Source of the DNA: a virus
Taxonomy: Duplodnaviria > Heunggongvirae > Uroviricota > Caudoviricetes
Reading direction: 5' to 3' (one strand)
Length of the DNA stretch: 6,539 bases
Virus record (IMG/VR): IMGVR_UViG_2690316002_000006
Span: 1 to 6,539 of that record
The notes under the pieces are model-generated. The model was not told the origin of the DNA, ran no database searches, and saw only the letters and a program-made list of their open reading frames with translations. This document shows, one piece after another, positions 1-6,539 of this stretch (positions are counted from its first letter, which is position 1; every line of letters begins with the position of its first letter). The position numbers and the translations under genes were made by a program.

Positions 1-245
1 TTGATATGGCGAACACCGGTCTGCGCATCGTAGGAGCCAAACAGGGCCGCCACCAGGTCAAACACCCACGGTGCACAGGACTCCCCGAATGTCGGGCTAC
101 CCGGTGCATCCACAATCCGCAGTTGTTTAAAAATCGCCAGTGCATGTGCAGCCTGGTCCGGATAAATCGGAGCCGGAATAATCGACAGCCCCTTTTTCAG
201 GCGCTCTGCCCAGTCCGGACATGCCGTGCTCCATACAGGTATCAT
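1..245 (-). CDS. Phage terminase large subunit, N-terminal part (gene continues past the window start)
   Basis: Minus-strand frame open from ATG at 245 to the window edge; translation MIPVWSTACPDWAERLKKGLSIIPAPIYPDQAAHALAIFKQLRIVDAPGSPTFGESCAPWVFDLVAALFG... looks like a terminase large-subunit N-terminus. ATG overlaps the upstream stop as ATGA (245..242) and a GAGGAA Shine-Dalgarno sits 5 nt upstream. Missing from the ORF track only because it has no stop inside the window. Confidence 0.75.
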   Translation of the reverse strand, partial: MIPVWSTACPDWAERLKKGLSIIPAPIYPDQAAHALAIFKQLRIVDAPGSPTFGESCAPWVFDLVAALFGSYDAQTGVRHI

Positions 246-805
246 CCGCTTTCCTCATTCTGGTTATTCACCACCAGTCGGGGAGGTGGTGGCACCGCAA
301 AACGGTTAGCCGCTTTTTTCGCGGCATCACCTTTTGCCGATTTTTTACCGGCATCGCCTTTTTTATGGTGTGTGAACTGCGCCAGTCGCCAGGCCGCATC
401 CAGTGCCAGTTTCGGGTCAATTATCAGGTTTTCCACCAGGATCTGCCCCATAGCTTTCACCGGATCGGGAAGACCATCCTCCATATATTCAATACCATGA
501 GATATCACCGCGGGCGGAGGCATCTCCGGATTTTTTTCGTCCGGCTGTGGTATTGCAGCCACCTCACGGCGACGGGGTTTATCCTCCTGCTCTGATTTTT
601 TCTGCCGGTAAACAGGAACCTCATCCACCTCCACCGTTTCGCACTGTTTACGGGCTATAAACGCGAGCACCTCCGGATCTTTTGCCAGCTGCGAGCCTTT
701 AACCCTGGCGGTCTTCGCCGAATAACCGGCGGCAATGGCTGACGCTGTTTTGTTTTTCCCGGACATGAGCGCCAGCGCAAATTTTCGTTTTTGCGTTGTC
801 AGCAC
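242..805 (-). CDS. Phage terminase small subunit (Terminase_2-like)
   Basis: 187-aa ORF; N-terminus LTTQKRKFALALMSGKNKTASAIAAGYSAKTARVKGSQLAKDPEVLAFI matches the LT.KQ..F......N.T.AAI.AGYS.KTA pattern of Terminase_2 small subunits. GTG start at 805 follows GGGAGGAGG; lies immediately upstream of the large subunit. Confidence 0.85.
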   Translation of the reverse strand: MLTTQKRKFALALMSGKNKTASAIAAGYSAKTARVKGSQLAKDPEVLAFIARKQCETVEVDEVPVYRQKKSEQEDKPRRREVAAIPQPDEKNPEMPPPAVISHGIEYMEDGLPDPVKAMGQILVENLIIDPKLALDAAWRLAQFTHHKKGDAGKKSAKGDAAKKAANRFAVPPPPRLVVNNQNEESG

Positions 806-1094
806 AGCCTCCTCCCGGGTCCATAACGCACTCAGCCGGGTATGGTTCAGCCCATTTTTCCCGGCGTCTCATGCCGCAAATGTTAACTGCTGCCTGGTTA
901 ACATTTGCTGAAAAAGCCAGTTAACATTTTTTTCGCACAACAAACTGAATAATAAAGATAAAAACCGAAAAAATGCCCGGGCAGCCAGTTAACATGTTAA
1001 CTGGCCTGAAACAGGAATTTTTTCTCTGCATGAGACGGGGGGCGGTGTCCGGAGCGATCGTTTTTTACGCCGAATGATACCCCCCCCGGTCGGG
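806..1094. other. Putative cos region: cosB-like terminase-binding repeats, an A-tract bend and a GC-rich candidate cosN between the HNH gene and the small terminase gene
   Basis: 289-bp non-coding gap in the position cos occupies in HK97-like phages (HNH gene - cos - terS). Repeat / A-tract / repeat layout parallels lambda cosB (R3-I1-R2-R1). G-run 1037..1042 and C-run 1080..1087 flank a roughly 40-bp core. Inference only. Confidence 0.4.
876..1005. repeat. Cluster of five GTTAACAT / ATGTTAAC octamers, including a perfect 22-bp palindrome (984..1005) and a 12-bp inverted pair (876..887 / 897..908)
   Basis: Read directly: GTTAACAT at 897, 920, 988 and its reverse complement at 880, 994; GCCAGTTAACATGTTAACTGGC is its own reverse complement; GCAAATGTTAAC and GTTAACATTTGC are reverse complements 9 bp apart. 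An A-tract block (about 941..975) separates the sub-clusters. Confidence 0.8.
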
Positions 1095-1460
1095 TTACAG
1101 TCCGATGATGTCGTCCGCTCTGCCACTACCTCCGGACACCTCCGGCAGCGTCGGGTCCGGCATACCACCCGCCGCTTCACGAGCAGACTTTTGTCGATGG
1201 CATTCGGTACAGAGCGTCCAGAGATTCGTCTCCTCATTACCACCACCGAACTGAAGTGCAATTCGGTGATCGAGTTCACTATCACAGAGGTCAACCACAC
1301 GACCACAGAGACAGCACTGCCCGGCATCCCTCAGCCAGATATGACGCTTGAGGGAAACCCGGGCACTGCCACTGACACGACGCTGTTCCCCCTTCAGAAT
1401 ATTCACCCGTCGGGTATTCAGTGTTTTGATTCTGCTCTGGAGTGTACGAAGCTCAGCCAT
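1095..1460 (-). CDS. HNH endonuclease (phage packaging-associated)
   Basis: 121-aa ORF with an HNH-type motif: CCLCGRVVD...ELDHRIALQFGGGNEETNLWTLCTECHRQK (Cys pairs flanking a His-containing core). ATG start at 1460; sits directly upstream of the cos-like region and terminase genes. Confidence 0.85.
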   Translation of the reverse strand: MAELRTLQSRIKTLNTRRVNILKGEQRRVSGSARVSLKRHIWLRDAGQCCLCGRVVDLCDSELDHRIALQFGGGNEETNLWTLCTECHRQKSAREAAGGMPDPTLPEVSGGSGRADDIIGL

Positions 1461-1501
1461 GTAAAATCCCCGTCATATAACTTGTCACCAGAGGAAAGAA
1501 A

Positions 1502-1687
1502 ATGTCATCGAAAAACCGGACCCGCAGAACCACAACCCGCAATATCCGTTTCCCCAATCACATGATTGAACAGATCAACATCGCCCTTGAGCATAAAGGG
1601 TCCGGTAACTTTTCAGCGTGGGTTATTGAAGCCTGCAGAAGAAGGCTGTCAACAGAGCGTTCGGGTATGAATTACATAATTAAGTAA
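1502..1687 (+). CDS. Small ribbon-helix-helix-like protein (resembles YlcI/YnfO-type small prophage proteins)
   Basis: 61-aa ORF with a strong Shine-Dalgarno (GAGGAAAG, 5 nt before ATG). Basic N-terminus followed by NIRFPNHMIEQINIALEHKG...FSAWVIEACRRRL, consistent with a strand-helix-helix DNA-binding fold. The only convincing plus-strand gene in the window. Family name is from memory. Confidence 0.65.
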   Translation: MSSKNRTRRTTTRNIRFPNHMIEQINIALEHKGSGNFSAWVIEACRRRLSTERSGMNYIIK

Positions 1688-1816
1688 CATGGTGTTCACA
1701 GAACACACAGTTACCGGACACATCAGTTTTCCATTCGTCCCCCGGCAGTACAGGCTTCCCGTCTGACGGGATAGCCTGAAAAAACACAGAAAATTATTTG
1801 TTATAATTAATATAAC

Positions 1817-1957
1817 TTACTCAAAAAAAAGCGACGAGAAAATCAGCATCAACGAGCAATAAGCGCCAATACGTGATAACAAATGGCAGCCATATTTATC
1901 TGCAGTATAAGCAATGGACAGGATAACCACACCAGAAACCGTCAGCATAAAATCCAT
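1817..1957 (-). CDS. Candidate 46-aa hydrophobic micro-protein (below the ORF-track size cut-off)
   Basis: Manual translation: MDFMLTVSGVVILSIAYTADKYGCHLLSRIGAYCSLMLIFSSLFFE, with two hydrophobic segments. ATG at 1957 preceded by GGGGAAG 5 nt upstream. Lies in an AT-rich stretch; could be a chance ORF. Confidence 0.25.
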   Translation of the reverse strand: MDFMLTVSGVVILSIAYTADKYGCHLLSRIGAYCSLMLIFSSLFFE

Positions 1958-2313
1958 TTGAACTTCCCCGGACAAAATCGACTCATCTAAAGATTTACAG
2001 CTCTTTTTATTATCAATATGTTAAAAGTAAAATAAACAGATGTTCAATAATACGAATACAAAAACGTGCTGAAAATCAATGAATCCATTTCTGTGTTATC
2101 AATTAATAGTGATAAACATCCGGCTTCTTCCACCATCGCACCGGACCAGCGACCATGAGGGGACAACGCCGCGCTCCGTTAACGCGGTAAACCCCGGTGT
2201 GTATCGTTTTTGATTATCCCCGCACACTCGCGCAGAGGATTCTCCCGGTCGGGCTGCGGTCTCTGTTAATGCAGGAATACGGCGACAATACCGCGCATGA
2301 ATAATAAGGTCGC

Positions 2314-2538
2314 TCAACACACTGGCTGTAATGCAGCGGATACCATGCGGCATTTAGCGGCATTCATCGTACACTCAACGGTTAGCTCTTCATTCGTGGC
2401 ATTCACCTGAAAGGTCCTGGAGTGTAATTGCGTACATTTACCACTGAACGAACCTTCAACAAGAACACGACCACGCTGCAAAATACGGAACGGAATTGTT
2501 CCCTGAAAAGGCTTTACGGTTACCAATAATTTCTTCAT
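2314..2538 (-). CDS. Hypothetical 74-aa protein with four cysteines, immediately downstream of Rz
   Basis: ATG at 2538 preceded by GGAGA with 4-nt spacing, only 24 bp after the Rz stop. Translation MKKLLVTVKPFQGTIPFRILQRGRVLVEGSFSGKCTQLHSRTFQVNATNEELTVECTMNAAKCRMVSAALQPVC. The ORF-track version (2314..2556) starts at an upstream TTG; the ATG is preferred. No family recognised. Confidence 0.55.
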   Translation of the reverse strand: MKKLLVTVKPFQGTIPFRILQRGRVLVEGSFSGKCTQLHSRTFQVNATNEELTVECTMNAAKCRMVSAALQPVC

Positions 2539-2561
2539 GCATTCTCCGAATAACAAAAATA

Positions 2562-3020
2562 CTAGTTAATACACTGAGTGCGGATATATTCCTGAAGCAT
2601 TCTCAATGCTGCCTGGTCGCTGATGATTCCGTCTCTGATACCGAGAACGTTTCGTCCAGCAACCGGAGAGAGTTCGACGGCGGCATCATTGCCCACGCCG
2701 GAGGTGCCGGTGGCTTCACGCACGGTACCGGGGCAGGTGGCGTTGATCCGCAGGCGCTTACGACCAGCGGCAACATCAGCACGCAGAGTTTCATTTTCAG
2801 CTCTCGCATCGGCTAATTCCCTCGAGTATTTTGCATCGAGCGCAGCAACATCGCGCTGGCGCACCTGCATATCAGTAATGGTTGCGTTTGCCAGCTCCAG
2901 CTCTCTGGCTTTTTTATCGCGCTGCGCTTTGTAGGTGATGACGTTATCGCGGTAATGATTCAGCCCCAGACTAAGCGCACCACAGACCACCAGCAGAATA
3001 ACGGTAAACGCGGAAAGCAT
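2562..3020 (-). CDS. Rz: i-spanin Rz
   Basis: From internal ATG at 3020: MLSAFTVILLVVCGALSLGLNHYRDNVITYKAQRDKKARELELANATITDMQVRQRDVAALDAKY... closely parallels lambda Rz (N-terminal TM anchor, NHYRDN.ITYKAQRDK, MQ.RQRDVAALDAKY, C-terminal QCI/R). The ORF-track start at TTG 3128 adds 36 implausible residues. Confidence 0.85.
   Translation of the reverse strand: MLSAFTVILLVVCGALSLGLNHYRDNVITYKAQRDKKARELELANATITDMQVRQRDVAALDAKYSRELADARAENETLRADVAAGRKRLRINATCPGTVREATGTSGVGNDAAVELSPVAGRNVLGIRDGIISDQAALRMLQEYIRTQCIN
2603..2809 (-). CDS. Rz1: o-spanin Rz1, a lipoprotein embedded in the +1 frame of Rz
   Basis: MRELKMKLCVLMLPLVVSAC followed by a proline-rich stretch (GSTPPAPVPCVKPPAPPAWAMMPP): lipobox V-S-A-C and Pro-rich periplasmic domain as in lambda Rz1 (MLKLKMMLCVMMLPLVVVGC...). 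Lies entirely inside Rz. The true start could be the second Met (2794). Confidence 0.8.
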   Translation of the reverse strand: MRELKMKLCVLMLPLVVSACGSTPPAPVPCVKPPAPPAWAMMPPSNSLRLLDETFSVSETESSATRQH

Positions 3021-3257
3021 TCGGTTTATGCTCACCCCACCAGCCCTGCCGAAGTCAACGCCATCCAGGTTATGGAAAGAAAAAGAACAACCAGCATTAG
3101 TGAAAATGAAATACCGACGATTACACAAAGGCCCTTCGCCAGCATTATGAGTTTGTCTGACATCTTTACCCCTTAATAGCAGTAATTAACCGGGCAACCA
3201 CCCATAAAAACGGAATCAGCCAGACCAGCAAAAATTTCCAGTCCGTTTTTATCATCT

Positions 3258-3953
3258 TCATGCTGCGGTAGCTCTCCATGCAGCAAGCAGACCAGCAATC
3301 CACTGAACACCTTTTGGGGTGAATTTAACCTGCGTAAAAGCATGACCATTGCCCGCCTCGCCCGTTTTCACGCTAAACCGCCCCGCATCCAGGTGATGCG
3401 AGTAAGGCGTCATTTTTCCAGCGAGGCGATACATTATTCCGTTCTCCAACAAAAACAGCCGGAAATCGGTTTCTTTGATACCGAGTAACTTAGCAACTTC
3501 CCGGAATCCCATCAGACCAGATGCTTCAACATAGTTATCAACAAATTCAGCCTTCGGCGCTGCTATTGCCAGTTGATTTTCCAGCACTGCTTTCTGTTCA
3601 GCCAGTTTTGCCGCAAATCGCAACGCCTCAGGTAAAGTCCGGGGGATCTGAATACCATGCATCGCTTTGAGTCTTGCCAGCACAGAACGACGAACGGCCT
3701 TTGACTCCCTCATGCCAACGAGCATCATCTGGTCAAAATCCAGATCATAGTATGCCGTTCTTGTCTGGTTATTGTTTAACCGGAATTTTTTTCCGGTTCC
3801 ATCAAGCTCTAGCTCATCCTCAATTTTTGCAAGAAACTTACGCGGTTCATGAGGGACTTCTCCGGCTTCTGCCCGGGCTGGATTAATAATGTTATTCAGA
3901 AAATCCAGACTACTCATGGATATTTCATGATCGATAGAAATCATCTCTTTCAT
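3258..3953 (-). CDS. Antirepressor-like protein with a C-terminal KilAC-type domain
   Basis: 231-aa ORF, ATG at 3953 with AAGGAA Shine-Dalgarno. C-terminal region FREVAKLLGIKETDFRLFLLENGIMYRLAGKMTPYSHHLDAGRFSVKTGEAGNGHAFTQVKFTPKGVQWIAGLL matches the KilAC signature. N-terminal domain not confidently assigned. Confidence 0.65.
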   Translation of the reverse strand: MKEMISIDHEISMSSLDFLNNIINPARAEAGEVPHEPRKFLAKIEDELELDGTGKKFRLNNNQTRTAYYDLDFDQMMLVGMRESKAVRRSVLARLKAMHGIQIPRTLPEALRFAAKLAEQKAVLENQLAIAAPKAEFVDNYVEASGLMGFREVAKLLGIKETDFRLFLLENGIMYRLAGKMTPYSHHLDAGRFSVKTGEAGNGHAFTQVKFTPKGVQWIAGLLAAWRATAA

Positions 3954-4085
3954 GGTTGATTCCTTTTAGTGATGAACCCTGCGCACAGGAATAACCAGCC
4001 CAAAGAGGGTTAACCAGACCACTGCCGGTTATCCACCAGGGCTCATCCTGAAAGGTTCTTTGGTTTATTTACGCTTGTGCGAAGC

Positions 4086-4117
4086 ACAGAAATGACAAAG
4101 GCACCATTACGGTGCCT
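4086..4117 (-). terminator. Candidate intrinsic terminator downstream of the endolysin gene
   Basis: Minus-strand RNA: AGGCACC-GUAAU-GGUGCCU (7-bp stem, 5-nt loop; plus 4099..4117) followed by UUUGUCAUUUCUG. About 110 nt after the endolysin stop. Confidence 0.4.
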
Positions 4118-4226
4118 CTGCGTGAAATAATCTGCCTAACTTTATTCACTTACATTTTGCCAGTTCGCAGGATTTCGTGTTATCCGCCCGCGCTGGCCAA
4201 CGTCATTTTTCAGCAAAATATTCTGC

Positions 4227-4760
4227 TTATCTGTCGATTCCCCAGCACGCCAGAGCGCTCTCCTGGTCACGACGGGATACCTGACCATAACAGTTATTTG
4301 AGCGAATACGGCAGTCTCTGCCACCGTCCTTAATCCACCAGCGAATCGCTTCGCAGGCACCTTTTCGATCTCCTGCATTAATTCGTTTATAAAACGTCGA
4401 CGGGAAACACTTACCTGGGCCAATGTTGTAAGGACAGAATGACGCAATACCCGCTTTCTGGGGTTCAGTCAGTGGCACTTTGATGTTTTTCGCCACCCAT
4501 GCCAGCGCCTTATCACGCTCAATGGCGTTAACCCGGTCGCATTTTTCCTTCGACAACTTCATGCCCGGAACGACAGGTTTACCATCCACCAGGATGGCAC
4601 CGCGGCAGATGGTCCAGATACCCGCGCCATCACGGTATGCCGTGGTGTGGTTACCTTCCTTTTCATCCAGAAACTGGTCGAGGATTTCAGGCGCAGGCGC
4701 ACCTGCGGCAATCAGCGCCAGAACGGCAGCCGACAGGCCGTATTTGATTTTGGTGTTCAT
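4227..4760 (-). CDS. SAR endolysin (T4-lysozyme-type muramidase with signal-anchor-release N-terminus)
   Basis: 177 aa; N-terminal Gly/Ala-rich weakly hydrophobic segment YGLSAAVLALIAAGAPAP; catalytic spacing E35-x8-D44-x5-T50 (EGNHTTAYRDGAGIWT) as in T4 lysozyme and phage 21 R. Strongly resembles E. coli prophage lysozymes such as RrrQ (from memory). Confidence 0.85.
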   Translation of the reverse strand: MNTKIKYGLSAAVLALIAAGAPAPEILDQFLDEKEGNHTTAYRDGAGIWTICRGAILVDGKPVVPGMKLSKEKCDRVNAIERDKALAWVAKNIKVPLTEPQKAGIASFCPYNIGPGKCFPSTFYKRINAGDRKGACEAIRWWIKDGGRDCRIRSNNCYGQVSRRDQESALACWGIDR

Positions 4761-4810
4761 GGATATTTATCAGGGTTTATCGATTTCAAATCCCTGGATA
4801 TGTTAAGTCT

Positions 4811-5155
4811 TCAGGCCAGCGGTGGAGTCTTCAGAGAACCAGTAATTATTCCCGGTAGTTTTCCTCTGTAGGTTATCAACACATCCTGCGCCTCTAAAAT
4901 GATGGGCCGCTTTTCCGGCAACGGACCATCCCCTTCACATAACCCGGCAGCAACATCCATGAAAAACTGCTTCGCCTGCTTTTTCGCCTCCGCTTCGTAA
5001 AACTCCAGCGTGGCACCTTCAGTACGGTCAAGACTAATCGCCACATTTGGCAACAACAGTGACGGATACCCACCAATTTCCAGTGCCACAGTAACAGTAA
5101 TCTTATCCGGGTAATTATTTATCCCTTTAACAACCAGTTCGTATTTTTTCTTCAT
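4811..5155 (-). CDS. Hypothetical 114-aa protein inserted between holin and endolysin
   Basis: ATG at 5155 lies 4 nt after the holin stop, with GGGGAGAG Shine-Dalgarno inside the holin 3' end. Soluble-looking, no signal peptide or TM segment. Same position as ydfR in the K-12 Qin prophage (from memory); function unknown. Confidence 0.6.
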   Translation of the reverse strand: MKKKYELVVKGINNYPDKITVTVALEIGGYPSLLLPNVAISLDRTEGATLEFYEAEAKKQAKQFFMDVAAGLCEGDGPLPEKRPIILEAQDVLITYRGKLPGIITGSLKTPPLA

Positions 5156-5159
5156 CGCT

Positions 5160-5366
5160 TTACTCTCCCCGCGCCGCCTTACGCTTATCTTCTTTAATCT
5201 TGAAATAAAGGTTAGTCAGATACGTCAGCAGGCCAAACAGCAGACTCCCCAGCACACCGATTGCCACCCACTGGGACGGAGAGACTTTGTCCAGCAGCTG
5301 CAGTAACCAGTATCCCGTCCCCACCGCTGACGTGGTGTATGACACACCCGTTGTGATTTTTTCCAT
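5160..5366 (-). CDS. Phage-21-type pinholin (class II holin)
   Basis: From ATG at 5366: [68 protein letters not shown], near-collinear with S21/EssQ (two TM segments, charged C-terminus ...KAARGE). The ORF-track version (to 5435, GTG start) adds 23 residues of doubtful reality. Confidence 0.8.
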
Positions 5367-5621
5367 CTGATGTATGTCTCCGTCACCGCCGACAGAAAAT
5401 GAAAGTAAAGGAAAACAAAAAGCCGCCAGTGTCACCCACTGACGGCCAACTCCGGGAGCCGTGATTATGGCATTCAGGCTCTGCTAAAAATGCCAGATAA
5501 CATTCCGACCAACCCCTGATTCAGGTTATAAATGACACAATATCTTGACAACATCCGTCACTGTCTGTCAGAAAATGTACTGCCAAATATAAGTATCATG
5601 TGAAGTACATCTACCCGTTTT

Positions 5622-5660
5622 AGCCAGCGTCCTTCAGAGTGGGCGCTGGCTTTTTTTATT
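5622..5660 (+). terminator. Plus-strand intrinsic terminator abutting the 3' end of the upstream minus-strand gene
   Basis: AGCCAGCGUCC (5622..5632) - 8-nt loop - GGGCGCUGGCU (5641..5651), an 11-bp stem with one G-U pair, followed by TTTTTT(A)TT on the plus strand. On the minus strand the hairpin is followed by AAAACGGG, so it is not a minus-strand terminator. Confidence 0.5.
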
Positions 5661-6195
5661 ATGCTGCCGGTGCATTTATCTCCAGCATCAGACTTTCTAT
5701 CTCAACGCCATACGCTGCATTTTTTGTAACATCCGTCAGCGTCAGCGCATTCAGTCCCAGTGTCAGACTGTCTTTTATAACCTGGAATGCCGGGCCAGCC
5801 ACTCCATTCAGTTTCGGAGTAACCGTGGCACTGCCGGCGGTGAACACCAGCTCCAGCGTCTGCCAGTCGTTACCGTAATCGCCGAACTCCCCCAGCTTCG
5901 TGTTTCCGGCTTTCCTGTGATGCATCAGATTCACTCTGCCGTCAGTGGTCTGAGTGAAGTACGACATCAGGAACGGATTACCGGTACCCGTCATCGCCAC
6001 ACCATCAGGAACGGGAGCATCCGTATACAGATAAATCCCCAGCCCGAACTGATTGTTGGTCAGTGCGCCTGACAGGCGGAACTTACAGGTCAGTCTGCCG
6101 CCCTGTGTCAGCAGGGTAATTGCGTCATCCACCGGATGCGTCAGGGACCAGGTTTTATTGCTCTGCTTGGTGATCTTAAATACACCATCTGACAA
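5659..6195 (-). CDS. 3' part of a cargo ORF upstream of the lysis cassette (possibly lectin-like; hypothetical)
   Basis: Protein-like translation (...GWSIKDGGIQLSDGVFKITKQSNKTWSLTHPVDD...GVEIESLMLEINAPAA) in a frame that stays open upstream to a stop at 6250..6252 with no ATG or GTG in between; the ORF-track start is a TTG. Probably the C-terminal portion of a larger, frame-interrupted gene. Confidence 0.5.
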   Translation of the reverse strand: MSDGVFKITKQSNKTWSLTHPVDDAITLLTQGGRLTCKFRLSGALTNNQFGLGIYLYTDAPVPDGVAMTGTGNPFLMSYFTQTTDGRVNLMHHRKAGNTKLGEFGDYGNDWQTLELVFTAGSATVTPKLNGVAGPAFQVIKDSLTLGLNALTLTDVTKNAAYGVEIESLMLEINAPAA

Positions 6196-6539
6196 CTGAA
6201 TTCCGCCATCCTTAATGCTCCAGCCCTGCGCAGCAGAATTTCCGGTGCCTTACCACTGATGAAGGCTGAGGTGCGCCCGGCTGCGTTCAGAATAGCGGTT
6301 GCCAGACGATCCGGAATAATGCTCCTGCGCGCCCATGAACTGAAATGTGTCGGGCGGTTTGATGATACCTGGTTTCCATTCGTTCTCGATGCCGCACCGT
6401 AATATCCTGATGCCGGAATATCCGGATCTTCTGCCGGCGCGTTAGTGGCGGTATTGACGCCGTTACCGTCTGTCATGAAGGGCACAAAATAAACGCCCTC
6501 ACTCTCCCTGTTTTTATACCCGCCGTACACGGTGTCGTA
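6141..6539 (-). CDS. Upstream portion of the same cargo gene, in a different frame (open to the window edge)
   Basis: Frame open from the window edge: DTVYGGYKNRESEGVYFVPFMTDGNGVNTATNAPAEDPDIPASGYYGAASRTNGNQV...AILNAAGRTSAFISGK... The last roughly 30 codons (R-rich, overlapping the downstream frame) look non-native, consistent with a frame switch near 6250. Confidence 0.4.
   Translation of the reverse strand, partial: YDTVYGGYKNRESEGVYFVPFMTDGNGVNTATNAPAEDPDIPASGYYGAASRTNGNQVSSNRPTHFSSWARRSIIPDRLATAILNAAGRTSAFISGKAPEILLRRAGALRMAEFSCQMVYLRSPSRAIKPGP

Follow-up and report, generated by a model that had tools for sequence, protein, structure and literature searches.

Cos sites and small terminases of the closest described systems

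G1P, the small terminase of the SPP1/SF6 phages, binds boxes that recur in DNA with an intrinsic bend, and these phages use headful packaging and have no HNH partner. The cos site of phage lambda is laid out as cosQ, cosN and cosB, the latter with the order R3-I1-R2-R1 (PMC6092414). Lambda DNA has 12-nt 5' overhangs, and its cos site comprises a consensus IHF site and is served by a small terminase (TerS) of the Nu1 family with no HNH partner. In HK97, the order is HNH (gp74), cos, terS (gp1) and terL (gp2), and the overhang is 10 nt long and 3'. The HK97 TerS protein recognizes a single 15-bp site through its channel (PMC11331095), and the HNH protein gp74 stimulates cos cleavage (PMC11331095, PMC9410871).

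For the Stx1 phage Lys8385Vzw (MT225100), a PhageTerm analysis of virion reads has indicated a cos phage whose cohesive ends are 3' (Zhang et al., 2021; PMC7946995), and the cos sequence given there, CGCCCCCCCT, corresponds to the last 10 nt of the MT225100 record. The passages retrieved from this paper report just the 10-nt end and make no mention of repeats, of a core or of TerS sites. Satellites that carry the cos site of their helper or a TerS of their own represent an established concept (PMC6092414; PMC5052747), and cos-type satellites include SaPIbov5 with phi12 and the E. coli PICIs. In the open-access literature text, we found no description of the repeat array, of the conserved core with its expansion, or of the three specificity classes that are presented here.

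The packaging locus and its host phage

The window, i.e., the whole stretch of 6,539 nt that was analysed, harbors the beginning of a packaging module that is encoded on its minus strand and runs HNH, gap, terS, terL. The gap between the HNH gene and terS spans 806-1094 (289 nt), and the genes are as follows:

1095-1460, minus strand: HNH endonuclease gene that opens the packaging module, 121 aa (ORF 1460 to 1095); PF01844, E = 7.5e-07; phrog_589, E = 8e-45
242-805, minus strand: terS, 187 aa (ORF 805 to 242), with a GTG start and a GGAGG Shine-Dalgarno sequence; PF03592, Terminase_2; phrog_641
1-245, minus strand: 5' end of terL, whose ATG overlaps the stop codon of terS; phrog_7622, terminase large subunit, E = 1e-57

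The HNH gene adjoins terS, and such adjacency is reportedly a hallmark of HK97-type cos modules. The 81 N-terminal residues of TerL that are present in the window yield no Pfam match. They share 82-91% identity with the corresponding residues of relatives 553 aa in length, in which PF03354 (ATPase) and PF20441 (nuclease) are present. The TerL proteins of HK97 and of the Salmonella phage FSL SP-016, a relative of the window phage, are distant homologues (22.5% identity, E = 1e-10). By BLASTP, the HNH protein of HK97 is not similar to that of the present module.

Together with its flanks, the gap matches, at 94-98% identity, more than 90 records of lambdoid siphophages that convert their hosts to Stx1a, Stx2a or Stx2c production, including BP-4795, 2851, YYZ-2008 and Pankowvirus. 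These matches identify the window as late-region DNA of an E. coli phage or prophage, namely a lambdoid siphophage of the Stx type. Of 5426 complete E. coli genomes, 1284 contain the gap, with up to 7 copies per genome, and many Stx1, Stx2a and Stx2c prophages carry it.

The predicted cut site

The TerS protein of Lys8385Vzw is 90.9% identical to that of the window, and the HNH-terS gaps of the two are near-identical, with the same five copies of the octamer GTTAACAT in both. The MT225100 record ends with ...GGACACCGCCCCCCCT and starts with CTCACGCAGAGAAAAAATTCC..., a break that, along the minus strand of the window, corresponds to the junction of 1035 with 1034. The nick site can thus be placed by homology:

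1035-1044, minus strand: cosN, predicted 10-nt 3' cohesive end CGCCCCCCGT, with the top strand cut between 1035 and 1034, by homology to Lys8385Vzw

One base differs between this predicted end and that of Lys8385Vzw, CGCCCCCCCT. The cut position of the window is thus transferred from a near-identical phage, and the predicted 3' overhang of 10 nt makes it an HK97-type rather than a lambda-type cut. Its location is not new, having been published for that phage. Within the family, end mapping consists of the single PhageTerm analysis of this relative, and no phage record besides Lys8385Vzw was found to end at the predicted cut. The cohesive-end note in the GenBank record of phi330 was considered as end evidence and set aside, as that record was opened inside terS and its paper contains no end mapping. 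A Serratia phage paper (PMC7556043) that was considered as a parallel deals with a different, 5'-cos phage.

An initial, sequence-only reading of the window had proposed that a cos site lies between the HNH gene and terS, which is corroborated by the PhageTerm end of the relative (PMC7946995) and by the conserved core described below. It had also pointed to a GC-rich element with two runs as a plausible nicking site. This holds for the G-run (1037-1042, with GACGGGGGG at 1034-1042), since the 3' end of Lys8385Vzw equates to positions 1035-1044. The other run, C7GGTC at 1081-1091, in which the stretch of C is in fact eight residues long (1080-1087), has a different place in the site.

A conserved core and a lineage-specific expansion

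In what follows, positions with a sign are numbered from the cut in gene direction, that is, along the minus strand of the window. The relatives comprise FSL SP-016 and 20 further loci from Enterobacter, Atlantibacter, Kluyvera, Kosakonia, Phytobacter, Citrobacter, Buttiauxella, Erwinia, Pantoea, Serratia and Rouxiella, and the core alignment holds 24 Enterobacterales loci. The HNH-terS gap of FSL SP-016 is 106 nt long and 78% identical to positions 988-1089 of the window, for a TerS protein that is 49% identical, and the twenty further loci align with no gap from -58 to +24. Three conserved elements were delineated:

1014-1087, minus strand: conserved cos core, -53 to +21, about 75 nt, ungapped in 24 loci of more than 10 genera
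1080-1087, minus strand: C8 run (G8 in gene orientation), -53 to -46, conserved upstream cos element
1014-1027, minus strand: invariant AGAGAAAAAATTCC element, +8 to +21, with an A6 tract at +12 to +17, kept in all relatives whatever their TerS class

The consensus of the core reads gGGGGGGtat.....gg.gtaaac..CgatcgC.c.gGAcACCgCgCCCcCt/CTCAcgCacAGAAAAaATtCCc, with the slash at the cut. A run of 7-8 G is found in all 24 loci, and its distance from the cut is constant, with no gap in between. The C-run of the window is therefore not a second nick site but an element of fixed position, 46-53 nt upstream of the cut, that has a counterpart in HK97, and by its position it could be a cosQ-like or nuclease-positioning element. 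In PPompW prophages, ISEc20 is inserted at the position of the C8 run.

The comparison with HK97-family cos sites that had been suggested at the outset revealed the same layout: in HK97, a G9 run is located about 42-45 nt upstream of the cut, and the cut is flanked by GACCGCCGCCAAA (of the form GAC(A)CCGCC) on its upstream side and by a T7 (A/T) tract on its downstream side. A repeat array is lacking in HK97, where terS starts at +50.

Most relatives of the window lineage are of a short type in which terS starts at +40, whereas it starts at +230 in the window lineage, which implies that about 190 nt have been added. This expansion, found in the E. coli lineage, holds a T-rich block and three extra copies of the repeat. 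In the short-type relatives, a near-palindrome, GTAAACATGTTAAC (GTAAAC-ATG-TTAAC), occupies the place of the 22-bp palindrome of the window (see below) and overlaps the ribosome-binding site and the start codon of terS (Met-Leu-Thr), and its conservation could reflect a coding or translational constraint.

The repeat array of the gap

All five copies of GTTAACAT in the window are located within the gap, at 880-887 (minus strand), 897-904 (plus), 920-927 (plus), 988-995 (plus) and 994-1001 (minus), as the sequence-only reading had noted. The mean expectation is 0.27 copies, and none of 200 dinucleotide-preserving shuffles reached at least 5. In a de novo k-mer count, ATGTTAAC was the top 8-mer of the region, with 5 copies as compared with at most 2 in 300 shuffles. 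When aligned by eye, the five copies conform to C-[AT]-G-GTTAACAT-[TG]-T, roughly 12 nt in length. From the cut and in gene orientation, the array consists of a palindrome, a spacer, one isolated copy (+108) and two inverted copies (+131 to +155):

984-1005, unstranded: perfect 22-bp palindrome GCCAGTTAACATGTTAACTGGC made of two inverted copies, +30 to +51, with arms 984-994 and 995-1005
938-975, minus strand: T-rich spacer (T6, T5 and others), +60 to +97, with T-tracts at +62-67 and +71-75 and the conserved ATTCAGTTTGTTG (938-950)
915-930, plus strand: single repeat copy AGCCAGTTAACATTTT, from the repeat scan
876-908, unstranded: inverted pair GCAAATGTTAAC-N9-GTTAACATTTGC, with 12-bp arms 876-887 and 897-908 that are 100% complementary
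860-874, plus strand: left arm of a 9-15-nt inverted repeat with the cosN flank, lineage-specific and of doubtful significance

The repeat scan reproduced the palindrome and the inverted pair that had been recognized earlier, and the single copy previously delimited as 917-929 lies within 915-930. We propose the palindrome as the primary TerS site. An A-rich block that splits the array is present at about 941-975, also as first described. It corresponds to the T-rich spacer in gene orientation, which is probably a bend or a site for an accessory protein. The phase coherence of the T-tracts (R = 0.37-0.83, calculated from 2-4 tracts, the value of 0.83 coming from two tracts only) is at most suggestive of an intrinsic bend, since it is moderate and the tracts are few. 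The earlier parallel between this block and the IHF site I1 of lambda did not hold, as no match to the IHF consensus WATCAANNNNTTR was found within 806-1094 at one mismatch or less. The sole candidate, ATTCAKNNTGTTR at 938-950, is 2 mismatches away from the IHF core and is conserved in four long-type loci.

A 9-nt inverted repeat said to bracket the array is indeed present at 866-874 and 1028-1036 and can be extended to 15 nt at 87% (860-874 and 1028-1042), but its left arm, invariant in the close family, is only partial in locus L176 and is absent from the more divergent L005, L087 and L177. By our estimate, about 0.15 inverted repeats of 9 nt are expected by chance in 289 nt, so that such an occurrence is not rare. 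In the close family (50 unique sequences), the gap is nearly invariant throughout, and repeats and spacers can therefore not be separated by within-family variation. More divergent long-type loci are considered in the next section.

The small terminase and its co-variation with the repeats

The only Pfam match of TerS is that to PF03592, over residues 2-57 (35.6 bits for a cut-off of 26.1). A profile of TerS relatives matched the DNA-binding domains of SF6/SPP1 G1P in the PDB (4zc3, 2cmp and 3zqp). In the AlphaFold model, residues 1-55 have pLDDT values above 92 and form helices at 4-14, 19-25, 33-41 and 44-55, while the C-terminal part is not confidently modelled. The best Foldseek match is 4zc3, the DNA-binding domain of SF6 G1P (TM 0.84, rmsd 1.6 A), and 2cmp gives a TM of 0.82. 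The N-terminal region of TerS is thus predicted to be a helix-turn-helix (HTH) DNA-binding domain of the G1P type, homologous to that of the SPP1/SF6 proteins. The variable residues of TerS (33, 36, 39 and 40) are all carried by helix 33-41, which by comparison with G1P would be the recognition helix. BLASTP detected no significant similarity between the window TerS and HK97 gp1.

The three packaging proteins diverge at different rates. Between the window and FSL SP-016, identity amounts to 82% for the N-terminus of TerL, 70% for HNH and 49% for TerS, and the corresponding values with the E. coli variant L005 are 91, 88 and 76%. TerS has the lower identities and is therefore the fast-evolving partner, and these values suggest that the invariant core tracks the conserved nucleases and that the repeats track TerS. 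The sequence of the repeat was found to shift together with residues 36 and 39 of TerS, in the putative recognition helix:

TerS residues 34-40 ARVKGSQ/R: GTTAAC, 5-6 copies (window, L176, L087)
TerS residues 34-40 ARCKGSQ: [GA]TAAAC, 5 copies in L005; partial in L086 and L175
TerS residues 34-40 ARVKGWQ: GTTACA, 6 copies in L177 and 2 copies in L088
TerS residues 34-40 ARVKGCQ: GTTACA, 1 copy (L090)

In L005, all the copies are altered at equivalent positions, giving the palindrome TATAAACATGTTTATA, as well as AATGTTTATACC and AATGTTTACAGG...GGTAAACATT. In L087, the GTTAACAT core is retained and the flanks are altered, giving the palindrome GGTGGTTAACATGTTAACCACC. The equivalents of the single copy are AAATGTTTATACC in L005 and AAATGTTAACCACC in L087, and those of the inverted pair are AATGTTTACAGGGCAGCGGTAAACATT in L005 and GTTAACCAGGCAGCGGTTAACATT in L087 and L176. 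In every long-type locus, the motif of the class is the top de novo k-mer and exceeds the shuffles. Furthermore, the motif class was predicted from the sequences of three proteins (P0010, P0012 and P0054) before the corresponding DNA was inspected, correctly in 3 of 3 cases. In short-type relatives, an extra copy located upstream of the cut, at -34 to -27, changes along with the downstream copy, as in the pairs GTAAACAT with GTAAACATG and GTCAACG with GTTAACGTG.

The GTTAACAT repeats are thus most likely docking sites for the small terminase, an interpretation that draws on sequence comparison, from which we infer TerS binding. The initial suggestion that they form the recognition code of the small terminase is strengthened by this co-variation, with binding itself deduced in the same manner.

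The same cos core is also carried by the satellite islands L178/L088 and L177, in the manner of the cos-type satellites mentioned above. The present set, known from sequence, differs in that a helper-type cosN is retained and paired with a TerS protein of the satellite's own and a matching, different motif.

A model for cos recognition, and its alternatives

We consider it likely that this gap serves as the cos site for a packaging module of the HK97 type, assisted by HNH, in which TerS reads the repeat array. In this model, the N-terminal HTH domain of TerS would bind the CAGTTAACAT repeats of the palindrome, the single copy and the inverted pair, and the T-rich spacer between these sites would probably bend the DNA or bind an accessory protein. 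Bound TerS would then bring TerL and the HNH nuclease into position at the invariant core (-53 to +21), where staggered nicks would generate the 10-nt 3' overhang CGCCCCCCGT (1035-1044), with some division of labour between TerL and HNH, and packaging would run from the cut toward terS, terL and the head genes. The involvement of HNH is proposed because HK97 gp74 stimulates cos cleavage (PMC11331095, PMC9410871).

The system would work like a lambda-cosB-like array placed on an HK97-type cosN and read by a G1P-type HTH small terminase. The echo of lambda cosB perceived in the first reading is justified insofar as several TerS-site-like elements are arrayed in mixed orientation from the nick site to terS, with an A/T-rich spacer among them, and a conserved element is found upstream of the nick site. 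It does not extend to the 3' overhang of the HK97 type, the HNH partner, the Terminase_2 TerS or the lack of an IHF consensus at one mismatch or less. The site does not belong to the lambda cos family, because the TerS family is different, the polarity of the overhang is opposite and no IHF site was found; neither is it a full HK97 module, because TerS differs.

In the main alternative, TerS might read the invariant A6 element (+8 to +21, 1014-1027), and the GTTAACAT repeats might be accessory, either as sites for a host protein or another phage protein or as enhancers that are not needed for specificity. The minimal TerS site of HK97, +15 to +29, contains an A-tract (PMC11331095), and the A6 element occupies that place here. 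In addition, AGAAAAAATYCC is kept in every relative, and the short-type relatives have just 40 nt from the cut to terS. However, the HK97 TerS protein has no detectable sequence similarity to that of the window and binds DNA via its central channel, whereas the latter has a predicted G1P-type HTH domain. An invariant element also leaves the co-variation between repeat and recognition helix unexplained, and its invariance would be better accounted for if the conserved TerL and HNH proteins recognized it. For these reasons, we rate recognition of the A6 element as unlikely.

The repeats might also be non-functional relics of duplications of the 5' end of terS (ATG TTA AC, for Met-Leu-Thr), left by the insertion of about 190 nt between the ancestral and the present start codons. 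Indeed, ATGTTAAC is the start of terS in the short-type relatives, and the palindrome of the window opens a 24-codon ORF that begins with MLT, as read from the sequence. However, all copies have changed in concert, giving three specificity classes that retain the copy number, orientation and spacing, which would hardly be expected of relics. The palindromes are perfect, the short ORFs differ from one variant to the next, and the satellite islands share the layout but with a different motif. Such an origin is quite improbable.

Recognition by TerS is also to be preferred to a role of the palindromes as transcriptional signals of the late operon, operators or terminators, with no connection to packaging. 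Two promoter-like matches were found for a shuffle mean of 0.5, a modest excess; the one in the gap is weak (898-927, plus strand) and lies on the strand opposite to the genes. Terminator-like elements are present at shuffle level, with one weak 5-bp hairpin (980-965, minus strand) that is conserved in neither L005 nor L087, and an Rfam scan of positions 600-1600 with E up to 1 gave no match. There is thus no convincing RNA family, promoter or terminator in the gap, and the repeat site co-varies with TerS, not with any regulator, which makes a purely transcriptional function very improbable. Finally, headful (pac) packaging as in the SPP1/SF6 phages, with the repeats as pacL/pacR-like boxes, would agree with a Terminase_2 TerS whose N-terminal domain matches SF6 G1P, but it is scarcely credible given that the PhageTerm verdict on the near-identical Lys8385Vzw was cos, with 3' ends, and not headful (PMC7946995), that TerL is probably of the HK97 type, to judge from relatives that carry PF03354/PF20441 and from the distant homology of FSL SP-016 TerL to HK97 TerL, and that an HNH gene adjoins terS.

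Implications for Stx phages and their satellites

If the repeats are read by TerS, a broader interpretation may be envisaged, which we put forward as tentative. In this interpretation, residues 36/39 of TerS (V/S, C/S and V/W) might specify GTTAAC, [GA]TAAAC and GTTACA, respectively, with cosN and the nucleases kept constant. Satellite islands of E. coli might exploit this by combining a cosN of the helper type with a private motif and a TerS protein of their own, and might thereby redirect the TerL and HNH proteins of Stx-type siphophages to satellite DNA. The expansion of about 190 nt might be the product of an arms race that sharpens self-recognition among as many as 7 co-resident prophages sharing one cosN.

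Elements of this kind are well known, and the value of the present analysis lies in annotation and in an experimental handle rather than in a new principle. Knowledge of cosN and of the likely TerS sites fixes the virion genome ends of toxin-converting phages, and it helps predict cross-packaging among co-resident prophages and satellites. The locus also offers a testable system for the specificity of HTH-type small terminases, with three natural motif classes that are one or two helix residues apart.

Arrangement of the repeats and the terS start

In the short-type relatives L006-L024, in which terS begins at +40, one copy of the proposed TerS-binding repeat lies on either side of the predicted cosN cut, at -34..-27 and +33..+46 in gene orientation, about 72 nt apart. 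The upstream and downstream copies co-change: GTAAACAT is paired with GTAAACATG in most short-type loci, and GTCAACG with GTTAACGTG in L022-L024. The window carries the A-tract GTAAAAAACG (1061-1070) in place of the upstream copy. In all long-type loci, which carry the expansion of about 190 nt, the true terS start has been recoded from ATG TTA ACA to GTG/ATG CTG ACR (window 797-805 vs 993-1001), so that the start codon no longer carries a GTTAAC site. The ancestral-looking ATGTTAAC persists within the window palindrome, where it opens a short reading frame that is not conserved in variants:

995..921, minus: 24-codon ORF

Comparison with the HK97 cos site

The cos site of HK97 (L092 1-80; L093 415-733) has its layout in common with that of the window family. 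A G9 run is found 42 nt upstream of the cut, which is preceded by GACCGCCGCC and followed by a T7 tract, and HK97 terS begins at +50 with GTTGACAT in front of it. No similarity between the TerS and HNH proteins of HK97 and those of this family was detected by BLASTP. HK97-type cos sites seem to share the G-run as a general feature.

Neighboring genes

Based on the ORF list and translations only, the remainder of the window, with its minus-strand ORFs at 2562-5435, resembles the lysis and late region of a lambdoid phage. A small ORF with a DUF3950 domain (PF13132, E 8e-20), annotated in a relative as YlcI/YnfO family, is encoded on the strand opposite to the HNH gene and lies immediately upstream of it.

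Features of the window outside the packaging module
1502-1687, plus: 61-aa ORF, DUF3950 domain
2562-3128, minus: Rz-like ORF, 188 aa (ORF list and translation)
2603-2809, minus: 68-aa ORF inside the Rz-like ORF, lipoprotein-like signal
3258-3953, minus: 231-aa ORF (ORF list)
4227-4760, minus: lysozyme-like ORF, 177 aa (ORF list and translation)
5160-5435, minus: holin-like ORF, 91 aa (ORF list and translation)

Distribution among prophages and satellites

The gap was found in 1284 of the 5426 complete E. coli genomes, at 3108 places in total, with up to seven per genome and six on plasmids. These multiple copies imply that a single cos and TerS specificity is common to many co-resident prophages. 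In the PPompW prophages of O157 strains (L094 2875-4333), the C-run of the cos core is interrupted at about window position 1083 by ISEc20, an IS110-family element, beyond which the sequence switches to tRNA genes and the Q gene; HNH and the lysis region are therefore missing, and these prophages can probably neither cut nor package their DNA.

The same cos core is present in PICI-like satellite islands of E. coli (L178 3446-11944, equivalent to L088/L089; L177 850-1974). These islands encode their own Terminase_2 TerS, with the recognition helix altered to KGWQL, and carry a private repeat, AAAAGTTACAC, in two or six copies, that matches the changed helix. The overhang in L178/L088, CGCCCCCCGT, is the same as that of the window. 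Gene order in the L178 island is integrase, small ORFs, AAA_25 primase/helicase, cos, terS and a 307-aa capsid-like protein, and both HNH and terL are absent from it. According to PMC6092414, TerS-encoding E. coli PICIs lacked a known helper, so Stx-type siphophages are candidates for this role.

Follow-up and report, generated by a model that had tools for sequence, protein, structure and literature searches.

A 46-codon ORF at the lysis/packaging junction of Escherichia coli lambdoid prophages probably encodes a lysogen-expressed inner-membrane micro-protein carried on a small AT-rich moron

Does a hydrophobic ORF of 46 codons, located between the lysis and packaging genes of an E. coli prophage, encode a protein, and if so, is that protein a membrane toxin, part of the lysis machinery or something else? 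The window, meaning the whole stretch of 6,539 nucleotides that was analyzed, represents the late region of a lambdoid prophage of E. coli and is shown in the orientation opposite to late transcription. Its minus strand carries, in order, a SASA/DUF6645 esterase, a class II (S21-type) holin (5160-5375), a DUF1327 protein, a lysozyme, a KilAC antirepressor, a 43-aa ORF, Rz with an embedded Rz1, a 74-aa ORF (2314-2538), the micro-ORF, an HNH endonuclease and the small terminase subunit. The sole plus-strand gene in the window is the DUF3950 YlcI/YnfO gene (1502-1687; ynfO below), which is the RHH gene to which the earlier note had placed the micro-ORF convergent, and the two are indeed convergent.

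Other features of the window were recorded along the way. Between the esterase gene and the holin (5421-5657) there are two strong convergent intrinsic terminators, one on the plus strand at 5622-5651, with an 11-bp stem and a T7 tail, and one on the minus strand at 5447-5421. EcOnc/anti-sRNA and Pas-type prophage sRNAs have been described at the esterase-holin position (PMC4104026; bioRxiv 10.64898/2026.05.13.724894), and a search of 5421-5657 gave no Rfam match, AgvB, AsxR, Esr41 and STnc100 included. Upstream of the small terminase gene, positions 876-1005 contain five GTTAACAT-type motifs, which form direct repeats and perfect palindromes (such as that of GCCAGTTAACA and TGTTAACTGGC at 984-1005), with a G/C-rich run then following at 1035-1050; these repeats are likely the terminase-recognition or cos region of an HNH-dependent packaging module. 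The 74-aa ORF (2314-2538, minus strand) matches only positions 100-172 of the 291-position PHROG 2571 (E = 3e-28) and, judged by this match, is apparently a piece of a larger protein of phage origin. The 43-aa ORF (3032-3163, minus strand), between the antirepressor and Rz genes, is a second very hydrophobic micro-ORF; it matches PHROG 4906 (E = 7e-24), is annotated in RefSeq and is unrelated to the 46-codon ORF.

The 46-codon micro-ORF occupies positions 1817..1957 of the minus strand, from an ATG at 1957-1955 to a TAA at 1819-1817, as the earlier note had reported, and encodes the peptide MDFMLTVSGVVILSIAYTADKYGCHLLSRIGAYCSLMLIFSSLFFE, which matches the sequence given there exactly. The peptide has a GRAVY of 1.11, and the two hydrophobic stretches that had been noticed in it correspond to residues 3-19 and 30-45, both short at 16-17 residues. 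A plausible, non-canonical Shine-Dalgarno (SD) sequence had also been proposed, and a weak, purine-rich GGGGAAG is present on the minus strand at 1963..1969, 5 nt upstream of the ATG; the CGGGGAA of this region is invariant across all three known alleles. The last codons run through a T8 homopolymer (1823..1830, minus strand), the length of which ranges from T7 to T9 or more and alters only the last one to six residues. By itself, the micro-ORF is within chance expectation: when positions 1690-2110 are dinucleotide-shuffled, 40% of the shuffles contain an ATG-initiated ORF of 46 codons or more, and 3.7% contain one that is equally hydrophobic. The ORF strand is T-rich, which favors hydrophobic codons in any ORF located there. 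Because the ORF alone is not beyond chance, the evidence for a gene has to come from sequence comparison and from published expression data.

The idea that the micro-ORF is unannotated, having been missed as micro-proteins of its size often are, proved wrong. It has been annotated since the genome of E. coli O157:H7 Sakai, where it is ECs_1538 (NP_309565.1; ECs1538 below) of prophage Sp6, with an identical translation, and it is a PGAP call in every RefSeq genome inspected (WP_000347013.1, 'hypothetical protein'). In Sakai, EDL933 and other RefSeq genomes the annotated CDS gives a protein 100% identical to this one, which has the UniRef entry A0A066T8Z3; the GenBank phage record LC567835 leaves it uncalled, an omission limited to some GenBank phage records. 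The protein cluster holds 73 member sequences, and the exact sequence is found on more than 1000 contigs. Many cluster members in the databases are 'partial' proteins of 25-44 aa, and draft assemblies often break in or beside ECs1538, as one would expect where repeated prophage sequence borders on unique sequence. A 421-bp segment around the micro-ORF is present in 734 of 5426 complete E. coli genomes, or about one in seven, usually once in each, the carriers including O157, O145, O121, O111 and O103 STEC together with some UPEC and APEC strains. The whole window is a mosaic that no complete genome contains in its entirety, its best complete-genome match being 97.4% identical over 100% of the window length, and the neighbors of ECs1538 in Sakai are the same as those in the window (Rz, the 74-aa ORF, the micro-ORF, ynfO, HNH and terS). 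In a literature search, the peptide, the WP numbers and the name 'ECs1538' were absent from main texts, and the EDL933 translatome supplements contain neither the micro-ORF sequence nor the ORF. The existence, annotation and translation of ECs1538 are already known. It is not a missed gene: it is publicly annotated, and ribosome-profiling support for it exists.

That support comes from the strand-specific RNAseq and RIBOseq of uninduced Sakai by Huecker et al. 2017 (PMC5597208), where ECs1538 is one of the 250 shortest annotated Sakai genes that reach a ribosome coverage value (RCV) of 0.25 or more. According to their S2 Table, ECs1538 in LB gave 57.6 RPKM of RNA and 26.1 RPKM of RIBOseq signal (RCV 0.46) at a coverage of 0.98, and footprints over 98% of the ORF provide the ribosome occupancy that the earlier note had proposed as a check. 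The same table gives, for BHI, 32.7 RPKM RNA and 7.3 RPKM RIBO (RCV 0.23, coverage 0.81) and, for BHI stress, 2.1 and 0.6 RPKM (RCV 0.29, coverage 0.13); the absolute RIBOseq read counts for ECs1538 are low, at 4-7 in the BHI comparison (PMC5597208). The values for surrounding genes in LB (PMC5597208) are, on the same strand upstream, 10.1 RPKM RNA and 6.7 RPKM RIBO for ECs1536 (RCV 0.68, coverage 0.35) and 3.0 and 2.1 RPKM for ECs1537 (RCV 0.95, coverage 0.18), with 8.4 and 8.4 RPKM for the holin ECs1530 (RCV 1.03, coverage 0.49) and 45.6 and 11.1 RPKM for the convergent ynfO (ECs1539; RCV 0.25, coverage 0.65). By these values, ECs1538 RNA is 6-19 times as abundant in the uninduced lysogen as that of the late genes just upstream, and transcription so far above that of the preceding late genes implies that ECs1538 has its own promoter. 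The S4 Table of the same study (PMC5597208) lists for ECs1538 a BPROM promoter with an LDF of 8.00, the position counting of which is ambiguous, an SD dG of -3.6 kcal/mol 4 nt upstream, no terminator and no kA/kS value, and classifies the gene as 'real'. The TM-helix prediction that the earlier note had called for is likewise available in the PredictProtein table of the PMC5597208 supplement, which places the product in the inner membrane with 2 TM helices.

Comparative evidence comes from few sequences, as homolog searches yield only three alleles, all from E. coli prophages. Allele A is that of the window; allele B differs from it by S14F, C24Y, L36V and E46D; and allele C, MGLMLTIAGVIVLFIACNADKYGYPLLSRIGAYCALILIFSSLFF(E), is 71% identical to A in protein and 81.5% identical in DNA. 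No distant homolog was found in a word-indexed search of 5.8 billion clusters, in a profile search of 1.84 billion representatives, the long hits of which were low-complexity noise, or in GTDB species genomes. IMG/VR, metagenomes and phage tblastn returned only near-identical E. coli alleles of ECs1538, and searches of Pfam, NCBIfam, PHROG and PADLOC gave no match to it (Pfam holin families and PADLOC at E ≤ 1). Along the locus, alleles A and C share 74% identity in the AT-rich leader, 100% in a 35-nt block (2003-2037), 67% in the 45 nt before the ATG, 81.5% in the micro-ORF and 65% in the 3' region, the micro-ORF being more conserved than its flanks (81.5% versus 65-74%; Fisher P = 0.005). 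In the micro-ORF frame dN/dS is 0.25-0.28, lower than in any of the five other frames (0.48-3.0), and the replacements are conservative (V/I, S/A, F/L and M/I), with a small change in hydropathy (simulation P = 0.03). Close haplotypes show four synonymous changes, one non-synonymous change and one ATG>GTG change, after which the ORF still begins with a start codon; across the 21 haplotypes, drawn from 254 loci, there is no internal stop or frameshift, and only the terminal T8 varies in length. The earlier note had asked whether the frame is conserved, and it is kept open even in the allele that is only about 81% identical in DNA. Conservation at the protein level ends just upstream of the ATG, and the six in-frame codons upstream of it, which include a TTG at 1975, are not conserved, favoring the ATG as the start. 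Under a transition-matched simulation (observed bias 19:6), 13 or fewer amino-acid changes are expected with P = 0.14 and a frame that merely stays open with P = 0.69, and the A/C differences fall 8/6/11 by codon position, a mild third-position bias. These comparative tests are low in power because there are only two deep lineages, A/B and C. Taken from sequence comparison, the support for coding appears real but modest, supportive rather than decisive.

Upstream of the micro-ORF, the 35-nt block GTTTATTTTACTTTTAACATATTGATAATAAAAAG (2003..2037, minus strand) is identical between alleles, while its flanks are only 67-74% identical; it contains 0 changes in 35 positions compared with 76 in 239 in the flanks (Fisher P = 8e-6). 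On the ORF strand (minus), the block includes a -10-like GATAAT (2014-2009), located 52-57 nt before the ATG. A sigma-70-like TTTACA-17-TATGTT on the plus strand (1994..2022), the promoter activity of which is only putative, points away from the micro-ORF; its spacer and -10 (TATGTT) fall inside the 35-nt block, and its -35 reads TTTACA in A and B but ATTACA in C. A second sigma-70-like match, TTTTCA-17-TATTAT, lies on the ORF strand (minus) in the AT-rich leader at 2047..2075. The number of sigma-70-like matches in the micro-ORF region is no higher than in shuffles. A Fur box in the 35-nt block was considered and rejected, the best match being only 12/19.

On the other side of the micro-ORF, the region between the convergent genes (1684..1816, minus strand) is structured, with z scores of -3.7 and -3.9 relative to shuffles and with hairpins at 1800-1816, 1751-1778 and 1684-1714 that fill the 129 nt between the convergent stop codons. 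No canonical intrinsic terminator was found after the micro-ORF, only a weak terminator-like site at 1706-1692. The hairpin at 1684-1714 overlaps the ynfO stop codon. Rfam gave no family match anywhere in the window at E ≤ 1, and a search for pairing of the putative divergent RNA with the 5' leader, as in a tisB/istR- or zorO/orzO-like pair, found no complementarity; the only direct repeat in that search was a 10-mer inside the micro-ORF. A 10-nt inverted repeat flanking the micro-ORF (1783-1792 and 2088-2097) was set aside, as it does not exceed chance expectation and allele C does not conserve it.

The micro-ORF and these flanking elements are carried on an AT-rich insert of about 440 bp (~1667..2105, minus strand) that is absent from an otherwise collinear prophage. 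In strain S14 the same ynfO-HNH-terS module occurs without the insert, and ynfO directly adjoins a conserved GC-rich element; in the window the last ynfO codons are replaced by the ~440-bp insert. The insert boundary lies at 1667-1687, within the 3' end of ynfO, and YnfO is 61 aa in the window versus 66 aa in S14, with a different C terminus. With the boundary in the ynfO 3' end and a hairpin over the ynfO stop, the convergent transcripts may overlap. GC content is 27-42% across 1750-2124 and 50-60% on either side. The same insert is found beside lambda-type terminases with ynfO and also beside a third packaging module that lacks ynfO, three packaging backgrounds in all. Its presence in several backgrounds, with or without ynfO, indicates that it moves as one piece and independently of ynfO. 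At the same junction the K-12 prophages carry other cargo, borD/ybcV/ybcW in DLP12 and ydfO/gnsB/ynfN/cspI in Qin, and phage 21 and JLK-2012 carry a TonB-C-like gene; small ORFs at this site in phage 21 and JLK-2012 were examined as possible relatives of ECs1538 and are unrelated to it.

Such inserts recall morons, a concept reportedly due to Juhala and Hendrix, with lambda bor and lom said to be examples. The ECs1538 insert is present or absent between collinear phages, as the comparison with S14 shows, and its base composition is deviant. The published RNAseq shows expression in the repressed prophage consistent with an own promoter, and the promoter-like block is invariant. A factor-independent terminator is the one attribute that does not appear, as none of the three hairpins has a proper U-tail. 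The insert thus follows the classical moron pattern apart from the missing canonical terminator.

Just upstream of the insert lies the mostly unannotated GC-rich element (~2119-2300, minus strand, in the sense of the late transcript). Its identity stays at ~95% even where that of the micro-ORF falls to 81%, and it occurs in 1577 of 5426 E. coli genomes and in 398 phage records, among them Stx phages, phage 21, mEp460 and DLP12, in the last of which it lies between borD and ybcV. Indels that are not multiples of three, together with an old ECs1537 call that PGAP has dropped, indicate that the element is non-coding; it has no Rfam match. Read on the late strand, its variation gives 471 G·U cells versus 9 A·C cells, 98.8% of cells are paired versus 32-58% when the partners are slid, and there is one compensatory GC/UA pair. 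This variation fits long-range RNA helices, and the element is a candidate for a structured RNA that the late transcript would carry between its lysis and packaging genes. The hairpin at the 3' end of the element (UCCGGU...ACCGGA) is the junction itself, and at least six different cargo modules begin after it. At loci L338, L356, L364, L320, L327, L331 and L334 the cargo opens with AAATGATAACCATTATCATTTT, which agrees with the Fur-box consensus at 15 of 19 positions, and in phage 21 and JLK-2012 a gene for a TonB C-terminal domain follows the same element; the Fur-box-like start and the TonB-C gene suggest that an iron-regulated moron may take the place of the micro-ORF insert. A widespread, unannotated and apparently structured RNA with variable cargo at its 3' end has, in our view, more potential than the micro-ORF itself.

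What kind of protein ECs1538 might be is suggested by its predicted fold and by where the alleles differ. AlphaFold2, run on an alignment of three sequences, predicts helices at residues 2-22 and 24-44 with a break at G23, at a moderate pLDDT of 72. The loop and the start of helix 2 are invariant in the three alleles (A19-C34 except positions 24-25; ADKYG..LLSRIGAYC), while helix 1 drifts conservatively. Charges are located at the N terminus (D2), at the C terminus (E46) and in the loop (D20, K21, H25 and R29).

Before a function is considered, it has to be asked whether the locus needs a protein at all. The transcript, or the 35-nt block with the hairpins, might be what is selected, as a promoter, an RNA or an antisense control of ynfO, with the ORF an accident of a T-rich strand that receives incidental low-level translation. 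The frequency of ORFs of this length in shuffles (40%) fits such a reading, as do the small footprint counts, the orphan status of ECs1538, which is without relatives, and a strongly structured 3' region that abuts ynfO; moreover, the most conserved piece of the locus is the non-coding 35-nt block, and amino-acid changes are not significantly few under transition bias (P = 0.14). However, the leader and trailer of the transcript are significantly less conserved than the ORF itself, the frame of which has the lowest dN/dS of six; its replacements are conservative, its one start-codon variant (ATG>GTG) is still a start codon, its conservation falls off exactly upstream of the ATG and 98% of it is covered by footprints. 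We regard the absence of a functional protein as unlikely, and ECs1538 is very probably a genuine small membrane protein.

The earlier note's remark that such a protein can be membrane-active stands to this extent; in the sense of a toxin it is unsupported, as no antisense partner was found and the ORF is translated in growing, uninduced cells. A type I toxin-antitoxin-like module, in which a membrane-toxin peptide would be held down by an antisense or divergent sRNA, for example one started at the plus-strand site at 1994-2022, has in its favor the size and hydrophobicity of the peptide (46 aa, GRAVY 1.11), its prophage location, the back-to-back promoter-like sites within the perfectly conserved 35-nt block and the hok-type loci present in the same prophages. 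Yet the window has no Rfam match at E ≤ 1, the putative divergent RNA has no complementarity to the 5' leader and no plus-strand terminator follows its putative start, and ribosomes occupy the ORF in exponential growth (RCV 0.46), which is unexpected for a silenced toxin. To our knowledge, known type I toxins have one helix, whereas two are predicted in ECs1538, and altogether this type of module is distinctly improbable here. The remaining alternative, an accessory of the lysis cassette (a holin, antiholin or lysis-timing factor) made mainly late by read-through from pR', would agree with an orientation shared with, and a position just downstream of, the genes for the holin, the SAR-type lysozyme and Rz/Rz1, with two hydrophobic helices as in class II holins and with the lack of a terminator between the late operon and the micro-ORF. 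But the true holin of the window (5160-5375) matches Phage_holin_2_1 at 1.4e-32 and is 71 aa long, while ECs1538, at 46 aa, matches no holin family; its expression in the uninduced lysogen is well above that of the holin; and the ORF is found in 734 of 5426 genomes, while the neighboring late-region element is in 1577, a rarity that marks it as dispensable for lysis. A role in lysis is thus very improbable.

We conclude, with a probability of roughly 70%, that ECs1538 is a real protein-coding gene on a ~440-bp AT-rich moron at the lysis/packaging junction of E. coli lambdoid prophages and that its product is an inner-membrane hairpin expressed in the lysogen; the reading of the micro-ORF as a membrane micro-protein is probably right. 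According to this membrane-hairpin reading, the ECs1538 product would form a helical hairpin, the two hydrophobic helices of which span the inner-membrane bilayer. By the positive-inside rule, the positively charged invariant loop would be cytoplasmic and the acidic N and C termini periplasmic (N-out/C-out). The invariance of the loop and the start of helix 2, while helix 1 drifts, makes it most likely that the protein binds a specific membrane-protein partner rather than damaging the membrane non-specifically. Expression in the lysogen, the invariant loop and the lack of tight, toxin-like repression together point to a specific-partner role of benefit to the lysogen as the most likely, if putative, function, and ECs1538 may thus serve the lysogen that expresses it as an accessory protein, of the kind that brings about lysogenic conversion or superinfection exclusion. 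If ECs1538 alters phage susceptibility or membrane function, it would be a small lysogenic-conversion factor. A bolder and decidedly tentative possibility, which we consider more apt to be wrong than right, is that ECs1538 founds a new, E. coli-limited family of two-helix inner-membrane micro-proteins with a strictly conserved promoter and an invariant cytoplasmic loop that acts on a membrane protein of the host or of a phage; the gene would then be a single cargo among several that can replace one another at a recombination junction, which a conserved structured RNA would mark. Were this so, the members of the family might act by blocking the entry of superinfecting-phage DNA or by tuning a transporter.

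With class II holins and the S21 pinholin family (PF04971), ECs1538 shares two predicted TM helices and a location in or beside the lysis cassette; in contrast to them, it has no profile match, is about two thirds of their length, belongs to the accessory rather than the universal genes and is already expressed in the lysogen. Like the type I toxins Hok, Ldr, TisB, ShoB and ZorO, it is shorter than 50 aa, very hydrophobic and located in a prophage, prophages and islands being frequent locations of such toxins. It differs from them in having two predicted helices and a conserved polar loop, in that no antisense or divergent RNA partner was detected and in being translated while the cells grow. 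With the lambdoid morons the ECs1538 insert has in common that it is a discrete insert between late genes, with deviant composition, presence or absence among phages, an own promoter and expression in the repressed prophage, though it lacks a recognizable intrinsic terminator. Compared with Bor and Lom, the ECs1538 product is far smaller, is no lipoprotein and has no homolog, while the borD/ybcV/ybcW moron of DLP12 occupies the very same junction as the ECs1538 insert.

What the first reader, a model, noticed from the sequence alone, without database searches (positions are those of the whole stretch)
2314..2538. 74-aa four-cysteine protein translationally downstream of the spanins
It starts 24 bp after the Rz stop with a good GGAGA Shine-Dalgarno, so it is probably co-expressed with the lysis genes. 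Lambda has the oppositely oriented bor at this position; this protein is not Bor-like (no lipobox). Cysteines at positions 35, 56, 63 and 74 do not form a CxxC zinc ribbon. Function unknown; lysis-timed expression suggests a role at or after lysis, or a moron.
Basis: partly seen in the sequence, partly recalled or inferred. Interest (0 to 1): 0.4.

Follow-up and report, generated by a model that had tools for sequence, protein, structure and literature searches.

The report
Small orphan gene after phage spanins
This is a real but uncharacterised 74-residue phage protein that fills the slot after the lysis genes where phage lambda carries bor; it is a lone copy of what is normally a two-gene accessory module, and its function remains unknown.

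Summary
On the minus strand an ORF runs from ATG 2538 to a stop at 2314-2316. It starts 23 nt after the Rz stop, with GGAGA 4 nt upstream, and has Cys at 35, 56, 63 and 74.

It is a genuine gene. RefSeq annotates it as a hypothetical protein. It occurs in 1280 of 5426 complete E. coli genomes, shows dN/dS of about 0.3 in frame against about 1 out of frame, and gives a confident all-beta AlphaFold model (pLDDT 90.5). It belongs to PHROG 2571 (function unknown) and has no Pfam, NCBIfam, PADLOC or significant structural match.

The cysteines are not a family feature. Close relatives have C35-x-x-C38, and distant ones have no conserved Cys.

The gene has no signal peptide, lipobox or TM segment. 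Most phages with a similar lysis region lack it.

It fills the cargo slot between Rz and a conserved lambdoid right-end element, where a lambda-like phage carries bor.

Across Enterobacterales the family is normally followed by a ~68-aa partner gene (PHROG 4280): 65 of 69 partner-anchored loci have a family member directly upstream. The pair usually sits between the lysis and terminase genes. The STEC clade seen here has lost the partner, has a different C-terminus and has become basic (pI 9.7 against about 6).

Most likely it is a late-expressed soluble binding protein, not a lysis effector. Interest is modest.

The parts
2314..2538 (-). 74-aa CDS (PHROG 2571 family; RefSeq WP_000735655.1, hypothetical protein); predicted soluble all-beta sandwich
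2543..2547 (-). Shine-Dalgarno GGAGA, 4 nt before the ATG; a GGAG-type SD is conserved in all relatives examined
2562..3035 (-). Rz i-spanin (Pfam Phage_lysis, 2.9e-39), stop TAG 2564-2562. The start is uncertain: GTG 3035, which overlaps the TGA of the preceding small TM ORF, or ATG 3020. The RefSeq homologue starts at the equivalent of 3029.
2603..2809 (-). Rz1 o-spanin ORF embedded in Rz (lipobox ...LVVSAC)
   Evidence: translation; Rz1 embedded in Rz is established lambda biology
2090..2313 (-). Conserved, unannotated lambdoid right-end element that forms the downstream edge of the cargo slot. It is matched in 398 phage records, and in Lambda_ev203 it lies just after bor.

Best explanation
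The ORF is a genuine protein-coding gene. It is carried as cargo in the variable slot between the spanin genes and a conserved right-end element of lambdoid prophages, the slot that holds bor in a lambda-like phage. It has no detected promoter of its own, so it should be transcribed with the Q-dependent late operon and translated from its own strong SD just behind Rz (inferred from sequence, not shown). The product is a small, soluble, cytoplasmic beta-sandwich with no membrane-targeting feature. It is therefore an accessory protein, not a holin, endolysin or spanin-type lysis effector. In the wider family this domain is almost always paired with a ~68-aa partner protein (PHROG 4280) encoded 31-75 nt downstream, or else carries a variable C-terminal tail. 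This suggests a binding or adaptor domain that works together with a second component (inferred). The STEC clade in this window is a derived solo form: the partner is deleted, the C-terminal 18 residues are replaced, and five acidic residues are changed to amide or neutral residues, which raises the pI from about 6 to 9.7. The solo form is still under purifying selection. My best guess at mechanism is that, late in infection, it binds a host or phage macromolecule in the cytoplasm, and that the target differs from that of the paired ancestors. The target is unknown.
For: Gene is real: RefSeq CDS; present in 1280 of 5426 E. coli genomes, median 2 copies; conserved SD; dN/dS 0.30 in frame against about 1 out of frame; pN/pS 0.36 within the clade, p = 0.015; 34 of the 36 protein variants recovered from about 200 copies in the fetched loci are 68-89 aa and two are longer at the 3' end, 89 and 108 aa. 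Fold: AF2 pLDDT 90.5, six strands and one short helix; the 81-aa subfamily, modelled separately, gives the same strand order with one extra short strand (pLDDT 83.8). Soluble: highest KD19 0.76. Not a known family: no Pfam, NCBIfam or PADLOC hit; PHROG 2571, unknown function, 2.8e-28. Dispensable for lysis: the surrounding lysis region matches 345 phage records, the protein only 28. Slot: the element downstream of the gene is in 398 phage records, and bor lies between Rz and it in Lambda_ev203. Independent of lysis and packaging type: it occurs with four holin families, three endolysin types and four terminase types. Pair: 65 of 69 partner-anchored loci have a family member directly upstream. 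In the fetched loci no window-clade allele has the partner; nearly all alleles ending ...ATLLPVS/Y do. Charge shift. Variable C-terminal tails.
Confidence: 0.55

Rival explanations
1. It is a cytoplasmic regulator or accessory factor of lysis, for example one that modulates holin triggering or spanin function, as small soluble proteins such as T4 RIII do for their holin.
For: It lies immediately behind Rz with a 23-nt gap, and in the sister clade the ATG overlaps the Rz stop. The family is nearly always inside or at the end of the lysis cassette.
Against: The family co-occurs with unrelated holin, endolysin and spanin families, so no specific lysis partner is conserved. Most phages with a similar lysis region lack it. 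It has no membrane association. One member sits in an early region and one directly after Q, before the holin.
Confidence: 0.13
2. It acts outside the cell after lysis, as Stx toxin and the NanS-p esterase of the same phages do, as a small lectin- or CBM-like glycan binder.
Confidence: 0.07
3. It is a virion-assembly or DNA-packaging accessory, for example a decoration or Ig-like add-on, or a helper of the small terminase encoded just downstream.
Against: It occurs with four unrelated small-terminase types and with both lambda-like and HK97-like head modules, and it is absent from most phages with the same modules. In this window it is separated from terS by about 1.5 kb that includes an opposite-strand gene.
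Confidence: 0.08
4. It is a functionless leftover of the two-gene module, still open only because the deletion that removed the partner is recent.
For: The partner is lost in the whole clade. Non-synonymous changes exceed synonymous ones between the two solo alleles. The C-terminus has been replaced.
Against: The clade is widespread and multi-copy. All window-clade variants recovered are full-length, and the only frameshifted copy (108 aa) is in the sister clade. Polymorphism within the clade shows purifying selection (pN/pS 0.36, p = 0.015).
Confidence: 0.1

Closest known systems
Bor (lambda lipoprotein gene between Rz and the right end)
   Same: It occupies the same cargo slot, between the Rz stop and the conserved right-end element. 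Both are small non-essential accessory genes of lambdoid phages.
   Different: Bor is on the opposite strand, has its own expression in lysogens, and is an outer-membrane lipoprotein with a signal peptide and lipobox. This gene is co-oriented with the late genes, has no detected promoter, signal or lipobox, and shows no sequence similarity to Bor.
PHROG 2571 / PHROG 4280 gene pair (both 'unknown function')
   Same: The window protein is a clear member of PHROG 2571 (2.8e-28).
   Different: The window clade lacks the PHROG 4280 partner that follows most members. It also has a different C-terminal 18 residues and a basic instead of acidic or neutral charge.
YdfR / DUF1327 (small soluble protein embedded in lambdoid lysis cassettes; window 4811-5155)
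   Same: Both are small, soluble, uncharacterised and embedded in the same lysis cassette. Both consist of an N-terminal domain that occurs alone or with variable C-terminal tails. One family member (P0068) carries a tail 73% identical to that of a long DUF1327 protein. K-12 YdfR was reported to bind the catalytic half of RNase E (PMC13232886), which shows that such cassette-embedded proteins can target host factors unrelated to the envelope.
   Different: There is no detectable homology between the two N-terminal domains. No interaction data exist for this family.
Phage beta-sandwich accessory domains (Ig-like, CBM-like)
   Same: A small all-beta sandwich of 6-7 strands.
   Different: There is no significant sequence or structure match to any Ig-like, HYR, Big_2, FN3 or CBM family. 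It is a free-standing cytoplasmic protein, not a domain of a virion protein.

Membership tests
PHROG 2571 (unknown function) | Significant match to the family profile over the whole domain | tested here: met
   hmmscan E 2.8e-28, residues 1-73. Distant relatives from Citrobacter, Edwardsiella, Salmonella and Yersinia hit the same profile region.
PHROG 2571 + PHROG 4280 two-gene module | A ~68-aa partner gene 31-75 nt downstream on the same strand | tested here: not met
   tblastn with three partner sequences finds nothing in the window. No window-clade allele in the fetched loci has it.
Bor lipoprotein | Signal peptide with lipobox Cys; opposite orientation to the late genes; similarity to the Bor family | tested here: not met
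   The first Cys is residue 35, preceded by SGK. Highest KD19 is 0.76. The gene is on the same strand as Rz. No Pfam hit.
Zinc ribbon / CxxC metal site | Two CxxC (or CxxC/CxxH) knuckles conserved in the family | tested here: not met
   The window has CTQL at 35-38. Close relatives have one CTEC plus C56. The wider family has no conserved Cys.
Lysis effectors (holin, endolysin, i-/o-spanin) | TM segment(s), SAR or signal sequence or lipobox, or a muralytic domain | tested here: not met
   No hydrophobic segment. No Pfam or NCBIfam domain. The model is an all-beta soluble protein.
Classical moron | Own promoter and terminator; expression from the repressed prophage | tested here: inconclusive
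   The consensus scan finds no minus-strand promoter-like site between 2539 and 2650 and no terminator after the gene. This is a crude scan, and there is no expression data.
Known anti-phage defence proteins | Match to a PADLOC model | tested here: not met
   No hit at E of 1 or less.
HYR / Ig-like repeats | Domain-length profile match | tested here: not met
   The hits to a 25-repeat HYR_4C protein and to a cystatin-repeat protein are 2-8 bits per repeat over about 25-33 residues, which is motif-level similarity only.
DUF1327 / YdfR | Homology of the N-terminal domain | tested here: not met
   BLASTP gives no alignment. hhalign probability is 0.2%.

The most novel reading that the evidence does not exclude
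PHROG 2571 plus PHROG 4280 is an uncharacterised two-protein module of the late operon of enterobacterial temperate phages, for instance a counter-defence or host-takeover complex. The STEC clade has lost the partner and neofunctionalised through an acidic-to-basic surface change, so that it now binds a new target, possibly an acidic protein or a nucleic acid.
Probability: 0.25. Interest if true: 0.55.

Novelty: new member of a known kind. Interest (0 to 1): 0.3.

Why it matters
The gene is carried, often in several copies, by about a quarter of complete E. coli genomes, largely Stx-type prophages. It would be made in bulk at the same time as Shiga toxin and the lysis proteins. It belongs to a conserved two-gene module that nobody has studied. 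Knowing what the module does would fill in one of the recurrent unknowns at the lysis-packaging junction of lambdoid phages.

Tried and rejected
- Pfam, NCBIfam and PADLOC scans gave no hit.
- A profile search of PDB sequences gave only a 13-bit chance hit.
- The HYR_4C and cystatin repeat hits from the 1.84-billion-protein profile search were examined and rejected as motif-level similarity summed over repeats.
- I tested whether the C-terminal tail of the 145-aa long forms is a fused partner (Rosetta stone). hhalign probability was 0.9%, so this was rejected.
- I tested homology to the neighbouring DUF1327/YdfR domain. This was rejected.
- Two scans of species-representative genomes found no member.
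- Rfam on the whole window gave nothing. Folding the conserved downstream element gave z = -0.24, so there is no sign of structured RNA.
- Literature searches by accession, PHROG id and lysis-cassette terms found nothing on this family.
- The first script failed on a file name.

Full report
**Observation.** The finding's coordinates are right, but the gene is on the minus strand.
- The ORF runs from ATG 2538-2536 to TGA 2316-2314 and encodes 74 residues with Cys at 35, 56, 63 and 74.
- The Rz stop codon (TAG) is at 2564-2562, which leaves 23 intergenic bases.
- GGAGA lies at 2547-2543, four bases before the ATG.
- There is no CxxC in this copy and no lipobox. No stretch is hydrophobic enough for a signal peptide or TM helix: the highest 19-residue Kyte-Doolittle mean is 0.76.

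**Surroundings.** The window is the late region of a lambdoid STEC prophage, read on the minus strand. The gene order is:
1. a nanS-p-like gene end
2. class II holin (5160-5435)
3. DUF1327/YdfR (4811-5155)
4. lysozyme (4227-4760)
5. a KilAC antirepressor (3258-3953)
6. a 43-48-aa TM ORF
7. Rz with embedded Rz1
8. the 74-aa gene
9. about 340 nt without a called gene
10. a 46-aa hydrophobic ORF in an AT-rich island
11. ynfO/DUF3950, on the opposite strand
12. an HNH endonuclease
13. the small terminase

No promoter-like site lies on the minus strand between the Rz stop and the gene or in the last 90 nt of Rz. No terminator-like site lies between them or after the gene. Reading the gene as part of the Q-dependent late transcript is therefore an inference from layout, not a demonstration.

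**Is it a gene?** Yes, on several independent lines.
- RefSeq calls it WP_000735655.1, hypothetical protein.
- The 351-nt stretch around it is found in 1280 of 5426 complete E. coli genomes, with a median of two copies and a maximum of seven.
- Relatives down to 56% identity occur in E. coli and Salmonella.
- All ten relatives whose upstream DNA I read have GGAG 4-6 nt before the start.
- Over the first 56 codons, pairwise Nei-Gojobori dN/dS has a median of 0.30 in frame, against 1.04 and 0.89 in the two other frames.
- Within the window's own clade there are 11 synonymous and 13 non-synonymous distinct polymorphisms. This gives pN/pS of 0.36 and differs from neutrality at p = 0.015.
- Among the copies in the fetched loci, 34 of 36 protein variants are 68-89 aa. 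One further variant is 89 aa through a different 3' end, and one copy in the sister clade is frameshifted to 108 aa.

**What the protein looks like.**
- AlphaFold2 on 23 close relatives gives pLDDT 90.5 and pTM 0.76. The model has six strands (2-8, 11-21, 24-35, 39-45, 52-55, 66-71) and a short helix at 60-63.
- A separate model of the 81-aa subfamily, which is about 30% identical, gives the same strand order with one extra short strand (pLDDT 83.8).
- Foldseek against the PDB and BFVD finds nothing below E 0.07.
- So the fold is a small generic beta-sandwich with no specific assignment.
- Pfam, NCBIfam and PADLOC give nothing. The one family hit is PHROG 2571, of unknown function.

**The cysteines.**
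- Among close relatives only C35 is invariant and C56 nearly so. C63 and C74 belong to one type of C-terminus.
- Most relatives read C35-T-E-C38 where the window reads CTQL.
- In the wider family none of these positions is a conserved Cys. That family was recovered by a profile search of 1.84 billion representatives and by a second word-indexed search. The near-invariant positions there are F17, Q21, G33, K34, Y43 (F in the window), V45 and A68.
- 'Four-cysteine protein' therefore describes this copy correctly but does not characterise the family.
- The wider family spans prophages of Citrobacter, Enterobacter, Cedecea, Salmonella, Yersinia, Xenorhabdus and Edwardsiella. It was not found in the species-representative genomes.

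**Where it sits.**
- The 224 nt just downstream of the gene (2090-2313) is a widespread, mostly unannotated lambdoid element, matched in 398 phage records.
- In the lambda-like phage Lambda_ev203 this element lies about 400-560 nt from the right genome end, and bor (opposite strand) fills the space between the Rz stop and the element.
- The 74-aa gene with its SD fills the same space in the window.
- The same region of the window (1500-3200) matches 345 phage records, but the protein is encoded in only 28. Most phages with a similar lysis region do without it.
- The family keeps the same strand as the late genes and occurs with unrelated lysis and packaging modules: holins (Phage_holin_2_1, 2_3, 3_1, and 8 plus 3_7), endolysins (GH24, M15, GH19, GH108) and small terminases (Terminase_2 plus HNH, Terminase_4 plus HNH, Nu1, DUF1441).
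- One Salmonella diarizonae prophage has it directly after Q, before the holin. That is the position stx occupies in Stx phages.
- One Yersinia prophage has it in the early region.

**The partner gene.**
- In E. coli, Salmonella, Citrobacter and Edwardsiella loci the gene is followed after 40-61 nt by a ~68-aa gene, MFVE..GWV.GW.VVR..PWHL.GVYAT...YEVRYGSH.LGSDDFIS. This is PHROG 4280, also of unknown function.
- I tested the link in reverse by searching viral contigs with the partner alone. Of 70 loci, 69 have upstream sequence, and 65 of these carry a PHROG 2571 family ORF directly upstream with gaps of 31-75 nt. These include members only about 25-35% identical to the window protein.
- In these loci, recognisable lysis genes lie upstream on the same strand in 51 of 70, and terminase or HNH genes lie downstream in 44 of 70.
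- This is a conserved two-gene module whose home is the lysis-packaging junction.
- The window has no trace of the partner, and no window-clade allele in the fetched loci has one. Nearly all alleles ending ...ATLLPVS/Y do have it.
- The Salmonella locus still carries the partner and about 700 further bases between the gene and the right-end element. The window clade therefore looks like a deletion or recombination derivative.
- Other members lack the partner but carry C-terminal extensions of several unrelated kinds. One of these tails is 73% identical to the tail of a long DUF1327/YdfR protein. The tail of the 145-aa forms is not a fused partner.

**What changed in the solo clade.**
- The C-terminal 18 residues differ (..TMNAAKCRMVSAALQPVC against ..DLNANMAGIVSATLLPVS). 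This brings in C63 and C74, while C38 is lost.
- Five acidic residues are replaced (E37Q, E44Q, D46N, D49N, D57T). The pI is 9.7 (net +5.6), against 5.7-6.2 in the paired E. coli and Salmonella clades and 4.9 in the 81-aa clade.
- Between the window allele and its sister solo allele there are 12-16 non-synonymous and only 2-3 synonymous differences. That is too few events for a formal test. It is compatible with either adaptation or a burst of relaxed constraint.

**Mechanism.** Shown:
- It is a real gene.
- The protein is a soluble beta-sandwich.
- It sits in a cargo slot.
- It is dispensable in relatives.
- It is half of a conserved pair.
- The solo clade is derived in charge and C-terminus and is still under purifying selection.

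Inferred:
- It is expressed late with the lysis genes.
- It acts by binding something in the cytoplasm.
- The paired forms act as a complex.
- The solo form has a changed target.

I put 0.55 on this package. The rivals and their weights are:
- lysis regulator, 0.13
- decaying remnant, 0.10
- virion or packaging accessory, 0.08
- post-lysis extracellular glycan binder, 0.07

The rest is unassigned. A useful parallel is the neighbouring YdfR family. It is also a small soluble protein embedded in lambdoid lysis cassettes, and its K-12 member was recently reported to bind the catalytic half of RNase E and possibly RNA (PMC13232886). The two N-terminal domains are not homologous, so this is an analogy only.

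**Novelty and verdict.** The ORF is already annotated and the family is already catalogued, both without function, and I found no paper on it. It fits a known kind, small accessory cargo at a module junction of a lambdoid phage. What this work adds is the conserved partnership with PHROG 4280 and the derived, basic, solo state of the very common STEC clade. Interest is modest at 0.3: the gene is real, widespread and unexplained, but nothing about it would surprise a phage biologist.

Noticed in passing
window 1817-1957 (-), within the AT-rich island 1780-2100: A 46-aa very hydrophobic ORF (MDFMLTVSGVVILSIAYTADKYGCHLLSRIGAYCSLMLIFSSLFFE; GRAVY 1.11). RefSeq annotates it as hypothetical WP_000347013.1. 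It lies in a 32-33% GC stretch, with a promoter-like site on its strand at 2075->2047 and a hairpin at 1706-1692 shared with the convergent ynfO. It has no Pfam, PHROG, NCBIfam or PADLOC hit. It looks like a separate moron, possibly a small membrane peptide. In the sister clade (L088) a TonB_C-domain gene lies between the 74-aa gene and ynfO instead.
   Followed up: partly
window 2090-2313: A 54-59% GC, unannotated element that is conserved in 398 phage records, including lambda-like phages where it lies near the right genome end. Part of it (2188-2297) is 87% identical to a Salmonella prophage, whereas the adjacent coding region is about 78% identical. It has no Rfam hit and no unusual RNA fold (z = -0.24). 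Its function is unknown.
   Followed up: partly
window 4811-5155 (-) and related loci: The DUF1327/YdfR gene lies between holin and endolysin. In related prophages the same N-terminal domain carries C-terminal extensions that bring the protein from 114 up to 385 aa. A 2026 paper reports that K-12 YdfR binds the RNase E catalytic domain and co-purifies with RNA (PMC13232886).
   Followed up: partly
window 3032-3178 (-) and 3258-3953 (-): The lysis cassette is interrupted between endolysin and Rz by a KilAC-domain antirepressor gene and a 43-48-aa single-TM ORF (PHROG 4906). The TGA of the TM ORF overlaps a GTG that may be the Rz start. The codon at the position where RefSeq starts the homologous Rz reads ATA in this window.
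   Followed up: no
window 2314-2538 vs L088 5001-5225: The two partner-less alleles of the 74-aa gene differ by 12-16 non-synonymous but only 2-3 synonymous changes. Over the first 168 nt none of the 13 differences is at a third codon position. This may reflect diversifying selection or a relaxed burst. The events are too few to decide.
   Followed up: partly
L225 6452-7420 (and L226-L240): In the clade with 146-aa long forms, a 322-aa transposase-like ORF (my reading of its sequence, not scanned against any family library) lies on the opposite strand immediately after the gene. The C-terminus of the gene differs there from the uninterrupted homologue P0099, which suggests the insertion truncated it.
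   Followed up: no

Follow-up and report, generated by a model that had tools for sequence, protein, structure and literature searches.

A structured leader with a predicted Shine-Dalgarno-occluding stem accompanies an ant-like gene between endolysin and Rz in a Stx-phage-like prophage

Introduction

Why does a gene for a regulator-like protein lie in the middle of a lysis cassette, and what decides when it is expressed? The question is raised by a 6,539-nt stretch of DNA (positions 1 to 6,539 of IMG/VR record IMGVR_UViG_2690316002_000006; hereafter the window, by which we mean this whole stretch). Read on the minus strand, it represents the late part of an E. coli prophage that is lambdoid and Stx-phage-like, in which an ORF for an Ant-like protein stands between the endolysin gene R and the spanin genes Rz and Rz1 (Table 1). 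Morons that bring their own regulatory signals, as reportedly described by Juhala et al. in 2000, are classic in lambdoid late regions, and an initial annotation, made from the letters of the window, had suggested that this ORF is one of them. By itself the gene contributes little: annotations of Stx phages have placed an 'ant' between R and Rz ever since 933W. The new part is the leader that precedes it, which is widespread and structurally conserved and has neither an Rfam family nor, among the matches listed, an annotation.

Table 1. Features of the window and the matches or details that identify them
Feature	Position	Strand	Details
Small terminase	242-805
HNH endonuclease	1095-1460
DUF3950 gene	1502-1687	opposite to late genes
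Rz i-spanin	2562-3017	minus	probable ATG at 3017; Pfam Phage_lysis E 2.9e-39
Rz1 o-spanin	2603-2809	minus	embedded in Rz; Pfam Rz1 E 6.9e-21
Hydrophobic small ORF, 43 aa	3032-3163	minus	phrog_4906 E 6.6e-24
Hydrophobic small ORF, 31 aa	3166-3261	minus	weak phrog_6632 match; CDS in phage PhiR5_1
Ant-like ORF, 231 aa	3258-3953	minus	ATG start; intact
R-to-ant gap, 273 nt	3954-4226
Structured leader core, ~105-nt irregular stem	3951-4059	minus	ends in ATG; covariance-model match
Small hairpin	4073-4085	minus	GCUU-CGCAC-AAGC (GCGC..GCGC in most relatives); from alignments
Terminator-like hairpin	4085-4121	minus	stem 4121-4095, core GGCACC/GGTGCC, tail CATTTCTGTG to 4085; from scan and MFE fold
Endolysin R, phage lysozyme with hydrophobic SAR-like N-terminus	4227-4760	minus	Pfam Phage_lysozyme E 3.3e-24
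DUF1327/YdfR gene	4811-5155	minus
P21-type holin	5160-5435	minus
DUF6645 ORF	5659-6195		probably C-terminal part of NanS-p-type esterase

Results

The ant-like protein is related to P1-type Ant1

The initial annotation had recognized a KilAC domain in the product by eye, and profile searches bear this out: Pfam ANT/KilAC (PF03374) matches residues 125-224 (nt 3282-3581) with 98.9 bits and E 2.7e-28, far above the curated gathering cut-off of 25.3 bits, and the match spans profile positions 1-106 of 108. The protein also matches the PHROG family phrog_63, 'anti-repressor Ant' (E 3.1e-58), with residues 2-122 at positions 122-245 of that profile, downstream of its N-terminal region. In BLASTP, residues 22-223 are 37% identical (E 6e-35) to residues 124-341 of Ant1 from the icd-ant1 locus of a P1-like phage, an alignment that makes the window protein equivalent to P1 Ant minus its first ~120 residues. 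These comparisons show a two-domain protein that is homologous nearly end to end, KilAC included, to this part of P1-type Ant1. RefSeq names the allele 'phage antirepressor KilAC domain-containing protein'.

For the N-terminal half (residues 1-124, nt 3582-3953), an AntA, Rha or Bro-N domain had been proposed as a possibility. That idea did not hold up, nor did a KilA-N domain: Pfam gives no match even at E 10, NCBIfam gives none, hhalign against Rha-type clusters returns probabilities of at most 2%, and the region instead matches the middle of P1-type Ant1.

Homologues of the protein number more than 1300, many of them full length at ~231 aa, and they are distributed across Enterobacterales, with Escherichia, Salmonella, Plesiomonas, Cronobacter, Pantoea, Enterobacter, Providencia and Yersinia among the genera. 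Compared with an 88%-identical Plesiomonas homologue, dN/dS is 0.075 and is low in both halves; the ORF is under purifying selection. Antirepressor activity is established for P1 Ant. The papers searched report no experiment on the window protein; going by homology, we consider the same activity possible but less likely than not. With low confidence, we read the product as a potentially harmful, tightly restricted regulator that binds DNA or repressors and is produced late in the lytic cycle. From the homology to P1 Ant it might, again with low confidence, be an antirepressor directed at co-resident or superinfecting phages.

The gene is an insertion at a variable late-operon site

Two E. coli prophages carry homologous R and Rz genes without ant: in one (L003) R is followed by Rz, in the other (L004) three small ORFs lie between them. 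Because ant is missing at the R-Rz site of these related prophages, we regard it as an insertion, in agreement with the initial annotation. Homology on the R side ends at 4141, 86 nt beyond the R stop codon, and on the Rz side resumes at 3242 in L004 or at 2996 in L003. The breakpoints at 4141 and 3242 delimit an inserted block of about 3243-4140, which includes the hairpin at 4121-4095; this candidate terminator forms the 5' end of the inserted module. With morons in the sense of Juhala et al. 2000 the block shares the feature of being extra DNA relative to homologous phages at the same site.

The arrangement is by no means private to the window. The prophage of E. coli E110019 is 97.4% identical over 2119-6245 and 99.9% identical over 2900-4300, and of 5426 complete E. 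coli genomes 194 contain almost all of this latter stretch, which runs from the 3' end of R to the start of Rz. The two hydrophobic small ORFs that follow ant are found elsewhere as well. The 31-aa ORF occurs also in L004, even though that prophage lacks ant, and the 43-aa ORF appears as a hypothetical protein in the annotations of RefSeq E110019 and PhiR5_1. The 31-aa ORF has its ATG 3 nt past the stop codon of ant (TGAAGATG), so that stop and start nearly abut.

Homologues in Plesiomonas, Enterobacter and Yersinia likewise lie in or just after lysis cassettes that are mutually non-homologous, each preceded by a gap of 220-320 nt, and a late-operon position beside non-homologous lysis cassettes recurs in P22-like phages. 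That an 'ant' is known at this position in Stx phages, which the initial annotation had mentioned, is correct: 933W annotates ant between R and Rz, and phi-O153 has the order S, R, ant, Rz. The 933W gene (NP_049506), also found in YYZ-2008 and other Stx1 and Stx2 phages, occupies the same slot and carries the same 'anti-repressor' class of annotation, with the note 'similar to Ant antirepressor of bacteriophage P22; possible regulation of host cell lysis'. Its product differs, consisting of P22_AR_N plus ORF11CD3 in 189 aa, and is unrelated to the window protein (BLASTP E 0.66 for the 933W/YYZ-2008 Ant). By sequence comparison, the slot is conserved and its filling is not.

A structured leader fills the gap between R and ant

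Alignment of the gaps that precede these genes exposed a conserved module of ~175 nt, made up of the terminator-like hairpin, the small hairpin and a ~105-nt core, which is present also upstream of the unrelated Ant of YYZ-2008. The alignments show that this three-part module accompanies the gene. The leader of 933W is 76.5% identical to that of the window over 177 nt and scores 88.5 bits with the covariance model described below.

To collect further copies, two DNA-pattern scans of IMG/VR were combined with a protein-guided scan of GTDB genomes, giving 121 nhmmer matches, 80 of them unique. A covariance model, R1, applied to the collected loci yielded 91 full-length matches, 64 of which are distinct. 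R1 matches the window over its full length with 93.5 bits (E 7.5e-20), a score that is partly so by construction since the window sequence type is in the seed; the independent members P22, 933W, ECP1 and MG40 score 69-88 bits.

In this alignment, which was fitted to the model and so favours the modelled structure in all covariation counts, standard pairs make up 92.6% of cells compared with 77.0% after shuffling (0/500 reach the observed value) and 33-52% when the 3' partners are slid; the covariation score is 0.505, compared with 0.227 when shuffled (0/500) and at most 0.136 when slid; and both sides have changed in 21 of the 29 pairs, many by transversion, compared with 15.1 when shuffled (0/500) and 6-12 when slid. 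Two checks that are free of model fitting, the slid partners and the MFE folds of single sequences, agree with the modelled stem. RNAalifold, run independently on the same alignment, arrived at this fold too (-31.3 kcal/mol; 19 of 28 pairs compensatory), and another RNAalifold run gave the anti-SD:SD helix together with a 9-bp helix containing 6 compensatory pairs. The core of the window has an MFE of -43.1 kcal/mol, and the whole gap between R and ant has z = -4.83. Covariation, as far as such alignments can show it, supports the leader stem. G.U pairs far outnumber A.C combinations in the leader, which points to the sense-strand RNA as the molecule that folds. The small hairpin follows a similar pattern, its stems varying across alignments yet staying complementary, and its helix, 41-44:53-56, was recovered in a 72-sequence alignment.

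At the base of the core, an anti-SD, CCUUU (4055-4051), is predicted to pair with the SD, AAAGG (3966-3962). This helix is nearly invariant, so it shows no covariation of its own; the SD is sequestered in the MFE structure of nearly all single-sequence folds. The initial annotation had credited the gene with its own strong SD. An AAGGA is indeed present 7 nt 5' of the ATG, but in the predicted structure it is base-paired to the CCUUU anti-SD and would be occluded. Such pairing makes regulation look translational or post-transcriptional.

A cmscan of the whole window against Rfam 15 found no match at E <=1, and within 3930-4240 matches were at chance level (E >=1.7). The identities AgvB, AsxR, STnc100, IsrK and C4 were accordingly rejected for the leader; STnc100, IsrK and C4 do occur at other places in related prophages (E110019). 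AgvB and AsxR also lie downstream of the PR' moron site (PMC4104026), and PasA, considered as well, sits between the esterase and the holin (Pas sRNA preprint). Two pairings noticed by eye, GAACC (5') with GGUUC (3') and CCAAAGA with UCUUUGG, would have allowed a switch or pseudoknot and were discarded as absent from MFE and RNAalifold structures. A mini-ORF in the leader (ATG AGC CCT GGT GGA TAA) was rejected because it is unconserved across leader types.

Different cargo genes stand behind the same leader

Matches to the leader of the window occur in 291 phage records, among them 933W, P22-like Salmonella phages and Klebsiella phages. The 109-nt core is present in 863 of 5426 complete E. coli genomes (about 16%) and occurs there 2951 times; per genome the median is 3 and the highest number 10, and in these genomes no annotated feature underlies the core among the matches listed. 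An ORF begins at the expected spacing in 72 of the 80 unique copies. The genes that follow belong to quite different families, namely KilAC, Rha-type, KilA-N with or without ORF11CD3, AntA, P22_AR_N, HNH_3, T5orf172/MUG113 and TerB; in the largest cluster of Rha-type cargos the Phage_pRha match falls below the Pfam cut-off. Several phages hold two or three copies of the leader before different genes (L006, L020, L240, L254, L260 and the E110019 prophage, among others).

The junctions between leader and cargo are sharp. Homology of YYZ-2008 to the window stops at 3949, and four IMG/VR contigs that are 94-95% identical from R through the leader part company with it 10 nt past the start of the ORF, at the beginning of a P22_AR_N gene. 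Comparison of these phages shows that homology is lost no more than about 10 nt from the start codon. Breaks at this point suggest that the leader is a conserved linker through which cargos are exchanged. It is missing from the distant homologue loci in Pseudomonas, Comamonas and Providencia, from empty sites and from the P1-like ant1 locus. Since distant homologues lack it, leader and protein appear to be separable modules.

Signals for transcription

A terminator-like hairpin before the gene had been placed at 4086-4117 by the initial annotation, and our scan recovers it with slightly wider limits (Table 1). In the window the candidate has 12 counted pairs, 6 of them G-C, and its T-rich tail is interrupted (TTTGTCATTTCT), whereas the equivalent sites of relatives have canonical T5-T7 runs. 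A GC-rich hairpin with a T-run is found in 55 of the 64 distinct homologous leaders, with differing stem sequences and mostly ending 27-51 nt upstream of the core; in the other 9 a detectable terminator is missing. Judged from these sequences, the putative terminator hairpin upstream of ant exceeds chance.

A scan of the minus strand from 2400 to 5700 found no sigma-70-like promoter, by a consensus method that can miss weak, activator-dependent or non-sigma-70 promoters, and no conserved -35/-10 hexamers were seen by eye in the aligned leaders. Between ant and Rz (3258 to 2562) the minus strand has no terminator, the sole site being the upstream one at 4121-4095. With no promoter found, no terminator after ant and the next ORF starting 3 nt past its stop, expression from the late transcript is most likely. 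The proposal of a separately regulated moron is thus supported for the extra DNA, but not for the separate regulation, for which a promoter-like site and a downstream terminator were looked for and not found. Most likely, in our model, ant is a late-operon cargo under translational gating rather than an independently transcribed moron.

The P22 member of the leader family corresponds to a small RNA

R1 matches P22 with 69.2 bits immediately 5' of rha (orf201). A paper of June 2026 describes ten small RNAs of P22 from infected Salmonella, among them P22F, 89 nt long and with 'no known function'; it was detected in infected cells and in vesicles, and it stops 6 nt short of the rha start codon, in the spacer that separates SD from AUG (PMC13397905). 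The authors assigned it neither a structure nor a family, nor a role in cis. The published P22F shows no difference from the P22 leader and in an alignment covers about 4048-3956 of the window, starting just 3' of the anti-SD and stopping just 3' of the SD. This identity means that at least one member of the leader family accumulates as a discrete RNA in infection. The ends of P22F could reflect a stand-alone or trans-acting sRNA, or an inactivating cleavage, instead of activation.

Discussion

We consider it probable that the ORF is an interchangeable cargo of a conserved late-operon slot of lambdoid and P22-like phages, which arrived together with a terminator and an SD-sequestering leader and is transcribed late. 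On this model ant would have no promoter of its own and would be carried on the Q-antiterminated late transcript. The terminator would stop RNA polymerase that lacks Q modification, for instance when transcription reads through in a lysogen, and the leader stem, while closed and uncut, would prevent translation of the cistron. Its release might come from processing by RNase III or RNase E, or from a late phage protein, a host factor or a ligand. The leader may double as a recombination linker by which cargo genes are swapped. Two layers of silencing before Ant, Rha, KilA and nuclease cargos suggest that the products are harmful if mistimed. More tentatively, we propose that the leader is an unrecognized and very common cis-RNA module of enterobacterial temperate phages, the P22F family, which may serve both as a trigger-responsive gate on harmful late cargos and as an exchange linker; this broader idea we would put forward with somewhat less than even confidence.

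Precedents for the gating principle exist in other phages. Leaders that sequester a ribosome-binding site in polycistronic phage mRNAs include the lambda N leader with its RNase III site, Mu com/mom, and those of T4 genes whose hairpin contains a late promoter, such as I-TevI, e and soc; in such leaders a hairpin that occludes the SD silences a cistron of a longer transcript, and release comes by processing, by a protein or by an alternative 5' end. The likeness to the window is one of principle alone and we claim no homology: the element in the window is portable, has a terminator at its 5' side and precedes many unrelated cargos. A second comparison is with Ant1/Ant2 of P1 and P7, encoded in immI behind c4 RNA and icd. 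The window protein is homologous to these and lacks the first ~120 residues of Ant1, and in both cases ant-type expression appears to be controlled after transcription has started. The means would differ, being a predicted SD-sequestering stem in cis in the window and an antisense RNA in P1/P7. Neither C4 nor c4-a1b1 nor isrK has an Rfam match in the window, and P1-type c4/icd control was not found upstream of ant.

Could ant instead be an independent moron after all, insulated by the terminator and driven by a promoter within 3954-4226 that is active in the lysogen, its antirepressor modulating induction of its own or neighbouring prophages? The extra DNA and the hairpin that parts ant from R are what one might expect in that case, as is the homology to the P1-type antirepressor, and there is a precedent in the ant moron of P22-like phages. 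In P22 immI (mnt, arc, ant, sar) an antirepressor-class gene is likewise a variable and tightly controlled late-operon moron (PMC2629481). But that moron lies beside the tailspike gene and is controlled from promoters of its own, by protein repressors and by the antisense RNA sar; at the window ant, none of these was found. Besides the searches for sigma-70-like sites and conserved hexamers, which came back empty, the stretch from terminator to ATG is filled with covarying and predicted SD-occluding helices, and ant is followed by an ORF that starts 3 nt past its stop, with no terminator after ant. We judge an independently transcribed moron unlikely.

Another way to read the same RNA starts from P22F. 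The leader might be chiefly a stand-alone or processed sRNA with trans targets, the ORF being incidental and the hairpin at 4121-4095 ending an RNA from the 3'UTR of R. An 89-nt leader-matching RNA does accumulate in P22-infected cells and vesicles (PMC13397905), and Hfq-bound sRNAs are abundant at the moron sites of Stx-type prophages (PMC4104026; Pas sRNA preprint). If the leader acted mainly in trans, one would not expect it to end at an SD and ATG with an ORF at the expected spacing in nearly all unique copies, nor its basal helix to be the SD:anti-SD pair. Nor does a terminator of its own follow it at the 3' end, the terminator being on its 5' side; no Rfam family matches it and PasA maps elsewhere. 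An sRNA with an incidental ORF is in our view improbable.

That the product is no antirepressor at all and acts as a lysis-timing or host-killing factor, or interferes Rha-like with phage growth or with competing phages, seems very improbable: the gene lies within a lysis cassette, the 933W note speaks of host cell lysis, the P22 slot holds the inhibitory rha and nuclease and KilA-N cargos behind the leader suggest a harmful or defence-related class, but the protein has no membrane or lysis-related domain, both of its predicted domains weakly resemble winged-helix DNA-binding folds, none of the PADLOC defence models matches it, and the Enterobacter, Yersinia and P22-like homologues lie after, not inside, lysis cassettes.

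If the cargo model is right, the leader could matter beyond this one gene. It is present in the model phages 933W and P22 and reaches up to 10 copies in EHEC strains, which suggests a shared RNA gate that silences late accessory genes, including antirepressor-like regulators, KilA and Rha proteins and nucleases. Some of the gated cargos are linked to prophage cross-talk and to Stx-phage biology. As a conserved linker, the leader also offers a concrete mechanism for mosaic cargo exchange, and for P22F it provides a structural and cis-regulatory hypothesis. The gate may bear, too, on the older observation that rha of P22 and phi80 must be held in check. P22 rha resembles the window ant in being an accessory late-operon gene just after lysis genes and behind the same structured leader, and it differs in its cargo (Phage_pRha plus ORF11CD3) and in its place after Rz/Rz1, not between R and Rz. 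In hosts deficient in IHF, the rha product inhibits the growth of phage (Henthorn & Friedman 1995, as summarized in PMC4936722), and the idea of cargos that are harmful if mistimed fits what that summary says of rha. The ATG defined by the leader lies 23 codons inside the annotated P22 rha, whose Pfam Rha domain begins at annotated residue 48.

Possible mosaic exchange in the Ant-like protein

Homologues of the window's Ant-like protein (alignment A1) share a hypervariable segment in the N-terminal half, residues 33-72 (window 3738-3857), where at least three discrete allelic forms, such as VPHEPRKFLAKIEDELELDG... versus KPVRPSDFHARVNDEIDEEL..., occur among proteins that are 80-99% identical elsewhere. 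Allelic forms at this one place in otherwise similar proteins suggest that a specificity determinant is being exchanged in mosaic fashion. The Ant of phage Lys8385Vzw is 99.5% identical to that of the window except in its last 12 residues (window ~3258-3296), and tblastn of the window protein against that phage gave an alignment limited to residues 1-219. This differing C-terminus points to a further junction, formed by recombination, close to where the ant gene ends.

Multiple leader copies and Ant-class genes

The structured leader that precedes ant can occur in tandem within one phage, as in a Plesiomonas locus and in phage ECP1 (see table). In the E. coli E110019 prophage, Q and a tRNA-Ile gene are followed downstream by a second, diverged leader copy, immediately 5' of a TerB-like 'tellurite resistance' gene, with an STnc100 sRNA gene farther downstream. 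The same prophage has an arrangement similar to P1 immI: a C4 antisense RNA with its a1/b1 targets, together with IsrK, precedes another 'antirepressor Ant'. An additional KilAC-domain gene is located in its nin region. The E110019 prophage thus carries at least three Ant-class genes, and their RNA controls differ.

In P22 (NC_002371), where the leader precedes rha (orf201), the leader model matches 2540-2647, a stretch that spans the annotated rha start at 2576; its 3' end falls at an ATG (2645-2647) 23 codons within the annotated gene, whose product matches the Pfam Rha domain from annotated residue 48 onward. Judged from these positions, the P22 rha start may have been annotated too far upstream.

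Positions of leader copies, small ORFs, hairpins and Ant-class loci
Feature	Sequence	Position	Strand	Context
Leader, first copy	Plesiomonas locus	4896-5003		before KilAC gene
Leader, second copy	Plesiomonas locus	6387-6481		before AntA gene
Leader, first copy	phage ECP1	403-510		before KilA-N gene
Leader, second copy	phage ECP1	2001-2103		before HNH endonuclease
Second leader copy and STnc100 sRNA gene	E110019 prophage	17529-17630 and 16744-16930
P1-like immI arrangement, another Ant and KilAC-domain gene	E110019 prophage	21449-21647 and 19921-21395
31-aa ORF, strongly hydrophobic	window	3166-3261	minus	between ant and Rz
43-aa ORF, strongly hydrophobic	window	3032-3163	minus	between ant and Rz; phrog_4906 match, E 6.6e-24
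Terminator-like hairpin, T7 run	window	5622-5651	plus	gap 5436-5658
Terminator-like hairpin	window	5447-5421	minus	gap 5436-5658

Other parts of the lysis region

The 31-aa ORF starts 3 nt past the ant stop codon, and both it and the 43-aa ORF are found in a related E. coli prophage that has no ant; the two may encode small membrane proteins that belong to the lysis cassette.

The two terminator-like hairpins are convergent and occupy the gap between an esterase-like ORF and the holin gene, the position described for prophage sRNAs of the PasA/PasC type (Pas sRNA preprint) and the AsxR/AgvB type (PMC4104026). An Rfam search of this gap (window 5436-5658) gave no match.

A second non-lysis gene within the lysis cassette, of the DUF1327/YdfR family, is located between holin and endolysin (window 4811-5155, minus strand); its counterpart in phage PhiR5_1 is about twice as long, at 636 nt.

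Follow-up and report, generated by a model that had tools for sequence, protein, structure and literature searches.

The lysis genes of phage 21 are arranged in the order S21-R21-Rz/Rz1 and encode a dual-start pinholin, a SAR lysozyme and an embedded spanin pair. Small genes in phage lysis cassettes can encode antiholins or regulators of the endolysin, such as S21-71, LydB of phage P1, LysA of phage P2 and the releasin of phage Mu, and to our knowledge these are membrane proteins or isoforms of the holin. A second closely related arrangement is found in the Qin prophage of E. coli K-12, where YdfR (P76160), a protein of the DUF1327 family, occupies the slot between an S21-type (essQ-like) holin and an R21-type lysozyme. 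Small proteins that bind RNase E form another group relevant here; they include RraA and RraB, the acidic protein Dip of phage phiKZ, and Srd of phage T4.

RapZ is also a small RNase E-binding protein (PMC13232886). In the same study a two-hybrid screen yielded K-12 YdfR, of which residues 1-72 were enough for a signal, and full-length YdfR scored in a two-hybrid test with Rne(1-597) (PMC13232886). Strep-tagged YdfR co-purified Rne(1-598) from a lysate that had not been treated with nuclease, the study containing no in-vitro pull-down with YdfR, and RNA co-purified with YdfR as well (PMC13232886). Under standard growth K-12 ydfR yielded almost no RNA-seq reads; when YdfR was overproduced, few transcripts changed and growth was not arrested (PMC13232886). 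This speaks against RNase E being affected strongly and globally.

In this study we analyse a stretch of 6,539 nt from a tailed phage (Caudoviricetes; IMG/VR record IMGVR_UViG_2690316002_000006, positions 1 to 6,539), referred to as the window, in which an ORF of 114 aa separates the gene of a pinholin from that of its endolysin. A preliminary description of this DNA had proposed that the product might be a lysis regulator or, alternatively, the product of a conserved moron. We show that the gene belongs to the YdfR family and that it stands at a translation start which is otherwise used by the endolysin.

RESULTS

Gene arrangement at the junction

The ORF occupies 4811..5155 on the minus strand, with its ATG at 5153-5155 and its TGA at 4811-4813. 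It is preceded by the gene of an S21-type (class II) pinholin of 68 aa (5160..5366, minus strand; annotated as 207 nt; PF04971, 112 bits), which is 75% identical to that of phage 21, and followed after 50 nt (4761..4810, minus strand) by R, the gene of a SAR-type lysozyme of 177 aa with a SAR-like N-terminus (4227..4760, minus strand; PF00959). At the junction the minus strand reads ...GCG CGG GGA GAG TAA AGCG ATG AAG..., so that the holin stop codon TAA (5160-5162) and the ATG of the ORF are separated by the four letters AGCG (5156-5159). A Shine-Dalgarno-like GGGGAGAG (5163-5170, minus strand) lies within the last codons of the holin gene (R-G-E). Reading the sequence therefore confirmed the earlier statement that the ORF begins 4 nt past the holin stop with its Shine-Dalgarno inside the holin gene. 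The same description had noted that the window pinholin lacks a dual start, and indeed only one ATG is present (ATA CAT CAG ATG); it had also given S and R of phage 21 as adjacent, which they are, with an overlap of 1 nt. Phage 21 and the window share the position of the next gene's Shine-Dalgarno within the 3' end of the holin gene. However, phage 21 combines a dual start (MKSM) with the overlap of S and R, whereas the window combines a single-start holin with an additional gene between the two. The window also has, unlike phage 21, an Ant (KilAC) gene between R and Rz.

No promoter-like site was found near the ORF on the minus strand, and no convincing terminator after it. Its GC content is 47%, as compared to 52% for S and 53% for R.

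We considered whether the holin might start at an upstream in-frame GTG (5435), which would give an ORF of 91 aa. This version is unlikely, since the annotated holin has 68 aa and the GTG lies in a terminator-like hairpin, without a well-placed Shine-Dalgarno. The hairpin itself (5421-5447, minus strand) is strong, with 11 pairs (7 of them G-C) followed by TTTTGTTTT. It separates an esterase gene from the holin gene, at a distance of 55 nt from the holin ATG, and the GTG start of the 91-aa ORF falls within it. Polymerase modified by Q is presumably not stopped there.

Family assignment and distribution

The 114-aa protein is a full-length member of the Pfam family DUF1327 (PF07041; 152.7 bits with a cut-off of 25, E = 3e-45), its residues 1-112 aligning to positions 1-92 of the 93 in the profile. 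No other Pfam family scored above threshold, and a further match was obtained with phrog_406 (E = 6e-64). A profile search had been suggested at the outset as a way to a DUF assignment, and ydfR had been named as the gene at this position in the Qin prophage. This was correct: in addition to the DUF1327 match, a protein labelled 'YdfR family protein' in RefSeq (WP_000731247.1), from an E. coli E110019 prophage whose genes are arranged in the same way, is 100% identical to the window protein. Both the gene and the family are thus already catalogued, and this exact protein has a RefSeq accession. We found no NCBIfam match for YdfR or for the holin and no Rfam match within the window, and PADLOC defence-system profiles matched neither the window protein nor three longer relatives.

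Of 5426 complete E. coli genomes, 2923 contain related DNA, a single genome carrying as many as 8 copies, and the window region is ~96% identical to Stx1a-converting phages. The DUF1327 family comprises about 280 clusters at 90% identity and, among 1.84 billion proteins, 100 representatives at 50% identity. In a collection with one genome per species it was found only in Escherichia, in Shigella and in two MAG contigs. These two, labelled as Firmicutes, are L007 (a Veillonella parvula MAG) and L009 (a Bacillota MAG), and they carry K-12-like arrangements of holin, ydfR and lysozyme. Their proteins are as similar to those of the window as the proteins of the loci from E. coli and Shigella are (46-47% identity for YdfR), and they are almost certainly mis-binned Escherichia contigs.

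Evidence for a protein-coding gene

Among 27 close ydfR alleles the numbers of variable sites at codon positions 1, 2 and 3 are 6, 8 and 15, and a comparison of the window allele with a divergent one (L003) gave a pS of 0.52 and a pN of 0.26. This third-position excess, together with the difference between pS and pN, indicates that the ORF evolves as a coding gene. Pooled dN/dS for ydfR is ~0.4, from a run that returned identical pS in all three partitions and for which the raw codon-position counts served as a cross-check. Judged by its pattern of substitutions, the 114-aa ORF is a real gene under selection as a protein.

Protein features

In an AlphaFold2 prediction (24-sequence alignment) residues 1-75 (4931..5155, minus strand) form a beta-beta-beta-alpha domain with pLDDT values of 75-94, in which strands span residues 5-14, 18-27 and 37-43 and a helix spans residues 50-73. 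According to the alignments this N-terminal domain is the core of the family, and it is the counterpart of the K-12 YdfR fragment that sufficed for the two-hybrid signal. It is acidic, with a pI of 5.3 in the window and of 4.5-5.2 in relatives. The motifs Y5-E-L-x-V-K-G, D43-R-x-E-G, L-E-F-Y-E-A and D-V-A-A-G-L-C-E are all present, at columns which are invariant or nearly so in the alignment, and Y53-E54 is invariant even in distant DUF1327 members. A search of BFVD for the fold of YdfR returned nothing, and a search of solved structures by sequence returned nothing below E = 1.5.

The alignments delimit a C-terminal tail (residues 76-114 and stop; 4811..4930, minus strand), whose structure is not confidently predicted (pLDDT below 50 for residues 80-113). 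Its sequence, EKRPIILEAQ...GKLPG.ITGSLKTPP, is nearly invariant among Escherichia variants, and its dN/dS is 0.25. Long relatives of 176-329 aa run on past TPP into a coiled-coil-like extension and further modules, and the window form ends two residues past TPP, at the point where the long forms go on. The C-terminal extensions of the long relatives of 183-329 aa matched no Pfam family.

The earlier claim that the protein is soluble was borne out. We found no membrane segment in YdfR; hydrophobic stretches never exceed 10 residues, the longest uncharged stretch has 10 residues as well, and the GRAVY value is -0.02.

Window YdfR shares 47% identity with K-12 YdfR over residues 1-74; after that the two are unrelated, the K-12 protein having ...EKLSEKVESYLQHQYSFKIENPANKHERPHHKYL and the window protein ...GLCEGDGPLPEKRPIILEAQDVLITYRGKLPGIITGSLKTPPLA. 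The loci also differ downstream: K-12-like loci have no nucleotide between the stop of ydfR and the start of the lysozyme gene (0-nt spacer), as compared to 50 nt in the window. The data on RNase E and RNA belong to the K-12 protein only.

YdfR in the place of the endolysin

YdfR lies between an S21-type holin and an R21-type lysozyme in all 87 Escherichia loci that we compared, as it does in the window. In each of the ydfR loci with enough flanking sequence (87/87) the holin TAA is followed by exactly 4 nt and an ATG. A GGAG-type element is likewise kept in 87 out of 87, even where YdfR is only 46% identical, and the letters of the 4-nt spacer vary (AGCG, AGTG, GGCG, TCCA or TTCA).

The same junction is found where YdfR is absent. 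In the YdfR-less phage Stx2 II the ATG of the lysozyme stands at S-TAA-GCTG-ATG with the same Shine-Dalgarno element upstream, and in phage 21 the ribosome-binding site for the next gene is annotated inside S21. Window and phage Stx2 II differ here by a clean indel of ~395 nt, which begins at the 4-nt spacer, reaches roughly codon 6 of R and contains ydfR, the 50-nt spacer and a new start for R. Since the endolysin holds an identical junction in cassettes without YdfR, R has been displaced by ydfR from its coupled start. By this comparison the insertion gave ydfR the coupled start of the endolysin, and the junction belongs to the holin. The coupling had been taken to suggest stoichiometric co-expression with the pinholin and thus a candidate lysis regulator; given the endolysin's use of the identical TAA, 4 nt and ATG, it does not single out YdfR as a partner of the holin.

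The 50-nt spacer that now precedes the endolysin ATG is without a GGAG-type Shine-Dalgarno. The 14 nt at its end, CCTGATAAATATCC, are conserved in almost every locus with ydfR. Probably the insertion uncouples translation of R from that of S and thereby lowers the R:S ratio, as we infer from the arrangement of the signals. A regulatory hairpin in the spacer was considered and rejected: its minimum free energy is -8 kcal/mol with z = 0.32, and 123 of 200 shuffled sequences fold equally well.

The first ~6 codons of R encode MNTKIK in the window and MSRKLR in the YdfR-less cassette of Stx2 II. In ydfR-bearing cassettes the cytoplasmic N-terminus of the SAR lysozyme (4743-4760 in the window) reads MN(A/T)KI(K/R)YG, with two positive charges; that of phage Stx2 II (L099, 2144-2161) reads MSRKLRYG, with three.

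Occurrence of YdfR and type of holin

A relative of YdfR is carried by 101 of 436 phage records with this type of holin, leaving 335 (~77%) without one. Grouped by record name, YdfR was found in 41 of 47 Stx1a, 15 of 17 Stx2c and 2 of 124 Stx2a phages, a distribution that probably reflects phylogenetic linkage. Hence, medically different phage groups (Stx1a and Stx2c versus Stx2a) differ in the architecture of the S-R junction.

It had been suggested that YdfR might supply timing control in trans for a pinholin without the dual start. This suggestion did not survive the comparison: 61 YdfR-bearing loci have dual-start holins (MYQM in 59, MDQM in one and MKSM in one), and 17 have single-ATG holins (IHQM or IHRM) as in the window. 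Neither of two features expected of an antiholin, namely a membrane segment or holin-derived sequence, and a presence tied to the regulatory state of the holin, is found in YdfR. It differs from the regulators named above in having no hydrophobic segment and no similarity to holins, and in being dispensable for most such cassettes.

The alternative proposal of a conserved moron fared better. A presence/absence difference between collinear phages and a deviating GC content, as seen in morons, are both found for ydfR, which appears as a clean insertion with a GC content below that of its neighbours and is optional for S21-type cassettes. Morons are also expressed from a repressed prophage by a promoter and terminator of their own, whereas ydfR shows no promoter-like site and no convincing terminator. 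Taken together, what the preliminary description had said on the anatomy of the junction, on the identity of ydfR and on the moron label stands, and its readings of the coupling and of a compensation for a missing dual start are not supported.

DUF1327 relatives at other positions

Stand-alone DUF1327 proteins of 72-76 aa (25-40% identical; Pfam-positive in precomputed hits) are encoded in lambda-like tail modules. In L093, L094 and L095 such a gene separates the tail genes M and L, and in L097 and L098 it separates the G/T chaperone genes from the tape measure gene; in L091 it follows I, and in L092 it follows a tape-measure-like C-terminus. The preliminary description had named homologues outside lysis cassettes as an observation that would speak against a lysis role, and for the wider DUF1327 family the tail modules provide it. 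A member of 145 aa lies between Q and the holin gene, 1.2 kb upstream of the latter (L096). The exception, which fits a reading linked to lysis, is phage Evi, where a 72-aa member follows 4 nt after the holin. All of these positions are on the late-gene strand; what they have in common is late expression and not the holin.

In five of the distant loci a convergent ORF of 70-110 aa lies within about 30 nt of the DUF1327 stop (L091 3244-3576, L092 693-992, L093 754-966, L097 5244-5519 and L101 3744-4040). Homologous partners recur at different genome positions, with 45% identity between L091 and L097 (phrog_10490) and 65% between L092 and phage Evi (phrog_25324). Convergent ORFs also lie between ydfR and the lysozyme gene (L033, L004, L003, L068, L076, L081, L088 and L089). 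Wherever the spacer between YdfR and lysozyme in Escherichia loci measures at least 150 nt (14 of 14 loci), it carries a convergent ORF of 61-106 aa, and these ORFs belong to four mutually unrelated types (phrog_18136, 2572, 1853 and 2411). Overall, the convergent partners of DUF1327 fall into at least six unrelated PHROG families, none with an assigned function. No convergent ORF is present in the 50-nt spacer of the window. In this small sample the pattern suggests an exchange of variable cargo at sites marked by DUF1327.

Other genes of the window

Downstream of R follow the Ant/KilAC gene, Rz with embedded Rz1, an HNH endonuclease gene and the gene of the small terminase subunit. The Ant/KilAC antirepressor gene (3258-3953, minus strand; 231 aa) is a second insertion that splits the lysis cassette, here between the endolysin and Rz/Rz1. 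Its GC content of 47% resembles that of ydfR, the lysis genes having 52-55%, and an Ant/KilAC gene between endolysin and Rz/Rz1 is annotated in Stx phages as well.

Upstream of the holin lies a SASA-family carbohydrate esterase gene (5659..>6539, minus strand), which is NanS-p-like and has a DUF6645 C-terminus. Compared with E. coli E110019 and phage YYZ-2008 it shows a deletion of ~83-89 nt at 6237-6241. The deletion shifts the frame, the esterase ORFs 5659..6195 and 6141..6530 being in different frames, and the gene is therefore probably a pseudogene in the window. The segments 1657-2120 and 2299-2692 have no counterpart in the E110019 prophage, which is otherwise 95-99% identical. They lie between Rz and the side of the YlcI/YnfO-like small gene and HNH, a mosaic segment that contains only short unannotated ORFs.

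DISCUSSION

In this study we identified a YdfR/DUF1327 gene at the exact position where a pinholin gene of the S21 type is normally followed by its endolysin. The best explanation of our findings is that ydfR is an optional, moron-like gene of Escherichia lambdoid prophages, which inserted exactly at the holin-endolysin junction. Having no promoter of its own, it is expressed from the late transcript, and it is translated by the Shine-Dalgarno and the stop-restart geometry that the 3' end of the pinholin gene normally offers to the endolysin, the latter being pushed behind a 50-nt leader without Shine-Dalgarno. The product would be a soluble, acidic, cytoplasmic protein with a predicted beta3-alpha domain of ~72 N-terminal residues as its functional core. 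By homology to K-12 YdfR this domain may bind a host factor, for which the catalytic half of RNase E (as well as RNase G) is the likeliest candidate, perhaps along with RNA, and might in this way adjust host RNA metabolism late in induction. YdfR would then neither gate the pinholin nor release the endolysin. To this reading as a whole, that is, an optional late accessory protein at the S-R junction whose N-domain binds a host factor and whose gene uncouples R from S, we assign a probability of about 0.5. Its parts differ in strength. That the gene is a YdfR/DUF1327 accessory gene is close to certain, whereas the involvement of RNase E seems doubtful to us. For the window protein the latter would be carried over from one study on a paralogue with 47% identity (PMC13232886). 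YdfR resembles the RNase E binders in being small, phage-encoded, acidic like Dip and, by homology, in contact with RNase E; the K-12 paralogue, when overproduced, left the transcriptome almost unchanged.

It might also be possible that YdfR, made in step with the pinholin, acts in trans as a regulator of lysis, binding the charged cytoplasmic C-tail of the pinholin or the cytoplasmic N-terminus of the SAR endolysin and tuning the time of triggering, so that it would replace or supplement antiholin control. The invariant linkage to the holin within Escherichia keeps this explanation alive: position and coupling are maintained in all 87 loci down to 46% protein identity, and the domain-only member of phage Evi sits at the same 4-nt-coupled position. 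The first six residues of the endolysin, which differ between cassettes with and without YdfR, would also fit. In an envelope-permeability screen the K-12 ydfR deletion was among the primary hits, which are given in supplementary lists without follow-up (PMC3879167). As it appears only in these primary lists we treat this hit as unvalidated, and it could plausibly be an artefact, with the kan cassette acting in a polar manner on the SAR lysozyme gene downstream. The coupling geometry, however, serves R in the same way where YdfR is absent, and most records with this holin type, among them phage 21 and nearly all Stx2a phages, do without YdfR. Moreover, YdfR accompanies dual-start and single-start holins alike, it lacks the membrane segment of the antiholins and of releasin, and distant DUF1327 members reside in tail modules. 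We found no published test of an effect of ydfR on lysis timing in the literature searched, and a survey of Stx-phage lysis cassettes does not mention ydfR (PMC8136144). From the distribution and the sequence features of the protein, a role in lysis is disfavoured, and we consider a regulator of this kind unlikely.

To a similar degree improbable is a mobile cassette of two genes, in which DUF1327 would travel with a small, variable, convergent gene and serve it as a regulator, an antidote or a conserved recombination flank, the window copy being a 'solo' that has lost its partner. Such a cassette would explain the convergent ORFs next to DUF1327 in the five distant loci and in the 14 Escherichia loci with long spacers, as well as the homologous partners at different genome positions; furthermore, the 114-aa form stops exactly where the long forms continue. 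On the other hand, 62 of the 87 sampled Escherichia copies are solo 114-aa forms which are still under purifying selection, and K-12 YdfR has no partner either. The partner families are mutually unrelated, which makes a specific protein-protein relationship unlikely, and few distant loci were sampled. The insertion might also matter in cis only, in that it uncouples translation of the endolysin and shifts the S:R ratio, with the YdfR polypeptide itself being of little consequence. The loss of GGGGAGAG and of the 4-nt restart in front of R, and the leader without GGAG-type motif that took their place, would agree with this. Yet the protein is constrained, as seen from its dN/dS and third-position excess, and stand-alone relatives at other positions retain its N-domain at identities as low as 25-35%, so that a pure cis effect appears very improbable. 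The remaining probability goes to an absence of function or to something outside these readings.

The accessory-gene reading that we prefer does not account for everything either. The conserved tail (residues 76-114) has no part in it, and taken purely as a moron the gene leaves the tight linkage to the holin in the 87 Escherichia loci unexplained. The linkage could go back to a single insertion that was spread by flanking homology. [quoted passage not shown] If it were true, YdfR would be co-translated with the pinholin and present only in the last minutes before lysis, where it might, for example, protect the long late (stx-containing) transcript or stop host RNA turnover. Differences in toxin output would then be connected with YdfR being present in Stx1a and Stx2c phages and nearly missing from Stx2a phages.

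In conclusion, we characterized a gene family that is found in the lysis cassettes of more than half of the complete E. coli genomes and of most Stx1a and Stx2c phages. The displacement of R, the independence from the dual start and the tail-module relatives with convergent partners are absent from the papers searched, and we consider them new, if incremental. The takeover of the coupled start, together with the relatives in tail modules, moves the question from whether YdfR is an antiholin to whether it is a late binder of a host factor. If the link to RNase E were true for the phage copies as well, YdfR would represent a new phage strategy in a medically important group; otherwise it would be an ordinary accessory ORF.

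Follow-up and report, generated by a model that had tools for sequence, protein, structure and literature searches.

What does a strong terminator terminate when it faces against the genes around it? The window (the whole stretch of 6,539 nucleotides analysed here) has such a site in the gap between a cargo gene and the holin. The initial annotation had offered three readings for it: the end of a small regulatory RNA that converges on the cargo gene, the end of a message for a micro-protein, or a barrier against read-through from the lysis cassette. The hairpin at 5622-5657 is the terminator of the small RNA gene pasC. Judged by its identity to the published copy, the plus-strand stretch 5580-5657 is very probably pasC itself, an independently transcribed, Hfq-dependent base-pairing sRNA of ~78 nt, found in lambdoid prophages of pathogenic E. 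coli. The features of the locus are collected in Table 1.

Table 1 Features of the pasC locus and its neighbourhood, with positions in the window.
Feature	Position	Strand	Details and basis
Class II (P21 S-type) holin, 68 aa	5160-5366	-	Pfam PF04971 Phage_holin_2_1, E = 1.2e-32
Terminator-like hairpin, 11 pairs, then UUUUGUUUUC	5421-5447	-	~55 nt upstream of the holin ATG
Weaker terminator-like hairpin, 6 pairs, then AUUUUUAGCA	5492-5509	-	Terminator scan
23-codon ORF, judged non-coding, overlapping the pasC promoter and the RNA 5' end	5532-5603	+	Translation, variants
Putative sigma-70 promoter of pasC	5545-5574	+	Comparison of variants
Parts of the putative promoter	5545-5550; 5566-5568; 5569-5574	+	-35 TTGACA; 18-bp spacer ending in TGT (extended -10); weak -10 CAGAAA
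pasC small RNA gene, 78 nt (very probable), single-base variant of E2348/69 PasC	5580-5657	+	77/78 identity
PasC intrinsic terminator	5622-5657	+	Terminator scan, fold, variant comparison
Terminator arms AGCCAGCGTCC and GGGCGCTGGCT, loop of 8 nt	5622-5632; 5641-5651	+	Window sequence
Putative PasC seed GCCAGCGUCC	5623-5632	+	By position from the PasA seed GCCAGCACCU; identical in E2348/69 PasC
SASA/NanS-p-type esterase, 3' part (DUF6645 region), convergent with pasC, stop at 5659-5661	5659-6236	-	

Late region and the gap upstream of the holin

The window corresponds to the late region of a lambdoid E. coli prophage, and its genes lie on the minus strand: in order of decreasing coordinates, the 3' part of the esterase gene, the gap, the holin, DUF1327/YdfR, a phage lysozyme and a KilAC antirepressor, followed by Rz, an HNH endonuclease and the small terminase subunit. 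The nearest complete genome (97.4% identity) has Q, a tRNA, TerB, DUF3927, the esterase, the gap, the holin, YdfR and the lysozyme. A 61-aa ORF at 1502-1687, on the plus strand, corresponds to a YlcI/YnfO family protein gene in the annotation of the nearest genome; few genes of this otherwise minus-strand region are oriented that way.

The holin has the same length as the holins of phage 434 and E2348/69, and its GGAG ribosome-binding site was read by eye at ~5375-5378. The gap of 292 bp described initially holds only with the ATG at 5366 as the holin start, which gives the 68 aa; the GTG at 5435, given by the ORF finder, is not the holin start.

Lambdoid lysis genes are read from the Q-dependent late promoter, and the Q-modified late transcript reads through terminators. 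The gap had been expected to carry also the signals driving holin expression. The promoter scan gave no minus-strand promoter-like site in the gap, which on this strand has the GGAG site and two terminator-like hairpins, and the lysis genes are located downstream of Q. We conclude that holin expression needs no promoter in the 292-bp gap. The hairpin closer to the holin is an annotated terminator in the phage 434 record and was invariant among the aligned relatives. Together with the weaker hairpin at 5492-5509, it may keep the transcription of the cargo gene out of the lysis genes when there is no Q antitermination.

Compared with phage 434 and with intact genes of 1851 nt, the esterase (5659-6539, minus strand) has an 88-bp deletion at 6236/6237. 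The resulting frameshift puts the DUF6645 C-terminal part (5659-6195) and the upstream ORF at 6141-6530 in different frames. The esterase cargo gene is probably a pseudogene in the window.

Terminator at the esterase stop codon

The terminator scan found 15 terminator-like sites in the window, versus 7.0 ± 2.6 in shuffled sequences. The plus-strand site at 5622-5651 ranked first, which agrees with its initial description as the cleanest terminator of the window, oriented for plus-strand transcription, with an 11-bp stem and a T-run. Eight of the 11 pairs are G-C and the tail is TTTTTTATTA. The T-run comprises 7 T at 5651-5657, with the last stem base included. The overlap with the stop codon of the minus-strand cargo gene is real, being formed by the ATTA tail only, while the T-run ends 1 nt before the TAA stop.

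The G + C-rich stem, short loop and U-run of a Rho-independent terminator were found on the plus strand and not on the minus strand. What follows it on the latter strand is AAAACGGG instead of a U-run, which makes the terminator one-directional, and the terminator scan of the window listed no minus-strand terminator site at this hairpin. A barrier against read-through from the lysis cassette does not fit the orientation of the locus, as transcription of the cassette, on the minus strand, runs away from the terminator. The hairpin and its U-run are likely the Hfq-binding 3' module of PasC.

Identification of the predicted plus-strand RNA as PasC

PasC (E2348CN_0005) is an Hfq-dependent sRNA of EPEC O127:H6 E2348/69 (Pearl Mizrahi et al. 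2021, Sci Adv, PMC8550237), a strain in which five prophage sRNAs were discovered by RIL-seq and confirmed by northern blotting. Its reported length is ~79 nt, with a 5' end (window position 5580) derived from read coverage and band size. In E2348/69, PasC was higher under virulence-activating growth, without deliberate prophage induction. Its stability depended on Hfq, and the transcript was lower in the hfq mutant (log2FC -2.13, padj 0.015). With ~31 Hfq-bound RNA partners, PasC ranked 17 by interaction number, and the pair with the rne 5' leader (rne5::pasC) had 51 chimeras (PMC8550237). In the synteny given by Zhu, Shabalina and Storz 2026 (bioRxiv 10.64898/2026.05.13.724894), pasA and pasC each sit immediately between the gene for the sialic-acid esterase and the operon of holin and lysozyme.

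Using the PasC coordinates from Table S6 of Pearl Mizrahi et al. 2021 (PMC8550237), we compared NC_011601.1 1290909..1290832 (minus strand) with 5580-5657 of the window (plus strand), and 77 of the 78 bases were identical. The published PasC northern probe, CGCTGGCTAAAACGGGTAGATGTAC, was the exact reverse complement of 5605-5629 (a single match, with 0 expected by chance). The stretch 5519-5586, promoter included, was identical in the window and in E2348/69. The lone difference in the RNA is at position 8, with an A in the window (5587) and a G in E2348/69, and falls within a hypervariable dinucleotide. The 77/78 identity, the exact probe match and the identical upstream stretch indicate that the feature is a copy of pasC. 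The small plus-strand regulatory RNA predicted initially, ending at about 5655 and converging on the cargo gene, therefore corresponds to a published sRNA. Three traits of the PasA-PasC family were found at the locus: the sequence, the position between esterase and holin, convergent with the esterase, and the terminator.

Copies of 5500-5665 at 100% identity are present in several complete E. coli genomes. The gap region matched many Stx-converting and 434-like phages, with the best phage match to NC_049952 (97.1%), the example phage for pasC in Zhu, Shabalina and Storz 2026. At this locus pasC is already known, as it has been published, validated by northern blotting and surveyed across ~1,360 genomes, and our identification adds little to what is published.

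A cmscan search of the whole window against 4227 Rfam families gave no match at E <= 1, and membership in AgvB, AsxR or STnc100 was dropped. In RefSeq (PGAP), no feature is annotated in the gap between esterase and holin of the nearest complete genome. With neither a PGAP feature nor a matching Rfam 15 model, automated pipelines can miss pasC.

Putative promoter of pasC

Transcription of pasC probably proceeds from a TTGACA box combined with an extended -10 (TGT-CAGAAA), with the start at ~5580. The arrangement TTGACA-N15-TGT-N6 was found in 98 of 99 related loci, including the divergent locus from E. albertii (L005), and the same layout was recognized by eye in the second unit of phage 434. 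The consensus promoter scan reported no promoter for pasC. Since the 5' end at 5580 was derived for E2348/69, from read coverage and the size of the band, the promoter assignment could be wrong, and the primary plus-strand transcript may be longer than 5580-5657.

An internal promoter (CTGTCA, 17 nt, TATAAG), which would give an RNA of 58 nt, was not adopted, the reported RNA being of 79 nt. Readings of the CTGTCTGTCAG block as a LexA box or a similar operator, made by eye, did not fit.

Fold, variants and distribution

The 78-nt RNA ending at the T-run folded with -24 kcal/mol (z = -3.16), and 1 of 200 shuffled sequences folded equally well. The RNA forms a small hairpin in its 5' part, besides the terminator hairpin with its U-run. 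The PasA seed overlaps the 5' arm of the terminator (supplementary Fig. S5, PMC8550237), and the PasC seed was inferred from it in the supplement of Zhu et al. (bioRxiv 10.64898/2026.05.13.724894).

Phage records, IMG/VR and E. albertii supplied the 99 related loci, of which 44 are PasC-type with a single unit, 54 are PasA-type and one, L005, is a third variant. The base of the stem, AGCC-GC/GCTGGCT, was common to all the variants folded. The terminator hairpin was kept through paired changes, from G-C to A-U in PasA, from G.U to A-U in locus L011, and from G-C to C-G in L005.

Positions 5586-5587 (RNA positions 7-8) are hypervariable, with AA, AG or GA in PasC-type loci and TA in PasA-type loci. 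The 60 bp upstream of this dinucleotide are invariant among near-identical copies. L005 (E. albertii NBRC 107761, ~1560-1760) has a PasC-like body, but a different terminator stem, AGCCGGCCCC/GGGGCTGGCT, with a loop of 15 nt. Its 5' end has diverged and its downstream flank resembles that of PasA. Such a mixture suggests mosaic recombination between sRNA genes of this kind.

In the PasA-type loci examined, those of phage 434 (L001, ~2540-2689) and of E2348/69 (L099), a second unit comes after the first terminator. This unit has a homologous promoter-like block, TTGACA-N15-TGT-GAAAAA, and its own terminator beside the esterase stop. It has been published only as a 236-nt minor read-through form of PasA, and could be an independent tandem sRNA gene.

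The full PasC-type stretch was found in 208 of 5426 complete E. coli genomes, and a PasA- or PasC-type match in 692 of them. From 185,579 species representatives, only E. albertii gave matches. This Escherichia-confined distribution agrees with the published restriction of pasA and pasC to Escherichia and Shigella.

Proposed function and alternative readings

In the reading that we favor, pasC fills part of the gap that separates the esterase cargo gene from the holin, opposing the late operon. It would be transcribed from the TTGACA at 5545-5550 and the extended -10, starting at ~5580, and by its sequence it ends at the 11-bp hairpin and U-run, 1 nt before the esterase stop. PasC would then pair with its targets via the seed GCCAGCGUCC, a stretch that overlaps the terminator's 5' arm, by analogy with PasA.

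Two other readings give the site another function or a further one, and both are very improbable. One assigns the hairpin mainly to the minus strand, where it would be a 3' stability element or a bidirectional esterase terminator, with no functional plus-strand RNA. The hairpin does abut the esterase stop codon, and its minus-strand form folds at about -20 kcal/mol. However, the minus strand lacks a U-run after the hairpin, the RIL-seq esterase reads run ~130 nt past the stop, through the hairpin, and in E2348/69 northern blotting showed a plus-strand RNA that ends at this site. The other, to which we assign an equally small chance, is a dual-function locus, in which the 23-codon ORF encodes a micro-protein from a longer plus-strand transcript with the same terminator. 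The ORF translates exactly as annotated initially (MTQYLDNIRHCLSENVLPNISIM, then a stop), was open in 97 of the 99 related loci and has an AGG 6 nt before its ATG. PasA, moreover, may be processed at its 5' end from a longer precursor (Zhu et al., bioRxiv 10.64898/2026.05.13.724894). For an ORF of 72 nt, staying open is nevertheless expected by chance at such low divergence. Its ATG (5532) is upstream of both the conserved TTGACA (5545-5550) and the reported PasC 5' end (5580), thus outside the RNA as reported, and the promoter scan gave no plus-strand promoter-like site at 4900-5532. Conservation of the protein was not seen either: across the 99 loci, at least 8 of 9 substitutions in the ORF change the amino acid (N/S/D/Y at codon 19, I/R, I/N, C/Y, L/P, I/T and N/I) and one is synonymous. 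In E. albertii L005 the frame reads ATG CTC ATA ATA TAT TGA and is closed after five codons, whereas the promoter blocks are retained, as is the RNA body. The proposed micro-protein is thus not supported, and the ORF is most likely a by-product of the promoter region.

A third reading keeps the small RNA and moves its main role into cis: PasC, or the transcription of pasC, would act on the overlapping late-strand RNA, made up of the esterase 3'UTR and the late transcript ahead of the holin, through antisense pairing or transcriptional interference, and this RNA would in turn sponge PasA, PasB and PasC. We consider it unlikely, though less so than the two readings above. In the published RIL-seq tables (PMC8550237), an Hfq-bound late-strand RNA, NC_011601 1290785-1290960, extends from the 3' end of the esterase and is antisense to pasC (5517-5705 on the minus strand of the window corresponds to 1290785-1290972 on the plus strand). 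It formed 668 chimeras with PasA and 54 with PasB. As it crosses pasC in the RIL-seq reads, the hairpin does not stop late-strand transcription. As expected for antisense sequences, PasC is perfectly complementary to this gap RNA, and PasA strongly so (duplex of -82 kcal/mol, z = -10.6). The predicted duplex was weak for PasB and the gap RNA (z about -2), and not significant for the 3' coding end of the esterase (z -1.4 to -1.7). Full-length duplexfold pairings are unrealistic, so no target claim is based on these predictions. Short, convergent, Hfq-bound sRNA genes beside late-region cargo genes, at the moron position, are also a recurrent layout in lambdoid prophages (Tree et al. 2014, PMC4104026). 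Against a main role in cis, PasC formed chimeras with unlinked core-genome RNAs such as rne5, a trans-acting behaviour, and the chimeras between PasA and the esterase are put down by the authors, in the part of PMC8550237 dealing with them, to a short site in the coding region, CUGGUGCUGGA. A cis action of PasC is, besides, compatible with the main reading as a base-pairing sRNA. That the gap is a two-strand RNA switch, in which the late-strand RNA pairs with PasC, PasA and PasB, is similarly doubtful. The pairing strand would be the esterase 3'UTR in lysogens and, once the prophage is induced, the Q-antiterminated late transcript. In such a switch, transcription of the cargo gene or of the late region would titrate PasA, PasB and PasC, or PasC would alter the processing just upstream of the holin, and with it the timing of lysis.

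Comparison with known systems

The closest system is PasC of E2348/69, which shares with the window 77 of 78 bases, the terminator, the putative seed, the 60 bp upstream, and the position and orientation relative to the esterase and the class II holin. In E2348/69 two IS elements lie between pasC and the holin, unlike in the window, and in the window the esterase gene is frameshifted.

PasA (EcOnc51 and EcOnc52 in EHEC Sakai) has a homologous promoter region and 5' body and occupies the same locus, in phage 434, YYZ-2008 and Stx1a phages. The terminator base AGCCAGC/GCTGGCT is also shared. The distal stem and loop of PasA, by contrast, are unlike those of the window, and its 5' part shows several changes. 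PasA is also followed by a further unit of ~155 bp, which has promoter-like and terminator sequences of its own and is missing from the window.

AgvB (RF02702) and AsxR (RF02703), prophage anti-sRNAs from EHEC (PMC4104026), resemble the pasC element in being short, with an intrinsic terminator, and in their place within the Q-dependent late region of lambdoid prophages, where they lie downstream of cargo genes and converge on them; both are Hfq-bound. In contrast to PasC, they are 51-60 nt long and have a common 42-nt 3' region, and the window gave no match to either Rfam model at E <= 1. On these grounds, the pasC element is not a member of the AgvB/AsxR class, but would work like it in its placement and its binding of Hfq.

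Follow-up and report, generated by a model that had tools for sequence, protein, structure and literature searches.

The reading-frame break at the end of the window, by which we mean the whole 6,539-nt stretch analysed, almost certainly lies in a prophage nanS-p gene encoding a NanS-p-type 9-O-acetyl-sialate (9-O-acetyl-N-acetylneuraminate) esterase. With the same near-certainty, the break is real in the sequence as given and is caused there by an 88-nt deletion in the inter-domain linker of the gene. This degree of confidence extends to what the gene is and to the presence of an 88-nt lesion in the given sequence. That a nanS-p copy with the 88-nt linker deletion is really present in the organism, with a truncated product of 426 aa, we regard as probable, a judgement on the whole statement that includes the reality of the deletion. 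Judged from its sequence, the gene is a known one (nanS-p, allele WP_024247920.1) at a known position with an ordinary disrupting lesion. Since an otherwise identical E. coli prophage has the gene intact, we consider the window copy an ordinary broken or mis-recorded one.

We re-read the two minus-strand frames from the sequence and the list of open reading frames (ORFs). Frame 1 is open from the window edge at 6539 to TGA 6143..6141. Frame 2, which is −1 relative to frame 1 and overlaps it by about 110 nt (6249..6141), is closed on its 5′ side by TAA 6252..6250 and has its stop at 5661..5659 at the 3′ end; its first start-like codon is TTG 6195..6193, and the ORF that begins there is 178 aa long. 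The coordinates given for both frames in a preliminary description of this DNA were all correct: the nonsense that it had noticed in frame 1 before the stop at 6141 is a 31-residue out-of-frame tail followed by the TGA, and frame 2 does have the stop 6252..6250 upstream and TTG 6195 as its earliest start-like codon. We take both frames to be genuine coding sequence rather than chance ORFs, because 6237..6539 and 5659..6236 each match an intact 1,851-nt gene with 100% nucleotide identity. The locus is composed as follows, L001, L002 (NZ_CP038389.1) and L019 (E. coli draft GCA_012252535.1) being relatives used for comparison.

6237..6539, minus strand: in-frame part of nanS-p, codons 295–395 of 616, with 100% nucleotide identity to nt 883–1185 of the intact genes of L001 and L019.
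6236..6237, minus strand: deletion junction, reading ...GGAAATT/CTGCTGCG... on the sense strand (alignment to L001 and L002; exact comparison with L019).
6141..6236, minus strand: out-of-frame tail of 31 codons, LLRRAGALRMAEFSCQMVYLRSPSRAIKPGP, and TGA 6143..6141 (sequence and ORF list).
5659..6236, minus strand: 3′ part of nanS-p, read in the frame of the intact gene (Pfam DUF6645, PDB 6YP6 and 100% identity to L019).

The in-frame part comprises the end of the NanS-like SGNH/SASA domain and the first linker residues, ending ...AFISGKAPEI, and the gene extends past the window edge. The out-of-frame tail that forms the final 31 codons of frame 1 is not peculiar to the window; a homology search found the same or a near-identical tail terminating other −1-phase frameshift alleles (P0001, P0002 and others). 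The 3′ part consists of the last 2 bases of codon 425, followed by codons 426–616 and the stop.

A three-way alignment with L001 and L002 located the lesion. Between 6237 and 6236, 88 nt of the intact 616-aa gene are absent from the window, which is otherwise identical to that gene; the missing bases are gene nt 1186–1273, that is, codons 396–424 and the first base of codon 425, which make up the linker KPSPGGNTPSGPSADTSVRTISLLPAAGE. The deletion (residues 396–425) thus sits between the two structured domains, represented by PDB entries 3PT5 (residues 59–379) and 6YP6 (residues 421–613). The comparison with L019, which we found through the lysozyme variant of the window, gave the same result over a longer distance: window 1–6539 aligned with positions 775–7401 of its contig AASBBJ010000005.1 (233 kb; reverse complement) with 0 mismatches in 6,539 nt, and L019 has 88 extra bases at 3437..3524. 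The nanS-p gene of L019 is intact, and its protein is exactly WP_024247920.1. The best complete RefSeq genome reached only 97.4% identity over the whole window, and relatives differ from one another in mosaic fashion across the late region, the divergent blocks lying at about 1000–1500, 2500–2750, 4250–4500 and 5000–5250.

These alignments change the lesion originally proposed. The preliminary description had placed a single-base indel near 6250..6256, a candidate ruled out by the alignments to intact genes, which give the 88-nt deletion at 6237/6236 instead. The fused peptide suggested with it, '...AFISG/GTGNSAAQGW...', was wrong as well: the intact protein reads ...AFISGKAPEIKPSPGGNTPSGPSADTSVRTISLLPAAGEAAAQGWSIKDGG..., and 'GTGNS' is an out-of-frame reading of codons whose true product is KAPEI. 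Two routes to the deletion were also rejected. The breakpoints at 6237/6236 share no base, which leaves no microhomology for an origin by microhomology or strand slippage, and a nearby imperfect repeat, GCA(G)CCGGA, would not produce the observed junction. Nor was a hairpin-mediated deletion favoured, the linker region of the intact allele, folded with DNA parameters, being no more stable than shuffled sequences (z = −0.5).

A nanS-p-like esterase upstream of the holin had been suggested by position only, and domains, structures and annotated homologues now support it from the sequence itself. A 1,140-nt query over the region matched 1,519 complete E. coli genome records. The best matches, annotated 'SASA family carbohydrate esterase', always aligned in two pieces, whose span in the record, 1,228 nt, exceeds that in the window by 88 nt. 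In phage records the gene is named 'yjhS: 9-O-acetyl-N-acetylneuraminic acid deacetylase' in Stx1a phages, YYZ-2008, 434 and 2B8, and in E. coli O157:H16 98-3133 an intact 616-aa homologue (WP_024247920.1) is flanked by tRNA genes and a class II holin. The intact protein matched Pfam DUF1737 at residues 3–50, SASA at 66–262 (E = 1e-12) and DUF6645 at 467–577; against PDB it matched 3PT5 (NanS/YjhS) over residues 59–379 (E = 1e-121) and 6YP6 ('NanS-p' C-terminal domain) over residues 421–613 (E = 1e-29).

The window itself contains the last ~85 residues of the SGNH/SASA catalytic domain (codons 295–379), 100% identical to the intact gene. It also encodes the C-terminal jelly roll (DUF6645; 6YP6), which frame 5662..6249 matches in Pfam with E = 6e-19, out of frame with the esterase. 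DUF1737 would lie 5′ of the window edge and is present in the L019 and L001 genes. The three domains do not form one uninterrupted ORF here, owing to the 88-nt deletion and the stop 6143..6141 that follows it. By sequence, then, the window gene is a member of the nanS-p family and, as written, a disrupted allele. The homologues are intact, with a single ORF of 616–621 aa at this position in all close prophage relatives, and none of the relatives examined has a two-frame arrangement at the same boundary.

The closest known systems are the NanS-p proteins of E. coli: L0105/z1466/933Wp42 of 933W, vb_24B_21/gp84 of phi24B and WP_024247920.1. The gene for WP_024247920.1 is equal to the window at every shared position; L001 encodes an identical protein from a gene that differs by one silent base, outside the window. 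The intact allele shares with the family a three-domain architecture (DUF1737, NanS-like SGNH/SASA domain, linker, DUF6645 jelly roll) and a location upstream of a class II holin and downstream of Q and tRNA genes, whereas the window copy, minus 88 nt of linker and frameshifted, could not encode the full-length enzyme. NanS-p of Stx phages is 636–657 aa long (PMC10462455), compared with 616 aa for the allele here, which has a shorter linker. Many prophages encode NanS-p proteins; these are active Neu5,9Ac2 esterases, an EHEC genome has several copies of them, and they sustain growth on sialic acids derived from mucin. Neu5,9Ac2 esterase activity has been established for the EDL933 and O104:H4 alleles (PMC8065619). 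Their C-terminal domain is a lectin-like jelly roll and a predicted carbohydrate-binding module, according to a passage in PMC10462455 that cites Franke et al. 2020. For phi24B, a 2026 preprint (bioRxiv 10.64898/2026.04.10.717836) reports that the homologue gp84 decorates the capsid, to which DUF1737 anchors it, and that proteolysis cuts it at its linkers. Through NanS-p, 9-O-acetylated mucin sialic acids become available to E. coli, enterohaemorrhagic strains among them. A strain usually has several copies, damaged ones are common, and the biological weight of this one is small.

Chromosomal NanS (YjhS, 3PT5) has a homologous SGNH/SASA domain but neither the N-terminal DUF1737 nor the C-terminal DUF6645, and is not prophage-borne. 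This comparison bears on what the broken allele would make. The deletion would remove the linker and shift the frame and, if codons 1–294, beyond the window, are intact as in the otherwise identical relative L019, the predicted product is 426 aa long. It would consist of residues 1–395, with the capsid-binding DUF1737 and the complete catalytic domain, and 31 nonsense residues; the lectin-like DUF6645 C-terminal domain would no longer be translated with the esterase. Because chromosomal NanS is functional without a C-terminal lectin domain, the truncated product might still be catalytically active. We infer that it might keep esterase activity but lose carbohydrate targeting. Were the deletion real, the allele would be a natural DUF1737–esterase construct, useful for testing the contribution of the carbohydrate-binding domain.

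The surroundings of the gene are those of a lambdoid late region. Downstream of nanS-p the window carries genes for holin, YdfR, lysozyme, ant, Rz/Rz1 and terS, and upstream of it L019 has NinG, NinH, Q and tRNA-Met(CAT)/Arg/Arg. Two features lie next to the 3′ end of nanS-p.

5160..5366, minus strand: class II holin of 68 aa, the first lysis-cassette gene downstream of nanS-p (ORF list; homologous position in relatives).
5622..5651, no strand assigned: terminator-like G+C-rich hairpin of 11 bp with A-run and T-run flanks (consensus scan only).

The holin fixes the position of nanS-p in the prophage late region; in close relatives a 68-aa class II holin, annotated or called, occupies the homologous position. 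No stx operon lies between Q and nanS-p in L019, the closest relative. Of the Stx-type prophage setting envisaged in the preliminary description, the Stx-phage-like layout with nanS-p upstream of the holin holds, but the closest relative is without stx. We read the window as part of a lambdoid prophage with a Stx-phage-like layout, not as a demonstrated Stx prophage.

Several further details of this region were recorded. The hairpin at 5622..5651 begins 8 nt past the nanS-p stop, between nanS-p and the holin, and resembles a bidirectional terminator; another terminator-like hairpin is located at 5447–5421 (minus strand), immediately before the holin gene. An antirepressor (ANT/KilAC) of 231 aa at 3258–3953 (minus strand) lies within the lysis cassette, between lysozyme (4227–4760) and Rz/Rz1, an arrangement common to all close relatives. 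Rz and Rz1 form an embedded pair at 2562–3020 and 2603–2809 (both minus strand), with the ORF of the 68-aa Rz1 lipoprotein (MRELKMKLCVLMLPLVVSAC...) inside Rz in another frame. In the identical L019 the gene caller gave Rz1 only and no Rz. The Rz/Rz1 stretch is also where the window departs most from the best complete-genome match, with 64 mismatches in 2500–2750.

Aside from the gap, the window agrees at every base of its 6.5 kb with a prophage whose gene is intact. We therefore take the deletion for either a mutation of very recent date, which we prefer and hold to be probable, or a record error, which we consider possible but unlikely. As a record error, the 88-nt gap would be an artefact of sequencing, assembly, cloning or record handling, and the true gene would be intact and equal to WP_024247920.1. 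Such an artefact would fit with the public contig that has an intact gene and is otherwise 100% identical to the window, and with the absence of the junction from every public collection searched. Exact scans for the junction 23-mer CACCGGAAATTCTGCTGCGCAGG found it in none of the GTDB representative genomes, IMG/VR or JGI metagenomes, and among 5,426 complete E. coli genomes a 100-nt junction query had no single-piece match. Exact look-ups of five reconstructions of the 426-aa product and of four partial forms found nothing in a collection of 15 billion proteins, and a homology search with the 132-aa frameshifted fragment returned other frameshift alleles only, none with the junction. An isolated 88-nt gap without microhomology is also expected from a record error or edit, and E. 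coli genomes that match the 1,140-nt query do so at a median of 3 places and at as many as 11; such repetition is known to cause problems in assembly.

The same breakpoints, however, argue against repeat collapse by an assembler, as they have no bases in common, and a graph shortcut is not obvious either: with a de Bruijn graph assembler, a junction without shared bases is impossible unless reads span it. Long-read errors are typically short homopolymer indels rather than clean 88-nt gaps. Genuine lesions of many kinds are frequent in nanS-p; decay of the gene is common, with many unrelated lesions in other contigs, and we counted this in favour of a real deletion.

A third reading accepts the sequence but makes the split functional, with a truncated DUF1737–esterase and a separately initiated DUF6645 protein translated from TTG 6195 or from a coupled GTG 6132. 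We consider it very improbable. The upstream stop 6143..6141 lies 52 nt past TTG 6195 and 8 nt before the in-frame GTG 6132, a weak GGCGGA motif stands 6 nt ahead of the TTG, and in phi24B the C-terminal domain is parted from the esterase post-translationally anyway (bioRxiv 10.64898/2026.04.10.717836). Gene callers have also called the 178-aa ORF on 23 contigs. The contigs examined, however, reach the split via different, unrelated lesions, and the 88-nt junction occurred in 0 of the 15 that were inspected; we therefore rejected a conserved two-gene arrangement. In the intact gene, the TTG is an ordinary codon within an ordinary coding stretch (KDGGIQL), and the separate C-terminal protein is putative. 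Moreover, the jelly roll of 6YP6 begins at about residue 421 and the TTG is residue 439, so a product started there would be without the first ~18 residues of the crystallised domain.

Programmed −1 ribosomal frameshifting, which would join the two frames, has scarcely any probability at all. The −1 phase of frame 2 and the overlap with frame 1 are what such a mechanism would use, but in hundreds of intact homologues one frame covers the bases in question, and the two-frame state is made by a deletion unique to this sequence. No slippery heptamer (X XXY YYZ) occurs in 6260..6135, no Rfam element matched, and no conserved two-frame arrangement was found, the homologues being single ORFs; the fold of the linker is unremarkable by the z-score given above, obtained with DNA parameters on the intact allele. 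Recoding was rejected because the overlap has no slippery site and the homologues are single ORFs. Of the three origins offered in the preliminary description, a recent pseudogene and a sequencing or assembly error thus remain, and recoding, with neither heptamer nor Rfam element nor any homologue with the same boundary, does not. For annotation, ORFs 5659..6195 and 6141..6539 are to be treated as one disrupted nanS-p, not as two genes or a recoding site, and the lesion is to be recorded as an 88-nt linker deletion.

Other disrupted nanS-p copies have several lesions in or beside the same linker, none of which is the 88-nt deletion. The O55:H7 DEC5B pseudogene E3156_RS10390 ('frameshifted') likewise consists of two ORFs, one for DUF1737+SASA and the 178-aa one for DUF6645 that the window also has. 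Elsewhere we found single nucleotides deleted at gene nt 1135, 1144, 1272 and 1278, nonsense codons at 436 and 438, an 8-nt insertion and a 665-nt deletion. The GC-rich linker contains the short direct repeats CTGCTGC and CCGGCAG and the palindrome CTGCCGGCAG, and may be slippage-prone. Rearrangements between short direct repeats were located as follows.

L002 (NZ_CP038389.1), 3260–5132: linker rearrangement between short direct repeats.
L009, 6559–6729: linker rearrangement between short direct repeats.
L032 and L035: linker rearrangements between short direct repeats.

We also observed a 22-nt tandem duplication, CTGCTGCCGGCAGCCGGAGAGG, in the linker of two O55:H7-type assemblies, a 7-nt duplication of CCGGCAG in the linker of one Logan contig and, in GCA_001283345.2, the loss of ~15 nt between a pair of CTGCTGC repeats, where the junction contains an N. 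It is conceivable, though improbable, that the linker is a recurrent mutational hot spot that uncouples the lectin-like domain, with active short esterases or separate domains being selected rather than dead genes left behind. Linker-proximal lesions do occur in several unrelated genomes, but in a sample biased by its queries, which were the downstream ORF and the frameshifted tail; we rate the idea low because this sampling favours linker lesions.

Two other copies deserve mention. In L012 (GCA_046575985.1), nine separate single-base indels are spread along nanS-p at 8694–10537, a distribution that suggests errors of a low-accuracy long-read assembly and not a biological cause; it is therefore possible that some nanS-p genes annotated as 'frameshifted' in public genomes are artefacts. 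In L026 (GCA_900479285.1), a called ORF of 173 aa at 3715–4236 matches both holin (PF04971) and DUF6645. Its neighbours are an intact nanS-p on one side and a second holin gene on the other; window 5653–6049 matches the locus twice, and the ORF looks like a partial duplication or recombination joint of a nanS-p 3′ end and a holin.
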